Shown here: positions 1 through 64,000 of the stretch, in pieces
Layout of the letters: every line of letters begins with the position of its first letter
Position numbering within the stretch: the first letter of the stretch is position 1
DNA from: Planctomycetota bacterium
GTDB lineage: Bacteria > Planctomycetota > GCA-002687715 > CAIWVZ01
Length of the DNA: 64,000 bases
Direction of reading: 5' to 3'
Assembly: GCA_044222185.1 (NCBI GenBank)
Contig: JBGANV010000001.1
Span: forward strand, 1,504,001 to 1,568,000
Program-made: the position numbers and the translations under genes
Notes under the pieces: generated by a model
What the model saw: the letters and a program-made list of their open reading frames with translations, nothing else
Database searches by the model: none
Told to the model about the DNA's origin: nothing

Positions 1-76
1 CGCCGCCGTCTATTACTACCTCGGGCCGGTACGCCGCCGACTCGAGAAACCGTCGAACCATTCGGGAGTCGCGTGA
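1..76 (+). CDS. 3' end of an upstream gene, possibly ResB/CcsB-like cytochrome c biogenesis protein (partial)
   Basis: Frame 2 reads AAVYYYLGPVRRRLEKPSNHSGVA* with TGA at 74-76 overlapping the next ATG (TGATG); identity inferred only from adjacency to ccsA. Confidence 0.35.
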   Translation, partial: AAVYYYLGPVRRRLEKPSNHSGVA

Positions 77-1908
77 TGAAGCCCATGTCTCTGGTCGTCG
101 TGGCCGCCTTGTGCGCGATCGCCGGTGCGCAGGACGCGACGCAGTCGGCCCACATGACGATCGACGTCACGCGGCTACGTGGCATCCCCGTTCTCTCCGA
201 CGGGCGCTACAAGCCGCTCGACGCGCACGCACGCCAGGCCGTCCGATCGATCTGCGGCACCGAGTCCCCGAAGCGCCTCACACCGGACCAGAAGGAGCAG
301 GGCATCGACCCGCTCGTGCTCTTCCTCCAATGGGCGTTCGACCCGACGACCGAACGGACCGTTCGGCAGATCGCCGTGCCGGACGCCAAGATCCGCAAGC
401 TCATCACGCCGGGTCGCAACGAAAAGGACACGCTGTACAGCTACGACGAGCTCTCGTTGAACGAGACGCTCGCGAAGGAGATGACTCGGATCGCAGGGCT
501 CAGCCAGGAGGCGCGAAAGACGATCGACAACGACATCGCGCTGGTGATGTCCCGCGTGAACCAGTTCGGACTCCACTCCGGTGCTGCGCCGGATTGGGCC
601 ACGGTCGCGGAGGACTTGCGCGGCGGCGCCCCCATCGTCCCGAACCCCGAAGCCCCGAAGGAGAACATCGAGTACCGATGGGGTTACGTCGGGACGGCTG
701 AGCGGTTCGGCTATCCACCGGAGAAGGCTGGCGCGGTCACGGACGCTTGGAGGGCAGTGAAGCGCGCGTTCCTCGTCAACGACCAGGCCGCTCTCGACGC
801 CGCCGCCGACAAACTTTCGACGGCCCTCGGAGCGCTGAATGCCCCTCGGACGTACGACCCTGCAAAAATCTCGCTGGAAGTCACCTACTGGCTCGCGGGA
901 CGCCTCGCCAAGGCGCGTGGACTGCTCCTCGCCGCATTCTTCATCAGCGTCGTCTTTCTGTTCGTGAAGAACCGCTGGGTCGGCTTGCTGTCGGCGGCGC
1001 TCGCAGCGACGGGCCTCGTCTACCACGTCATCGATTCCGTGCAGCGAACCACGCTCTCAGGGCAGGCGCTCATCGGCAATCTCTACGAGTCGCTCGTGTT
1101 CATCGGAGGAATCGCCTCGGTGGCGGCACTCGTGTTCGAGATCAAGTTCCGATCCGGCTGGTTCCTCATGGTCGGGACGCTGCTGAGCGTCGTGGCGCTG
1201 TCGATCGCATTGGAATTCCCCCTCGATCTCGACCCCGGGATCCGTGGTCTGAAGCCGGTACTCATCAACAATTTCTGGATCCACATCCACGTCCCGACGA
1301 TGATGGCGTCCTACGCGACGTTGCTCCTCGCCACGTTGATGGCGAACGCCTGGCTCGTCATGCGCTTGTTCCGGTCCGAGAACCACCCGGCGATGAAGGC
1401 GCTCGCCTCGTTCTGCTACTGGATCCTCCCCCCGGGCGTGATCCTGCTTTTCGCCGGCATCATTCTCGGTGGGATCTGGGCGGACGCGTCCTGGGGACGA
1501 TTCTGGGGCTTCGACCCGAAGGAGAACGCCGCACTCGCGACGTGGCTCGTGTTCCTGGTCGTCGTCCACGCGCGATGGACCGGGTGGCTCCGCGACTTCG
1601 GCACGTCCATGGGCTGCGTCGCTGGCGGCCTCGCCATCGTCTACACCTACTACGGCGTCAACTTCTTGAAGAAGGGCTTGCACTCCTACGCGGGGGCCGC
1701 GAACGAATCCGCGGATCTCTCGAGCATCCCCAAGCCGCTCTGGATCTACCTCGGCGTGCAGCTGCTCATCGTGATCCTCGCCTCGATCAGGCGTGCGTCC
1801 ACCCGCACGATGGTCGTCGGCACCGACCGCAGCCATGACGAGGACATCGAAACGACCGTCGCCGAATCGCCCAAAACCGTATCGGAGCGCCTGGCACGTC
1901 CGTCCTGA
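76..1908 (+). CDS. ccsA: Cytochrome c biogenesis protein CcsA/ResC (system II) with N-terminal periplasmic domain
   Basis: WWD motif GIWADASWGRFWGFDPKE, heme-ligand His motifs IHIHVP and GLHSY, LYESL motif, multiple TM helices, N-terminal signal-like segment and GRYKPLD motif. Confidence 0.9.
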   Translation: MKPMSLVVVAALCAIAGAQDATQSAHMTIDVTRLRGIPVLSDGRYKPLDAHARQAVRSICGTESPKRLTPDQKEQGIDPLVLFLQWAFDPTTERTVRQIAVPDAKIRKLITPGRNEKDTLYSYDELSLNETLAKEMTRIAGLSQEARKTIDNDIALVMSRVNQFGLHSGAAPDWATVAEDLRGGAPIVPNPEAPKENIEYRWGYVGTAERFGYPPEKAGAVTDAWRAVKRAFLVNDQAALDAAADKLSTALGALNAPRTYDPAKISLEVTYWLAGRLAKARGLLLAAFFISVVFLFVKNRWVGLLSAALAATGLVYHVIDSVQRTTLSGQALIGNLYESLVFIGGIASVAALVFEIKFRSGWFLMVGTLLSVVALSIALEFPLDLDPGIRGLKPVLINNFWIHIHVPTMMASYATLLLATLMANAWLVMRLFRSENHPAMKALASFCYWILPPGVILLFAGIILGGIWADASWGRFWGFDPKENAALATWLVFLVVVHARWTGWLRDFGTSMGCVAGGLAIVYTYYGVNFLKKGLHSYAGAANESADLSSIPKPLWIYLGVQLLIVILASIRRASTRTMVVGTDRSHDEDIETTVAESPKTVSERLARPS

Positions 1909-2029
1909 TCCGCTTCGGACGTGCGGCTGACGGTTGTCGGAACCGCCGCATCCGACCATCCTTGACACGCGCGCGATCGCGCAGAGGATCGCGCTCGCTC
2001 CGCCACTGCGTTGGACCCGAGGAACCCCG

Positions 2030-2605
2030 ATGAATCCGCCCGAAATCGATACCGAGCTCGCTGCGACCGTCGAGAGGCAGCTACGCCTCATCGGCGAAGA
2101 CCCGACGCGAGAGGGCCTTCAGCGCACGCCGGCTCGTGTGGCACGCGCCCTCCAGTTCCTCACGTCAGGCTACAAGCTCGACATCGGCAAGCTCGTGAAT
2201 CAGGCGGTGTTCCAGGAGGACACGCAGGAGATGATCCTCGTGCGGGACATCGAGCTCTACAGCCTTTGCGAGCATCACGTGCTGCCATTCTTCGGGAAGG
2301 CGCACGTCGCCTACATTCCGAACGGCCGCATCATCGGGTTGTCGAAGATCCCGCGCCTCGTCGACGCGTTCGCACGACGCCTCCAGGTCCAGGAGCGGCT
2401 GACCGAACAGATCGCCGCCGCGCTCGAGTGCGCGCTCCAACCCCGTGGCGTGGGCGTGATCGTCGAGGCACGCCACCTCTGCATGATGATGCGCGGTGTC
2501 GAGAAACAGAATTCGTCCGCAACCACGAGCGCCATGCTCGGTCTCTTTCGGACGGATTCGAAAACCCGCGCCGAGTTCCTCGACCTGGTACGCGGCCGTG
2601 GATGA
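2030..2605 (+). CDS. folE: GTP cyclohydrolase I
   Basis: [49 protein letters not shown] motifs; ATG 2030 after GAGG. Confidence 0.95.
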
Positions 2606-2621
2606 TCTCCCCGATCGCGCC

Positions 2622-3026
2622 ATGGAGAAGTTCAACGTGACGACCGAGATCGTCACGCTGGAGGAAGCACGCCGCCGCCTGCCACGCGTCCGGGCGCATG
2701 CCCGCCAGATCATGGGCATCGTCGAGGAGGCGGCCTCGATCCAGCGATCGTTATCGGCGCTGGATGCGGCGGACGCGTCGCCAGATGCCCGCGCGGGTTA
2801 CGAGTCACGGCTCAAGGAGCTCGAACGCGCGATGATCGACGCCGTGCGCAGCCTGAACGACCTCGGGGGCTACTTGAAGGACGCATCGACGGGGTTGCTC
2901 GACTTCTACGCGTGGCGGAACGACGAGCTCGTGTTCCTGTGCTGGCAACACGGTGAGGACGAGATCCGATACTGGCACGGACTCGACGAGGGCTATCAGT
3001 CCCGCAAACCGCTGGACGACGCATGA
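2622..3026 (+). CDS. DUF2203 family protein
   Basis: TLEEARRRLP start, coiled coil, KDASTGLLDF...VFLCWQHGEDEIRYWHGLDEGY signature; start could be GTG 2598. Confidence 0.8.
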   Translation: MEKFNVTTEIVTLEEARRRLPRVRAHARQIMGIVEEAASIQRSLSALDAADASPDARAGYESRLKELERAMIDAVRSLNDLGGYLKDASTGLLDFYAWRNDELVFLCWQHGEDEIRYWHGLDEGYQSRKPLDDA

Positions 3027-3775
3027 ATCGAGCCCCCGCACGAAGCCACGAACGCCGCCAATCCAAGGCCGCTCCGGCGAAGACGTCGAAAGCCCCGGCC
3101 AATGGAGAGACCAGGGTGCGGAAACCGCCGCCTGCGACCGACCGGATGCCGGCAATCCTCGCCCGCCTCGGCGAGGCATACGGTGAAAGCACTTGCAGCC
3201 TGACGCACCGCAGCCCGTTCGAGCTTCTCGTCGCCACGATCCTGTCGGCGCAGTGCACGGACGCTCGCGTCAACATGGTGACCCCCGTACTGTTCGCCCG
3301 ATGTCCGGATCCGGCCGCGCTCGACGCCATTCCGATCGAGGAATTGGAGTCGATCATCAAGTCCACGGGCTTCTTCCACAACAAGGCGAGATCCCTGAAG
3401 GGCGCCGCGCACACGCTCGTCACCGAGTTCGGCGGGAACGTCCCAAAGACGATGGAAGAGCTGCTGCGGCTTCCCGGCGTGGCAAGAAAAACGGCCAATG
3501 TGGTGCTCGGAACGGGCTTCGGAATCGCTTCGGGCGTGGTCGTCGACACGCACGTCGGGAGGATCTCGGGCCGGCTTGGATTCACGCGCCACGAGGACCC
3601 GAAGAAGATCGAACAGGATCTCCTCCGACTCGTTCCCAGGTCCCACTGGATCAGCTTCTCGCACCAACTGATCGACCACGGCCGCGCCGTGTGCATGGCG
3701 CGATCACCGGCCTGCGACCGATGCTTCCTCCTGGCGGACTGTCCCTACGGACGGGCGCGCACGAAGAAACCATGA
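3023..3775 (+). CDS. nth: Endonuclease III
   Basis: LLVATILSAQCTD, HhH motif LPGVARKTAN, VDTHV, Fe-S motif CMARSPACDRCFLLADC; start may be downstream. Confidence 0.95.
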   Translation: MNRAPARSHERRQSKAAPAKTSKAPANGETRVRKPPPATDRMPAILARLGEAYGESTCSLTHRSPFELLVATILSAQCTDARVNMVTPVLFARCPDPAALDAIPIEELESIIKSTGFFHNKARSLKGAAHTLVTEFGGNVPKTMEELLRLPGVARKTANVVLGTGFGIASGVVVDTHVGRISGRLGFTRHEDPKKIEQDLLRLVPRSHWISFSHQLIDHGRAVCMARSPACDRCFLLADCPYGRARTKKP

Positions 3776-3856
3776 CGTAGGTTCCGGGTTTCGGAGAGAA
3801 CCGGACCAAACGTTCATCCCAGGCGTCTCCCCTGACGGCAATGCCAGGAGACTCGG

Positions 3857-4252
3857 ATGAACACTTTCAGCGTCGTGGTCGTGGCTTCTCTACTCTTCGC
3901 GTTCCCCGCGAGTGCGCCGGCTCAGGGGTCGGACGTCGACGTTTCGAAGGACGTCGCGCAGCGATTCGTCAAGACGAAGGGCGCCTCTCTCGTGGGCAGA
4001 CACATCCACTGGCACGTCCCGGCAAGGGCCCTGTCTGACGCCAAGAAGGCCCGGGGCGGCCAGTTGCTTTTCGTGTCGCAGGGGATCGGGATCATCGTCG
4101 CGCAGTACTCATCGTCGCTCGAGGAAGTCCGGCGTCGGGGAGGCGCAGCCTGTGTGCGGGGTCAGGTGGTCATGGTCCCGCCCAAGGAACGCACTCCTGG
4201 CGACCCTGAACACGTCGTCGTCGTGACGACGCTGTCACATCGCAAACACTGA
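3857..4252 (+). CDS. Hypothetical secreted protein (131 aa)
   Basis: AGGAG SD before ATG; signal peptide ending APA-Q; no recognised family. Confidence 0.6.
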   Translation: MNTFSVVVVASLLFAFPASAPAQGSDVDVSKDVAQRFVKTKGASLVGRHIHWHVPARALSDAKKARGGQLLFVSQGIGIIVAQYSSSLEEVRRRGGAACVRGQVVMVPPKERTPGDPEHVVVVTTLSHRKH

Positions 4253-4287
4253 ATCGCGGTGGCGTCGGCGCTGGACCGCCTGCTCCA

Positions 4288-4332
4288 GAAAAGGCGCGAG
4301 ACCGCCCGCACCTTGCGGCGCGAGCGGCCTCG
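4288..4332 (-). terminator. Intrinsic terminator
   Basis: Minus strand CGAGGCCGCTCGCGCC-GCAA-GGTGCGGGCGGTCTCG (16-bp stem, 3 G-U pairs that only work on this strand) followed by CGCCTTTTCT. Confidence 0.7.
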
Positions 4333-4445
4333 TCGTGGGCCCGGGGGCTACGCCCCTCCAACACGGAGGAGGATTGGCGCCGACGAACTCGATGGAGCGA
4401 ACCTTGTATCGTCGGCGACCGGTCAACCGTCTCCCAACCGGACAC
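4288..4445 (-). ncRNA. Candidate structured small RNA
   Basis: Bounded by a sigma54-type promoter and a GNRA-capped terminator; contains consecutive stems (CCGGT/ACCGG, CGCCGACGA/TCGTCGGCG, CCTCC/GGAGG, GGGC/GCCC). Confidence 0.5.
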
Positions 4446-4454
4446 GATCCCCTA

Positions 4455-4472
4455 TTGCATGGGGCGTGCCAA
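4455..4472 (-). promoter_or_regulatory. Sigma54 (-24/-12) promoter
   Basis: TTGGCACG-CCCC-ATGCAA matches TGGCACG-N4-TTGCW with exact GG/GC spacing and one mismatch. Confidence 0.6.
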
Positions 4473-4612
4473 ACGCAGCACGGGCCGAACGACGGCGAAA
4501 AACGGGTGTTTTTCCGCGCGACCATCGCAGTGGACCGGCGCCGATCACGCCGAGGACGACGCGGTGAATGTCCCGTGAAGAGGACGCTCCACGTCCACGC
4601 CGAAGGTCGGAT

Positions 4613-5992
4613 TCAGACCTCCCGATCGAGGGGCAACCGGTCGACTTCAGGAAACCGGGCAAGCGCGTCGGTCAGAACGTCGCGTGCCCGAAGCAGGGCC
4701 GCGCGGTCAGCGGCCTCGAACCTGACCGTGAGGTTGGGAGTCGTATTGCTGGCACGGACGAGGAACCAGCCCCCGTCCACGCGCACCCGCGCGCCGTCGA
4801 TCGCTACGACGGGATATCGCGCGGCAAACTGGGACCTGAGTGCATCCACGACGGCGAACTTCCGTGCATCGGGGCACGGAACCTTGATCTCCGCCGTGGA
4901 CACGAGGTCGGGGATCCCGGAGAGCAGCCCGCTCGCCGGGCCGCCCGACTCGTCCATGAGCTTCAGGAACGACAACGCCGCGTAGAGCGAGTCGTCGATG
5001 GGGACGTAACCGCGGTTGAAGACGAGGTGACCGGAAAGCTCACCACCGAAGATCGCGTCCTCGGTCTTGATGTCGCGCTTCAGTAGCGAGTGCCCCGTCA
5101 CGCCCATCAGTGGCACGCCGCCGTGAGCCCGGATGTCGGACTCGAGGAAGTCGCTGCACTTCACGTCGTACCGGATCTTCCCCCCACCATGGCGTCGCAG
5201 GAGGTCGCGCGCGAACACGACGATGAGGTGATCGGCGGGAATCTTCCGGCCGCGCTCGTCGATCACCCCGACGCGGTCGCCGTCGCCGTCGAATCCGAGC
5301 CCGAGGTCGGCATGCTCCGTGAGGACTCGCTGCCGCATCACCTCCATGTAGGCCGGGACCTCGGGGTCCGGGATGTGGTTGGGGAAGTCTCCATCCGGCT
5401 CGCAGTAGAGCGCCGTGACGTCGACGCCGAGCTGCTTCATCGCCTCGAGCACGACGGGACCCATGACGCCGTTGCCGCAGTCGACGACGATGCGAAACCT
5501 CCGGCGGAACCGGAACCGCGGCAGAAGATCTGCGAAGTACTCGGCGAGGTACGCGCGCTGGCTGACGCGGCCCGGCCCGGACGCGAAGGCGCCACGCATG
5601 GCTTCGTCGCGCAACGATCGGATGCCGTCCCCCCAAACGCTGTCGGCACCCGCGCAGACCTTGAGCCCGTTGTCCGATTTCGGGTTGTGGCTCCCGGTCA
5701 CCATGATCCCGCCGCCGAGCGCCAGTCGATGGAGCGCGTGATAGAGGACCGGCGTCGGAACGACTCCCAGGTCGTGCACGTGAAGCCCGGTCGCCCGGAG
5801 GCCCTCCATTGCGGCTGCCGCCAGCGCCGGCGACGAATGCCGGACATCCCGCCCGACGGCGACCGTGGAGCCTTGGGCGTTGCGGATCCGCGTGCCGAGC
5901 GCGGCGCCGACGCCGCGCGCGACCTCGGGACTCAGGACTTCGGGAGCGCGTCCGCGGATGTCGTATTCACGAAAGATGGCCGGGTCGTACAT
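4613..5992 (-). CDS. Phosphomannomutase/phosphoglucomutase (alpha-D-phosphohexomutase family)
   Basis: FREYDIRG start, phosphoserine TGSHNP, metal loop FDGDGDR, GELSGH, RASNTTP. Confidence 0.93.
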   Translation of the reverse strand: MYDPAIFREYDIRGRAPEVLSPEVARGVGAALGTRIRNAQGSTVAVGRDVRHSSPALAAAAMEGLRATGLHVHDLGVVPTPVLYHALHRLALGGGIMVTGSHNPKSDNGLKVCAGADSVWGDGIRSLRDEAMRGAFASGPGRVSQRAYLAEYFADLLPRFRFRRRFRIVVDCGNGVMGPVVLEAMKQLGVDVTALYCEPDGDFPNHIPDPEVPAYMEVMRQRVLTEHADLGLGFDGDGDRVGVIDERGRKIPADHLIVVFARDLLRRHGGGKIRYDVKCSDFLESDIRAHGGVPLMGVTGHSLLKRDIKTEDAIFGGELSGHLVFNRGYVPIDDSLYAALSFLKLMDESGGPASGLLSGIPDLVSTAEIKVPCPDARKFAVVDALRSQFAARYPVVAIDGARVRVDGGWFLVRASNTTPNLTVRFEAADRAALLRARDVLTDALARFPEVDRLPLDREV

Positions 5993-6027
5993 GCGGCCAT
6001 GGTACGGAGGCAGCGTTCATCCGTCGA

Positions 6028-6057
6028 TTGCCCATGCCGATCTCCCCCGGCTACACT
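6028..6057 (+). promoter_or_regulatory. Putative sigma70 promoter of the nucleoside operon
   Basis: TTGCCC-N18-TACACT in the divergent gap upstream of the 5'-nucleotidase gene. Confidence 0.4.
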
Positions 6058-6096
6058 CCGGCCCACCACGTCGAGCAACGGACGCGGTCACAACCC

Positions 6097-7734
6097 ATGA
6101 TGCAAGCCTGCTTGAACCTCCGATCGGGTGTGCGCCAGACCCGGCCGCTCGCCCGAGCTCTCGGCCGATTCACACAGGGGTTGGCGCTCGCGATGGGCCT
6201 CGCGCTCGCGCTCGTCGGGCAGGAGAGCCGCCCGGCCACCGTGTCCCTCGTGATCCTTCACACGAACGACGTCCATGGGCAGCTCCACTCCGTGCCCGAC
6301 TCGAGGGGACGCGGGGCGGACCGAGGCCCCATGGGGGGGTACCAGGAGCTCGTCACCGCGATCGACGAGGAACGGTCCAAGGTCGCACACAGCGTGCTCG
6401 TGGACGCAGGTGATTGGTTCCAAGGCACTCCCGAGGGAACGCTCAGCCGGGGACGCTGCGCCGTCGAACTGATGAACGCGGCCGGGTATGACTTCGCGGC
6501 GATCGGAAACCACGACTTCGACTGCGGGCAGGACAACCTCGCCGACCTTCTCGAGCTGGCTCGTTTCCGGCCGTTCGCGCGCAACCTCTCGGTTGGGGGC
6601 GCTGCCGGCGACACGCCATCCCCCGCGACGCGACTGGGGGCGGTGCTCGACGGCAGAGTGCTCACTCCCCAACCGGTCGTGGTCGTCGACGGCTTCCGCG
6701 TCGCGTTCGACGGCCTGCTGTCGGAGGAGACGCCGCGCATCAGCTCGAAACGGGTGATGGAAGGACTCGGCGTCGGCGCTGAATCGGACGGCGCGACGCG
6801 CGCGGTGCTGATGACGAAGGGCGCCGGCAAGGCCGACGCCCTCGTCCTCGTCAATCACGTCGGCAAGGACAACAACGTCCAGATTGCGCGCGACCATCCC
6901 GAGATCGACGTCGTGATCGGCGGGCACAACCATCGAGACGTGCTCGAGTCGGGCGTCGTCGTCGAGAGCACGGGCGCACTCATCGCGCAGGCGGCAGCGA
7001 ATTCGCAGGCCCTGGGCATCGTGACGCTCGAGATCGACCCCGTCGCGAAGAAGATCGTCTCGAAGAAGGCCCGTCTCCGACACATCGCGGCGAACCCGGC
7101 CGTGGTGGTCCCCCGGATCGCTCCGATCATCGAGCGACACGAAAAGGCCGTCGCAGCGCTCATGGACGTTCCCGTGGCGAACGTGCCGGTCGCGTTGACG
7201 CGCGAGTGGACGCTCGAGAAACCCTCCCCGCTGGCGAGTTGGATGACGCAGGTCATGATCGACCGCACTCACGCCGACGTCGCGATCCACAACGCCGGTG
7301 GCATCCGCGCCGCGATCCCAGCCGGCGCCGCCCGCGTCCGGGAGCTGTTCCAGGTTTCGCCGTTCGGCAACCGCCTCGTCGTGATCGACGTCACGGCGAA
7401 GGACGTCCGTGAGGTTTGCGAGCGGAGTGCCAGGAACCCGTCGCGAGGGTGCCACATCCGCGGCATCGAGGTTCACTGGACGCAGACCGGCGAGGGTCCC
7501 GTACAGGTCACGAAGCTCGTGAGCAAAGGGAAGGTGCTATCCGACGGAGATCGCCTCCGCGTCGCGACGACGGACTTCCTCGCTGGCGGCGCCGACAACT
7601 TCCCGAGCTTGCGGAGCGCGGCCCCGGTCGAAGACCTGGGGATCACGCTCCTCGACGCGACGCTCGAGGCGGCGCGCTCACAAAAGACCGTCACCGCCCC
7701 GGACGGAAACGCCTGGGTCCGCGATACGAACTGA
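6097..7734 (+). CDS. Exported bifunctional metallophosphatase/5'-nucleotidase
   Basis: HTNDVHG, DAGDWFQG, GNHDFD, GGHNH motifs; C-terminal domain NAGGIRA, PFGN, DFLAGGAD; hydrophobic signal segment; start uncertain. Confidence 0.9.
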   Translation: MMQACLNLRSGVRQTRPLARALGRFTQGLALAMGLALALVGQESRPATVSLVILHTNDVHGQLHSVPDSRGRGADRGPMGGYQELVTAIDEERSKVAHSVLVDAGDWFQGTPEGTLSRGRCAVELMNAAGYDFAAIGNHDFDCGQDNLADLLELARFRPFARNLSVGGAAGDTPSPATRLGAVLDGRVLTPQPVVVVDGFRVAFDGLLSEETPRISSKRVMEGLGVGAESDGATRAVLMTKGAGKADALVLVNHVGKDNNVQIARDHPEIDVVIGGHNHRDVLESGVVVESTGALIAQAAANSQALGIVTLEIDPVAKKIVSKKARLRHIAANPAVVVPRIAPIIERHEKAVAALMDVPVANVPVALTREWTLEKPSPLASWMTQVMIDRTHADVAIHNAGGIRAAIPAGAARVRELFQVSPFGNRLVVIDVTAKDVREVCERSARNPSRGCHIRGIEVHWTQTGEGPVQVTKLVSKGKVLSDGDRLRVATTDFLAGGADNFPSLRSAAPVEDLGITLLDATLEAARSQKTVTAPDGNAWVRDTN

Positions 7735-7748
7735 TCGGACGATTTCGC

Positions 7749-9029
7749 ATGGAACGAGTTCAGAGCGCGTTCGGCGTGTTCGCGATGATGGGGTTCGCCT
7801 GGCTGCTTTGCCCCGCCGACCGCCGCAAGCACGTGAATTGGCGGATGGTCGGCACGGGACTCCTGATCCTGATCGGGGTCGCGCTTCTCGTGCTCAAGAC
7901 GCCCGTGCGCAACGGCTTCAGCGGGGCCAGCGATGCCGTCGACACGTTGCTCCAATTCAGTGACGCGGGCGCCCAGTTCCTCTTCGGAAGCCTGGCGAAG
8001 ATCCAGGAACCCTGGGGAATGGTCTTCGCGTTCCGGGTACTTCCCACGATCATCTTCTTCGCGGCGCTGATGTCCCTCCTCTACTACGTCGGGTTGATGC
8101 CGCTCATCATCCGCGTCCTGGGCCGCATCCTCGCGAAGGTCCTGGGGACCAGCGGCGCCGAGAGCTTCTCCACCGTGGCCGACATCTTCGTCGGTCAAAC
8201 GGAGGCGCCCCTTGCGATCCGCCCCTACATCGCGACGCTCACGCAGTCCGAACTCCTCGCCTGCATGGTCGCTGGATTCGCGACCACGGCCGGGGGCGTG
8301 CTTGCGGCCTACGTGCAGATGCTCCACGACCTCGTCCCGGACGTCGCGGGGCACTTCATCGCGTGCAGCGTAATGTGCGCGCCCGCATCCCTCGTCGTGG
8401 CGAAACTCGCCATGCCGGAGACGGACAAGCCCAAGACGTCCGGAATGACCCAGATCACCGTCCCGCGCTCCGGCTCGAACGTCTTCGACGCGATCGCAGC
8501 CGGAACGACGGACGGCCTCCAGCTCGCGCTGAACGTCGGCGCGATGCTCATCGCGTTCGCGGCTCTCGTCGCCCTCCTCAACGCGCTCCTCGGCTGGATA
8601 GGCGGTCTGCTCACGACGTGGACGCATGGCGCGATCCCCTTCGGACCGGAACACCCCCTGGACCTCCAGACCGTGTTCGGTTGGATCTTCTACCCGATCG
8701 CATGGCTCCTCGGCGTCGACGGGAAGGACGCCTTCAAGGTCGCGGGGCTCCTCGGTGAAAAGACGGCCATGACGGAGTTCATGGCGTACCAGCGCATGAG
8801 TCTCGCGCTGAAGGCCGACCCCGCGTGGATCTCCGAGCGGTCGCGACTCGTGGCGTCCTATGCGCTGTGCGGGTTCGCGAATTTCGCCAGCATCGGCATC
8901 CAGATCGGCGGGTATGCCGCGCTGGCTCCCGAACGGCGAAGCGACCTTTCTCGCCTCGCGTTCCGCGCCATGATCGGCGGCTTCCTCGCCACGTGCATGG
9001 TGGCGTGTCTTGCCGGAGTCTTCCTGTGA
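7749..9029 (+). CDS. nupC: Na+/H+ nucleoside cotransporter, CNT/NupC family
   Basis: FAFRVLPTIIFF, FVGQTEAPL, NVGAMLIAF, ALCGFANFASIGIQIGG motifs. Confidence 0.92.
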   Translation: MERVQSAFGVFAMMGFAWLLCPADRRKHVNWRMVGTGLLILIGVALLVLKTPVRNGFSGASDAVDTLLQFSDAGAQFLFGSLAKIQEPWGMVFAFRVLPTIIFFAALMSLLYYVGLMPLIIRVLGRILAKVLGTSGAESFSTVADIFVGQTEAPLAIRPYIATLTQSELLACMVAGFATTAGGVLAAYVQMLHDLVPDVAGHFIACSVMCAPASLVVAKLAMPETDKPKTSGMTQITVPRSGSNVFDAIAAGTTDGLQLALNVGAMLIAFAALVALLNALLGWIGGLLTTWTHGAIPFGPEHPLDLQTVFGWIFYPIAWLLGVDGKDAFKVAGLLGEKTAMTEFMAYQRMSLALKADPAWISERSRLVASYALCGFANFASIGIQIGGYAALAPERRSDLSRLAFRAMIGGFLATCMVACLAGVFL

Positions 9030-9850
9030 ACCCAGCCCTTCGCGCCGTCATCGCCGTCGCTCGCCAGCTCCACGAAGAGTCCCACGCTCCCGCTCCGCGC
9101 GTGGGGTTCATCCTCGGCTCGGGCCTCGGCGGCCTGGCGGATCGGATCGAATCCAAGACCGTCGTATCGACGAAGAAGCTCCCCGGGTTCCCACAAAGCA
9201 CGACGCCTGGCCACGAGGGCAGTCTGATCTTCGGAATGCTGAACGGCGTTTCCGTCGCGGCGCTCAAAGGGCGAATCCACGTCTACGAGGGGCACTCTCT
9301 CGCAACCGCATCGCTCACGGCGCGAGCGCTGTGCGGTCTGGGCATCAGGACGCTCGTCGTCACCAACGCCGCGGGGGCCCTCCATGCCGACTGGCGTCCT
9401 GGCGAAGTCATGCTGATCCGGGACCATCTGAACCTGCTCGGCGGCTCGCCCCTCGAAGGCGCGAACGACGATGGCCTCGGCGCACGCTTCGTCGACATGT
9501 CGGCGTGTTACCCGCCGGCGCTCCGTGCGATCGCGAAGCAGCACGCGAGGGCCTGTGCGATCACGATGCACGAAGGTGTCTATGCCGCCGTGCGCGGACC
9601 GCAGTACGAGACACCGGCCGAGATCCGCATGCTCGGGCTGCTCGGTGCCGACACCGTCGGCATGTCGACCGTTCCGGAGGTCATCGTTGCCGCGCACATG
9701 GGTGTGCAGGTCCTGGGCCTCTCGGTCGTCACGAACGTCGCCGCCGGCCTCACGACAGCCAAGATCCACCACGAGGAAGTGATCGACACCGGCAACAAGG
9801 TGGCCTCGGGTCTCTCGGACCTCATGCATCGGATCGTGCCGGAACTCTGA
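9026..9850 (+). CDS. punA: Purine nucleoside phosphorylase (trimeric PNP family)
   Basis: ILGSGLG, GRIHVYEG, TNAAG, GPQYETPAE, VGMSTVPEV; GTG start overlaps nupC stop. Confidence 0.93.
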   Translation: MNPALRAVIAVARQLHEESHAPAPRVGFILGSGLGGLADRIESKTVVSTKKLPGFPQSTTPGHEGSLIFGMLNGVSVAALKGRIHVYEGHSLATASLTARALCGLGIRTLVVTNAAGALHADWRPGEVMLIRDHLNLLGGSPLEGANDDGLGARFVDMSACYPPALRAIAKQHARACAITMHEGVYAAVRGPQYETPAEIRMLGLLGADTVGMSTVPEVIVAAHMGVQVLGLSVVTNVAAGLTTAKIHHEEVIDTGNKVASGLSDLMHRIVPEL

Positions 9851-9881
9851 GAGGCTCACGGCCTCGCGAAGGACCCGCCCC

Positions 9882-10292
9882 ATGAACGTCGACGACCTGA
9901 TCGCCCTGGCCCGCAAGGCGCGCGCGCGCGCCCACGCGCCCTACTCGAAGTACAAGGTCGGGGCCGCGCTGCTCGGTCGCGACGGCCGCGTCTTCCTGGG
10001 CTGCAACGTCGAAAACGCGTCCTACGGCCTCACGGTCTGCGCCGAACGGAACGCCTACTTCCAGGCCGTTGCCGCCGGCTGCACGCAGTTCACGGATCTC
10101 GCGGTCGTGACGCGGGACGGGGCCTCCCTCTGTGGCGCCTGCCGGCAGGTGGCGCGAGAGTTCGGGACCGAACTTGCGATCCACCTCGCTCGGCCCACGG
10201 GTCGGGCTCACGGAACGACCCTCGCAAAGCTCCTGCCGGATTCCTTCGGCCCGCGCTTCACGCGCTGGCGCTCGCCCTCGAAGACCCGCTGA
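9882..10292 (+). CDS. cdd: Cytidine deaminase (tetrameric type)
   Basis: APYSKYKVGAA, GCNVENASYGLTVCAER, CGACRQ zinc motif. Confidence 0.93.
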   Translation: MNVDDLIALARKARARAHAPYSKYKVGAALLGRDGRVFLGCNVENASYGLTVCAERNAYFQAVAAGCTQFTDLAVVTRDGASLCGACRQVAREFGTELAIHLARPTGRAHGTTLAKLLPDSFGPRFTRWRSPSKTR

Positions 10293-10319
10293 GGCCATCG
10301 GAGGTCCGATCCGCCGGGT

Positions 10320-11102
10320 TCAGCCCTTGACCGCGTAGCCGATCAACGGGCTCGTGAGCCCCAGGCCCGTCCGCGCGCCGACGAGAGCGGGCGGCTCGAT
10401 GCCGAGCTCTCGCTTCCACCATTCCGCGTCCGTGAACACGGCGACCACGGGTTCGCGATCGATGTCGTGAAGGAACACGCGTGTTCCGGGGGCGAGTGCG
10501 CCCCAAAGCGCGCGGATGCACGAGCGGAAGCTCTCCTGCAGATCGACGTCCCAGAACGCAGCGGCGATCGGCGTGGCAGAGAGCTGGGGGAGCGACTGAT
10601 CGAACCAACCCTTCACGAAGCGCGTGCGGTCGATACGCCCGAACCGCTTCACGGTCGTCGTGACGAGGTCCAGACGCCCCTGGTACTCGCCCTTCTCGAA
10701 GTCCTTCTTCTTCTCCCAGTGATCCGAATCGGCGACGTCCGGAAGCCCCTCGAACGAATCGCACACGACGAGCTCACGCCCTGCAAAGGCGGCCGCGTGT
10801 CCGAGCTTGGCGCTGCTGCCGCCGAGGAACGCGCCGCATTCGATCACGACGCCGGGTTGCGCGGGCGACAGCTCGATCACTGACTCCATCACGTGGAGCA
10901 GTTCGGCTGGATTGTGACCGCATTCGACGCGCAGGTGGATCCAGATCGCCCGGGCCGCGAGCGCGACCCGCGTGCCGACACCGGCGCGTCGTCCAACGAG
11001 ACCACGAGCCACGAACGCGACGTGCGCCGGGAGCGCGACGAGGACCGCACCAAGCTGCCAGCGGAGGAAGTAGAGGGCACGGTGGAGAGGCGTACGGCTC
11101 AT
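10320..11102 (-). CDS. TylF/MycF/NovP-family O-methyltransferase
   Basis: VIECGAFLGGS, DSFEGLP, VKGWFDQSLP, DVDL, HD motifs. Confidence 0.8.
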   Translation of the reverse strand: MSRTPLHRALYFLRWQLGAVLVALPAHVAFVARGLVGRRAGVGTRVALAARAIWIHLRVECGHNPAELLHVMESVIELSPAQPGVVIECGAFLGGSSAKLGHAAAFAGRELVVCDSFEGLPDVADSDHWEKKKDFEKGEYQGRLDLVTTTVKRFGRIDRTRFVKGWFDQSLPQLSATPIAAAFWDVDLQESFRSCIRALWGALAPGTRVFLHDIDREPVVAVFTDAEWWKRELGIEPPALVGARTGLGLTSPLIGYAVKG

Positions 11103-11229
11103 GCGTGCCGGCAGGCTAACGCGTCACGGCCAGGAAACTCCGCGAGGCCGGCGCCGCGCCAGTTCGCGAAGCGGCGGTGGGCCATAGGCGCGGAGTCTCA
11201 GATCACTGCGTGCGCACTGGCGTGAGATC

Positions 11230-12843
11230 TCAGGGCAGCGGCCATCCCTGCGGCTTGTTGCGGTACCGGACCGTGAGGTACGTCGACCGGTATGCGGCCA
11301 TCGGGACGCCGGGCGCCGTGAGATAGGTAACGAGTACGAACATCTCGTCGTGAGGCGTCGCGCTCCCCGCGAGCGGGATCGTCAGGTTGTTGAACGTCGG
11401 CTGGCGCTGTCCGAGCGTGTAGCCATGGGGAAACGCCGCCGGGTCCAGTGCCACAGTGCCGATGATCGCCTCGTACCCGGGCGTGGCGAGGGCGTTCGAG
11501 ACGAACGCAATCGGGCCATCGGTGGTGTACGTGCCGGGTGCGAACGGGACCGGGGTGTTGTACTGCCAGCTAGCGCTGTTGAATGTGGCGAGCCCACCTT
11601 GCGCTCGAAAGAGTCCCCAGCCGTTCGGGACGAATATGCCGTTCTGGTCGAGCTTGATGTGACAATTGAAGTTGGTGTTGGTGTACACGTCGACGACCGA
11701 GAAAACGCCACCGTCCAGCTCATTGATGGAGAGCGAGCGCTTCGAGACGTAGTTGTTCCCCCAAACCGTCCTGCGGAGCGGGATCGTCTCCGTGAGCTGC
11801 AGCGTCTCAGCCGGATCGTGAATGCGGATGTCGCCGCGGCGATCGGACGAATTCGGCGGTGGGTTGCCGCTGATCTGCGGCAGATTGATTTGGGCTGCGG
11901 TCGCCCATACGTTCAGTCCGTCGAAGTGGAACCCCGTCGGCGGGTTCGGAACCGATCCGAACAGGATCTGCGGAACGAAGCTGTACAGCGTGTTCGCGGT
12001 GATCTGCATCGGGTAGCCGCAGTTCGAGATGTCGTTGCCGCTGACGACGCACGGGGACCCCGCCGCAACACCGATGACGGCAGCGCCGTCCGATCGAACG
12101 GAGATTGCGTTCAGGACGTCACCATTGCCGAAGCCCCAGAACGAACCCGGGATGGCGATCATCACGTTCGACGGGCCGTTGCTCCAGAGCACGTCGCACG
12201 AGTTGAAACCGGCCAGCGCCCCCCCCATGCTTCGGATCGCCGACACGGACGTGGCGCTCACCGTGAACAACACCGGCAGAGCGGGTGACATCTCCCACGA
12301 CAATCCCTCGAGGTCATCGGAAGTCGACGCCCCCAGAGCCGCAGTCACCTCGAACGGACCGACCGTTGTCATCTGTGCCACCGGCGTCATCCCCGCCGTC
12401 GCTGGATAGGCGGTGCCCGTACTCATTCCGGAGCTCCAGTCCCAGCCGTACACGCGGTGCTTCTTGTAGATGCTCGGGCTGGTCGTCATCGGGTCGACCG
12501 TCATCTCCAAGCGGTGATGCCTCCCGCCGACGCCGCTCTGAAGGACGCTCCATTCTCCGAAGACGTCGTTCGCATAGGAGATCGCCACGATCTCCACGCC
12601 CGACGGAAGTCCGAGCGCGGCCGGCGTGAGCTGGACCTGGGTCGCCGCCGACGCGGCCGCTCTCGCGAGCTTGCACGCGGTGTCCGGGGCGGTCACCGAC
12701 GGTGAGCCGGCCTTCATCGTGCCCTGGAAGTAGAACCCGGTGTCGTCCGCCGGATCTGGCACGAACTGACCCACGGCAAGGGAGGATAGAGAGGCGATCA
12801 GCGCGCAAATGGCCGCAAAGTGATTTCGCATGCTCTGACTCAC
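11230..12843 (-). CDS. Hypothetical secreted protein, paralog A (paralog of 18913-20562)
   Basis: Signal peptide (start GTG 12843 or ATG 12831); collinear similarity with the 18913 ORF (DTGFYFxGTxKxGSP, GRHHRxExTV, WGNxYVSKRSL, LDPxxFPxGYxLGQ). Confidence 0.85.
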   Translation of the reverse strand: MSQSMRNHFAAICALIASLSSLAVGQFVPDPADDTGFYFQGTMKAGSPSVTAPDTACKLARAAASAATQVQLTPAALGLPSGVEIVAISYANDVFGEWSVLQSGVGGRHHRLEMTVDPMTTSPSIYKKHRVYGWDWSSGMSTGTAYPATAGMTPVAQMTTVGPFEVTAALGASTSDDLEGLSWEMSPALPVLFTVSATSVSAIRSMGGALAGFNSCDVLWSNGPSNVMIAIPGSFWGFGNGDVLNAISVRSDGAAVIGVAAGSPCVVSGNDISNCGYPMQITANTLYSFVPQILFGSVPNPPTGFHFDGLNVWATAAQINLPQISGNPPPNSSDRRGDIRIHDPAETLQLTETIPLRRTVWGNNYVSKRSLSINELDGGVFSVVDVYTNTNFNCHIKLDQNGIFVPNGWGLFRAQGGLATFNSASWQYNTPVPFAPGTYTTDGPIAFVSNALATPGYEAIIGTVALDPAAFPHGYTLGQRQPTFNNLTIPLAGSATPHDEMFVLVTYLTAPGVPMAAYRSTYLTVRYRNKPQGWPLP

Positions 12844-12938
12844 GTCGAACGGAAGATTGGCGGATTGACGGTCATGGGTGTGGCCCAGGCGAACCGCAGC
12901 GCAGGACCAGACCGGGACAGGAAGCAGGGTTTCACCAT

Positions 12939-12973
12939 TACTTGGGAGCCCGTCAAAAATCCGGACTCGAAAA
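12939..12973 (-). promoter_or_regulatory. Conserved bipartite motif, candidate ECF promoter (copy 1)
   Basis: TTTT-N3-GTCCG-N16-CCAAGTA; CCAAGTA follows a 36-nt gap after the kinase A stop, as in copy 2. Confidence 0.5.
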
Positions 12974-12981
12974 CGCGGAGT

Positions 12982-15501
12982 CTACTCGAGGGGCCTCGCC
13001 GGACGGACACCCACGTCCCGAGCCGTGTCCGTTTCCATCTGGAAATTGCGGCAACTGCTCCGTGAATCGACCACGTCGGAATGCATGGACCCGCCCCGGA
13101 CGATCCGCAACCGCTCGGAGACCGCGGGTGTCCGCAGGCCATCGCCGCGGCGGGGTGCAGCCGCGGCGTAGCTGCGGACGAGATCGTCCTCGCACCATTC
13201 CGCCACATTTCCGTGGCAATCGAACAAACCGATCGGGTTCGGTCGGAACGAGCCCACGGGTGCGTGGAGGTGACGGTGGTCGTCGAACGGCGCGGGGCGA
13301 ATCACAGTCCAATAGGAGGGTCCCATCTCCACCCCCGCGATGTTGGCGAAGCCCTCGGTGTCCGCCGGCTGTCGGCCGCAAGACCACGGCGTCGACGTCC
13401 CACCGCGACACGCCATCTCCCATTGCGCCTCGGTCGGCAGCGCCATCCCGGCATGGGTGATCCGCGTCTTCGCCTCCGTCCATGCGATGAACTCCACCGG
13501 GTGCAAGAGCGTCACGGAACGGCCCTCGTCCGTTCCGGACCCATGCAGGGTTCCGGGCGGGTAGTAGGACGGGTTCCGCCCCTCGTCGAGACGGGCCCAT
13601 TGATCCTGCGTCAGCTCGTACTTCGAGATGAAGTAGGGGTCCAACGTGACCTCCCCCCCGGGCGCCTCGAATGCCATGTCGGCCCATTGGTCATCCTCGG
13701 ACGCGCCCAACTCGAAGTTCCCGCCTGGAAGCAGGACCAGAACGATGCCGGCCCCCAGGGCGGCGACTCCCCCGCGCTGAGGGTCGAACGGAGGTCGCGC
13801 GCCGCTCTCCACGTGCCAGAACTCGTACAGCCCCGTCGACTCGTTCAGACCCAATGGGATCAAACCCAACTGAGGCCGGACCTCGAGCCCGTGGTACTTC
13901 GGGGAGGTTCGGATTGCCTGGATGCATCGAGCCCAATCGCTCGCAGCGTCATGACGCAGCGTGCGCTCCTGTAGCGTGGACGCACGCTGCCGTCGCTCGG
14001 CGACCATCGCCCGTCGGTCGCGCAGCCGACCAAGTCCCGCCAGGAGCTCCGACAGGACGTCGTCGAAGTAGGCATCCGTTTCCAGAGCATAGTGCCGGGA
14101 CTCGGGTCCGTCGGGGATCGCTCCGTCGCGCAAGCGGGAGCGGGCCGACTCGTGAAGCGTCTGGCGCGCGAGCTTGGCGTCCGCTTCACGAAGCCACTGA
14201 TCGCAGGGCTCGACGAGCGCCGGCCCGACGGGCCACAGCCTCACCTCCCGATCGAGCAGGTCCCGAACGTGACGGATGTCCGCAACTTGATCGCGTTCCT
14301 CGATCGTTTGCGCCTGACGCGCGTTCATGTAGGCGAAGCTGCAGAGGCCGGCGGCGAGCACGACGATGAGGGCGGACGAGGCCGCGGCCATTCCCGGCTC
14401 CCGCCGGGCCCAGGAAAACAGCCGTACGAGGGGTCCCGCCGGCTTCGCGTGCACGGGCTCGAACTCGCACACGCGCCGGAGGTCGTCTGCGAGATCGAGC
14501 GCGGTGCGGTAGCGAAGACGGAGATCCGGGGCGAGCGCCGTCGCGATCACGACATCCAGAGACCGGCTCGTCGCCGGGTTCAGGCGCCGTGCGGAGGTTG
14601 GCGACGACATCGCCGATGCGCGCAGGGCCTCGAACGTCGGGCCCTCGCGCGGGAGCCGTCCCGTCACGAGCTGATAGAGGATCACGCCGAGGGCGTAGAC
14701 GTCGACGCGGCGATCGATGCCGGGTTGCCCCAGGATCTGCTCCGGCGCCATGTAGGGCGGCGTTCCGAACACGGCTCCCGACGCGGTGAGCGTCGCGCCA
14801 TCCGACACCTCGTCGCGTGCGAGCCCGAAGTCCAGCACGACGGGATGTCCGTCCCGCCCGACGATGATGTTGGACGGCTTGAGGTCCCGGTGGATCACGC
14901 CGGCCTCGTGCACGACGTGTACCGCCCGCGCAACCTCTTCGATGAACCGGGCGTGCCCGTGAAGGTCGGCCCGAGTCGCCCGCGGCAGGCCCGAATCAGC
15001 GAGTCGCGCCGACAGCGGCGCCCCTTCCACGTACCGCATCGCCATCCACGCCCGTCCGCGGTCTCGACCGACCTCGAACACGGTGCAGACACCGGGGTGA
15101 TCCACGCGCGACGCAGTCTCGGCTTCACGTCGGAATCGCAGCAGCGCGTCGTCAGCGGACGCGAATCCGCGATGAAGGATCTTCAATGCGACCTGCCGCT
15201 TCAGCCGCGTGTCATCGGCGAGCCACACTTCGCCTTGCCCGCCGCGACCGATGGGGCGAAGCAGCCGATATGCGCCGACGCGCAAGGGATCGTCTGCCGG
15301 CGGTGGCGATTCAGCTGTCGTACCATCCGGGTGCTTCGACCCGCTGGTGACGGCATCCCGAGCCCGCTGCGCAGCCGCGGTCCGCGCCGGATCCCCGTCG
15401 CCGAACGTCGACAAGTCGTCCGTGCGGCCGTCAGCCTTGGCCGCGAGCAACCGCTCCAACGCCTCGATCTCCAGTCTCTCGTCCCGGTCCTTCGGATCCA
15501 T
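12982..15501 (-). CDS. Transmembrane Ser/Thr protein kinase with C-terminal FGE-sulfatase (SUMF1/CLec-fold) domain, paralog A
   Basis: GRGGQG, VALK, HRDLKPSN, DFG, GTPPYMAPE; TM helix; FGE motifs LPTEAQWE, GLFDCHGNVAEW, RGGS; MDP start shared with paralog B. Confidence 0.92.
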   Translation of the reverse strand: MDPKDRDERLEIEALERLLAAKADGRTDDLSTFGDGDPARTAAAQRARDAVTSGSKHPDGTTAESPPPADDPLRVGAYRLLRPIGRGGQGEVWLADDTRLKRQVALKILHRGFASADDALLRFRREAETASRVDHPGVCTVFEVGRDRGRAWMAMRYVEGAPLSARLADSGLPRATRADLHGHARFIEEVARAVHVVHEAGVIHRDLKPSNIIVGRDGHPVVLDFGLARDEVSDGATLTASGAVFGTPPYMAPEQILGQPGIDRRVDVYALGVILYQLVTGRLPREGPTFEALRASAMSSPTSARRLNPATSRSLDVVIATALAPDLRLRYRTALDLADDLRRVCEFEPVHAKPAGPLVRLFSWARREPGMAAASSALIVVLAAGLCSFAYMNARQAQTIEERDQVADIRHVRDLLDREVRLWPVGPALVEPCDQWLREADAKLARQTLHESARSRLRDGAIPDGPESRHYALETDAYFDDVLSELLAGLGRLRDRRAMVAERRQRASTLQERTLRHDAASDWARCIQAIRTSPKYHGLEVRPQLGLIPLGLNESTGLYEFWHVESGARPPFDPQRGGVAALGAGIVLVLLPGGNFELGASEDDQWADMAFEAPGGEVTLDPYFISKYELTQDQWARLDEGRNPSYYPPGTLHGSGTDEGRSVTLLHPVEFIAWTEAKTRITHAGMALPTEAQWEMACRGGTSTPWSCGRQPADTEGFANIAGVEMGPSYWTVIRPAPFDDHRHLHAPVGSFRPNPIGLFDCHGNVAEWCEDDLVRSYAAAAPRRGDGLRTPAVSERLRIVRGGSMHSDVVDSRSSCRNFQMETDTARDVGVRPARPLE

Positions 15502-15578
15502 CGCGCTTCCGCCCTCCCGACGGTTTCCCTTCGACGATCGCTCCCCGCTCACTCCCGCGGATCAGGTCCGTGCGTCGA

Positions 15579-16163
15579 TCACGCGAAGAGGTCCGTGGGT
15601 GGACGCCAGTCCTGGATCTTCCGCACGAGCCTCTGCCATCGCTTTTCCACGGCATCCCGCGTGACGCCGAGAACTTCGGCGGTCTCCGAATGGCCGAGCC
15701 CCTCGAGCCCCCGATAGATGAGGAGCATTCGGTCGTCGTCATCCAATTCGTCGAGCTTCGTGACGAAACCTCGCAGGCCTTCGTCGCGGGCAAACCGGCG
15801 ACTCACACTGGTGACGTCGTCTGGCAGTTGATCCAGCAGGTCACGACTCGACACGTCGAGGTGGGCGGGCTTGGCACCCGGCCGGGCGGCGCTGGCGAGA
15901 ATCTCGCGCAGGACGTTGTTCGCGACTCCGAACACCCACCGCCGGAAGGCACCACGCGAAGGATCGAAGGTGTGGAACCTCTCGTAGGCGCGGCAGCAGA
16001 CCTCCTGCACGAGGTCCTCCGGGTCGATGAAACCGCGTAGGGCGCGCCTCACGCGGAGCGAGGCCCAGGCCACGAGGGTCGGTGCGCACTCCGTGTAGAG
16101 CGCGGCAAAACTCGGCTGCTTCGTCGTCGGACCGGGTGACGATCCCGCGTCGGGTGGCGGCAT
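15579..16163 (-). CDS. ECF sigma factor (kinase-associated type)
   Basis: Region 2 DPEDLVQE...FRRWVFGVANN; linker TSVS; region 4 EGLGHSETAEVLGVTRDAVEKRWQR. Confidence 0.9.
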   Translation of the reverse strand: MPPPDAGSSPGPTTKQPSFAALYTECAPTLVAWASLRVRRALRGFIDPEDLVQEVCCRAYERFHTFDPSRGAFRRWVFGVANNVLREILASAARPGAKPAHLDVSSRDLLDQLPDDVTSVSRRFARDEGLRGFVTKLDELDDDDRMLLIYRGLEGLGHSETAEVLGVTRDAVEKRWQRLVRKIQDWRPPTDLFA

Positions 16164-16247
16164 GGGCGACAGACTATCAGAAGCGCCGCGTCCGCCGATA
16201 CCTTCGCCAGAGCGCGGACTCGCCGCTGCCGATAGGATGCTCCGCCT

Positions 16248-18776
16248 ATGGACCCCACCGAACGCGACATCGCACTCGACATCGAAGCCCTCGAGCTCGT
16301 GCTTTCAGCTCGGGCCCAAGGCAGGCACGAGGATCTCGTCGAGTTCGCCGCTCGCGACGAAGCCCATGCGGCCGCAGCCGCGCGGACGCGCGCGGCGCTC
16401 GCGAACGGCTCCACCAGACCCGAGCAATCGCCGACCTGGAGTGCGGACCCGCTCACGCTCGGCGCCGCTACGTTCGGGCCCTACAGGCCGATCCAATCAC
16501 TCGGCCGGGGCGGCCAGGGCGAGGTCTGGCTGGCCGAGGACACCCGGCTCAAGCGCCACGTCGCGCTCAAGATCCTCCATCACGGGCTCGCCATGGCGGA
16601 CGACGCACTCCTGCGGTTTCGCCGAGAAGCCGAGGTTGCGTCGCGACTGGATCACCCCGGGCTGTGTACGGTGTTCGAGGTGGGCCGCGAGGGCGGACGC
16701 GCGTGGATGGCCATGCGATACGTCGAAGGCGAATCCCTCGCCCGCCTCATCAGCGCACACCCGGAGCCACCGTCGAACCGTGCGGACATGAACGGCTGGC
16801 TCAAGCTCGTGGAGGAAATCGCACGGGCCATGCACGCCGCCCACGAAGGCGGGGTGATCCACCGCGACCTGAAGCCGTCCAACGTCATCGTCGGGCGCGA
16901 CGGTCATCCCGTCGTCCTCGACTTCGGACTTGCGCGAGACGAGGTCTCCACCGGATCGACGCTGACCGCCACGGGCGCGGTGTTCGGCACGCCCTGGTTC
17001 ATGGCTCCGGAGCAGCTCCTCGGCCAGTCGACCGTGGACCGGCGCGTCGACGTGTACGCCCTGGGCGCGATCCTTCATCTCGCGTTGACGGGCCATTATC
17101 CCCGCGAGGGGCCGACGTTCGAGGCCATTCGGGCGCTGGCCCACGCTCCCATCACGCCGCCGCGGAGCCTGAACGCGGCGATCGGACGCCCGCTGGAAAT
17201 CGTCATCCAGACGGCACTCGCCGTGGATCTCGGACTGAGGTACCGCACGGCACTCGACCTCGCCGAGGATCTCCGTCGTGTCCGCGAACTCGAGCCGATC
17301 CTGGCGCGACCCGCCAGTGCACTGACCAGGCTCGCATTCTGGGCCCGGCGAAATCGCGCGCTTTCCACGTCGCTGGCTGCGCTGTTCCTCGTCCTCGTCG
17401 CGGGCCTCGCGGCCGTCACGTACTACGCGGTGTTGCAGCAGCGCACGCTGAACGAACGCGACCAGGTCTCCGACATCCGAAGCGTCAACGCGCTGCTGGA
17501 ACGGGAGGGCGACCTCTTCCCCATCGGTCCCACCATCGTCGCAGCCGGCGAGACGTGGCTCCGCGACACGGACCGCTACCTCTCTCGCGAGGAGATGCAC
17601 CGCGCGTCACGCGAGCGCCTGCGGACGCAGGCGCTCGGCACCGGACCCGACAACAGGCCCAGATACGCGGACGAGGTTCGCGCGTACACGGACGACGTGC
17701 TGTCGGACCTGATCACGTCGCTGGAGCGGCTCCGCGCACGCCGTACCGTGGTCGCGGAGCGCATCGATCGCTCGCGCACGCTCGAGGCGCGGACCATCGG
17801 CCCGGAAATTCAGGGCGCATGGAACGAGTGCATCGCAACCATTCGGTCATCACCGAAGTACGCCGGGCTGGAACTGAAACCGCAACTCGGACTGGTCCCC
17901 CTGGGTGTGAACCCTCAGTCCGGCCTCTACGAGTTCTGGCACGTGGAGACCGGGTCCCGGCCAGTGTTCGACGCTGCACGCGGAGGCGCCGTCCCAGGTC
18001 CCGGCATGGGCGTGACGATGGTCCTCCTGCCAGCCAGCACGTTCGTCATGGGCGCCTCGCCCGACGATGAGTTCGCCGACACACGTTTCGAGGTTCCGAC
18101 GCAGAACGTCACGCTCGGTGCGTTCTTCATCTCGAAGTTCGAGTTGACGCAGGATCAGTGGTCGCGCGTCGACGGGGGGCGGAACCCGTCCTATTACTTC
18201 CCGGGAACGGACCGAGGCAGCAGCACCAAGGAGGGGTTGTCCGTGACTCTGCTCCACCCGGTCGAATCGGTGTCGTGGCTCGAGTCCGTGCGCGTCCTTG
18301 GTCGGGTCGGCCTCGCCCTGCCCACGGAATCCCAGTGGGAATACGCGGCGCGCGGAGGAACGACCACGCGGTGGACCCCCGGCGACCGTCCAGAGGAACT
18401 GGAGGGGTTTGCGAACGTCGCCGGGCTCGAGCGGGACCCGTCGTTCTGGGTCACGATCAAGCACCCCCCCTTCAACGATGGCCGCGTCCTTCATGCCCCT
18501 GTCGGGACCTACAAGCCGAATCCGTTCGGTCTCTTTGACTGCTGCGGGAACGTCTGCGAATGGTGTGCGGACATGCTCGTTCGAAGCTACCCGAGCGTGC
18601 GGCCGCGCTCGGTCGACGGCCTGCGCACACCGGAAAAGCCGGACCACAACCGGATGATGCGGGGCGGATCGGCCCAATTGGAGATCGCACTCACGCGTTC
18701 CTCGCAGCGCTTCTGGCAACTCGAAAACTCCACCGCCAGGGATCTGGGCCTGCGCCCCGCGCGCCCCGTCGACTGA
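16248..18776 (+). CDS. Transmembrane Ser/Thr protein kinase with C-terminal FGE-sulfatase domain, paralog B
   Basis: Same kinase motifs (HRDLKPSN, DFG, MAPE), TM helix, LPTESQWE, GLFDCCGNVCEW; full-length collinear with paralog A. Confidence 0.92.
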   Translation: MDPTERDIALDIEALELVLSARAQGRHEDLVEFAARDEAHAAAAARTRAALANGSTRPEQSPTWSADPLTLGAATFGPYRPIQSLGRGGQGEVWLAEDTRLKRHVALKILHHGLAMADDALLRFRREAEVASRLDHPGLCTVFEVGREGGRAWMAMRYVEGESLARLISAHPEPPSNRADMNGWLKLVEEIARAMHAAHEGGVIHRDLKPSNVIVGRDGHPVVLDFGLARDEVSTGSTLTATGAVFGTPWFMAPEQLLGQSTVDRRVDVYALGAILHLALTGHYPREGPTFEAIRALAHAPITPPRSLNAAIGRPLEIVIQTALAVDLGLRYRTALDLAEDLRRVRELEPILARPASALTRLAFWARRNRALSTSLAALFLVLVAGLAAVTYYAVLQQRTLNERDQVSDIRSVNALLEREGDLFPIGPTIVAAGETWLRDTDRYLSREEMHRASRERLRTQALGTGPDNRPRYADEVRAYTDDVLSDLITSLERLRARRTVVAERIDRSRTLEARTIGPEIQGAWNECIATIRSSPKYAGLELKPQLGLVPLGVNPQSGLYEFWHVETGSRPVFDAARGGAVPGPGMGVTMVLLPASTFVMGASPDDEFADTRFEVPTQNVTLGAFFISKFELTQDQWSRVDGGRNPSYYFPGTDRGSSTKEGLSVTLLHPVESVSWLESVRVLGRVGLALPTESQWEYAARGGTTTRWTPGDRPEELEGFANVAGLERDPSFWVTIKHPPFNDGRVLHAPVGTYKPNPFGLFDCCGNVCEWCADMLVRSYPSVRPRSVDGLRTPEKPDHNRMMRGGSAQLEIALTRSSQRFWQLENSTARDLGLRPARPVD

Positions 18777-18784
18777 TCCCGCCA

Positions 18785-18819
18785 TTTTTTTGTCCGACCT
18801 CGCGCGCGATCGCCAAGTA
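18785..18819 (+). promoter_or_regulatory. Conserved bipartite motif, candidate ECF promoter (copy 2)
   Basis: TTTT-N3-GTCCG(18792-96)-N16-CCAAGTA(18813-19), same spacing from kinase B stop as copy 1. Confidence 0.5.
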
Positions 18820-18912
18820 GCCAAATCGGCTCACGTGGATGTGTTGCGCAACGACGGTGCTGCGGACACGATTGGGCCGACCGCCTCCAACCACTACAGC
18901 AAGAACTTCATC

Positions 18913-20562
18913 ATGACGCCCAAGCTTCCTCCGATCCTTCTCCTTCTCCTTCTCTCCAGCGGCGCGCTCGTCGCGCAAACGTTCGTGTCGGACCCGGCGG
19001 CCGATACGGGCTTCTATTTCCACGGCACGCTCAAGAACGGCTCGCCCACGTTCCCCGGATCCGACACGGCGGCGAAGCTGGTGCGGACGGGTGCGCCCAC
19101 CACGCCGTCACAGGTACAGCTGTCACCCGCGGCGCTGGGTCTGCCCGTGACCGTCGAGATCCTGGCCGTCACACACGGCGATGACGAATTCGGCGAGTGG
19201 AACATCCGACAGGGCGGCGTCAACGGTCGCCACCACCGGATCGAGTACACGGTGAACCCGAGCGCGACGGGAAGCGGATACAAGAAGTACAAAGTCTACG
19301 GATACGACTACGTGATGGGCTGCAACGACCCGGCGGCGCCGGGCGTAGCCTCGGTCTGCCCGCCACCACCGCAAGGCGGCCTCAGCATCACGGGCCCGTT
19401 CGTCGTCGACGCGGCGACCGCCCCTTCGACGTCGGACGACTACGAGGGCCTCGCACACGACCAATGGGCGTTGCTTCCGGTCTATTACACCGTGAGGCCC
19501 TCATCCGTGACTGCGATCCGGAACATGGGCGGCGCGCTCGCGGGGTTCAACTCCTGCGACATCCTCACGTCGTACGTGGATTCGAACGGCCAGCTCGCCG
19601 TCGCCATCGCACTGGTGGGAAGCGCTCTCGGTTTGAATGCGAACGACTCGATCGATTCGCTCGCGGCCATGTGGAACGGCGCTGGAATCATCGGTCTCGC
19701 ACCGGACTCCTATTCCGTCGTGAACGGGCTCCAGATCGGAGTCGCGCCTCACACGACGCTCGCGCTGGGGAATTACCTCTACAGCTTCGTGTCGAGCGGA
19801 TCGCTCCCGTATTGCACCTCTCCCCCGCCCGGTGCTTACCACTTCGACACGCTCAACATCTGGGCGACGGCCGCGGATCTCGGCCTCCCGCCCATCGGCG
19901 TGGGCTCGAACCCGGTCAACTCCGACTGCCGTGGCGACGTGCGTGTAGCCGATCCGTCCGAAGCCTTGCAGGTGACGGAGTCCCTGCCTCTCCGCCAGTC
20001 CGCGCCATGGGGCAACGACTATGTCTCGAAGCGGTCGCTCTGCATGAACAACCTCGACGGCTCCGTGTTTGGTGCTGTTCAGGTCGCGCTCCAGTCCGCG
20101 GCAACGCTCCGCGTCAACCTCGCGGGGTCCACGACGTACCGATCGATCAGCTGGGCACTTTTCCGGGCACCGGGAGCGCTCGATGCTGTCCCACCCTCGA
20201 TGTGGAACGCCACGGAGACGGTTCCGTTCGCGCCACCGCCGCACGCGAGCGCAACCCAGGTTGGCTGTCCGCTGCACCTCTCGGAGACGTACCTCGGCGC
20301 CCCGACCGGTACGAGCGCCATCATCGGCAACGTCACGCTCGACCCGATCAAGTTCCCGAGCGGTTACGCCCTGGGCCAGCTCTCATCGACGACGCAAGCT
20401 GCGGCGATTCCGTTCACTGCGCCCGCAGTCCGGTCGGATGAGATGTACGTGGTCGTCGCGTACGTGACGCCCCCGGGGAGCAACATCCCCGTGCCGAAGC
20501 GCACCATCGTGATGACCGTGAAGTACCGGAACCGGCCGGCAGGCGCCTGGCCGGCGCCGTGA
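18913..20562 (+). CDS. Hypothetical secreted protein, paralog B
   Basis: Signal peptide MTPKLPPILLLLLLSSGALVA-Q; collinear with 11230-12843 including the C-terminus TVKYRNRPAGAWPAP. Confidence 0.85.
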   Translation: MTPKLPPILLLLLLSSGALVAQTFVSDPAADTGFYFHGTLKNGSPTFPGSDTAAKLVRTGAPTTPSQVQLSPAALGLPVTVEILAVTHGDDEFGEWNIRQGGVNGRHHRIEYTVNPSATGSGYKKYKVYGYDYVMGCNDPAAPGVASVCPPPPQGGLSITGPFVVDAATAPSTSDDYEGLAHDQWALLPVYYTVRPSSVTAIRNMGGALAGFNSCDILTSYVDSNGQLAVAIALVGSALGLNANDSIDSLAAMWNGAGIIGLAPDSYSVVNGLQIGVAPHTTLALGNYLYSFVSSGSLPYCTSPPPGAYHFDTLNIWATAADLGLPPIGVGSNPVNSDCRGDVRVADPSEALQVTESLPLRQSAPWGNDYVSKRSLCMNNLDGSVFGAVQVALQSAATLRVNLAGSTTYRSISWALFRAPGALDAVPPSMWNATETVPFAPPPHASATQVGCPLHLSETYLGAPTGTSAIIGNVTLDPIKFPSGYALGQLSSTTQAAAIPFTAPAVRSDEMYVVVAYVTPPGSNIPVPKRTIVMTVKYRNRPAGAWPAP

Positions 20563-20592
20563 CTTCAGCGGTGACCCGCGACCCCGCCGACG

Positions 20593-22062
20593 TCACAACC
20601 CTATGGTTGCGGTCGTCGCCGGCGAGTTGGCCAGAAACGCACCGAACCCCGCGCCCGCCGTGAACGCGAGCGACACGACGTCGAAGGTGAGCGTCGGGCC
20701 GGTGCCAGTCGTCGGAAACGTGAGCGAGTAATTACCTCCGGCGTCCGCGAGCACGTGAAGCGGCGCCGTCCCGAGCGGGAGCGAGATCTGGCCCAGGATG
20801 TCGCCCGCTCCGGGCCCGACGGCGAGCCCGAAGAGTGGCCCGGTTCCCGTCGGCACCGCCGGAAGGAACGAGACGACGTTGAACAACTCGCTCCCTGGCG
20901 GCGCGTTCGTCACGGCGACGGTCACCGACTGACCCGGTCCGGCTTGAGTCACCGTGATCGCGTAGAGACACAGCGCGCGGATCTGCGCCGAGAACCCGGG
21001 ATGGAGGATCGAGGTCCCCGCATTCGCGCCTCCTGTCGAAGTGCACCCACCATGCGTGTGGACGCCCACGACGGATTGCGTCGCCTCGTGAATCACGAGC
21101 GCGCCGGAACTCCCCCCGGTGGTGTCGACGGCGTGAAGGATCGAGTTGGGCCCGGCGCCATTCAAGGATGTGACGGTCGCCAGGTGCGTCTGGTTCGTTT
21201 GATTCAGCGCGCCGGTCGCAGTGCCGAAGCCCGTCACGCGCACGGCGCTCGCCAGTTGAGGCCCGGTCGTCGACAACGGATAGAAGCCCTGCACCTGCGC
21301 CGCGGAGAGCCCCGTGGTCGTGTTGGCGAACAGTCGGCCAACGGCCCAGTCGTCGCCCACGCCTGCGTCGGCGAACGACAGGCTCGACATATCCATCGGG
21401 TACTGGTCCTGCGGCGACGGATGGACGACGGAGCCATTGGCGTTGGAGGGCGGACAGTTGAACTCGACCGTCACCTGGGCGCCACCGCTCACGCAGTGCC
21501 CCGCGGTGGCGAAGCACGAGGAGATGCTGACGAGGCCGCCTGAACAGATCGCCGTGCCGCCGCCACCGCCGACCAGAAGCCTTCCGACGCGCGGCTCGGT
21601 GGACGGTACGCGGTCGTCAGTCGGACCGCAGATGGAATCGATCGCCGCTGGTGCGGGAAACCCCGCGTCATAGCCAGAGAGGTTGACTGAAGCCGTTGCA
21701 AACGGAGCGACGAGCAGTTCCACGCTCACCGTATCGCCGTTGAAGAACGCGGAGGCGTGGGCCCAGCGATCGAGGGTCTGGGAATCGAGGACCTGGCTCA
21801 CGTCGTCGCGAAGGCCATGGATGCGGATCGCGCATCCGGCCGGAAGCGTGGGCTCGTCGAACCACACGCGCATCCACGCGGCACCAGGATGCGAGACGAA
21901 GATCGGCGGCGCGGACACCACCGCCGCACTCCCGTTCGTGACGTTCCCCGTGCCCGCGGTAGCCGGCACGAAGATGCCGGCGGGAACGGGGTCCGATTGG
22001 GATCGGCCGGTCCCGACGGCGGCGGCACACAGGAGTACGACGAGGCATGGACGGTTGATCAT
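20593..22062 (-). CDS. Secreted trypsin-like (S1) serine protease with pro-domain and C-terminal beta-rich domain
   Basis: Signal peptide; triad motifs TAGHC, DWAVG, DTTGGSSG; VGVHTHGGC. Confidence 0.85.
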   Translation of the reverse strand: MINRPCLVVLLCAAAVGTGRSQSDPVPAGIFVPATAGTGNVTNGSAAVVSAPPIFVSHPGAAWMRVWFDEPTLPAGCAIRIHGLRDDVSQVLDSQTLDRWAHASAFFNGDTVSVELLVAPFATASVNLSGYDAGFPAPAAIDSICGPTDDRVPSTEPRVGRLLVGGGGGTAICSGGLVSISSCFATAGHCVSGGAQVTVEFNCPPSNANGSVVHPSPQDQYPMDMSSLSFADAGVGDDWAVGRLFANTTTGLSAAQVQGFYPLSTTGPQLASAVRVTGFGTATGALNQTNQTHLATVTSLNGAGPNSILHAVDTTGGSSGALVIHEATQSVVGVHTHGGCTSTGGANAGTSILHPGFSAQIRALCLYAITVTQAGPGQSVTVAVTNAPPGSELFNVVSFLPAVPTGTGPLFGLAVGPGAGDILGQISLPLGTAPLHVLADAGGNYSLTFPTTGTGPTLTFDVVSLAFTAGAGFGAFLANSPATTATIGL

Positions 22063-22229
22063 CGTGAGGACTCGAGGGCGTCGCGGGCTGAATGCGGCCC
22101 GCGTCCAAGGATACCCCAGCCGGTGCGCAGCCCGGTGTCACCACCCTTTCCAGCTTCCGAGCGCCGCTTCAGTCCTACCCTGCGAACGTCCCCGTTGCCG
22201 AGCGGACGTTGCGGTGTAGGGTCTCGGCC

Positions 22230-23918
22230 ATGGAGGTCCAGAACGCGCCGAGGCCTGTCGCAGGAAGGGTGGTGGCGGCATTGGCCGTCGCCGTCTTGCG
22301 GATCGCAGCAGGACAGGCGGCATCGCGCCCCGCGGACGTCTCCTGCGAGATTCTCATCGTCGGCGGGAGCCTGGGCGGTGTCGCCGCGGCGATCGGCGCA
22401 ACCGGTCATGACGTGCATGTCGTCGAGGATTCGGATTGGATCGGTGGCCAGGTCACGTCTCAGGGCGTCTCCGCGCTCGACGAGCACCGCACCATCGAGA
22501 CCTTCGGTGGCACGAGGTCCTACTCGGATTTCCGTCGCGCGGTGCGCAGCGAGTCCGGCGGAGCCATGAATCCGGGCGGCGGCTGGGTCAGCCGGCTCTG
22601 CTTCGAACCGCGCGTCGGCTTGAAGGTCCTTCACGGCATGGTCGCGAAGTCGGGCGCGAAGGTCATGCTCGAGTCCCGGGTCACGGCGGCCGAGGTCGTC
22701 GCAGACCGCGTCACGTCCGTCACCGTCGCCCGGAAGGATGGATCGACGGTTCGCTTCGTGCCGCGCTTCGTCCTCGACGCGACCGACCTGGGAGACCTCC
22801 TGCCCGTCGCCGGAGTCGAACACCACGTCGGAACGGACGCGCGGAGCGATACCAACGAGCTGCACGCCGCGAAGGTCCGCGACGAACGGCGTCTGCAAAG
22901 CTGCACGTACACGTTTGCCGTCGAGTTCCGCAAGGGCGAGAGCCACGTCATCGAGAAGCCGGCGGGCTACGAACGCTTCCGCGACACGCAGCCGTTCACG
23001 CTCGCCATCGGTGGGATCGGGGAAAGCCGCCCGGCCTACCGGTTCTTCGAACATGCCAAGGGGACGAATGGCCCGTTCTGGACCTATCGACGGATCGCAC
23101 CCAACGTCGCCATGATCAACTGGCCCGGGAACGACTACCGCGGCAGCTCGTCGCTGGCGCTCGACCACGACGAGGCGAAGCGTCTCAGCCTGTCGTTCCT
23201 CTATTGGCTCCAGACCGAGTGCCCGCGAGATGATGGCGGCCGCGGCTACCCCGAGCTTCTCCTGCGTCGCGACGTCATGGGTACCGACGACGGCCTGTCC
23301 AAGCGCCCCTACATCCGTGAGGGCCGGCGTCTCGCCGCGTTGCGCACGATCGTCGAGTCGGATCTGGTGACGCCAACCGCGCGCGGCGTCCAGTTCGAGG
23401 ACTCCGTCGGTATCGGTTCATACATGATCGACCTCCATTCCTGCTCGGGCGACCCACCAGGCGAATTCGGCGCTGGAATCCCGACCAAGCCCTTCGGGAT
23501 CCCGCTCGGCGCACTCGTCCCGCGTCGCGTGAAGAACGTCCTCGCCGCCGGGAAATGCCTCGGGGTCACGCACGTGACCAACGGCGCGTACCGGCTTCAT
23601 CCCGTCGAGTGGAACGTCGGAGAGTCAGCGGGACACACGGCGGCCTTCTGCCTCGAGCACGGGATCGATCCTGGGCAGCTCGCCGCGAACCCGGCGCGCG
23701 TGCGGGAACTCCAGAAGCGATTGGTGCGCGCGGGCATCCCGATCTTCTGGGCGACGGACGTTCCCATCGGCGACCCGGCCTTCGAGGTCGTGCAGCTTGC
23801 GTGCGCATGGCGAGCCATCCCCGTCGATCCGGGCTCGTTGGCGTTCGGAGCGACGGCGGAGCGCGTCGAGGCAGCGCGCCGTGCGTGTGTCGAGGCTGAA
23901 GGTGCGTCGAATCGCTGA
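22230..23918 (+). CDS. FAD-dependent oxidoreductase (FAD_oxidored family), probably exported
   Basis: IVGGSLGGVAAA, WIGGQVTSQG, LDATDLGDL, PYIREGRR, THVTNGAYRLHPVEWNVGE; start uncertain. Confidence 0.85.
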   Translation: MEVQNAPRPVAGRVVAALAVAVLRIAAGQAASRPADVSCEILIVGGSLGGVAAAIGATGHDVHVVEDSDWIGGQVTSQGVSALDEHRTIETFGGTRSYSDFRRAVRSESGGAMNPGGGWVSRLCFEPRVGLKVLHGMVAKSGAKVMLESRVTAAEVVADRVTSVTVARKDGSTVRFVPRFVLDATDLGDLLPVAGVEHHVGTDARSDTNELHAAKVRDERRLQSCTYTFAVEFRKGESHVIEKPAGYERFRDTQPFTLAIGGIGESRPAYRFFEHAKGTNGPFWTYRRIAPNVAMINWPGNDYRGSSSLALDHDEAKRLSLSFLYWLQTECPRDDGGRGYPELLLRRDVMGTDDGLSKRPYIREGRRLAALRTIVESDLVTPTARGVQFEDSVGIGSYMIDLHSCSGDPPGEFGAGIPTKPFGIPLGALVPRRVKNVLAAGKCLGVTHVTNGAYRLHPVEWNVGESAGHTAAFCLEHGIDPGQLAANPARVRELQKRLVRAGIPIFWATDVPIGDPAFEVVQLACAWRAIPVDPGSLAFGATAERVEAARRACVEAEGASNR

Positions 23919-23938
23919 CGCGCGGTCCGCTGGCGGCG

Positions 23939-24763
23939 TCACACCGTGAACCAGGGCTTCGAGCCGCGCGTCCGGTCCATCTCGGCGAGGACCTCCAGCG
24001 CGCCCATCCCCACGGCGATCACGTGCCGCTCCGCGAGGTGCTTGGACGTTTCGTCCACGAAGGCGTTTCGGGGCCGATTCGCGTAGGCGCCGCAGACGGC
24101 GCCCGCGCGCAGGCCGCGGAGCGACGCGAGGACGAAGAGCGTGCTCGCCTCCATCTCGAAGTTCTTCACGCCGATGGAGCGCAGCCGATCGGGCAGGTCG
24201 GGGTACCGCGGCTCGATCACCTGGGGCGTTCGTCCCTGCCATCCGTAGAACCCGGCCGCGGTTGCCGTCATTCCCACGTGGAACGGAACGCCAGCACGCG
24301 CTGCCGCCGTCGTGAGTGCGAGCACCATTTCGTGCGACGCGATCGCGGGGTACGACTCCTCGACGAATCCCGCGGACGTCGATTCGAGCCGCATCGCCCC
24401 CGTGGAAATCACCACGTCCCCCAGCTCGATTTCCGGTTGGAGCGCGCCGCAGGATCCCACGCGCACGAAGTCCGGCCGATCGACGATCGCCAGGAGCTCC
24501 ATCACGGCGATCTCGGTGTTGTCGCACCCCATGCCCGTCGCCATCACCGTGACGTCCAGGGATTTCCAGCGACCGGTGTAGGTGATGTATTCCCGTGACC
24601 GCTTGGGGAATCCCGCGTTGATCGAGTCGAAACGGCCAGCGATGACCTCCGCACGCGCCAGGTCCCCGCACAGGATGATGGAACGAGCCACATCCCCACG
24701 CGCCAGACCGATGTGGTACTGGCGCCCCAACGAATCCTCGGGGCGATTGGCAGCTCGTGTCAC
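23939..24763 (-). CDS. udp: Uridine/nucleoside phosphorylase (hexameric family)
   Basis: QYHIGL, CGDLAR, REYITYTG, TGMG, RVGSCGALQ, FYGWQGR, NFEMEAS. Confidence 0.88.
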   Translation of the reverse strand: MTRAANRPEDSLGRQYHIGLARGDVARSIILCGDLARAEVIAGRFDSINAGFPKRSREYITYTGRWKSLDVTVMATGMGCDNTEIAVMELLAIVDRPDFVRVGSCGALQPEIELGDVVISTGAMRLESTSAGFVEESYPAIASHEMVLALTTAAARAGVPFHVGMTATAAGFYGWQGRTPQVIEPRYPDLPDRLRSIGVKNFEMEASTLFVLASLRGLRAGAVCGAYANRPRNAFVDETSKHLAERHVIAVGMGALEVLAEMDRTRGSKPWFTV

Positions 24764-24767
24764 GAGG

Positions 24768-25628
24768 TCACCCTCCGCGAACGATCTTCACTCCCGCGCT
24801 CGCGCCGATGCGCGTGGCGCCGGCAGCGACCATCTTGTCGAGCGTGGCTCGATCCTTGACCCCGCCCGACGCCTTCACGCCGACCGAAGGCCCGACCTCG
24901 GCGCGCATGAGGGCCACGTCGCCGACGGTGGCGCCGCCCGTCGAGAACCCGGTGGAGGTCTTCACGTAGTGCGCGCCGGCCCGCACCGCGAGGCGACATG
25001 CAACCCGCTTCTCGTCGTCCGTGAGCAGGCAGGTCTCCAGGATCACTTTGCAGACGACGCCGGGGTTCAACGCGCCGACGACCGCCGCGATGTCCTTCTC
25101 GACGTCGTCGTGACGCCCCGACTTCAGGAGGCCGACGGAGATCACCATGTCGATCTCCTCCGCGCCCAGGTCCTGAGCGATGCGTGTCTCGGCGCGCTTG
25201 ACCTCCGAGAGCGTTGCGCCGAGCGGGAAACCCACGACGGTGCAGACCTTCACTCGGCTCCCCGCGAGCTGTTTCGCGCACCGCGGAACCCAGACCGGGT
25301 TGACGCACACGGACGCGAACTCGTGCTCCCGCGCTTCGGCGCAGAGCTGATCGATCTCCTTTTCCGTCGCGTCCGGCTTCAGGATCGTGTGGTCGATGAG
25401 ACCGGCGACACCTTCCGCGGTCTTTTTCGTTCCCGGAGTGGCGGAGATCCGGCAGGCTCCGGCCTCCAGGAAGTCGCCCATCTTGAACGCACAGCGCTGA
25501 GCGCAGTTCCCCGTGCAGTCGCTGCAGGCCTGATCGCGGACGTTCCGCACCGGCTTGTTCAGTCGTTCGTAGATCTCGTCGGTGATCGACTCGATGAGGC
25601 GGTCCAGCTCCTGCGGTGCGATGCTCAC
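24768..25628 (-). CDS. deoC: Deoxyribose-phosphate aldolase with N-terminal extension
   Basis: [40 protein letters not shown]; ~70-aa extra N-terminus. Confidence 0.95.
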
Positions 25629-25906
25629 GTCGCGTCCTCCGAGAGTTCCACGTTGTCGACCACTGCGATGATGACGGCCTGAACCGGCGTCTCCTCGTTG
25701 CCGTAGAGCAGGCGGGCGCCGCCGCCTTCCTTGTTGACGAGGACCAGATCGCCGATGCCGGCGTCGACGCGGTCGAGTGCGACGAGCGGCCGCCCCAGGA
25801 GCGAGCCATCGAGGCCGATGGCCTGGGTCAGGAGGAGGCGCTCGCCCTCGAGGGGCGCATCCTTCACGGTCGCGTGTATCGAACCGATGACGCGGGAGAG
25901 GATCAT
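25625..25906 (-). CDS. BMC vertex (pentamer) protein, EutN/CcmL family
   Basis: [16 protein letters not shown]...[15 protein letters not shown]...IIAVVD. Confidence 0.92.
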
Positions 25907-26196
25907 CGGCCGTTCCCTGCCGCGTCGATCCGATCGACGATTCCCACGATCGCGGCGTCCAGCCCGGCCATGACCATGCCTGAATGGCGTCGCTTCCAGG
26001 GAATCACCGCCTCGTACGCGGTCGTGTAGAACACGATCTCGCCCTCGCCCGCGCCGACGGTGTCGACGGCCGACAGCGGCATGCCCACGGCATTTCGCGC
26101 CGCGTCGATGGGCTGAACGAGGAGCATGCGGCCGCCGTCGAGGTTCGGGTCCTTCCGCGTGGCCCAGATCGTGCCGATGACGCGGCCAAGCTCCAT
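25903..26196 (-). CDS. BMC vertex (pentamer) protein, EutN/CcmL family
   Basis: [16 protein letters not shown]...[13 protein letters not shown]...DAAIVGIVD; ATG overlaps rpiB stop. Confidence 0.92.
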
Positions 26197-27047
26197 CACG
26201 TCACCTCGATCTTCTGAACGCGACGGAGGTGGCGCCCTCCGCCGAATGCGGTGCCGAGGAAGACCCGCACGATCGCGCGCGCCGCATCCTCGCCCAGGTG
26301 TCGACCGCCGAGGCAGAGAACGTTGGCGTCGTTGTGCTCGCGAGTCGAGACCGCCTCGAGGATCGTCGAACAGGGGGCCGCGCGAACGCCGGCGTGGCGG
26401 TTCGCCGCCATGGCCGAGCCCAGACCGGCTGCGTCGACGATCACGGCACGGTCGACTTCGCCGCGCTCGATCATGCCTGCGGCGCGATGGGCGAAATCCG
26501 GGTAGTCCACCGCCTCCGTCGAGTTGGTTCCCAGATCGACGACGGAGTAGCCCAGCTCGCTCTGAAGCCACTTCTGCAGGGATTGCTTCAAGGGGAAGCC
26601 CCCGTGATCCGACGCGATCGCGAGGCGCAGCGGCTGCGAAACGCCCTGGGGCGCAGCGACCCGAGCCGCCGCGGGACTCGCCGGAGATTTCACCGACGGC
26701 GCCGGAGAGGCCCCGGGCCCCGCGGTCGTCGCAGGAGCCGGCGGACGCGTCGGTGTCGGCGCTTCTGCCGTCACCTCGACTCCGAAGCGCTGACACGCCT
26801 CCCGCGCGAGCGGCGTCATGATGGCGCCCGGTGGAACGACGAGCGGCCTGGCAGCGGCACGCGCGCGAAGGACGTCGTCTTCCGAGATCAGCGCGCGATT
26901 GCGGTAGTCGACTGCATCGTCGAACCGCTTCCAGGCTGGTGTCGCGACCGCCGGAACGGGGGCCTTCTCCGAGGGAACCGAAGCGCCCAGCGCCAGGCGC
27001 TTCAGGAGGACCTCCCTCACGTGGCTGCGGATCGCGTCACGTTCCAT
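26196..27047 (-). CDS. rpiB: RpiB/LacAB-family sugar-phosphate isomerase with N-terminal extension
   Basis: [43 protein letters not shown]; ~140-aa N-terminal addition. Confidence 0.88.
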
Positions 27048-27366
27048 GGCGTGACACGACGTCCGAGACCGTCATGGCATCGAACGACTCCCAGTCGCGC
27101 TTGACCGCCTCCAGGTCGTCGACGATGGCGACGATGACGGCGTCCACGGGCTTGTTCGCCGTGAGCTCGGTCTGACGCGCGCTGCTGCCCTGCGTCACGA
27201 GCACCATCTCGCCGACACCGGCGCCCACCGCATCGACGGCGACGACGATCGCATCGGCAGGCGTCCGATCGAGTTTGATCGACCGGACGACGAGCCACTT
27301 CATGCCCGTGACCTTCGGGTCCTTGCGTGTCGCCCACACCGTGCCAACCACACGTCCGAGAAGCAT
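27037..27366 (-). CDS. BMC vertex (pentamer) protein, EutN/CcmL family
   Basis: [16 protein letters not shown]...[23 protein letters not shown]...[11 protein letters not shown]. Confidence 0.94.
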
Positions 27367-27440
27367 CGAGTGCCTTTTTCCGGCGCCGGGGGGATCGTGG
27401 ACGACCTCCGGTATGAGGTGCCGGAATCGCGATCCGCCGC

Positions 27441-28394
27441 TTGCGCGTCAATGAGGGTCAGGGTACAGCAACCGCCTTGTTCATCAAGCCTTCGGACGAT
27501 TCACGGTCGACCTCCTGGACCGCGCGAGACTTCCATCGCGCGGCGTTCGTGTGCCTGTTCGGTGGCGTCCTCCTCGGCTGCATCCTCGTGCGGGGCGGCC
27601 GAGCGGCGACGGCCGCACTCCTCCACTGGGACGTGGCGCCGCTTCGCTGGCTCGAGTCCGCAGGAGGGAGGACGGAAGGAATCCTGGCTTCGGCCATCTC
27701 GCTCGCTGCGACGCTCACGGCCGCCAGCGGAGCGTGGCTCCTCGCGAGGTCGACGCTGATCCGGCGCGTCGCGGCCGTCGTGTGCCTCGCCACGTCCGTG
27801 GGTTTCGCCATCGCGTACCACCGGGCGCTGCTCGGTGATCGCGAACTCGCCCTGGTCGCGTACGCAGCCGCGTTGCCGCTCGTCCTGCGCCGACCGTCGC
27901 GCGACTGGCCCGTCGTCCTCGTCCCCCTCGCGCCGGCCCTCAACGCCGTCTGGTCCTGGCAGGTCGCGCGTGCCGGAGCCGCGGTGCCAGCGCTCGAGAC
28001 CGCGTCCGAGGTGGCCTGGCTACTCGCGACGATCCTCGTCGCCGCGTCACGCTGGCGCGCAACCCGCTTCGGCCCGTGGCGCCTGGGGACGGCTGCGACC
28101 TTGGCCGTCGGGCTCCTCGTCGCCGGGCTCATCGACGGAAGGAGCGTCCGACACGTCAGCATCAGCGTGTTCGAGGTCGGGTACGGGAACCTTCCCGACA
28201 CGGTGCTCGCAGCGGGGATCGGGCTCGTGCTCGCGGGCATGGTCCTGCTGTCCGCTTGCGGGCGACTCGGGGCCGGAGTGATCGCCGCGACGCTCTGCAC
28301 CCCACAGCCGCTGGCACCCGGCGTCGCCGCGCTCTCGGCCGCGTTCATCGCGATCGCGGCCACGAACGACGAGCGGAACGGCGACGCAGTCTAG
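27441..28394 (+). CDS. Hypothetical multi-pass membrane protein
   Basis: Many Ala/Leu/Val-rich hydrophobic segments; start uncertain. Confidence 0.55.
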
Positions 28395-28957
28395 GGCTCC
28401 GACTCGTCGTCGTCCTCCTCGACCTCATCGTCTTCGTCCCCGAGGTCGGGCTCATCCGCCTCGCCGGCCTCCGGGAAGACCTCGGGTGCTGGTTGCGCTT
28501 CCTCGAGGGACTTGAGCCGATCCGTCGCATCCTCCGCCATCTCGAAGGCGCGGCGCGTCATGAGCAGCGGCACCTTCGCCTTGAGGTGGAGCACGATCGA
28601 ATCGGACGCGCGGGCGTCGATGCGTACCTCGTGACTTGCCGCACTCCCGTCATCAGCGGGCCGCACGAGGATCACCGTTGCGCAGTAGACGTTGTTGACG
28701 ATCGCCGAGATCACCACGCTCCGGACCTCGATGTCGAAGCCCTTCATCACGTAGTCCAGAAGGTCGTGGGTGGAGGGACGCTCGGCGCGGGCGTCCCGAA
28801 GTTCTCGATCGATCGCCGCGCCCTCGGCGGGCCCGACGAAGATCAGCATCTTCTTCTCGGGGTGCGAGACCACGACCCCGACGCCGGTGCCCTCGGGAAC
28901 GGAAAATGCCCGTTCCACCGTCACTTCGAGCAGCTCGAGGCCCCGGTCTTTCGACAT
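28391..28957 (-). CDS. Bifunctional nuclease family protein (DUF151)
   Basis: IFVGPAEG, RPSTHDLL, IDARASDSI; acidic tail. Confidence 0.85.
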   Translation of the reverse strand: MSKDRGLELLEVTVERAFSVPEGTGVGVVVSHPEKKMLIFVGPAEGAAIDRELRDARAERPSTHDLLDYVMKGFDIEVRSVVISAIVNNVYCATVILVRPADDGSAASHEVRIDARASDSIVLHLKAKVPLLMTRRAFEMAEDATDRLKSLEEAQPAPEVFPEAGEADEPDLGDEDDEVEEDDDESEP

Positions 28958-29017
28958 GAGGGTCCCATCCTTCCGCCCCGGGAGCGCGCCATCAACATGC
29001 GCGACCGCGAAGCGCCG

Positions 29018-29647
29018 TCACGAATCGCGGATGGTGACCGGGGTCCCCACCGGAACGGCATCGTAAAGCTCGTTCACGTCGGCGTTCGAGAGAGCCACGC
29101 TTCCGTCCGTGAAGTGACGATCGCGGAAGAAGAAGTAGTTTCCCTGGATCCCGAGCGCTCCGCCGAGATCCGTGTCTGCCGGCGGTGCCCTGCCGAGGTC
29201 GTGTGCGTCGAGGATCCGGCGGAACGCGGCATCGTCGATGGCGCCGCAGTTGCGAGCGGCCCTCGCATTGTCGCGATTCGGGAAGTCGAGAAGCATGAAG
29301 CGCGACCCGTGATCGAGCGGACCACGCCGCATGGCCTTCTCGATGATCTTGAACTCGCCAGTCGGAGTGCTCTGGTAGGCCTTCCCGATCCGACCGGCGA
29401 CGGGAGACTTTCCGAACGCTGCCTCGTATCGGCGCACCAGCGTCTCACCGTCCCAGAGCTCGAGCGCCCCTCGACCGACGACGATCTCGATGTGAGGCTC
29501 GGCGAGCGGATAGGTGAGATTGAGCTCCCGCGCCTGCGCCGGAATCCCACGCGGTGCCCACTCCTGGAGGTAGGCCCCCATCACCAGAACGGCGATGGAA
29601 CTCGAGAGCCAGAACGCTCGCTGAGCCCATTTCCAGAGTGCCATCAT
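29018..29647 (-). CDS. YkuD/L,D-transpeptidase-like protein with substituted catalytic residues
   Basis: N-terminal TM, TPTGEF, LDFPN, GIQG...TDGSVALSNADV...VPVGTPV. Confidence 0.8.
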   Translation of the reverse strand: MMALWKWAQRAFWLSSSIAVLVMGAYLQEWAPRGIPAQARELNLTYPLAEPHIEIVVGRGALELWDGETLVRRYEAAFGKSPVAGRIGKAYQSTPTGEFKIIEKAMRRGPLDHGSRFMLLDFPNRDNARAARNCGAIDDAAFRRILDAHDLGRAPPADTDLGGALGIQGNYFFFRDRHFTDGSVALSNADVNELYDAVPVGTPVTIRDS

Positions 29648-29784
29648 GTGAGACCGCCCGCGAGCGTCGTCCACCGGGACGAACGGCGCGCCTGCGTCCT
29701 GGATCGACGCACCGGCCGTCGCACCTCAACTCCCGCGACAAAAAAACCGACAGCCCCGACACAGCGAGCGACCGTGCGGAACGT

Positions 29785-30948
29785 CTACGCGCGGTGAGCT
29801 TTGGCGGGATCGAGGTCGCGCAGGTATCGCGCGCCAGCGCGAACGATCCGCAGCGCCTCGTCGACCTCGTCGATGGTGTTCGACTCGCAACACGAGAATC
29901 GAACGGCACCATGAAGCCACTCGTAGGTGAGCCCCATGGCTTCGAGAACGTGGCTACCTCCGAATTGCGCCGCGCTGCACGCCGACCCTGCGGACACACA
30001 AAGTCCGTCGCGCGCGACGGTGAGAACGACGGCCGAACCTTCGATGCCTCGGAACGAGACGTTCACGGTTCCGGGGATGCGCCCGTTCGGGGCGCCGTTC
30101 AATCGGGTGCCATCGATCGAAAGCAACCCCGCCTGAAGGTGGTCGCCAAGCCGCTGAAGGTGCGCGCGGCGGTCGGCGATCCCGTGCATGACGTGGCGCG
30201 CTGCAGCGGCCATTCCCAGGATCCCAGGCGTGTTCTCCGTCCCTGCGCGTCGCCCACCCTCGTGGGGCGCGCCGACGAGGAACTTGCGGAAGCGTGCGTT
30301 ACGCCGGACGTAGAGCAGGCCGACGCCTTTGGGTCCATGAAACTTGTGCGCCGACAGCGAAAGGAAGTCGCAGTTGAGCGCATCGACGTCGATCTCCGCC
30401 TTTCCGATCGCCTGCGTCGCGTCGACGTGGAACGGGATGCCGCGTTCTCTGCAGAGCGCGCCGAGTTCGACCACAGGCAGGAGCACGCCCGTCTCGTTGT
30501 TCGAGAACATCGCCGAGCAGATCGTCACGCCCGGCGTGAGGACGCGCCTCGCCTGTTCCATGTCGAGTGCGCCATCGCCATCGACGCCGATCACGTCGAC
30601 GCGCGCACCCAGAGACTTGAGGTGGGCCGCCACTTCGATCGTGGCCTCGTGCTCCACGGCCGTGGTGACGATTCGGGCCGGTGTTTCGCGCGCCGCCACG
30701 AACGCCCCGCGAAGCGCCGTGTTCGTGGCTTCCGTAGCACCTGCCGTGAAGACGATCTCGGTCGGACGCGCGTGGATGAGCTCGGCCATCACCGCTCGCG
30801 CCGCATCGACCTCGCGGCGTGCCGCCTCGCCCGGCCCGTGGTGGGACGATGGGTTTCCCCAGGCGTCCGTCAGCGCGCGCGTCACCGCCTCGACGACCGA
30901 TGGAAGCGGTTTCGTCGTCGCGTTGTTGTCGAAGTAGAGCGTCCTCAT
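29785..30948 (-). CDS. Cysteine desulfurase, group I (NifS/IscS)
   Basis: YFDNNATT, GNPSS, NNETG, HVDATQ, SAHKFHGPKG, SAGSACS. Confidence 0.92.
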   Translation of the reverse strand: MRTLYFDNNATTKPLPSVVEAVTRALTDAWGNPSSHHGPGEAARREVDAARAVMAELIHARPTEIVFTAGATEATNTALRGAFVAARETPARIVTTAVEHEATIEVAAHLKSLGARVDVIGVDGDGALDMEQARRVLTPGVTICSAMFSNNETGVLLPVVELGALCRERGIPFHVDATQAIGKAEIDVDALNCDFLSLSAHKFHGPKGVGLLYVRRNARFRKFLVGAPHEGGRRAGTENTPGILGMAAAARHVMHGIADRRAHLQRLGDHLQAGLLSIDGTRLNGAPNGRIPGTVNVSFRGIEGSAVVLTVARDGLCVSAGSACSAAQFGGSHVLEAMGLTYEWLHGAVRFSCCESNTIDEVDEALRIVRAGARYLRDLDPAKAHRA

Positions 30949-31202
30949 CGGTCGCGTCCTTTCCGCGAAAACAGTCGCCAGAGGAAGCGCAACGGACCAC
31001 GAGCGCGACGCGCGTCGCGCTCCTGCCTCATGATCACTTCGATGTCCGGAAGACATGACCGGCAGCCAGTCCCGGCGCGGCACGCGACGCCGATGTCGCG
31101 AGGGTCTCGCGGTGCAGTCGCGCGCACAACCTCCCGCACACGGCCGGCGGTGACGTTGTGACAGAAACAGAGCGTTTGATCGTCCTTGCGCCAATCGTTC
31201 AT
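30945..31202 (-). CDS. BFD-like [2Fe-2S] protein
   Basis: CFCHNV...AGTGCRSC motif; overlaps flanking genes by 4 nt. Confidence 0.8.
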   Translation of the reverse strand: MNDWRKDDQTLCFCHNVTAGRVREVVRATAPRDPRDIGVACRAGTGCRSCLPDIEVIMRQERDARRARGPLRFLWRLFSRKGRDR

Positions 31203-32617
31203 CGGCGGCGCTCCGCCTCCGCGACGGCGACGATCAGCATGGCGGCAAGCCTCGCGGCCATCGTCGCATTCGACGGCTCGACCATCACCGTACGCTCGGC
31301 CGTATCCAACGACGTTCCCGACACGGGGCAGCAGTCGAGGACCGGAGCTCCCGGGGCGGACTCCGTCGGTGTCTTGCGGGTGTCGCTCGGATTCGAGTCT
31401 GCGCCGCGACGGCATCGACCGAACCCGGAGCACAACAGCAGGCCCGTCCCGCGCGGGCTGTCGTCGAACCAGTTCGACTGGGGCTCGACGGCGAGTGTTT
31501 CGAACTCGGGCCAGAATCCGCGCCGGCCCCGGAAGCGAGACAAGAGCTTCGCGGCCACGGCGCCCGTCGGGGACTCGGTCGGGCCCGTGGCGCCGATCGC
31601 GTAGAGACATTCCCGTTGAGCGCCCAGACCAAGACGTCCGAATGCCAGCCGAAATCGCTTTCCCGCGGCAGGCGGTTCGTTCTGCGTCCGGGGAGACCAG
31701 CTTCCGCGAAACTCGAGCGTGAGCGCGATGGGCCACGGCTCCTTTGCGGCCACGAGGAGCCTCGCCACTTCGAGCAACGCGGCAACCCCCGCGGCGGACT
31801 CGTCGGCGCCAGGCCCGCCGGATTGCGTCGCGAGGCAAGCGATCAACCGGATCTCCGGTCGGCCGACGGCGTCGTTCATCGCCACGACGACGTCCTCGAC
31901 CGCGGCGAGCCGCTTCTTCGTGCGGACCTCGGCGATCACACGCGGTGGCGGGTCGATCGCGAGCGCTGATTGCAGGCGCGCTGCGTCGTCGGCCGTCACG
32001 GTGATCACAGGTACGCGCGGAACGTCGCAAGGGAGCGGGTCCAGGACGACCGCATCGTGCGGCAGGCCTGGATCGCGCGCCGGTTCCAACACGAGGACGC
32101 ATCCAGGGCGCGTCCGCGCTCGCGCGGACGAGCCCAACAACGCCCACGACCCGTCCGGCGGCGACGCCGCACCGGCATCCGACACGAGCGGCAACTCCGT
32201 CCGGGCCAGCGCCGTCGACCCAGGCCGCACGCCGACGCGTGCGAGCGGCGCCTCGCGCGCAGCACCGAGGCGCACCGCGACGTCCACACTCTCGACTTCC
32301 TCGGTCGCGATGGCTTCGCCGACGGCGACCAGGTTCGGTCTCAGCCCCAACGAGCTGAGCCGCGCTGCGACCAGGGCGGCCGCCTGCGCACATCCCTCCG
32401 AGGCCGCGCGCCGCGAACCGATACGGCAGATCTCGGCAGTCGTCGCGATGATGTTGCGCGGGGACACGGCGGCGGCGATTCCTCGAAGCACGCGCTCGTC
32501 CTCGTCGCGAGACTCCGCGCTCGTGTCCTGAGCACACGCCGTTGCGGCGCCGATTCCCGACAGGACGGTGATGGCGAGGATCGAGAGCTGCTGTCGCGTC
32601 AGCGCAACCATCCTCAT
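31199..32617 (-). CDS. M28-peptidase-like exported protein, degenerate active site
   Basis: Signal peptide; PGADESAAGVAALLEVAR resembles the M28 GADDNASG motif; zinc ligands appear missing. Confidence 0.6.
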   Translation of the reverse strand: MRMVALTRQQLSILAITVLSGIGAATACAQDTSAESRDEDERVLRGIAAAVSPRNIIATTAEICRIGSRRAASEGCAQAAALVAARLSSLGLRPNLVAVGEAIATEEVESVDVAVRLGAAREAPLARVGVRPGSTALARTELPLVSDAGAASPPDGSWALLGSSARARTRPGCVLVLEPARDPGLPHDAVVLDPLPCDVPRVPVITVTADDAARLQSALAIDPPPRVIAEVRTKKRLAAVEDVVVAMNDAVGRPEIRLIACLATQSGGPGADESAAGVAALLEVARLLVAAKEPWPIALTLEFRGSWSPRTQNEPPAAGKRFRLAFGRLGLGAQRECLYAIGATGPTESPTGAVAAKLLSRFRGRRGFWPEFETLAVEPQSNWFDDSPRGTGLLLCSGFGRCRRGADSNPSDTRKTPTESAPGAPVLDCCPVSGTSLDTAERTVMVEPSNATMAARLAAMLIVAVAEAERRR

Positions 32618-33105
32618 CCGCCCCCCGTCGCCAGCCGCCACGCCGCCACCGTGCGTTCCATCTGAGCGATGTGCGTATCGATGTGAACGGCGTAGATCCC
32701 GAGCCAGATCTCGGGTGAGTAGGCCCCCACCTCCGAATGCCGACCGGGGCGCGTCCAGCGGTCCTCGGAAACGCGACGCAGCAGCGGGACGGTGACGACG
32801 CGCGTGGCGTCGATCATCGTGAATGCGCCGTCGAGCGACTGGCTGGCGTAGTCCAACGTCACCGCCCACTGATCCTGGTCGTACCCGAGGATCAACGGTT
32901 CCTTCTCGCAGATCGCGTAGCGGATCCGGCTCGCTGCGTTGAGCTCGGAATCGCCGCAATGGCACACGATCTCGTGGACCGACCATTTCCCTGTCCCCGG
33001 CCTCCAATCGACGGCGGGCGTCGGGACGCATGCGAACGCCGCGCGGAGACGTTGCGGCGCAGTCTCATACTGGTCGATCAACACGCGGCGCGCTTCCGGC
33101 GTCAT
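32614..33105 (-). CDS. DinB family protein
   Basis: RPGTGKWSVHEIVCH, YDQDQW, HIDTH. Confidence 0.85.
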   Translation of the reverse strand: MTPEARRVLIDQYETAPQRLRAAFACVPTPAVDWRPGTGKWSVHEIVCHCGDSELNAASRIRYAICEKEPLILGYDQDQWAVTLDYASQSLDGAFTMIDATRVVTVPLLRRVSEDRWTRPGRHSEVGAYSPEIWLGIYAVHIDTHIAQMERTVAAWRLATGGG

Positions 33106-33159
33106 GTTCGACTCCGTTTCACGGGAGAAAACTAACCGATTGCAGGGCGTGAACGCGCG

Positions 33160-34248
33160 TCAGGGGTCGACTGCGACCGTGAGAGCCCCCGTGACGGTGG
33201 TGCGTTCGGGGTCGAGGAGACGCCGCCATCCCGTCGGCGTCCGACCTCCCCGGCTCCGGGAGAATCCTCCAATCCGTCGAATCGCCGCCGTGCGAAACGT
33301 GGCGAACGGGAGCGGACAATCGGTTCCCGGCGGCCCGGCCAGCGGCGCGGGCCCTACCCAGCCCGACGCCAGGCTCGCCAACGCCTTCGGAGCGCGTTCG
33401 AGGGCGAGGCCGGCAAGCACGAGGTGATTGGGCGCGATCCGGACGGAGCCCGAGAAGAACGCCACGAAGGGGTTCGAGACGCCGCCCAGGGCGTCCTGCA
33501 TGGCGGCGTCGGCGCCTCGGCCCTTCGTCGGGAAGAGCGCCACCCGGGTCGGCACTCCATCGGCGAGGCCGAAGAGGTTCGTGGGCAGTGGAGTCTCTCC
33601 ATCTCGGGCATCGTCGAGGACGAAAACCTCGCTCGGCACGAAGGTCTGGCGACGCAGGACGTCGGCCAGAAGCTCCTCCGCGGCGCCTGGCTCGTTGCGC
33701 GAGTGGATGACGACGGTGATGGGGAGAGCGCCGCTGGCGTCCAGTTCCGAGTGCCTGGCTTCCATCGTGTGCCGCGTCCCGAGCATCGGCTCATCGCCGC
33801 GATCTTCGGACGGCAGCTCGACGACGGTCCCGCCGCATGACGCCGCGAGCAGGCGACGGAGACGAGTGCGGTCCGCCGGCGAACCGGCCGCACGAACGAG
33901 GACGCGCCCTCCGTCAGCAACGGCCGCCAGCACGGTTTCGGCGCGATCCACCACGTCCGGCCCGGCCAGGTCGAGAACGATCACGTTCGTGAAACGCACT
34001 TCCGCGAGAGCCGACTCCGTCACGCGCGCAACGGGGCCGGCACGTAGCGCTCCGAGGCGCCGGCGCACCCGGCTGCATGCCGAGGAATCACCGAGGACGC
34101 CGATCGCCGCCGCGTGCGCGCGGAGCCCCTCCAGGTAGGGGCCCGTGGGATCTCCCACGACGAGCGTCGATCCGAGCCAGTTCTCGAAAGCGAGTTCGCG
34201 GGCGACGGCCCAGTCGAACGGCGTCCAGTCTCGTGCATCGGGCTTCAT
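33160..34248 (-). CDS. Hypothetical protein with methyltransferase-like N-terminus and GT2-like C-terminus
   Basis: ITVVIHSRNE...RQTFVPSEVFVLDDA resembles a GT2 N-terminus; later DxD absent. Confidence 0.45.
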   Translation of the reverse strand: MKPDARDWTPFDWAVARELAFENWLGSTLVVGDPTGPYLEGLRAHAAAIGVLGDSSACSRVRRRLGALRAGPVARVTESALAEVRFTNVIVLDLAGPDVVDRAETVLAAVADGGRVLVRAAGSPADRTRLRRLLAASCGGTVVELPSEDRGDEPMLGTRHTMEARHSELDASGALPITVVIHSRNEPGAAEELLADVLRRQTFVPSEVFVLDDARDGETPLPTNLFGLADGVPTRVALFPTKGRGADAAMQDALGGVSNPFVAFFSGSVRIAPNHLVLAGLALERAPKALASLASGWVGPAPLAGPPGTDCPLPFATFRTAAIRRIGGFSRSRGGRTPTGWRRLLDPERTTVTGALTVAVDP

Positions 34249-34433
34249 GAGCAGCGCATCGGGCGGCGCTGCGACTGCGCATCGACGCCGGGCCGGCCGA
34301 TACTACCGGCCACGACGACGACGAACCAAACGGCCGAAACTGCGTGATCCGCATCACGTGATAGGATCGCCGGCCTCGCCGGTGCCGCCATTCGATCCGC
34401 GGCCTGCGTCCTGGCGTCGCTGGAGTCGCACGC

Positions 34434-35819
34434 ATGACCTGCCGCCGTCCTCTTCCACCGGTTTGCAACAACGTCCTCGAGTTGATCGGCAACACGCCGA
34501 TGGTGCGCCTGGGTCCCGTCGCCGAGGGCATCCGAACGAAGGTCCTTGCCAAGTGCGAACAGATGAACCCGGGCGCGAGCGTGAAGGATCGCATCGGCGT
34601 CGCGATCATCGAGGCCGCCGAGCGCGCCGGGAAGCTCAAGCCCGGAGGGCTCGTCGTCGAAGCGACGTCCGGCAACACGGGCGTCGGCCTGGCACTCGCC
34701 GCCGCGCTGAAGGGCTACCGCTGCATCTTCACGATCCCGGACAAGATGTCGTCGGAGAAGATCAAGCTGCTGAAGGCGTTCGGTGCCGAGGTCATCGTCA
34801 CTCCGACCGTGCCCGCGAATCATCCGGACTACTACGTGACCGTCGGGCGCGCGATCGCGGCGGAGACGGCCAACGCGATCTTCTCCGACCAGTTCTACAA
34901 CCAGGTGAATCCCCAGGCGCACTACGAGAGCACCGGCCCCGAGATCTGGGCGCAGACCGAGGGGCGCATCACGGCGCTCGTCGGCGGCATGGGAACGGGC
35001 GGCACGATGACCGGATGCGCTCGCTTCCTGAAGGAGAAGAACCCCAGGGTGCGGATCATCGGCGCCGATCCGGAGGGCTCCGTGTTTCGCCACGCGCTCG
35101 AAACCGGATGCTGCGCCCCGGGGCAGCCGTACAAGATCGAGGGGATCGGCGGCGACAAGGTGCCCGGAACGCTCGACCTGAAGCTGATCGACGAGATCCG
35201 CACCGTCACGGACAAGGACGCATTCCACATGACGCGACGGCTCGCCCGCGAGGAAGGGCTGTTCGTCGGAGGGTCGAGCGGACTTGCGACCTACGTGGCG
35301 ATTCAGCTCGCTCGGGAGATCGATGACCCGAACGCAGTCGTCGTGGTGATGCTCACCGATACGGGCGAGCGGTACCTCTCGAAGGTCCACAACGACGAAT
35401 GGATGCAGGAGAACCGCTTCCTCGAACCACGCGACGTGCGCGTCACCGAACTCGTCGGAAAGAAGAAGTCCGATGCGCGCCTCGTGTCGACGACGCCGGA
35501 GAAGACGGTCAAGCAAGTGTTGTCCCTGATGAGCCAGAACAACATCTCGCAGGTGCCCATCATCGACGGCGGCGAGTCGCGAGGATCCGTGCGCGAAGGC
35601 AACCTGATGGCGAAGGTCATCGAGTCCACGGCCGCGTTCGACAAGGCCGTGATCCACTTCGCGGAACCGCCGTTCCCCGTGGTGAACGCGAACGATCCGG
35701 TTGATCACATCATCCGGCTGTTCACGAAGGACAATGAGGCGGTCCTCGTCCGCACGGGGGGCGCCATCAACGGAATCCTCACGCGGTATGACGTGATCCA
35801 GCACCTCTCGGGGCGCTGA
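34434..35819 (+). CDS. cbs: Cystathionine beta-synthase with C-terminal CBS pair
   Basis: IGNTPMV, NPGASVKDR, TSGNTG, GTGGT, YLSK, tandem CBS domains. Confidence 0.9.
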   Translation: MTCRRPLPPVCNNVLELIGNTPMVRLGPVAEGIRTKVLAKCEQMNPGASVKDRIGVAIIEAAERAGKLKPGGLVVEATSGNTGVGLALAAALKGYRCIFTIPDKMSSEKIKLLKAFGAEVIVTPTVPANHPDYYVTVGRAIAAETANAIFSDQFYNQVNPQAHYESTGPEIWAQTEGRITALVGGMGTGGTMTGCARFLKEKNPRVRIIGADPEGSVFRHALETGCCAPGQPYKIEGIGGDKVPGTLDLKLIDEIRTVTDKDAFHMTRRLAREEGLFVGGSSGLATYVAIQLAREIDDPNAVVVVMLTDTGERYLSKVHNDEWMQENRFLEPRDVRVTELVGKKKSDARLVSTTPEKTVKQVLSLMSQNNISQVPIIDGGESRGSVREGNLMAKVIESTAAFDKAVIHFAEPPFPVVNANDPVDHIIRLFTKDNEAVLVRTGGAINGILTRYDVIQHLSGR

Positions 35820-35834
35820 TCGCGGGCGTGGGCA

Positions 35835-35857
35835 GCGCCGCCGGATCCCGGTGGCGC
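35835..35857. terminator. GC-rich hairpin between convergent cbs and rpsU
   Basis: GCGCCGCCGG-ATC-CCGGTGGCGC; no U-tract. Confidence 0.35.
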
Positions 35858-35867
35858 AAGAGCGCGA

Positions 35868-36071
35868 TCACGCGTTGTCGCGTGCGCGGGCGGCGAGGCG
35901 GATCGTCTTGATCCGCTCCTTCTCTTTGCGCCGACGGCGATCGCTCGGCTTCTCGTAATACGCCTTCGCCTTCATGCCGCGGTCAAGGCCTTCGGCATTG
36001 CACAGACGCTTCAAGCGACGGAGGGCCTTCTCGATCGGCTCGTTGTCACGAACTTGAACGCGGATACCCAA
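35868..36071 (-). CDS. rpsU: 30S ribosomal protein S21
   Basis: VRDNEPIEKALRRLKR...YYEKPSDRRRRK; TTG start at 36071 after GGAG. Confidence 0.9.
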   Translation of the reverse strand: MGIRVQVRDNEPIEKALRRLKRLCNAEGLDRGMKAKAYYEKPSDRRRRKEKERIKTIRLAARARDNA

Positions 36072-36185
36072 TCCTCTACTCCAGGATGCGATCGACGAGG
36101 GAGGCCCGAAGTTGTCCATCCGCGCGCGCGGACCGGACTTGGGCCTCCCGGAGGGAGCGCCATTGTGGCTGGCGAATGGAAGACT

Positions 36186-36566
36186 TCAACTGCCGTTGTC
36201 GGCGGAGGCTTCCTTGGACGGCGGCGACACCGTCCCCGGCTTCGCGGAACCGTTGGACTGTGCGGCATTCGCGCGCTCGAGCGCGCGCTGCGCGAGTTCC
36301 TTCATCATCCGCCCGGCCTTGAAGTGCACGACGACCTTGCTGGGCACGTCCACCTTGACGCCGGTACGTGGGTTACGCGCCTTGCGAGCGGCGCGCGTCT
36401 TGATCTCAAACACGCCGAACTCACGGAATTCGAGGCGGTTGCCCTTCGCGAGTTCGCTGATGATCTCCTGGATGAACTGCTGGATCACCTTCTTGACGAT
36501 CACCTTCTTGTAGCCCGACCTCAGCGCGATCCGGTAAGCCAGCTCTTTCTTCGTGATGGTTCCCAT
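36186..36566 (-). CDS. HU/IHF family DNA-binding protein
   Basis: TKKELA, EFREFGVF, ARNPRTG, FKAG. Confidence 0.93.
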   Translation of the reverse strand: MGTITKKELAYRIALRSGYKKVIVKKVIQQFIQEIISELAKGNRLEFREFGVFEIKTRAARKARNPRTGVKVDVPSKVVVHFKAGRMMKELAQRALERANAAQSNGSAKPGTVSPPSKEASADNGS

Positions 36567-36742
36567 GACTCTCTCTCCGCACGTCGCTCGTCGAACCGAA
36601 CTCCCTCGTCGACCTAACCCCTTGCGCCCCTTTGCACCGCCGCTCGATGCGCGGGATCGCACGAGGTCGCGCCGCCCAAATCACCGTCACCCACTCAAGC
36701 CTCCGGTGATTCGGAACGGCGAGTTGCTCGCAGGGGGCCGTA

Positions 36743-36771
36743 ATCTTAGTGATGACATAGAAATAGAGCAA
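36743..36771 (-). promoter_or_regulatory. Sigma70 promoter upstream of HU-rpsU
   Basis: TTGCTC-N17-TAAGAT in a locally AT-rich patch. Confidence 0.6.
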
Positions 36772-36860
36772 CCGACCTGTGCGGAGAGGTTGTGGAGAAT
36801 CGCCGGGAGGGCTCGTCGCCCCGGCGTTGGCCGGCTCGGAAACCTAAGTTCCTGAAGAGT

Positions 36861-37349
36861 TTATGGGCGAGCAGCCAGGCTGGCGCGGAGCAGGCTGGTG
36901 AACGCCTGCGTGTCGGGCGCGGCGAGGAGCCCGCGCCGCACCTCCTCGCGGCCAAGCGCGAGCGCGAGGCTCGACAGGAGCCGCAGGTGAGTTCCCCGCC
37001 CGGTGTCGGAGTCAGGCGCGACCAGAAGCACGATCAACCGCGTCGGCTCGCCGTCAAGCGCCTGGAAGTCGACGCCGGCGGCGGTCCGGGCGACGATCGC
37101 AACCGTTCCCGGGACCGTCGGTGTGAACCCGTGTGGGATCGCCAGCCCCGCCTCCAGGCCCGTCGCAAGCGACATCTCGCGCGCCACCACGGCGGCGCGC
37201 ACGAGGTCCCGAGACGAAGCCGCGATCGCCCCGACGGCACAGGCCCGATCCAGCATGGCGTCGATGGCCTGCCAGCGGTCTGCGGCCACGAGATCCAGAA
37301 CCACCAACTCCGGTCGAAACAGATCGCGGAATTCCGTCGGGGTGGCCAA
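36861..37349 (-). CDS. PTS EIIA (Ntr/fructose-type) domain protein
   Basis: RE..LATGL..GLAIPHG, GVDFQALDGEP, HLRLLS; TTG start inferred. Confidence 0.85.
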   Translation of the reverse strand: MATPTEFRDLFRPELVVLDLVAADRWQAIDAMLDRACAVGAIAASSRDLVRAAVVAREMSLATGLEAGLAIPHGFTPTVPGTVAIVARTAAGVDFQALDGEPTRLIVLLVAPDSDTGRGTHLRLLSSLALALGREEVRRGLLAAPDTQAFTSLLRASLAARP

Positions 37350-37588
37350 TCGGGTCGGACTGTAGGCGGCCGTCCGAGTTCCCTCAACGCGGATCGCCCT
37401 AAGGCCCGATCGGAATTCTGGAAGAGAATCACGCGTCGGACCGGTGTGACGCCCTCGACGGAATCGCAACCGGTTCGCACAATGCTCGGAACGAGCTCGG
37501 GGAAACGCGGTCCGCGTGACCAGGTCCGATGCGCGTGCACGCGCCGGAACCCGACGCGGTCGCTGGTCTAAGGAGAACGAGGCGGCAG

Positions 37589-39871
37589 ATGGCTCTGATG
37601 AAGGAATTCCACGTGCGCGCGGCGCTGGCGATGGTGGTGCTGATCGTGGCGTCGGCGTCTCCAGCGTTTGCGCAGAACGAAACGCAGCCCGTCTTCGAGG
37701 GTGACTTCTACACCTTCAAGATCGCGGCAGACGGCATGCCGCTCGAAACGCTCGTGCAAGCCGCCGAGGCGGCGACGGGCCGTGCGTTCATCTACTCGGA
37801 CGCGATCCAGCTGAAGGGCAAGATCGTGAAGATGCTCGGCACGGCTCGTGTGCCGAAGAGCCAGATCTTCTCCCTGTACCAGGCGATCTTCGTCAGCCAG
37901 GGATACGCGCTCACGCCGTTGGGAGACGAGAAGATCGGCGTCCTGCAGATCGAAAGCATCGAACAGGGCCGGTTCCTCAAGCAGCGCGCGCCGTTCGTCC
38001 ACGTCGACAGCCTCGAGAAGTACAAGAACGACGTGGGCACGGTCATCATGACGTCGATCCCCCTTCGCTACATCAAGGTGGCGAACGTGCGCGGCGCCGT
38101 GTCGCAGATCCTCGGTGCGCGCAGCGCCGAATTCACTCAGGAGGTCGAGTCCGCCAACGCGTTGATCGTCGTCGCGTTCGCGCCGACGGTGTTCGCGATC
38201 AAGCAGATCGTCGACGCCATGGACGTGCCCCAGATCGAAGCGACACTCAAGTTCGAGATCATCCACCTGCAGCACGCCGTCGCCGACGAGCTCCAGCCGA
38301 TCATCAAGGACCTCATCAGCACGGACACGAGCGGAGCGCAGCGCGCCAGACCCGTGCCGTCTCCCGAGGGCGGCGGCTTCGGCGGCGCCGAGAAACCCGA
38401 GCCGAAGCTCATCTCCGATCCGCGCACGAACAACCTCGTCATCTACGCGGTCGAGAGCGACGTCAACAAGATCAAGGTGCTCGTGAACGCACTCGACACC
38501 GAGATCCGCGAGCTCGACAGCAACATCCGCGTGTACATGCTCAAGAACCAGAACGCACCGGATCTCGTCGACGTGCTGAAGGAAGTCCTCGGCCAGAGCA
38601 CGGGGCGCGGCAGCCGCCCGAGCAACATCCGCGGTGCCGGCGGCCAGGGTCCCACCTCGATCACGCCCCAAGGCCAGGAGGTGTCGATCGTCGCCGACCC
38701 CAACAACAACGCACTGTTGATCACGGCCTCGAAGACGCGCTACGCGGAGATCCTCCCGATCATCCAGGCGCTGGATCAGCGTCGGCCGCAGGTCCTCGTG
38801 CAGGCGGCCATCGCCGAGCTCTCGGACTCGGACACGCGCAACATCGGCGTCGAAATCACGGCGCTCCAAGGCGGCAACGACTCGAACAAGTTCGGCGCGG
38901 TGACGGGATTCGGCCTCTCGACGATCACGACCACGGGCACGGCTCCGAACATCAACCTCGTCCGCGTTCCGTTCCTCTCGGGCTCGGGCACGGCGCAGTC
39001 GATCGCGCTCGAAGGCGGCATCTTCGGCATCTTCAACAACGACCTGAACGTTCCGCTGCTCATCTCCATGTTGAAGCGAACGACGAAGAGCAACCTCGTC
39101 TCGGTTCCGAGCGTCCTCACGAACGACAACGAGGAGTCGCGCATCGAAGTCAGCCGTCAGGTCGCCACGTCGACGTTCCAGACGTCGCAGGCCGGAACGG
39201 ACAGCCAGAACTTCGGTGGATACCAGGAAGCGAAGATCGAACTGATCATCTCGCCCCACATCAGCAACGACAATTACCTCCGCCTCGAGGTGGAACTGAC
39301 GGTCGAAGCGTTCGTCGGGACCTCCGTCTCCCCCGTCATTCCGCCGGACAAGACGCGTCGCAAGCTCGTCGGGTCGGTCACGCTCCCGAGCGGCCGCACG
39401 GTCGTGATCGGCGGCCTCGTCCAGGACAACGACTCCGAGACGCTCAGCGCCGTTCCGTTCTTGAGCGACATCCCGCTGCTCGGCGAACTGTTCAAGAACA
39501 CGAGCACGTTGAAGGAGAAGACGACGCTGTACGTCTTCATCACGCCCACGATCCTGAATGGCTTCGACAAGCTCGAGGAGATCTCCTACGAGCGCAAGGC
39601 CGAGATCGACAAGCTCGACGGCCAGATCAAGCTCGTCGATCCGCACTTCCGCCCGATCCTCCTGGACGACCGCGAGGTGAAGATCAACGACATCGAGAAC
39701 TCGGGCTCGCTGGACCTGCCGCGCTACGCCCCGGTCGTTCCCCAGGGCACACCGGGCACGGAGGCGATCCCGGACGCGATTCCGGTCCGGCCGAAGCCGT
39801 TCCCGACGACGGGTTACGGCGACCAGCCGGTCGGCGCTCCGGCATCGCCGCCGAAGCCGAACGGGCCCTGA
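37589..39871 (+). CDS. gspD: Type II secretion secretin GspD, paralog 1
   Basis: Signal peptide, N-domains (DPRTNNL, ADPNNNALL), QVLVQAAIAE, VPFLSDIPLLGELFK, LYVFITPTI. Confidence 0.9.
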   Translation: MALMKEFHVRAALAMVVLIVASASPAFAQNETQPVFEGDFYTFKIAADGMPLETLVQAAEAATGRAFIYSDAIQLKGKIVKMLGTARVPKSQIFSLYQAIFVSQGYALTPLGDEKIGVLQIESIEQGRFLKQRAPFVHVDSLEKYKNDVGTVIMTSIPLRYIKVANVRGAVSQILGARSAEFTQEVESANALIVVAFAPTVFAIKQIVDAMDVPQIEATLKFEIIHLQHAVADELQPIIKDLISTDTSGAQRARPVPSPEGGGFGGAEKPEPKLISDPRTNNLVIYAVESDVNKIKVLVNALDTEIRELDSNIRVYMLKNQNAPDLVDVLKEVLGQSTGRGSRPSNIRGAGGQGPTSITPQGQEVSIVADPNNNALLITASKTRYAEILPIIQALDQRRPQVLVQAAIAELSDSDTRNIGVEITALQGGNDSNKFGAVTGFGLSTITTTGTAPNINLVRVPFLSGSGTAQSIALEGGIFGIFNNDLNVPLLISMLKRTTKSNLVSVPSVLTNDNEESRIEVSRQVATSTFQTSQAGTDSQNFGGYQEAKIELIISPHISNDNYLRLEVELTVEAFVGTSVSPVIPPDKTRRKLVGSVTLPSGRTVVIGGLVQDNDSETLSAVPFLSDIPLLGELFKNTSTLKEKTTLYVFITPTILNGFDKLEEISYERKAEIDKLDGQIKLVDPHFRPILLDDREVKINDIENSGSLDLPRYAPVVPQGTPGTEAIPDAIPVRPKPFPTTGYGDQPVGAPASPPKPNGP

Positions 39872-39933
39872 CAACCGCCGCCCCGCCGCACACGCCGCGG
39901 GGCGACGCCATTTCGTAGGCAGCGATCAACCAG

Positions 39934-42375
39934 GTGAGCGCACGGAATCCATCCCAACAGGCGCCAGGCACCAGCCCGGCGTCGCCTGAACCACGACGCT
40001 CGCGCATCCGCGCGCTCGCGGCCCTGGCGATCATCGCCATGTTCGCGACTGCACAGGAGACGGCGCCCGCCGACGGTACGTTCACGCTCACGATTCCCGA
40101 GGAAGGGCTCGCGCTCGACGTGCTGCTGGCGCGGGCCGGGGCAGTCACGGGCCGGACGTTCCTGTTCGCAGATCAGTCTCAGACCAAGGGCAAGGTCGTT
40201 CGAATGCTGGGCACGGTCCGCGTGCCCCAGAACGAGGCGTTCGACCTCTACCAGTCCATCCTCGTGACGCAGGGCTTTGCGTTGAGCCCCCTCGGCCAGG
40301 ACTCGCGCCGCGTGTACCTCGTCGAAAACATCGAGCAGGCGAAGTTCCTGAAACAACGCGCGCCGTTCGTCCACGAGAACAACCTGGTGAACTTCCGCAA
40401 CCAGGTCGGCACCGTGATCATGACCACGCTCTCCATGCGGTGGATCAAGGTCGCGAACGTCCGTGGCGCCGTGACGCAGATCATGGGAGCCCGCTCGGCG
40501 GAGTTCGCGCAGGAGGTCGAGTCGGCGAACTCGCTGATCGTCGTCGGCTTCGCGCCGACGATCTTCGCCGTCGCCCAGATCGTCCACGCCATGGACGTCC
40601 CCGACGCCGATGCGATCCAAGGCGTCGACCTGGTTCCACTCCAATTCGCCGTAGCCGAGGAGTTGGAACCGATCCTGAAGGATCTCATCACGGGCGAAAG
40701 CAGCTCCGGTGGGGCATCAGGCGCGAGCGGCGCTCCGTCGCTCCTCAACAGGTCCCGCGGCCTGCCGGGGCAGCCCCCGGGGCAGGTGAACGCACGTCCT
40801 GCGCCCAAGATCATCGCCGAACCCCGGACGAATTCGATCGTGCTTTACGCGACGCCGCCCGACATCGCCGAGATCAAACGGCTCATCGCCCAGTTCGACG
40901 TGGAGGTCAAGGACCCCGTCAGCAACATCCACATCTACCGGCTGAAGAACTCGGATGCGGCCCGCACGGCAGACGTCCTACGCGAGCTCCTCGGACAGAG
41001 CGGTTCCGGCTCGCGTGGTGGCCGGTCCCTCGGGACGCAGGCCCGCGGCGGATCGCGAGGCAGTGCGGGTGGCGCATCCGGCGCAGGCGAGCAGCTCCAG
41101 GACGCGCGCGTCGTGGCCGAGCGCCACAACAATGCCCTGCTCGTCGTCGCCTCTCCCCTGCAGTGGGAACGTCTCGAGGCGCTCATCAAGCAACTCGATC
41201 AACGACGTCCGCAGGTCCTGATCCAGACGGCAATCGCGGACCTGAGCTCGAACGATCTGCGCAACATGGGGGTGGAGATCGAGGCGCTCCAGGGCGGCGA
41301 CGGGCTGAGGTTCGGCGCCCTCACCGGATTCGGACTCTCCGCGACGACGATCTCGAACTCGGTGCTGGGCGGCGGGAATCCGGCGACGGGCCCCGGGAGC
41401 GGAACCGGAACGGGAGGCGGCGCGGGCTCGGGCGGCGGCACTGGCTCCGGTGGCGGAAGCGGTGGCGGTGGAACGTCGACGGGCCGACCGGGCCTGGTGC
41501 GAGTCCCGTTTGCCGCTGGCAACTCGATCAACCTCAACGGCGGCATCTTCGGGATCTTCAACGACAACCTGAACGTGCCGTTGCTGATCTCGCTGCTGAA
41601 GCAGACCAGCTCCGGCAACCTCATCTCCACGCCGGCCGTCCTGACGAACGACAACGAAGAGTCGCGCATCGAGAGCTCGCGATTCGTGGGAACCACGAGC
41701 CAGCAGACGACGCGGGGTGGCACCGACAACCAGAGCTTCGACGGATACCAGGAGGCGAAGATCGAGCTGATCGTTTCGCCGCACGTCAGCAACGACAGCT
41801 ACGTGCGACTCGAGATCGAGGTGACCGTCGAGGCGTTCGTCACGTCCGCCGAATCCCGGCCGTCGACCGTGCCGCCCAACAAGACGCGACGCCACCTCGT
41901 CGGCTCGGTCACGTGTCCGAACGGTCGAACCGTCCTCATCGGCGGGCTCACGAAACTCGACGACGCGGAGCAGCAGCAGGCCGTTCCGTTCCTCGACCAG
42001 ATCCCCATACTCGGCGAGCTCTTCAAGAACACGTCACACAGCATGGATCGCCAGACGTTGCACGTGTTCCTCACCCCGACGATCGTCGACGACTTCTCGA
42101 AGATCGAAGAGGTGTCGACGGAGAAGAAGCTCGAGATGCTGAAGCTCCAGGGCCAGCTTCGTCTCGTCGATCCCGAGTTCAGGCCGATCCTCCTGAACGA
42201 CCCGGATCTGCCGATCGCGACCATCGAGGCCACGTCGGGGCTGGACGTACCGAGGTACGCGAGCCTCGGAGGCCCCGCACCCGCACCACCGGCACCACAG
42301 GACCCCAAGCCAACGGGACCGGAGTCGGAGGCGACGAAGCCGCCTTCCCCGAAACCGGGCGAGCGAAGAGAATGA
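39934..42375 (+). CDS. gspD: Type II secretion secretin GspD, paralog 2 (Gly-rich inserts)
   Basis: Collinear with paralog 1; QVLIQTAIAD, VPFLDQIPILGELFK, HVFLTPTIV. Confidence 0.9.
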   Translation: MSARNPSQQAPGTSPASPEPRRSRIRALAALAIIAMFATAQETAPADGTFTLTIPEEGLALDVLLARAGAVTGRTFLFADQSQTKGKVVRMLGTVRVPQNEAFDLYQSILVTQGFALSPLGQDSRRVYLVENIEQAKFLKQRAPFVHENNLVNFRNQVGTVIMTTLSMRWIKVANVRGAVTQIMGARSAEFAQEVESANSLIVVGFAPTIFAVAQIVHAMDVPDADAIQGVDLVPLQFAVAEELEPILKDLITGESSSGGASGASGAPSLLNRSRGLPGQPPGQVNARPAPKIIAEPRTNSIVLYATPPDIAEIKRLIAQFDVEVKDPVSNIHIYRLKNSDAARTADVLRELLGQSGSGSRGGRSLGTQARGGSRGSAGGASGAGEQLQDARVVAERHNNALLVVASPLQWERLEALIKQLDQRRPQVLIQTAIADLSSNDLRNMGVEIEALQGGDGLRFGALTGFGLSATTISNSVLGGGNPATGPGSGTGTGGGAGSGGGTGSGGGSGGGGTSTGRPGLVRVPFAAGNSINLNGGIFGIFNDNLNVPLLISLLKQTSSGNLISTPAVLTNDNEESRIESSRFVGTTSQQTTRGGTDNQSFDGYQEAKIELIVSPHVSNDSYVRLEIEVTVEAFVTSAESRPSTVPPNKTRRHLVGSVTCPNGRTVLIGGLTKLDDAEQQQAVPFLDQIPILGELFKNTSHSMDRQTLHVFLTPTIVDDFSKIEEVSTEKKLEMLKLQGQLRLVDPEFRPILLNDPDLPIATIEATSGLDVPRYASLGGPAPAPPAPQDPKPTGPESEATKPPSPKPGERRE
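41368..41484 (+). repeat. Low-complexity Gly/Ser/Thr coding repeat within gspD2
   Basis: GGGNPATGPGSGTGTGGGAGSGGGTGSGGGSGGGGTSTG. Confidence 0.7.
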
Positions 42376-42430
42376 CCGGCTGCACCGGTGCCGACCACCG
42401 TGAGCCGCGATCGAACACAAAGGAACGACC

Positions 42431-44134
42431 GTGAAGGACAAACTGATCGACAAGCTTGGCGAGAAGCTCCCCCACGACAAACTGGCCGATTGCCTTCGAA
42501 TCGAGGCCGAGTCCGGCCAGACCCTCGACAAGATCATCCTGCGCAAGGGACTCCTCGTCGAAGAGGATCTTCTTGCGCTCTTCGCCGACGCCTTCGGCTA
42601 CCAGTTCAAGGCGACCATCGACGGGGTGAAGGTGCCTGAAGCGTTCACCACCCGCGTCCCGATGCAATTCGCCCGCAACTACACCCTTCTCGGGATCGAC
42701 GAGAAGGACGGCGTGATGCACGTGGCGACGTGCAGTCCATTCGAGGTTTATCCCATGGATGAAGCGGCCTCCATGCTCCACATGGAGGTCGAGCCCGTCT
42801 TCGTCCCCCGCATGGCCATCACCGCCATGCTCAACAAGGCCTACCGTCACTCCGCCGACGTCGTCGACGAGGCCATCGAGACGATCCAGGAGGACACGCT
42901 CGACGACCTCTCGTCACTCGTCAGCGAATCGGAAGACCTGCTCGACGTCGCCAACAAGGCGCCGATCATCAAGCTGGTCAACATGGTGCTGTTCCAGGCG
43001 CTGAAGATGCGAGCGTCCGACATTCACCTCCAGCCCTTCGAGGATCGGCTCCAGATCCGGTACCGCATCGACGGCGTTCTCTACGACATGGAGGCCGTCC
43101 CGAAGAAGGTCCAGGACGCCGTGATCTCTCGCGTGAAGGTCATGGGCAAGATGGACATCGCCGAGCGCCGCGTCCCGCAGGACGGTCGCGCCACGATCAA
43201 GATCGGCGACTCGGAGGTCGACGTGCGCATCTCGTCGGTTCCGACGAACAACGGCGAGCGCATCGTCATGCGGCTCCTCGACAAGACGACGAACGTCTAC
43301 CACCTGAACGAGATCGGGCTCAGTGCCGAGCACCTGGAGACCGTCCGTCGGTTCTCGAACATGGCGCACGGGATCGTGTTCGTCACTGGCCCGACGGGCT
43401 CGGGCAAGACGACGACTCTGTACGGCATGCTCGCCGAGATCAACTCGGCCGAGGTCAACATCATCACGATCGAGGATCCGATCGAGTACCACCTGGCCGG
43501 CATCAGCCAGATCCAGGTGTCGAACAAGAAGGGCCTCACGTTCGCGGCCGGCTTGCGATCGCTCCTGCGTCAGGACCCGGACATCATGATGGTCGGCGAG
43601 GTCCGCGACGAGGAAACGGCCCGCATCGCCATCCAGGCTGCACTCACGGGTCACCTCGTATTGTCCACGCTTCACACGAACGACTCGGCAGGCGCCGTTA
43701 CCCGCATGCTCGACATCGGGATCGAGCCGTACCTCGTCGCCTCGTCGTTGATCGGCGTGATCGCACAGCGGCTCGTGCGACTCATCTGCCCGGAATGCCG
43801 CGAAGAATTCGAACCGGCTGGCGAGGAGCTGGCCGAGATGAAGGAAGTCAAGCTCAGCCGCTCGGACTTCCCCAACGGGCGGCTCTTCCGCGGTCGCGGC
43901 TGCGACAACTGCTTCAACACGGGGTACACCGGCCGAACGGCCATCTACGAAGTGCTGAAGATCAACGACACCATCCGCCAACTGGTCGTCGACCGCGCCA
44001 GCGCCACGGCCATCAAGCAGGCTGCGTTGAAGAACGGATTGATCACGTTGCGCGGCGACGGAATCGCCAAGGTCAAGGCCGGACAGACGACGCTGGGCGA
44101 AATCCTCCGCGTGACGCAGCTGGATATCGAGTAA
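42431..44134 (+). CDS. gspE: Type II secretion ATPase GspE
   Basis: RASDIH, DIAERRVPQDG, Walker A GPTGSGKTT, LRQDPD, HTND, CPEC/CDNC. Confidence 0.95.
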   Translation: MKDKLIDKLGEKLPHDKLADCLRIEAESGQTLDKIILRKGLLVEEDLLALFADAFGYQFKATIDGVKVPEAFTTRVPMQFARNYTLLGIDEKDGVMHVATCSPFEVYPMDEAASMLHMEVEPVFVPRMAITAMLNKAYRHSADVVDEAIETIQEDTLDDLSSLVSESEDLLDVANKAPIIKLVNMVLFQALKMRASDIHLQPFEDRLQIRYRIDGVLYDMEAVPKKVQDAVISRVKVMGKMDIAERRVPQDGRATIKIGDSEVDVRISSVPTNNGERIVMRLLDKTTNVYHLNEIGLSAEHLETVRRFSNMAHGIVFVTGPTGSGKTTTLYGMLAEINSAEVNIITIEDPIEYHLAGISQIQVSNKKGLTFAAGLRSLLRQDPDIMMVGEVRDEETARIAIQAALTGHLVLSTLHTNDSAGAVTRMLDIGIEPYLVASSLIGVIAQRLVRLICPECREEFEPAGEELAEMKEVKLSRSDFPNGRLFRGRGCDNCFNTGYTGRTAIYEVLKINDTIRQLVVDRASATAIKQAALKNGLITLRGDGIAKVKAGQTTLGEILRVTQLDIE

Positions 44135-44141
44135 TTCACCG

Positions 44142-45371
44142 ATGCCGATCTTCGAATACAAGGCCTTCGATCGCGGCGGTGCCCAGAAGAGCGGCATCGT
44201 CGACGCCGACTCGCCACGCGACGCGCGAGTCAAGCTTCGTGGCGACGGCATCCACGTCGTCGAGATCTGGCCGCTCGCCGACAAGAAGGATGCCAAGGCG
44301 ACGGCGAAGGGCGGCCGCAAGCTGTTCATGCGCCGCGTCGACCCCAACGAGCTCTGCATCGTCACGCGCCAGCTCGGAACGCTGCTGCGCGCCGGCATCA
44401 CGATCGTCGACGCGCTGAAGGCGCTCATCGATCAGGTCGACAACAAGGACTTCGAGAAGGTCTTTCGCGACATCCGCGAGAAGGTGACACAGGGCGACAC
44501 CTTCGCTGACGCGCTGAAGCACCACCCCGGGTACTTCACGGATCTGTACGTGAACATGGTTCGCGCGGGTGAGGCGTCGGGACATCTGGACGAGATCCTC
44601 GCGCGCCTCGCGGCCTACCTCACGCGTCAGAACCGCCTTCGCAACCGCATCGTCTCCGCTCTCGTCTATCCGGTCATCATGATCGTCGTCGGCATCGGCG
44701 TCGTCATCCTCCTGATGACGGTCGTCGTCCCGAACCTGACGTCGCTGTTCAAGAAGGTGGGCAAGCAGCTGCCGGCCATCACCGAGGCGCTGATCGTCAT
44801 CTCGGGCTTCTTCCAGAAGTACTGGTGGACGATCGTCCTCGGGATGTTCCTCGTGTGGCTCCTGCGCAAGGTCACGCTCGCGACCGAGGACGGCCGCCTC
44901 CGGTACGACCGGCTGATGATGCGCATGCCTGCGGTCGGCGACCTCATCCGCAAGAACGCGATCAACCGATTCGCCACGACGACGGCCATCCTCATCAAGT
45001 CCGGCATCCCGGTTCTCGAGGCCTTCCGGATCGTCCAGAACGTGGTCCAGAACGCCGTGATCGCCAAGGTCATCGGCGAGTGTCACGACGCCATCGTGGA
45101 AGGCTCGGACATCGCCACCCCACTCCTGGCGTCCAAGGCCTTCCCCTCCATGGTCGGGTACATGATCGCGACCGGCGAGCAGTCCGGGCAGCTGGAGGAC
45201 ATCCTGGAGAAGATCTCGGAGGCCTACGACGAGGAAGTCGAGGTGGCCACGCAGCGCATGACGGCGGTCCTCGAACCCGTTATCATCATTGCCCTTGCGG
45301 CGGTCGTACTCTTCGTCGTGCTCGCCATCGTGACACCGCTCCTGCAGATGGGTACGCTCACCCGCAAGTAG
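44142..45371 (+). CDS. gspF: Type II secretion inner-membrane protein GspF
   Basis: TRQLGTLLRAG, AGEASGHL, ALVYP, GEQSGQL, LEPVII. Confidence 0.95.
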   Translation: MPIFEYKAFDRGGAQKSGIVDADSPRDARVKLRGDGIHVVEIWPLADKKDAKATAKGGRKLFMRRVDPNELCIVTRQLGTLLRAGITIVDALKALIDQVDNKDFEKVFRDIREKVTQGDTFADALKHHPGYFTDLYVNMVRAGEASGHLDEILARLAAYLTRQNRLRNRIVSALVYPVIMIVVGIGVVILLMTVVVPNLTSLFKKVGKQLPAITEALIVISGFFQKYWWTIVLGMFLVWLLRKVTLATEDGRLRYDRLMMRMPAVGDLIRKNAINRFATTTAILIKSGIPVLEAFRIVQNVVQNAVIAKVIGECHDAIVEGSDIATPLLASKAFPSMVGYMIATGEQSGQLEDILEKISEAYDEEVEVATQRMTAVLEPVIIIALAAVVLFVVLAIVTPLLQMGTLTRK

Positions 45372-45485
45372 GCCGGCGCACCGTCAGGAAGCTTTCGGTC
45401 ACGGCGATCGTCTCACATCCGTCCACAATGCAATGGCGCCCGTCCAGCGCGGCGGGCGCGGCAGTCGAACATTCGGAAACCAGCC

Positions 45486-45947
45486 ATGTTTGAAGACACG
45501 CCTCGCAAGACTCGTTTGCACCGCCCGGATGGCGGCTTCTCCCTGCTCGAGATCCTCATCGCCGTCACGATCCTCGTGCTCATGGGCGGCGTCGTGGCCG
45601 TCAACCTGTTCCCCAACATCTTCAAGGCCCAGCGGGACAGGGCCCAGGTCGACGTCGACGTGATCAAGGAAGCGATCGGCACGTGGCGGCTCGGCCACAA
45701 CGGCAAGCTGCCCGATGCCGGCGAATTCCCACAGTGCCTCACCGAGAAGGGCGAGGACGGCCGCGAGCCGTACCTCGACTCGGACAAGCTCGTCGAGGGC
45801 CGACTCCTCGATCCGTGGGGCCACGAGTACGTCTACACCAAGCACTCGTCGAGTTCGTTCGAGGTCATCTCGTACGGGGCCGACGGCGCGCCGGGCGGTG
45901 AGGGCGACAACGCCGACATCTCCTCGAAGCGCAACAAGGACAACTGA
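45486..45947 (+). CDS. gspG: Major pseudopilin GspG
   Basis: G/FSLLE prepilin site; DPWGHEY, SYGADGAPGGEGDNADI. Confidence 0.92.
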   Translation: MFEDTPRKTRLHRPDGGFSLLEILIAVTILVLMGGVVAVNLFPNIFKAQRDRAQVDVDVIKEAIGTWRLGHNGKLPDAGEFPQCLTEKGEDGREPYLDSDKLVEGRLLDPWGHEYVYTKHSSSSFEVISYGADGAPGGEGDNADISSKRNKDN

Positions 45948-45955
45948 GCGGCGCC

Positions 45956-46708
45956 ATGAGCCGCCCCCTCGCTGCCGGACCGCTGTCACGACGCACCTGC
46001 GCCGAGGGCTTCAGCCTCGTCGAGATCCTGATCGCCCTCGCCATCCTCGTGATGGCGAGCGGCCTCATCATCGTCGATCACACGGGGACGGCGAACCGCG
46101 AGCGCCTGAAGGCGGCGAGTCGGCGCATCGCGGGGTTCTGCGAGCGCGCGCGCTCCGAGGCGATCTCACGGCAGGTTGCGTGCCTGCTCGAACTCGACTT
46201 CACGAAGAGCGAGTTCCGCTTCGTTCCGGACCCGATCCGTGACGACTTCGGGTTCTTCGTCAACCCGGACACGGAGCAGCTCATGTCGGCCGAGGAGCTC
46301 GCCGACTGGGATGCGTCTTTCGAGTGGGAGCCTCTCCCCCGCGAGGTCTTCTTCGTCGACATCCAAGTCTCCGCCAAGATGATGTTCGACGGCCGCCACC
46401 AGCAGCCGATCCGCATTCGTTTCCCGACCGACGGCTCCGTCGACCCGTTCGTGGTTCATCTGAAGAACACTCAGAACGACGTGGCCAGCGTCGTGATGAA
46501 CGGACTGACGGGCGTCGCCGAGGCCGTCCCCGAGATCGTCGCGTTCCTCGAGGCGGACGCCACCGATTTCACGTCCGTGATGGGCAACGCGGCTCCGACC
46601 GGAAGCGGCGGCGGATCCGACGGTGGAAACAAGAGCTCCAAGAGCGGTGGCTCCAACGCCAAGAAGTCCTCATCCTCCGACAAGTCGAGCAACTCGAAGT
46701 CGCGATAG
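45956..46708 (+). CDS. Minor pseudopilin, GspH-like
   Basis: G/FSLVEILI; ARSEAI helix; Ser/Lys-rich tail. Confidence 0.8.
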   Translation: MSRPLAAGPLSRRTCAEGFSLVEILIALAILVMASGLIIVDHTGTANRERLKAASRRIAGFCERARSEAISRQVACLLELDFTKSEFRFVPDPIRDDFGFFVNPDTEQLMSAEELADWDASFEWEPLPREVFFVDIQVSAKMMFDGRHQQPIRIRFPTDGSVDPFVVHLKNTQNDVASVVMNGLTGVAEAVPEIVAFLEADATDFTSVMGNAAPTGSGGGSDGGNKSSKSGGSNAKKSSSSDKSSNSKSR

Positions 46709-46718
46709 CGAGCCCAAC

Positions 46719-47441
46719 ATGAAGCGCGCGAAGCGAACGGACCTGGGTTTCACGTTGATCGAAGTGATGGTGACGCTCGTCATCGTCGCGGCGGGCATGT
46801 CCAGTCTCCTCGCGACGCTCGGAGGGGCCGTCAACGACGCGCTCGAGACCAAGGTCAACCGTCAGCTGAAGCAGCTCGTCCAGTTTCAGATCGGGCAGGT
46901 CTCGATCGGGCAGCTCCACCCGGACGAGGAAGATCCGTTCCCGGACGGCCAGACGGGCGACTTCAGCGACGTCGGCGGCTACCCGGAGGAATACGCGCCA
47001 TTCAGCTGGCAGATCTACCGCGAAGAGGTGGCGATCTGCGGCACGGATGACGAGGAAATGGAGAAGGCTGGCTTCAAGCAGGACGGAAGCGGCGCGTTCA
47101 TCCGGCCCCAGACCGACGATTTCCTGAGCGGGCGGAAGTCCGGCGGCGGATCGGGCGGCCCGCTTGGGTCCGGGTCCGACGAGGAGGAAGAGCCCAAGGG
47201 ACAGTTCAAGGTCCGGTTGACGCTCGTGGTCCGGTGGCACGCCGAGAGCCAGGACGAGGACAAGGAATTCTCGATCACGACCTTCCTGCCCGCGAAGGAC
47301 GAAGAGCAACAGGACATGAGCGACGGCGCTGGCGGACCGGGTGGCCCCGGGGCTCCAGGCGGACCGGGCGCGGGCGGCACCCCGCTCGGCGGTCAGCAGG
47401 GCGCGATGGACCGCTCGGGCGGTTCGAAGGACAAGCGATGA
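46719..47441 (+). CDS. Minor pseudopilin, GspI-like
   Basis: G/FTLIEVMV; Gly/Pro-rich tail. Confidence 0.8.
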   Translation: MKRAKRTDLGFTLIEVMVTLVIVAAGMSSLLATLGGAVNDALETKVNRQLKQLVQFQIGQVSIGQLHPDEEDPFPDGQTGDFSDVGGYPEEYAPFSWQIYREEVAICGTDDEEMEKAGFKQDGSGAFIRPQTDDFLSGRKSGGGSGGPLGSGSDEEEEPKGQFKVRLTLVVRWHAESQDEDKEFSITTFLPAKDEEQQDMSDGAGGPGGPGAPGGPGAGGTPLGGQQGAMDRSGGSKDKR

Positions 47442-48520
47442 AGCGCCAATCCGGGTTCACCTTGATCGAAGTCCTCCTTGCGATCGCCATCGGCGGCATC
47501 CTCATGACGATGATGTTCACCGGGCTCGACACCGCAGTCCGGACGCGCCAGAAGGTCGCCGACTACTCGACGCCCTACGCCATCGGCCCCGCGATCCTCG
47601 ATCGCCTCGAGGCCGATCTCCAGAACGCCTACTGCTACGACATCAAGGACAACGACTACTTCTGGGGCGCCGACGCCGAGGTCTCCGGGAAGGAAGCCGA
47701 CGGCATCTCATTCATCAGCGCCACGCCCGCGCAAGTTGGTGAAGAGTCGCTGAAGTCGTCGGTGCACACGGGACGTGAAGGCGTCGAGGCCGACGACCGA
47801 TTCAACCAGTGGCGCCGGGGCTCCATGTCCGAAGTCCAATACGTGTGCCGGCCGAGCCGGCGCTTCCAGGACACGCTCGAGCTGTGGCGTCGCGAGGACT
47901 TCTACGTCGACGATTCGGTCCACGAGGGTGGCCTCTACCGGATGGTCTACGACCGCGTGTTCTCCCTGAGATTCGAGTATGTCCGCCGCAACACGACGGG
48001 CGGCGGCGGAATCGCGGGCGCGACCGAGCGTACGGCGGACCAGATGCGCCAGGACGGCTGGGCGTGCATGGAAGAGGACGGTCTCCCCCGCGCGGTGATC
48101 GTGACGCTCGCGATCTATGCGCGTGAGCCGGAAGACCGGATCGACGCGGAACCGGAGGTTTTCACGTTCCGCCGATGGATCCCGCTCCCGCAAGCCCAGG
48201 TGAGCACCGACTCCGAGAAACAGGTGATGGACTGGCCCGGCACACTCACGATGCCTTCAGACGGGGGCGGCGGCGGCGCCCGCAACCGCGGCGGCCGAAA
48301 CGGACCCGGTGGCGGGCCGGATCAACCTGGCCAGCAGGTCCCAGGCGGCGGACGACGCGGCGGCGGTCGCGGCGGGCGCCCTGGAACTCCGTCGGCGGGC
48401 GGAGCGGCCGGCGGCAACAACCCGTTCCTCCAGGCCCTCCAAAACCGGGGCAACCGCGGCGGAGGCGGTGGCGGCGGGAACAACCCGTTCGCCAACCTGT
48501 TCCGGCCGGGCGGACGCTGA
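47438..48520 (+). CDS. Minor pseudopilin, GspJ-like
   Basis: G/FTLIEVLL; LPRAVIVTL; RGG-rich tail. Confidence 0.8.
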   Translation: MKRQSGFTLIEVLLAIAIGGILMTMMFTGLDTAVRTRQKVADYSTPYAIGPAILDRLEADLQNAYCYDIKDNDYFWGADAEVSGKEADGISFISATPAQVGEESLKSSVHTGREGVEADDRFNQWRRGSMSEVQYVCRPSRRFQDTLELWRREDFYVDDSVHEGGLYRMVYDRVFSLRFEYVRRNTTGGGGIAGATERTADQMRQDGWACMEEDGLPRAVIVTLAIYAREPEDRIDAEPEVFTFRRWIPLPQAQVSTDSEKQVMDWPGTLTMPSDGGGGGARNRGGRNGPGGGPDQPGQQVPGGGRRGGGRGGRPGTPSAGGAAGGNNPFLQALQNRGNRGGGGGGGNNPFANLFRPGGR

Positions 48521-48566
48521 ACGTCACGGCCGCGTCCGCGCGCCGGCCCTGCGCCCCGCGCGCCGA

Positions 48567-49844
48567 TCAGCGCTTCTTCGGCCGGATGACGTCGCGCCCG
48601 TTCATGTACGGGCGCAGCGCTTCGGGGATGACGACGGTCCCGTCCTCCTGCTGGTAGTTCTCCAGCAGCGGAATCAGGATGCGCGGGCTCGCGATCACCG
48701 TGTTGTTCAGCGTGTGGCAGAACTGGACCTTCCCGGCCGCATCGCGGTAGCGAAGGTTCAGGCGCCGCGCCTGGAACTCGTGGAAGCGGCTGGCGGAATG
48801 CGTCTCGCCGTAACCATTGCGCGACGGCATCCACGTCTCGATGTCGAACTTCTGCACCTGCGGCCGCCCCAGGTCGCCGCCGCAGACGTTCACGACCCGG
48901 TACGGCAGGCCGAGCGCCGTCAGCACGTGCTCGGCGTGGCCCAGGATCTCGGCGTGGAATTGCTTCGACAGCGCCTCGTCACCCTGGCAGATGATGACCT
49001 GCTCGATCTTCTGGAACTGGTGGATGCGATAGATGCCGCGCGTGTCGCGGCCGTAGGTTCCGGCTTCGCGGCGATAGCAATTGCTGAGGCCCACGTACTT
49101 CAGCGGAAGCTCGGCCTCATCCAGGATCTCGCCCCCGCGGTAGGCCGTGAGCGGAACCTCGGCCGTGCCGATGAGCCACGTCCCGTCCCGATCCGTGCGA
49201 TAGGCCTGCTCCTCGCCTCCCGGCAGGTACGCCGTTCCCGTCATGGCCTCGTCCCGGACGAGGTGCGGGACGAGCATCGGTGTGAACCCCTGACCAACCA
49301 TGTAGTCGAGCGCGAGCCGCAGCACGGCCAACTCGAGGAGCGCGCCCTCGTTCTTCAGGAAGTAGGTCCTGCTTCCGGCGATGCGGGTCGCTCGCTCCAC
49401 GTCCAGGATGTCGAGGGACGTCCCCAGGTCCACGTGATCCTTCGGCGTGAACGTGAAGGCGCGCGGCGAACCGACGCGCTTCACCTCGACGTTCTCCGTG
49501 TCGTCCTTGCCATCCGGCACCTCGGGGCTCGGGATGTTGGGGACCTTCAGCATGTGAAGCTGGAGTTCGTCTTCCTTCGTCTTCTGAAGCGTCTCGAGGT
49601 CGCGAATCTTCGACGAAAGGTCCTTCAAGAACGCGAGAAGCGCCTCCTTCTCCGCTCCAGCGAGCTTGGGGATCTCCTTGCTCTTCTGGTTCTGCTCGGC
49701 CTTCTGCGTCTCCACCTGGCGCTTCAGCTCGCGCACGTCGCGGTCGACGGCGAGGAGCCGGTCCACATCGACATCAATGCGCTTCTTCACGCACGCGGCG
49801 CGAACAGCGTCGCTGTTCTCGCGGATGAACCTGAGGTCCAGCAT
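48567..49844 (-). CDS. serS: Seryl-tRNA synthetase
   Basis: MLDLRFIR, GTAEVPL, CYRREAG, RIHQFQKIE, FQARR, HTLNNT. Confidence 0.97.
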   Translation of the reverse strand: MLDLRFIRENSDAVRAACVKKRIDVDVDRLLAVDRDVRELKRQVETQKAEQNQKSKEIPKLAGAEKEALLAFLKDLSSKIRDLETLQKTKEDELQLHMLKVPNIPSPEVPDGKDDTENVEVKRVGSPRAFTFTPKDHVDLGTSLDILDVERATRIAGSRTYFLKNEGALLELAVLRLALDYMVGQGFTPMLVPHLVRDEAMTGTAYLPGGEEQAYRTDRDGTWLIGTAEVPLTAYRGGEILDEAELPLKYVGLSNCYRREAGTYGRDTRGIYRIHQFQKIEQVIICQGDEALSKQFHAEILGHAEHVLTALGLPYRVVNVCGGDLGRPQVQKFDIETWMPSRNGYGETHSASRFHEFQARRLNLRYRDAAGKVQFCHTLNNTVIASPRILIPLLENYQQEDGTVVIPEALRPYMNGRDVIRPKKR

Positions 49845-49859
49845 CGTCCGACGGTCTCC

Positions 49860-50654
49860 TCAACGTGTGAGCCGGGACGCCGCCAGATCCAGAAAGCGAC
49901 GCAATCCCTGTTGCTCCAGAAGGCCGAGACCGTAACGAATCCTCCGCTCCAGGTAAACCCGCCAGATCTCCGCCGAAAGCCCCACCTCGCGCGCCGCGCG
50001 GTGCGCCAGCTCGGCGCGCGCCCCCTGGCCCAGGTCGCGCGCTTCGAGGAGCGCAGGAACCAGGTCCGGGAACTCGGCCAGGACTCCAGGACGCGCCGCC
50101 CAGACGGCGAACACGAACGGCAATCCATGGAGCTCGCTCCAGCATTCCGCCAGATCCAGGTGCGGGACACCTGCCACGACCTCACGCAGCGCGTCATCGC
50201 CGATGACGAGCGACGCATCGAACCGCGAATCCCGGCTCGCGCGGTCCGGCGGGCATTCCTCCACCTCGGGCCGAACACCGAACCGTTCTGCGAGGACCAC
50301 CTGCGCGAGGAGTTGACTCGTCCGTGATGCCGGATCGAGCGCGAGGCGACGGATGAGATGGGGCGAGGTTCGAAGCGTGAGTACGACCGAGTCGACTCGG
50401 CCGAACGCGCCGATGGCGCAGCCGGGGATCACCTCGAGCGCGGGTTGGGCGAGAAGGGCCGCGACCGGCACCAGCCCGGCGTCGAAGCGGCTCTCCATCA
50501 ACCCGTTCGCGATCTCGCTCGGGCGCGCGCAGGTCAGATCGACTCGCGAATCGCGATCGAGCCCGTGCGTCAGCGGCCAGGCATTGACGTATGCCACCGC
50601 TCCGAGCCTCGGACGCCGGGCGCCCGGTTCTCCCGTTCGCCCGGGCCGAGTCAC
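49860..50654 (-). CDS. mqnA: Chorismate dehydratase (futalosine pathway)
   Basis: VAYVNAWP, SRTS, IGDDAL, DLAECW...LPFVFAVW. Confidence 0.9.
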   Translation of the reverse strand: MTRPGRTGEPGARRPRLGAVAYVNAWPLTHGLDRDSRVDLTCARPSEIANGLMESRFDAGLVPVAALLAQPALEVIPGCAIGAFGRVDSVVLTLRTSPHLIRRLALDPASRTSQLLAQVVLAERFGVRPEVEECPPDRASRDSRFDASLVIGDDALREVVAGVPHLDLAECWSELHGLPFVFAVWAARPGVLAEFPDLVPALLEARDLGQGARAELAHRAAREVGLSAEIWRVYLERRIRYGLGLLEQQGLRRFLDLAASRLTR

Positions 50655-50657
50655 GCG

Positions 50658-52793
50658 TCAGTTCAGAGGCGTGGGCGTCGAGGTGATCTTGCCCAGCTTC
50701 GGGTAGTCACACTCGAGTTGGAGGAACACTTCGCCCGCGACGGGTTTCTTGACGTCGAACGTCTTCGGGAAATAGACGACGTCGAGCGCGGGGTGCTTGT
50801 CATCGAGGTCTTCACGCGCTGGCGGCTTCATCTCCTTCGAGAACGCGTCCGGGCCTTCCTTCGCCGACTTGATGTGCACCGTCGGCTTGAACACGCCGGC
50901 GGAGAACCACCGGTATTCCTCGCCGCCGCAGCCGAACACCTTGATGTCCTTGCCGACGATCGTGATGTAGTCCTCACCCTTCTCACGGCGCGTGTCGGCC
51001 TTCCACACGAACGTGAACCCGGGATCCTTCGCGGCGCCCATGGCGATGGTGTTCAGCTTGCCTTCGGAGATGCCGAACTCGGCCGACTTGCCCTGCTCCA
51101 CGAGGATCGTCTCCCGACGATCGCCCTCGCCGTACGCGAAGTAGCCGTTGCGGAAGCGATAGCGTCCCGGCGGCACCCACATGGGCTTGTCCTTCGCGTC
51201 CATGAGGTTGAAGCTGATGTTGGCTTGCTCCCCGACACCCTCGGCAATCATGAAGGCCGGGTTGGTCGTCGACTTGTAGTCGAACTTCAGGAGTGCGATC
51301 GGGCCGTCGTAGGGTTTGAAACGGATCCCGGCGCCGCTCGCTTCGAGCTTCATCTCGAACAGCAGGTCTCCGATGTAGATGTACTTGCTGAGCGGCTGGA
51401 CCCTGGCGGTCTTGCCGGTGCCCACGACGACGCTGTCCTCGCCGTACCCGACGAAGTTGCCATCGCCGCTGTCGTCATAGACCGCGATGTCGACACCGTT
51501 GAACTTGGTCGTCACGGCGGTCGACCCGATCCACTTGAGCACGATGGGCTTCTCCGACGGCGCTCGACCGTCCTTCAAGTCGAAGCCCATGAGTTTGTAC
51601 TGGCTCGGAAGCGACATCATCCGCAGGAACACGTCGCCCTCGGTGCCCTCGCTGTACTTGCGCCCCTTGAACGCCACGACGTCGGTCTTGCCTTCCGGCA
51701 CCTTGAGCTTGTCTTCGGGTGCCTTGCCGCTGCCGTCGGGGTCGAAAAGGAGCTTGCCCTTCTCGTTCTTGATCTCGCTGTCACCGGGGATGCCCTTGAA
51801 CTTCTCGGGCTTCCCAGGGTTCACTTCCTGCGTGTGCCAGAAGAGCCAGTGCGAATTGGCCTGGTAGTTCGGAGTGAGGAACGTCCGCGGGCCGATCTCC
51901 TTGTACTTGGGCTTGTCGCCGTCGACCCAGTCGATCTTCAACGTGTGCTTGTTGGCGAGCGGCGGCGCATTCGTGACGCCAGTCGGGATCGCCGTTCCAC
52001 CTCCGCCGGCCCCACCGCCGGGTGAAGCGGCGGCCTTCTCCTCCGCCTCCTTGTACTGGGTCTTCGCCTTCTCGAGCGGCACCTTCACGTCGATGAGGTC
52101 CTCGCGGATCTTCGCGTTCTGCGCGAGCGTGCGCAGGAGGTTCATCAGGCCGTACTTCTCCACGATGTTCATCATCTTGGTGTCGCGACCCGACTCCACG
52201 GCTTTCTTGTAGTGGTAGCAGGCCTCGAAGTACTCGAGCTTGCCCTTGTGGCCCTCGCCGAGCCAGTAGTTCCCGTTGATCATCCAGAAGCCGTCGGTGA
52301 TCTCCTCTGCGATCGGAACGAACTTGGAGAAGATGTCGATGGCCTTCTGGAACGCCTCGGGCGTCCGCAGGTTGTTCGCCTCCTTGATGGCCTTGTCGCC
52401 ATCCGAGAGGTACTCCCACATCTTCGCCTTCTTGCCGCAGGCTTCCGGCGTGAGCGCCTTCGTCCAGGTGAGGCGCTCTGCCAGGTATTTGTCCTTGTTC
52501 TCGAGCTGATTGATCGTCGAGAGCTTCTCGAGGACGTTCATGCGCGTCTTCACGTCGGCCGTGGAGTTGTTCGCCACCGCCGAGCAGTACAGCGTCTCCC
52601 ACATCATGAAGCCGTCGACGATGTGATCGCGGTTCTTCTTCACGAGCTCCTGCATTTGCACGAAGCTGTCGGCGCCCGCCGCGACCTCGAACTTGTTCAT
52701 GAACGCTTCCGCGTTCGGTTCCTGCTGAGCCCGTGCGAACCCGGACGCCAGGAGCAAACCGCAGAGAGCCGAGAGCCAGGTTTTTCTGTACAT
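50658..52793 (-). CDS. Large hypothetical secreted protein (helical/TPR-like N-half, beta-rich C-half)
   Basis: Signal peptide MYRKTWLSALCGLLLASGFARA-Q; long Lys/Glu-rich ORF. Confidence 0.8.
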   Translation of the reverse strand: MYRKTWLSALCGLLLASGFARAQQEPNAEAFMNKFEVAAGADSFVQMQELVKKNRDHIVDGFMMWETLYCSAVANNSTADVKTRMNVLEKLSTINQLENKDKYLAERLTWTKALTPEACGKKAKMWEYLSDGDKAIKEANNLRTPEAFQKAIDIFSKFVPIAEEITDGFWMINGNYWLGEGHKGKLEYFEACYHYKKAVESGRDTKMMNIVEKYGLMNLLRTLAQNAKIREDLIDVKVPLEKAKTQYKEAEEKAAASPGGGAGGGGTAIPTGVTNAPPLANKHTLKIDWVDGDKPKYKEIGPRTFLTPNYQANSHWLFWHTQEVNPGKPEKFKGIPGDSEIKNEKGKLLFDPDGSGKAPEDKLKVPEGKTDVVAFKGRKYSEGTEGDVFLRMMSLPSQYKLMGFDLKDGRAPSEKPIVLKWIGSTAVTTKFNGVDIAVYDDSGDGNFVGYGEDSVVVGTGKTARVQPLSKYIYIGDLLFEMKLEASGAGIRFKPYDGPIALLKFDYKSTTNPAFMIAEGVGEQANISFNLMDAKDKPMWVPPGRYRFRNGYFAYGEGDRRETILVEQGKSAEFGISEGKLNTIAMGAAKDPGFTFVWKADTRREKGEDYITIVGKDIKVFGCGGEEYRWFSAGVFKPTVHIKSAKEGPDAFSKEMKPPAREDLDDKHPALDVVYFPKTFDVKKPVAGEVFLQLECDYPKLGKITSTPTPLN

Positions 52794-52893
52794 GCGAGGT
52801 GTCTCGAACGTGGAACTGTCGGCAACGGCGCACAATTCGTGCCGGGGCGTGCAAGATGCGAGCGCCATCCTATACGCTCGCCCGGGAGGCTGC

Positions 52894-54498
52894 TCAAGCG
52901 CCAGGGACGGCCCACCGGACCCGTGACAGGATGGCCTCGGCAGCACGCATCCCGTCCACCGCAGCGGACACGATCCCACCCGCGTACCCGGCCCCTTCAC
53001 CCACGGGATAGAGCCCGTCCCAGCCGGGCGCCATGAGCGTCTCCTCGTCCCGCAGAATTCGGACAGGACAGGAGGAACGGGCCTCTGGCCCCACCAACAC
53101 GGCCTCAGGGTGACGCAGGAACCCTGGGAGCTGCCGGTCGAAGCGATGCAACGCCGCTGCGACCGCGTCGCTGATCTGTGATGGGGCCAGCCGCCGCAAC
53201 GACGCCGCGACCATGCCCGTCCGGCAAGAGCCCGCAGGCAGCGAGTCCGAGGGGCGGTCCGCGAGGAAGTCCGCGAGGCGCTGTGCGGGAACGCGCGGTG
53301 TGAGGCTCACGGCTTCGGCGGCGGCCGCCTCGAAGCGTTCCTGCAACTCGACGCCCGCGAAGACGGAGTCGCCCTGGAGGCCCGCGGGCTCGACGGTCGT
53401 GACGATCCCCGAGTTCGCGAAGCCGGAGTCGCGGTTCGAATACGACATGCCGTTGGTGTTCATGTGTCCCAGATCGGAGATGGCTGGGATCACCTCGCCG
53501 CCCGGGCACATGCAGAACGAGAACACGCTGCAAGACCCCACGTCGGCGACGATCTGGTAGTCGGCGGCGCCGAGCTTCGGGTGGCCGGCATGCCTCCCCC
53601 AGACGACGTCGTCGATGAAGTCCTGGGGATGCTCGACACGAAACCCCATCTGGAACGCCTTCCGCTCCATGACGACGCCGTCCGCATGGATCCGCCGCAG
53701 GAAAGCCCGCGCCGAATGGCCGGGCGCGAGCACGACATGGCTCGCCGGAACGTCCCCGAGCGTCGTACGCACGGAGGAGATCGCACCATGCGCGGCGACG
53801 AGAGACTCGGCCCGACAGCGAAAGCGCACCTCGCCGCCGAGCCGCAGGATTTCCTGGCGCAGGCGCCCGGTCACGGTCCGTATGCGGTCGGATCCCAGGT
53901 GTGGCCGGTAGTAGTAGGAAACGGCCGCGATCCCGCTCATCGCGCGGAACTCGTCGAGCACGGTCTGAGCTCGTGGGTCCTTGCTCCGCGACGTCAGCTT
54001 CCCGTCACTCCACGTGCCCGCACCGCCTTCTCCGAAGAGGTAATTGCTTTCGGCGTCGAGCACCCCGTCGCGGTTGAGGTCGCGAATGCGCGTGGCGCGG
54101 TGATTCATGGCATCGCCGCGCTCCAGGACGATGGGTCGCAGGCCGTGGCGCGCGAGGACGAGGGCGGCGAACAGACCTGCGGGGCCCGACCCGATCACGA
54201 CTGGCGGATGATCGAGGGCGATCGTCCCCGGGGTGAGGACCGCGACCGGCGGGGGTTCGACCCATCGCACGTCCGGATCCGTCCGGAGGCGACCCCGCGC
54301 GGGTGACGGGTCGTTCAGCGTGATGCTCACGGTGTACACGAAGGCCGCGCGCCGGTGCCGTTTGTCGAGGGACTTCCGGACGATCTCGAAGCTGCGGATC
54401 TCCGGCTCCGTGACCCCGGCCCGCAAAAGAGCCATGGGCAACACGTCGCTCTCGTCTCCATCGAGCGAGAGGTGGATGTTCGAGACCTGGATCGGCAT
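52894..54498 (-). CDS. NAD(P)/FAD-dependent oxidoreductase
   Basis: VIGSGPAGLF, FGEGGAGTWSDGKL, FCMCPGG, GEGAGYAGGIVSAAVDG. Confidence 0.9.
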   Translation of the reverse strand: MPIQVSNIHLSLDGDESDVLPMALLRAGVTEPEIRSFEIVRKSLDKRHRRAAFVYTVSITLNDPSPARGRLRTDPDVRWVEPPPVAVLTPGTIALDHPPVVIGSGPAGLFAALVLARHGLRPIVLERGDAMNHRATRIRDLNRDGVLDAESNYLFGEGGAGTWSDGKLTSRSKDPRAQTVLDEFRAMSGIAAVSYYYRPHLGSDRIRTVTGRLRQEILRLGGEVRFRCRAESLVAAHGAISSVRTTLGDVPASHVVLAPGHSARAFLRRIHADGVVMERKAFQMGFRVEHPQDFIDDVVWGRHAGHPKLGAADYQIVADVGSCSVFSFCMCPGGEVIPAISDLGHMNTNGMSYSNRDSGFANSGIVTTVEPAGLQGDSVFAGVELQERFEAAAAEAVSLTPRVPAQRLADFLADRPSDSLPAGSCRTGMVAASLRRLAPSQISDAVAAALHRFDRQLPGFLRHPEAVLVGPEARSSCPVRILRDEETLMAPGWDGLYPVGEGAGYAGGIVSAAVDGMRAAEAILSRVRWAVPGA

Positions 54499-55334
54499 CA
54501 GTCGCGTTTGGCGTTCTGATACTTCCCCGAGACGCGCTTGAGGAACTCGCGCTCCTTTTCGGTAAGCGCGGGCATCCCGTCCTTCGCGATCTTCTCGAGC
54601 AGTCGATCGAGCTCGCGTTCCTCGTCGAGGACCTGCTCGACCATCTGCTGGCGCTTGACTTCGGCTCGCTTCTCGCGGTGTTCCTCCCAGCGCGGCGCCA
54701 TGAAGCGGGGCCACAAATACGCGACCCAAAGGCCCGTGGCGGCACCCAGGAGGTGGCAGAAGCTATCGGTCCCGGCCCCCTCGCGCCCGAGGACCTCGAG
54801 CAACTCGATGCCGACGAAGATGGCGACCGCGTACTTGATCTTCATGGGGATCAGCATGAAGAACAGGATCATCACGTTCGGCATCAGGAGAGCGAGCGCC
54901 ACCATGACGCCGAAGATCGCGCCACTCGCGCCGATCGTCGGGATGACCTCACCATAGAAGGCGTGTCGCAGGATCGGCGACAACGACCCCACGAGCCCCG
55001 AGGCCACGTAGAGCCGAACGAACGGCCGCGTGCCGAACTGCGGCTCGAGCATCCAGCCTGCGAAACCGAGCGTCACCATGTTGAACAGGATGTGACGCGT
55101 GTCGCCATGAACGAGCTGATAGGTGACGACCCGCCACAGCTCGCCGTCGGCGAACCCCTGCCAGGACGTCCCCAGGTGAGCATCAACCCAGTTGCGCGCG
55201 CCCGGGTGGACGAGGTTGGCGACGAGCTTCGCAACGTGCGCCGCTACGGTGATCCCCACGATCGTCCAGGTCCCACGACTTCGCGTGAACCAGTGACCAT
55301 CCTCGGGGCTCGCGTATGCGCGGTCTTGCCACAT
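54498..55334 (-). CDS. Rhomboid intramembrane serine protease
   Basis: WR, HILFNM, GASG, HLLG; C-terminal ELDRLLEKI domain. Confidence 0.92.
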   Translation of the reverse strand: MWQDRAYASPEDGHWFTRSRGTWTIVGITVAAHVAKLVANLVHPGARNWVDAHLGTSWQGFADGELWRVVTYQLVHGDTRHILFNMVTLGFAGWMLEPQFGTRPFVRLYVASGLVGSLSPILRHAFYGEVIPTIGASGAIFGVMVALALLMPNVMILFFMLIPMKIKYAVAIFVGIELLEVLGREGAGTDSFCHLLGAATGLWVAYLWPRFMAPRWEEHREKRAEVKRQQMVEQVLDEERELDRLLEKIAKDGMPALTEKEREFLKRVSGKYQNAKRD

Positions 55335-55341
55335 CTGGGTT

Positions 55342-55896
55342 TCAGTCCGGCTGCGCCTTGGCGTAGCACTCGGGTCGCAACACTCCGATATACGGGAGGT
55401 TTCGATAGCGGTCAGCGAAATCCAGTCCGTACCCGACGACGAAGACGTCCTCGACCTGGAAGCCCACGTAGTCCGCCTGGACGGCGACGGCCCGCCGAGC
55501 GGCCTTGTCGAGCAGCACGCACGTGACGACGTGCTTGGCCCCGAGGTCGGTCCGCAGCTTGTGGCACACCTGTTGGAGCGTACGCCCCGTGTCCAGGATG
55601 TCGTCCACCACGAGCACGGTCTTGCCCGACAGGTTCTCCAACGGGAACACGCGCAGATGGACCGTCCCGGACGACTCCGTCCCCTGGCCGTAGCTCGACG
55701 CCCATGCGAAATCGAGTTTCAGCGGGATGGTGATGGCGCGGATCAGGTCCGCGAGGAACACGACGCCACCCTTCAGGAGTGCGACGACGACCAGGTCGTC
55801 GTTCACGTGCCGCCTGCTGATCTCGGTGCCGAGCGTCCGGATCCGCTCGCGAATGCGATTCTCGTCGAACAGGACGCGCTCGATGTCTTTGTCCAT
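55342..55896 (-). CDS. hpt: Hypoxanthine phosphoribosyltransferase
   Basis: LKGG, SSYG, VDDILDTGRTL, FVVGYGLD...YRNLPYI. Confidence 0.95.
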   Translation of the reverse strand: MDKDIERVLFDENRIRERIRTLGTEISRRHVNDDLVVVALLKGGVVFLADLIRAITIPLKLDFAWASSYGQGTESSGTVHLRVFPLENLSGKTVLVVDDILDTGRTLQQVCHKLRTDLGAKHVVTCVLLDKAARRAVAVQADYVGFQVEDVFVVGYGLDFADRYRNLPYIGVLRPECYAKAQPD

Positions 55897-56022
55897 GGTG
55901 GAGCTGCGCGAGTCGAGGTCGAACTCGCCTCGATCGGCCCGCCATCGTACAGGCATGGACGCCACGCAGGAAGTTGAGCGGTCGCCCTCGATCCGCGGGA
56001 GCCGGCGCCGCATAATCGCGCC

Positions 56023-56886
56023 ATGGCGACCTTGCTGCTGGGTGCTCCCCTCGCGTCGACGATCGAGAACGACGTTCGTGCACGTGCGGCGTTGGCGGCG
56101 GAGAGGGGCTTCAAGCCCTACCTCGTGGCCGTTTCGGCCTCGGACGACCCCGCGAACGAGGTGTACTTGAAGCGTCAGGCCAAGGCCGCCGACCGCCTGG
56201 GATTCCGCTACGAGATCCGAAACATCGGCGGCACAGCCGCCGAGTCCGACGTGCTTGCGGCCATCGCCCGGCTCAACGCCGATCCGGAGGTCACGGGCAT
56301 CATCGTGCAGATGCCGCTCCCCCCGGGCGTCGTCGTCGCGAACGTCCAGCGCGCGATCGCGCCCATGAAGGACGTGGAGGGTGTCCACCCTCTGAATCTC
56401 GGAGAGCTCTTGGACGGCGACGCCGTCCTCCGCCCATGCACGGCGGCGGCCATCCTGGAGGTGGCGAAGGCCTCGGGCGTCCAACTCGCTGGCCGGCACG
56501 CCGTCGTCATCGGACGCAGCCGGATCGTCGGGCGCCCGGCGGCCCTCATGTTCCTCGCCGAGAGCTGCACGGTCACCGTGTGTCACTCGCGAACGCCGGA
56601 CATCGGCGCCCTGACGCGGACGGCCGACATCGTCGTGTGTGCCGTCGGCAAGGTGGGACTCCTGCAACCCGAGATGGTGAAGGCCGGTGCTCTGGTCCTC
56701 GACGTCGGGATCAACGAGGTCGAACGTGACGGCAAGCGCGGCATCGTCGGCGACGCGGACCCGCGCGTGGCGGAAGTCGCCGGCCAGTTCACGCCGACTC
56801 CGGGTGGGGTCGGACCCGTGACGGTCGCAATCCTGTGGCGGAACGCCATCGCGGCGCTCGAGCGCCAGATCCGAGATCGGCGCTGA
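56023..56886 (+). CDS. folD: Methylenetetrahydrofolate dehydrogenase/cyclohydrolase family protein
   Basis: GIIVQMPLP, KDVEG, PCT, GRSRIVGRP, TPTPGGVGPVT. Confidence 0.92.
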   Translation: MATLLLGAPLASTIENDVRARAALAAERGFKPYLVAVSASDDPANEVYLKRQAKAADRLGFRYEIRNIGGTAAESDVLAAIARLNADPEVTGIIVQMPLPPGVVVANVQRAIAPMKDVEGVHPLNLGELLDGDAVLRPCTAAAILEVAKASGVQLAGRHAVVIGRSRIVGRPAALMFLAESCTVTVCHSRTPDIGALTRTADIVVCAVGKVGLLQPEMVKAGALVLDVGINEVERDGKRGIVGDADPRVAEVAGQFTPTPGGVGPVTVAILWRNAIAALERQIRDRR

Positions 56887-56892
56887 CGCGTA

Positions 56893-57915
56893 TCAGCGCC
56901 GGCGCGCGAGAACGAAGTCGGCGATCGCCTCGAACTCGGTGATCGAGCCCGCCGGCAGGCTGCGACGGACTGCGGTCACGGCCTTCGTCGCGTGCTGACG
57001 GGCGCGCGTGAGCGCGGCCTCGATGGAGCCGGTGCGCGTGAGCGTCCGGCGCATGAAGGCCAGATCGTCCGCCTCCGTCGCTCCTCCAGAAATCACGCGC
57101 ATCGCCCGCTCGCGCTCGGCACCCGTCGCATTCGCGAGCAGCATCAGGATCGGGAGCGTCATCTTGCCGTTGCGAAGATCGGTCCCGAGCGATTTGCCGA
57201 CGACGGCTTCATCGCCGATGAGGTCGAGGCAGTCGTCCGTGATCTGGAACGCGGTACCGAGTTCCATGCCGTACAAACCACAGGCGGACGCGACGTCGGG
57301 TGACGCACCCGCGATGTGGGCCGCCAGCTCGCAGCCGGCGGAATACAGCGCAGCCGTCTTGTCCTGGATGATGCGGTAGTAGAGCGCCTCGTCCACGTCC
57401 GTCGACTGGCGATGGCGATTCTGCAGGATCTCGCCCTCGCACAGGGTGCTCACGGCCTTCGTGAGGAGTTCGAGGCAGCGGAAGTCACCGAGACGGGCCA
57501 GGAGGTTGATCGCGCGCGCGAAGATCACGTCGCCGAGGAGGACCGCGTCGAAGTTCGACCAGCGTGCATTCACGGTCGAGTCGCGCCGGCGCATCCCGGC
57601 TTCGTCGATGACGTCATCGTGGACCAGCGTCGCCAGGTGGATGAGCTCGACGATGGCGCCGAGGCGGTAGTGCCGGGGGCTCGGGCCGCCGAGCGACCGC
57701 GCGATGAGAAGCACGAGGGCCGGGCGCAGCTTCTTTCCGGAGTAGCGCGCGACATGTGACGTCATGGCCGAGACTTCCGGCCGGTCCGCCTTCATGGCAT
57801 CGGAGATTTCCGCATCGACGCGAAGCAGCTCCGTGCCCAGACTCCTGTAAAGGCGGTCCAGTGCGGCCTCCGCCGGTTGGGAGACGGTCACGGTTGACGT
57901 CGCTGGTTGGCTCAC
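56893..57915 (-). CDS. Polyprenyl diphosphate synthase (IspB/HepT-like)
   Basis: GKKLRP, LVHDDVID..RR, KTA, FQITDDCLD, GKMTLP. Confidence 0.92.
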   Translation of the reverse strand: MSQPATSTVTVSQPAEAALDRLYRSLGTELLRVDAEISDAMKADRPEVSAMTSHVARYSGKKLRPALVLLIARSLGGPSPRHYRLGAIVELIHLATLVHDDVIDEAGMRRRDSTVNARWSNFDAVLLGDVIFARAINLLARLGDFRCLELLTKAVSTLCEGEILQNRHRQSTDVDEALYYRIIQDKTAALYSAGCELAAHIAGASPDVASACGLYGMELGTAFQITDDCLDLIGDEAVVGKSLGTDLRNGKMTLPILMLLANATGAERERAMRVISGGATEADDLAFMRRTLTRTGSIEAALTRARQHATKAVTAVRRSLPAGSITEFEAIADFVLARRR

Positions 57916-57986
57916 GCGCAGCGCAGGCTAACTGAGGGTTTCAGGGCGATCAACGCGCGGCCAGAAGGCAACCTCGCGGCTCCTTT

Positions 57987-58601
57987 TCAGCCTCTACGTG
58001 ACCGCGCCATCCGCTCGGCGATCGCAAGCGTTTCGGCGTCGTTGACGTTCATGAACGCCTCCACCGGGTCGACTCCCGGAAACGCCACGTCCATCGGAAC
58101 GACGCATGCGCGAACGCGCTCGTGAAAGCAGTCGGCGCGGCGTTCACCGGACGAGAGGAGGTCCGCGATGACGGGGGCCAGATCCGCGGAAAGCAGCGCG
58201 GGAAAGGGCTCACGGTTCGCCCCATTGAGCAGGAGCACGGCATCGCTGCCCCGAACGTAGTGCAGGAGCCGGTCGCCTGTCTCGGCCGGCAGGTTGGGCA
58301 GATCACACGGTACGACGAGCAGGAACGGCGTCGTCGTCGCATCCAACAGCGCCGAGATCCCGGCAAGCGGTCCCAGCCCCGGCTCTCTGTCATCCACGCG
58401 CCTGGACCGCGCAGGCGGATCCGCGCCACCGGGACGCGTCGAAACGAGGATCGGCACGCCCTCGGGCGCCAGACGCGCGACGAGGTGTTCGATCATGGGA
58501 CGGCCGAGAAACGGGACCTGGGCCTTGTCGCGTCCCATGCGCCGGCTCTCACCGCCCGAGAGGACGCCCAAGGACCATTGCGGAGCGATGCGTCGCATCA
58601 C
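57987..58601 (-). CDS. mobA: Molybdenum cofactor guanylyltransferase
   Basis: LSGGESRRMGRDKA, GPLAGI, PCDLP, FMNVN. Confidence 0.88.
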   Translation of the reverse strand: MMRRIAPQWSLGVLSGGESRRMGRDKAQVPFLGRPMIEHLVARLAPEGVPILVSTRPGGADPPARSRRVDDREPGLGPLAGISALLDATTTPFLLVVPCDLPNLPAETGDRLLHYVRGSDAVLLLNGANREPFPALLSADLAPVIADLLSSGERRADCFHERVRACVVPMDVAFPGVDPVEAFMNVNDAETLAIAERMARSRRG

Positions 58602-58816
58602 CGCCGGTCGATCTCGAGCTTGATCGAGCGCGGGTGATCGACGCCACGTAGGGCCTCGACGAGCCCGGCGACCGAGCCCCCGACCATGTCGTGGATGAAC
58701 TCCTTCAGTTCGAGCCGCCGGCCGTCGACGTGCAACACGACGCGGAAGCGCTTGCCCGTTTCAGAAATCCGCCCGGAGGAGGATTCGCCAGCGTCACACC
58801 CGCTGCCGTCCATCAA
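58598..58816 (-). CDS. Small hypothetical protein (resembles a MobB C-terminal-type domain)
   Basis: VLHVDGRRLELKEFIHDMVGGSVAGLVEALRG; coupled between tatA and mobA. Confidence 0.5.
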   Translation of the reverse strand: MMDGSGCDAGESSSGRISETGKRFRVVLHVDGRRLELKEFIHDMVGGSVAGLVEALRGVDHPRSIKLEIDRR

Positions 58817-59082
58817 GCGTGGCCTTCACGATCGCGGGTTGCGGTCTCGACCTTGCGCGCGTCCCGGTTCTCGATCTGGGTCGGCCGCGCCTGGGTGGGA
58901 TCCTCCTCGCCGTCGCCTGATTCCTTGATCCCCTTCTTGAACTCCTTGATCGACATCCCGAAGCTCCGCGCGGCCTTCGGCAGTCGCGCTCCGAACAGCA
59001 CGAGCGCCAGGATGCAGATGACGATGAGCTCCGTGTTGCCGAGGCCCAAGAGCCCGAGCAGCGGCAGTGTCGAGGATGGCAT
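58813..59082 (-). CDS. tatA: Twin-arginine translocase TatA/E
   Basis: LGNTELIVI...LVLFGARLP...GMSIKEFKKG. Confidence 0.9.
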   Translation of the reverse strand: MPSSTLPLLGLLGLGNTELIVICILALVLFGARLPKAARSFGMSIKEFKKGIKESGDGEEDPTQARPTQIENRDARKVETATRDREGHA

Positions 59083-59144
59083 GTTGACCTTTCAGGCGAT
59101 CGGCGGCGCGCCGACACGGCCGCGATTCTACCACTGGCGCGGCA

Positions 59145-59645
59145 TCATCCCCGGGGTGGCGTGCGGTCGTCGGCACGGCGAGCGCGGAAGGTCGACCGAG
59201 CCTTGCCCCACCACCTAGCCCATTCCGTTTGATCCTGCCCGAAGCTCTTCCCGGTGACCTTTGCCAGGGCTTCGGCGGCGGATGCGCGCTTCTCCGCATC
59301 CTCGCTCGAAAGCGTTCGAATCAGTCCATCCACCAGGACCCGCTCCTCCTTGTAGGAGGGTCCATAGATCTGCTGATTCACGACGTCCATGATCCCGTCG
59401 AGGATGCGTGCGAGGCGGTTCTTGTCGGCGATCACGCCGCTGAGGAAGAGGAACGCAAAGGCGACGAAGAAGCGCGTGACGACCTCCGGGTCCTTCGCCG
59501 CGCGTTGCAGCGCCGCATACCCCGTCGCCTCCGGGAAGAAGAGACTCGCAAGAAGGTAGATCCCGAGAACGAGCGGGACGTTCTGCCACACGGAGCTGCG
59601 CGATCGCTTCAGGGGCGCGGCTCCGCCCTGTGGAGGGGTGCTCAC
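59145..59645 (-). CDS. Hypothetical membrane protein with C-terminal HEAT-like repeat
   Basis: Two TM segments, then [27 protein letters not shown]; GTG overlaps murA stop. Confidence 0.65.
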
Positions 59646-60958
59646 GAGCCGCTCCGAGTGATGTGCGCGCCGAGTGAGCGCAGTCGCCCCTCGACGTCCT
59701 CGTACCCGCGATCGACCTGATGCGCGTTGCGGATGGTGGATTTGCCCGGGGCCGCCAGCGCCGCGGCAATGAGCGCCATGCCTGCACGGATGTCCGGGGA
59801 GGCCATGGCCGCGCCATGCAGGCGCGAGGGTCCGATGACAACGGCGCGGTGAGGATCGCACAGCACCACGCGCGCGCCCATGGCGATGAGTCGATCCACG
59901 AAGAAGAGTCGGCTCTCGAAGAGCTTCTCGTGAACGAGAACGGTGCCCTTGCATTGCGTCGCGAGGACGAGTGCCAGCGACGTCAGGTCCGCGGGGAACC
60001 CGGGCCATGGAGCGTCGTCCACCTTGGGCACGGCGCCGTCCACGTCGAATCGGACCTCCAGCTCCTGGTCACCCGGCACGACGAGTGAGGTGCCATCGAG
60101 ACACGTCTCCACGCCGAGGCGCGAGTAGACGAGGCGGATCATCCGCAGGTCCTGGGGAACGACGTCACGAATCGTCAGCTGTCCGCGCGTCATGGCTGCG
60201 ATGGCGATGAACGAGCCGATCTCGATGTGATCCGCCGAAAGGCGATGCGGCGTCGGTCGCAGCGAATCCACGCCGTCGATCTCGAGGCGATTGGTTCCGA
60301 TGCCGCGAATGCGCGCGCCCATGGCGTTCAGTGCTCGGCAGAGGCCCTGCACGTGGGGCTCGCACGCGGCGTTCTGGATCGTCGATGCCCCGACGGCGAC
60401 GGCGGCCGCCATCACGGCGTTCTCCGTCGCCATCACGCTCGCTTCGTCGAGGAAGACGTCGGCCCCTCGAAAGCGGCCGCCGCCGAGACTGAGCACGTAG
60501 TTCTCGCCCTCGACCTCGACGGTTGCTCCGAGTTCGCGCAACGCGAGCAGGTGCGTGTCGAGCCGGCGACGGCCAATCTTGTCGCCTCCAGGAGTGGGAA
60601 GCACGGCACGCCCGTTCCGGTGCAGCAGGCCCGGCGCCATGAGAAACGACCCGCGGATGGCGGACGCGAGCGTACGGTCGGGATCGCGACTGCCGAGCGT
60701 CGTGGAATCGAGCTGGATCTCGTGATCGCCGGTGACGCTCACGTCCACGCCGACGTCCGAGAGCACCTCCAGCAACGTCTCCACGTCGCGGATCATGGGG
60801 ACGTTCGAGACGGCGAACGGCCCCGGACAGAGCAGCGATGCGGCGACGACCGGCAGCGCTTCGTTCTTGTTCCCTGACGGTGTGACGACCCCGGAAATGG
60901 GGTGGCCGCCCTCGACGATGAACACGTCGCCGCGAGGCAGCCCACGAAAGAATGCCAC
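59642..60958 (-). CDS. murA: UDP-N-acetylglucosamine 1-carboxyvinyltransferase
   Basis: [45 protein letters not shown]. Confidence 0.95.
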
Positions 60959-61046
60959 GGTGATCTCCCCTGCGCGTTGGCGCGGTTTCAGGATATCACG
61001 TGGCTGCGAGGCCGCCGCCGGCCGGCCCGCGGCGCCGGTCAGCGCA

Positions 61047-61925
61047 TCAAGGCTTGTAGACCTGCGCGAGCGTCGCCCCCATCTCGGATGGGCTCCTGCA
61101 GACGGCGATCCCAGCGGCCTCCATGGCGCGCATCTTGTCGGCAGCCTTGCCAGACCCGCCGGAAATGATCGCGCCGGCGTGTCCCATGCGCTTCCCGGGC
61201 GGCGCCGTCTGACCCGCGATGAAGCCGACGACCGGCTTCTTCACGTTCGACTTCACGTACTCGGCGGCTTCCTCTTCGTTCGTCCCGCCGATCTCTCCGA
61301 TCATGACGATGGCGCGGGTGTCGGGGTCCGCGTTGAACAGCTTCATCGCCTGGATGTGCGTGGTGCCGATCAGCGGGTCGCCGCCGATTCCGATGCACGT
61401 GCTCTGTCCGATGCCGCGCTGCGTGAGTTGCCAGACGGCCTCGTAGGTCAGCGTCCCGGACCGGGAGATCACGCCGACGTGTCCGCGCTTGTGGATGTAG
61501 CCCGGCATGATGCCGATCTTGCACTCATCGGGAGTGATGATTCCCGGACAATTCGGTCCGATGATCACCATCTGGCTGCCGCGGGACTTCAGCGTCGCGA
61601 ACACCTTGGCCATGTCAGATGCCGGACACCCTTCGGTGATCGGAACGCAGACCTTGATGCCCGCATCGTCCGCCTCGAGGATCGAGTCGGCGAGGAACGG
61701 CGCCGGAACGTAGATGACGGACGCCGTGGCGCCCGTGGCCTCGACGGCTTCTTCGACGGTGTCGAAGACCGGGACGCCGTCCTGTGCCTGCCCGCCCTTG
61801 CCAGGCGTCACGCCGCCGACGATCTTCGTCCCGTACTGCACCATCTGCTGTGCATGGAACTTGCCGGCCGAGCCCGTGATGCCCTGGACGAGGACCTTCG
61901 TGTTCTTGTCGACGAGGATGCTCAT
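61047..61925 (-). CDS. sucD: Succinyl-CoA synthetase alpha subunit
   Basis: [33 protein letters not shown]. Confidence 0.97.
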
Positions 61926-61953
61926 GTGCGTGTTTCCGCTGTCGTCCGTTGGT

Positions 61954-63123
<1,170 letters not shown>

Positions 63124-63219
63124 GCGTCGTTTCCAAGATGCGGCAAGCCGCCGCGCCGCCATTTCAGCGGGCGCGTAGGCTATCGCTCCGATGCGAGCGA
63201 AAGAAGGTTCGCTCCGCGG

Positions 63220-64000
63220 TCATTCCTCCGGGCCGGCGTAGCCAGCCGAAGGGTCGCCGGACGGATCGTCACGGCCATACTCGCCGATCAGCGCACGCAA
63301 GCGGCGGCGGGTTTCGGGGTCGTCGCTGAGGTCGGCGGTCCCGACCCGGTGGATCTTGATCGTGTTGGCCCCTGAGCCGCGAACGACGGACCCCGTCAGC
63401 ACGACCACGACGTCGCCAGCCTCGACGAATCCCGCCGCCAGCAGGCGCTGGATCCCGATGACGTAGAGATCGTCGATGTCCCGCGCCCGGGGCATGAGAA
63501 CCGGCGTCACGCCCCAGCACAACGCGAGGCGGTGGTAGGCGGAGAGGTTGTAGGTGCAGGCCACGACCGGTGTTCGCGGGCGCATTCCGGCCACGAGGAA
63601 GGCCGTCCACCCCGACGCCGTGAACGGGACGATGGCACGGGCGCCGACCTCCTCGGCCGCCACGCATGACGCGCGGACGGCGGCGTGGACGACGCCCTGT
63701 CCCTCTGGCAGGTGGAAGCGCGTCATCTCCCGCGAGAAGTGCTCGCTCTGCTCGGCGATGAGGGCGATCTCCGCCATGGTGCGGACGGTCTCCACCGGGA
63801 ACTTCCCTGTCGCCGTCTCGGCGGAGAGCATCACGACATCGGAGCCGTCGAAGATCGCGTTGGCGACGTCGCTGGCTTCGGCGCGCGTGGGCCGGGGATT
63901 TCGCGTCATGCTCTCCAGCATCTGCGTCGCCGTGATGACGAGGCGGCTCTTGCGCCGTGCGGCCGCGATGACCTGTTTCTGGACGACGGGCACGCGCTCG
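63220..64000 (-). CDS. pyk: Pyruvate kinase (5' part outside window)
   Basis: ITATQMLESM, PTRAEASDVANA, MLSAETATG, C-terminal alpha/beta domain. Confidence 0.93.
   Translation of the reverse strand, partial: ERVPVVQKQVIAAARRKSRLVITATQMLESMTRNPRPTRAEASDVANAIFDGSDVVMLSAETATGKFPVETVRTMAEIALIAEQSEHFSREMTRFHLPEGQGVVHAAVRASCVAAEEVGARAIVPFTASGWTAFLVAGMRPRTPVVACTYNLSAYHRLALCWGVTPVLMPRARDIDDLYVIGIQRLLAAGFVEAGDVVVVLTGSVVRGSGANTIKIHRVGTADLSDDPETRRRLRALIGEYGRDDPSGDPSAGYAGPEE

Follow-up and report, generated by a model that had tools for sequence, protein, structure and literature searches.

Transmembrane Hanks-type kinases are described as activating ECF43 sigma factors in Xanthomonas citri (EcfK/PknS) and Vibrio parahaemolyticus (EcfP/PknT); activation of EcfK involves one site in σ2.2 and one in the linker (PMC13147305). 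According to PMC7826278, which also states ECF autoregulation, an anti-sigma factor is typically missing from those ECF groups that are linked to Ser/Thr kinases. Among the kinase architectures of Planctomycetota, the one with a periplasmic FGE-sulfatase domain ranks third in frequency (PMC11032199). The locus described here resembles each of these. Like EcfK/PknS and EcfP/PknT, it pairs an anti-sigma-less ECF gene with the adjacent gene of a Ser/Thr kinase that spans the membrane once and carries a sensor domain outside the cytoplasm, and it shares a neighboring Ser/Thr kinase and the typical lack of an anti-sigma factor with the planctomycetal groups ECF59-ECF62, ECF217, ECF267 and ECF283. 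Its kinases follow the SUMF1-like layout known from Planctomycetota, with the kinase domain in the cytoplasm, a single membrane-spanning segment and the FGE-sulfatase domain on the outer side (PMC11032199). It differs in possessing a conserved secreted third component, encoded downstream of the kinase, which the accessible text mentions neither for EcfK and EcfP (PMC13147305) nor for ECF59-ECF62 and the other groups (PMC7826278), and in the duplication of the kinase-partner pair. An earlier note on this DNA had regarded the whole unit as unrecognized; that was overstated for the ECF-kinase pairs (PMC7826278, PMC13147305) and the kinase-FGE receptors (PMC11032199), which were already known; what is new here is the family of secreted proteins, together with the mirrored duplication.

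The cassette lies in a 64,000-nucleotide stretch of DNA, analyzed as a whole and called the window, from a planctomycete of wastewater sludge. Its five ORFs occur in the order and paired arms that the earlier note had given, with secA, kinA and the ECF gene leftward and kinB and secB rightward (Table 1).

Table 1. Features of the cassette, in window coordinates
Feature	Position	Strand	Length	Remarks
secA	11230..12831	-	533 aa	ORF 11230-12843 (GTG at 12843); likely start M at 12831
kinA	12982..15501	-	839 aa	ORF 12982-15552; likely start M at 15501
ECF sigma gene	15579..16163	-	194 aa	
ECF/kinB divergent intergenic region	16164..16247	.	84 bp	between both start codons
kinB	16248..18776	+	842 aa	kinA paralogue; divergent from the ECF gene, the ancestral position
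secB	18913..20562	+		secA paralogue; ORF 18790-20562; signal-peptide start M at 18913

The arms are full-length collinear paralogues, as had been claimed, their similarity far exceeding chance, with 59% identity between kinA and kinB over 846 columns (E = 0) and 45% between secA and secB over 541 aligned columns (E = 5e-141). The reported absence of a separate anti-sigma gene is likewise borne out: the block contains no ORF for one, and none could fit, because the other spacers leave too little room (26-77 bp from ECF to kinA, ~136-138 bp from either kinase gene to its secreted gene). The ~136-bp kinase-secreted spacers could equally contain a promoter. Mirror symmetry about the divergent gap was also proposed. 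The 84-bp gap is as described, but the cassette is not strictly symmetric because the ECF gene sits within the left arm, where kinA is co-directional behind it and kinB is divergent from it. This gap must hold the presumed promoters of both flanking genes; no σ70-like site was found within it, and no motif shared between it and 8 orthologous divergent regions (9 regions in total). Contigs at least 99% alike, from four independent sludge metagenome runs in two studies, bridge all four junctions (ECF/kinB, kinA/ECF, kinA/secA and kinB/secB), so the arrangement is not an assembly artefact.

The ECF protein comprises only sigma-70 regions 2 and 4, with Sigma70_r2, Sigma70_r4_2 and Sigma70_ECF above their Pfam cut-offs and a score of 84.1 bits for NCBIfam TIGR02937 (cut-off 42.9), which places it among the ECF (group IV) sigma factors. 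The nearest NCBIfam subfamily, the Planctomycetaceae-specific TIGR02984, scores 81 bits, under its cut-off of 183.75, and the protein has no hydrophobic segment. Its σ2.2 motif is the canonical acidic IDPEDLVQEV, and (D/E)PEDLxQE is retained in all four module ECFs aligned; the Ser/Thr-bearing σ2/σ4 linker, SS...TSVSRR, is also conserved. An ECF43-like identity was considered and rejected, because the window sigma keeps the acidic DxxDxxQE in σ2.2, unlike EcfK and EcfP, whose motif is of the uncharged QTTA type with a phospho-acceptor threonine (PMC13147305). One ECF43-type trait is present, in that kinase genes flank the sigma gene on both sides and no anti-sigma gene accompanies it. With its acidic σ2.2 kept, the ECF sequence does not demand phosphorylation. 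The linker phosphosite of EcfK (PMC13147305) may serve as a model for the conserved linker of the window ECF. If linker phosphorylation of an ECF with a normal σ2.2 were true, it would extend the paradigm of phosphorylation-controlled sigma factors beyond ECF43.

Both window kinases match Pkinase (135 and 129 bits) and FGE-sulfatase PF03781 (131 and 116 bits) in Pfam, and each has one strong hydrophobic segment (369-394 in kinA, 369-398 in kinB), which the FGE domain follows on the C-terminal side. In kinA, and likewise in kinB, the order is a cytoplasmic kinase domain, a transmembrane segment, a juxtamembrane ectodomain of ~190 aa and an FGE-sulfatase-fold domain. K107, H204-R205-D206, N211, D224-G226 and E254 show no variation across 45 aligned homologues, kinA and kinB included; the catalytic Lys, HRD Asp, Asn, DFG Asp and APE Glu of Hanks-type kinases are thus all present, and from these retained residues both proteins are predicted to be active kinases. 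The outer domain matches solved FGEs at E of about 1e-16 (phmmer). Alignment to the human FGE entry 2afy places L and T of kinB, and S and S of kinA, at the two active-site cysteine positions, which we take to be the pair after the RGGS motif, with 2afy itself carrying Ser at the second. A catalytic FGE/SUMF1 was ruled out for both kinases, since the active-site cysteine pair is absent even though the fold matches. At least 874 homologues of the ectodomain were found at E <= 1e-20. The sequence suggests that the FGE-like outer domain functions as a sensor rather than an enzyme.

The cytoplasmic side of these kinases bears on how they might control the sigma factor. It could be restrained by sequestration, not phosphorylation, if the segment of ~75 aa preceding the kinase domain were a built-in anti-sigma element. 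This segment is 47% identical between kinA and kinB, and its pattern M..ERD..L.IEALE..L.A.A.G..DL..F is invariant at many columns in the five closest kinases; the normal, acidic σ2.2 of the ECF also fits such control. We nevertheless consider it highly improbable: the zinc anti-sigma motif H-x3-C-x2-C is absent from kinA and kinB, as is any cysteine from the first ~90 residues of either, no cassette protein matches an anti-sigma family in Pfam, and conservation of the segment does not extend to linked kinases that are more distant.

The secreted proteins each have a single hydrophobic segment, at the N-terminus. The signal peptide of secA ends in AVG before Q, and that of secB is MTPKLPPILLLL...LVA, again before Q; signal peptides occur on all family members, with Q nearly invariant at +1. 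Neither secA nor secB matches any Pfam family, and no NCBIfam match was found for the secreted family, which numbers 9 proteins among 1.84 billion representatives. Structure models divide secA into a family-specific all-β N-domain (~23-345) and, at the C-terminus, an Ig/FN3-like domain (~348-524). The N-domain model (pLDDT 83.8, pTM 0.86) gave nothing convincing against the PDB (best Foldseek E = 8.5e-3, TM <= 0.26; best VIA Z 5.2), and the top structural rows, all weak matches, are β-propeller-type folds. The N-domain is a candidate new fold. The C-terminal domain is common to many unrelated exported proteins, including diverse exported enzymes, and would suit an exported surface product no less than a periplasmic partner.

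The N-domain was located at 14 loci (two in the window, G000:C16, G002:C97, G007:C176, G007:C36, G013:C51, G013:C13, the metagenome locus L045, G227:C50, G196:C77, G365:C446, G365:C877 and G201:C9). In 12 of the 14, a kinase-FGE gene lies directly upstream on the same strand, although the contigs of G002:C97 and G007:C36 are cut so that only the FGE-bearing kinase C-terminus is visible there; a dedicated secreted partner gene for each kinase, as the earlier note supposed, is thereby supported. The two exceptions are G365:C877, where a recently duplicated secreted gene follows a DUF4350-like gene and no kinase is present, and G201:C9, where the N-domain belongs to a protein of 1601 aa whose neighbor is a different kinase, a cytoplasmic one. 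At all nine loci that show the other side of the kinase gene, an ECF gene diverges from it; this gene was recognized by Pfam in the window, L042, L011 and L045, and by BLASTP in L044, L010, L144, L145 and L147, where identity to the window ECF is 46-49%. The kinase linkage (12/14) and the divergent ECF (9/9) therefore indicate an ancestral unit in which an ECF gene diverges from a kinase gene followed by a secreted gene. On this comparison, the window is that three-gene unit with a second kinase-secreted pair added behind the ECF gene, an arrangement seen only in the window among the loci examined.

Among the Planctomycetota FGE kinases, those with the secreted family downstream form only a small subclade. 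By a rough gene call the window's genome encodes 28 kinase-FGE genes; the family follows only the three most alike (kinA, kinB and C16), and the other 25 paralogues lack it. Dozens of such FGE-domain Ser/Thr receptor kinases occur in planctomycetes, and we know of no description of what their FGE-like outer domains sense. A kinase subfamily that travels with one secreted protein and one sigma factor offers a compact, testable handle on that sensing.

In a quick tree of full-length kinases, 11 of the 12 linked kinases group in a single clade (SH-aLRT 96), from which 14 unlinked paralogues encoded in the window's genome are excluded, the partial G007:C36 kinase lying outside; a tree of the FGE domain alone did not resolve the linked kinases as a single group. 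Kinase and partner phylogenies, which the earlier note had proposed comparing, largely agree: both group A with B, C16 with L045, and G196 with G365 together with G227. Their patristic distances correlate at r = 0.63, a value reached in none of 10,000 permutations, with the agreement arising partly from shared species history. As A and B come out as sister copies in either tree, the kinase-secreted pair was duplicated as a unit, in keeping with the duplication originally claimed. Between the arms, identity is 71% in the kinase domain, 56% in the ectodomain and 48% in the secreted protein, and branches of the partner tree are about twice as long as those of the kinase tree. The duplicated pair is a natural experiment on the evolution of input specificity.

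Whether both arms signal to the sigma factor is a separate matter. Only one might do so, with the second pair a recent paralogue that is redundant or directed to other substrates, and the two-channel order accidental. Hanks kinases often have several substrates, and every other locus (9 of 9 with the region visible) has a single kinase per sigma gene in the divergent position, the second pair being peculiar to the window. Set against this, kinA follows the sigma gene on its strand at a distance of 77 bp, as in a classic sigma-regulator operon, and both kinases keep every catalytic residue along with the N-terminal cytoplasmic segment; G013:C51 also has a second kinase, of TPR type, behind its sigma gene. 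This one-arm reading seems improbable.

These data lead us to propose, with a confidence that falls somewhat short of even, an envelope-signaling module of three co-inherited genes, in which the kinase and a secreted accessory sensor activate the adjacent ECF. A single-pass Hanks-type receptor kinase would display a non-enzymatic FGE/lectin-like domain beyond the cytoplasm. The two-domain secreted protein, whose gene follows that of the kinase and, to judge from strand and the ~136-bp spacers, is probably transcribed together with it, may act as an accessory sensor of the kinase on the same side of the membrane; we infer that it would dock on the FGE-like ectodomain, either binding a stimulus or presenting it to that domain, or else holding the domain in check. 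The activated kinase would then turn on the adjacent anti-sigma-less ECF, most likely via phosphorylation. Since the acidic DxxDxxQE surface is kept in σ2.2, the linker cluster S105, S106, T118 and S119 would be the likelier target, comparable to the second site of Xanthomonas EcfK. The kinase-partner pair was duplicated as a unit and inserted inverted behind the sigma gene, and the copies, most diverged extracytoplasmically, may convey two inputs that converge through both kinases on one sigma factor. Histidine kinases with periplasmic-binding-protein partners are known in LuxP-LuxQ, TorT-TorS and ChvE-VirA. The proposed logic may resemble theirs, with a secreted partner that binds the kinase's outer domain and conveys the stimulus; unlike those systems, the kinase here is of Hanks type and the partner is all-β without a convincing PDB match; the analogy is functional only.

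The secreted protein could instead be an output, a surface or exported product in the sigma factor's small local regulon, with the FGE-like domain of the kinase serving to sense something else. It is common for ECF sigma factors to control the genes adjoining their own, the kinase-secreted spacers leave room for promoters, the C-terminal domain shared with diverse exported enzymes suggests export or anchoring, and the orphan secreted copy exists without a kinase. We nonetheless judge this rather unlikely. The secreted gene tracks the kinase, on its strand and directly behind it in 12 of 14 loci, and not the sigma gene; kinase and secreted gene moved together at the duplication; and no promoter-like motif common to the three aligned kinase-secreted spacers was found, just as none was common to the nine divergent regions.

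A stronger form of the accessory-sensor model is improbable. Here the secreted protein would be the specificity subunit of a two-part receptor, its N-domain docking on the FGE-like ectodomain, and the pairs would have co-diversified into orthogonal channels, with one sigma factor integrating two cues or, most boldly, self-made signals of sister cells. The last idea can also be framed as receptor-ligand self-recognition, in which the secreted protein, once released, would act as the signal and be perceived by the cognate kinase of the producing cell or of sister cells, and duplication with divergence would have given orthogonal channels. Partner and kinase are co-inherited, the secreted protein and ectodomain diverge faster than the kinase domain, and the longer partner-tree branches point the same way. 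A protein of 500 aa with two domains, the C-terminal one of a generic export type, would, however, be an unusual signal molecule, and quicker extracytoplasmic change is common under relaxed constraint. Self-recognition is on balance distinctly improbable, given also that the independent sludge runs carry the same alleles as the window, differing only in scattered single bases.

All five genes of the cassette lie where the earlier note had placed them, as the list of open reading frames and their translations confirmed (table). Pfam assigns a Pkinase and an FGE-sulfatase domain to both Ser/Thr kinases (kinA and kinB) and sigma-70 regions 2 and 4 to the ECF sigma factor; the secreted proteins (secA and secB) have no match in Pfam or NCBIfam. 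The kinases are 59% identical over 846 columns and the secreted proteins 45% over 541. A hydropathy scan predicts a single membrane segment in each kinase (residues 369-394 in kinA, 369-398 in kinB), a weaker second hydrophobic stretch in kinA corresponding to the first strand of its FGE domain, and a hydrophobic segment in secA and secB at the N-terminus only. Neither kinase carries a zinc anti-sigma motif in its N-terminus. The arrangement is real: activated-sludge contigs at least 99% alike, from four independent runs of two studies, span all four gene junctions. The mirror symmetry proposed in the earlier note needs one correction: the sigma gene is itself part of the left arm, kinA following it on its own strand after 77 bp, and kinB alone is divergent.

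Coordinates of the cassette, its sequence features and neighbouring or comparable genes (window positions unless a locus is named)
Feature	Position	Strand	Remark
secA	11230-12831	-	ORF extends to 12843
kinA	12982-15501	-	ORF extends to 15552; likely start is the Met aligned with kinB Met1
ECF sigma gene	15579-16163	-	
ECF/kinB gap			84 bp
kinB	16248-18776	+	
secB	ORF opens 18790; signal peptide from 18913; end 20562	+	
Gln after signal peptide, secA	12766-12768		Equivalent position in all family members
C-terminal domain, last ~160 aa	secA 11230-11800; secB 19960-20562		Also at examined loci L022, L024, L028, L029, L038, L041
489-aa ORF	20593-22062	-	Convergent with secB
Region matched in metagenomes	10800-21000		High identity
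1601-aa protein gene	L148, 5664-10466	+	One N-domain copy, residues 955-1194
STAND-type kinase gene	L148, 2060-5740	-	Divergent from the 1601-aa gene
ECF gene and second receptor kinase	L011, 13201-17869		Same strand

The secreted family is rare. Among 5.8 billion clusters, a word-indexed search recovered the window's own two secreted proteins and nothing else, and HMMER, run in full against 1.84 billion representatives, yielded nine proteins of 492-575 aa, those two included; the ESM Atlas offered unnamed clusters at 0.84 and 0.78, too low to follow. Of the 23 genomes belonging to the same order, whole-genome profile searches identified 4 with full-length relatives, one of these relatives being a third copy on contig C16 of the window's own genome (G000). 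The names of kinase homologues mark this genome as planctomycete. The family-specific N-terminal part of the protein (N-domain) is present in 8 genomes of a 401-genome phylum sample. A metagenome scan with the kinase alignment returned 80 loci, the secreted family being found in one alone (L045), among others that were mostly shorter contigs or more distant kinases; at one of them, L046, the kinase is 40% identical and the downstream genes are unrelated. The genome searches and L045 together give 14 N-domain loci.

In 12 of these 14 loci the secreted gene lies directly 3' of a Pkinase + FGE-sulfatase gene on the same strand, although in two of the 12 the contig is cut and the visible part of the kinase is its FGE-bearing C-terminus only. 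An ECF gene is divergent from the kinase in every locus where that side is visible (9/9). The family is thus not one that occurs mostly without kinase or ECF neighbours, a possibility the earlier note had raised, and these counts therefore indicate an ancestral unit in which an ECF gene diverges from a kinase-FGE gene followed by the gene for a secreted protein. The first exception, on contig C877 of genome G365, lies behind a DUF4350-like gene and is a recent duplicate of the gene on contig C446 of that genome; the second, at L148 (contig C9 of genome G201), is the 1601-aa protein, which has no Pfam match. The latter gene is divergent from one for a cytoplasmic kinase that combines AAA/NACHT-like with TPR domains.

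In the window the ancestral unit (ECF, kinB and secB) is joined by another kinase-secreted pair, inserted behind the sigma gene; no such extra pair was present at any other locus seen. At L011 (contig C51 of genome G013) the ECF gene is followed by the gene for another receptor kinase, one that has TPR repeats; one sigma gene thus lies between two kinases, as in the window, but the kinases are of differing types. Kinase-FGE receptors have already been described in Planctomycetota (PMC11032199), as have ECF factors that lack an anti-sigma and are encoded next to Ser/Thr kinases, namely ECF43, ECF59-62, ECF217, ECF267 and ECF283 (PMC7826278). Searches of a collection of open-access papers gave no account of the secreted family, of the triad of ECF, kinase-FGE and secreted protein, or of a conserved secreted protein downstream of ECF-adjacent kinase-FGE genes. 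The three-gene module is well supported and of narrow distribution; its partner family is uncharacterised and the duplicated layout unique.

This association is selective amongst the kinases of a single genome. Across all contigs of G000, a rough gene call gave 132 proteins with a kinase domain and about 28 kinase-FGE genes. Of the latter, about half lie within a few genes of an ECF gene, which may be divergent, convergent or co-directional, and only three (kinA, kinB and the C16 copy) are followed by the secreted family. Other signal-peptide proteins are encoded downstream of several kinase-FGE genes in this genome. In a quick tree of full-length kinases, one clade (SH-aLRT 96) holds 11 of the 12 linked kinases, the remaining one being a partial sequence, and 14 unlinked same-genome paralogues fall outside it. 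A tree of the FGE domain only supports the grouping of the two window copies, A and B (97/94), and of both with the C16 copy (90/93), its deeper branches being unresolved. The kinase and partner trees are not incongruent either, so the refutation proposed in the earlier note fails: shared groupings are A with B (100), C16 with L045 (99), and genomes G196 and G365 with G227, and the paralogues within G000 and within G013 are sorted alike in both. Patristic distances of kinases and partners correlate at r = 0.63, a value matched by 0 of 10,000 permutations and partly reflecting shared species history. Since A and B are sisters in both trees, the kinase-secreted pair was duplicated as a unit, in agreement with the earlier proposal.

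In every family member the signal peptide has a small-x-small end, after which comes Gln (column Q22, nearly invariant), and the mature secreted proteins should therefore begin with Gln. The N-domain, of ~320 aa, is confidently modeled as all-beta (pLDDT 83.8, pTM 0.86) and has no convincing solved relative (best Foldseek E = 8.5e-3, TM <= 0.26; best VIA Z 5.2); its top matches are all beta-propellers, but weak, and a propeller fold is not claimed. For the whole-protein model (TM <= 0.18 in Foldseek), matches were confined to the Ig-like C-terminal domain (about 90-110 residues aligned at Z 6-7 and rmsd 2.8-3.9 Å), which is an Ig/FN3-like sandwich. This domain is covered by no Pfam model. Its homologues sit at the very C-terminal end of otherwise unrelated exported proteins of the order, namely FG-GAP propellers, metallophosphatases and an arylsulfotransferase (hhalign 97%, E = 9e-11). 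Against the FG-GAP-bearing proteins the C-terminal domain alone aligned, hhalign giving no match to the N-domain, and matches to the family occur in 20 of the order's 23 genomes, mostly to the C-terminal domain alone. Its presence in diverse exported proteins therefore marks it as a generic module, leaving the N-domain as the family-specific part; it may serve as a sorting or anchoring tag.

A C-terminal domain of export type, common to other exported proteins, fits the main rival to a sensory role, in which the sigma factor would control the secreted protein as one of its local outputs. An orphan copy of the secreted gene and the ~136-bp spacers between kinase and secreted genes fit it as well; we consider this reading less likely than the sensory one. 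Alignment of three such spacers did not reveal a conserved block. A sigma-70 consensus scan gave 0 sites, and the four terminator-like sites equal the shuffled expectation. Amongst nine divergent regions between ECF and kinase genes, a gapped 5-mer/4-mer search found its best motif in 5/9, which shuffled sets matched.

Both kinases retain intact catalytic residues in alignment. Relatives of their FGE-like domains include solved FGEs, a Treponema surface protein, PvdO and PorK/GldK; at the aligned positions that we take to be those of the catalytic cysteines, kinB has Leu and Thr, and kinA has Ser and Ser. The absence of these active-site cysteines argues that the FGE-like outer domains are, as judged from sequence, binding or sensing modules and not enzymes. 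Among the accessory domains of planctomycete kinases, FGE-sulfatase ranks third in frequency and in most cases lies on the periplasmic side (PMC11032199).

The sigma-2.2 motif of the window ECF is IDPEDLVQEV, a canonical acidic DxxDxxQE, and (D/E)PEDLxQE is kept in all four aligned module sigma factors. In contrast, ECF43 members carry an uncharged QTTA-type motif with a phosphorylated threonine, as described in PMC13147305; the window factor lacks this defining feature and is not ECF43-like. The same source reports direct activation of an ECF through phosphorylation. The linker of the module sigma factors has invariant S105, S106, T118 and S119 (SS...TSVxRRxARDE), and by analogy this Ser/Thr linker may plausibly correspond to the linker phosphosite of EcfK (PMC13147305).

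Our preferred reading, put forward tentatively, is a chain that, taken as a whole, is possible. The secreted protein would be an accessory sensor of its kinase, whether periplasmic or surface-located, and would be received by the non-catalytic FGE-like ectodomain; a role as a ligand or in self-recognition is a lesser alternative. The kinase would then activate the sigma factor, which has no anti-sigma, probably by phosphorylating its linker; sequestration of the sigma factor by the kinase N-terminus is likewise a lesser possibility. The duplicated pair would supply a second input to this sensor-kinase-sigma chain, unless, as seems less probable, it does not signal to the window sigma factor. 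Arms A and B are 71% identical in the kinase domain, 56% in the ectodomain and 48% in the secreted protein, and so differ most outside the cytoplasm, a pattern that fits, rather than proves, diverging input specificity.

Beyond secB lies the 489-aa ORF, which has a hydrophobic N-terminal stretch, lacks a Pfam match and is not kept beside the module at the other loci inspected. The region around the cassette is present in runs of nine studies. High-identity matches come from several studies of bioreactor and activated-sludge metagenomes, and the source organism seems to be a planctomycete that recurs in sludge.
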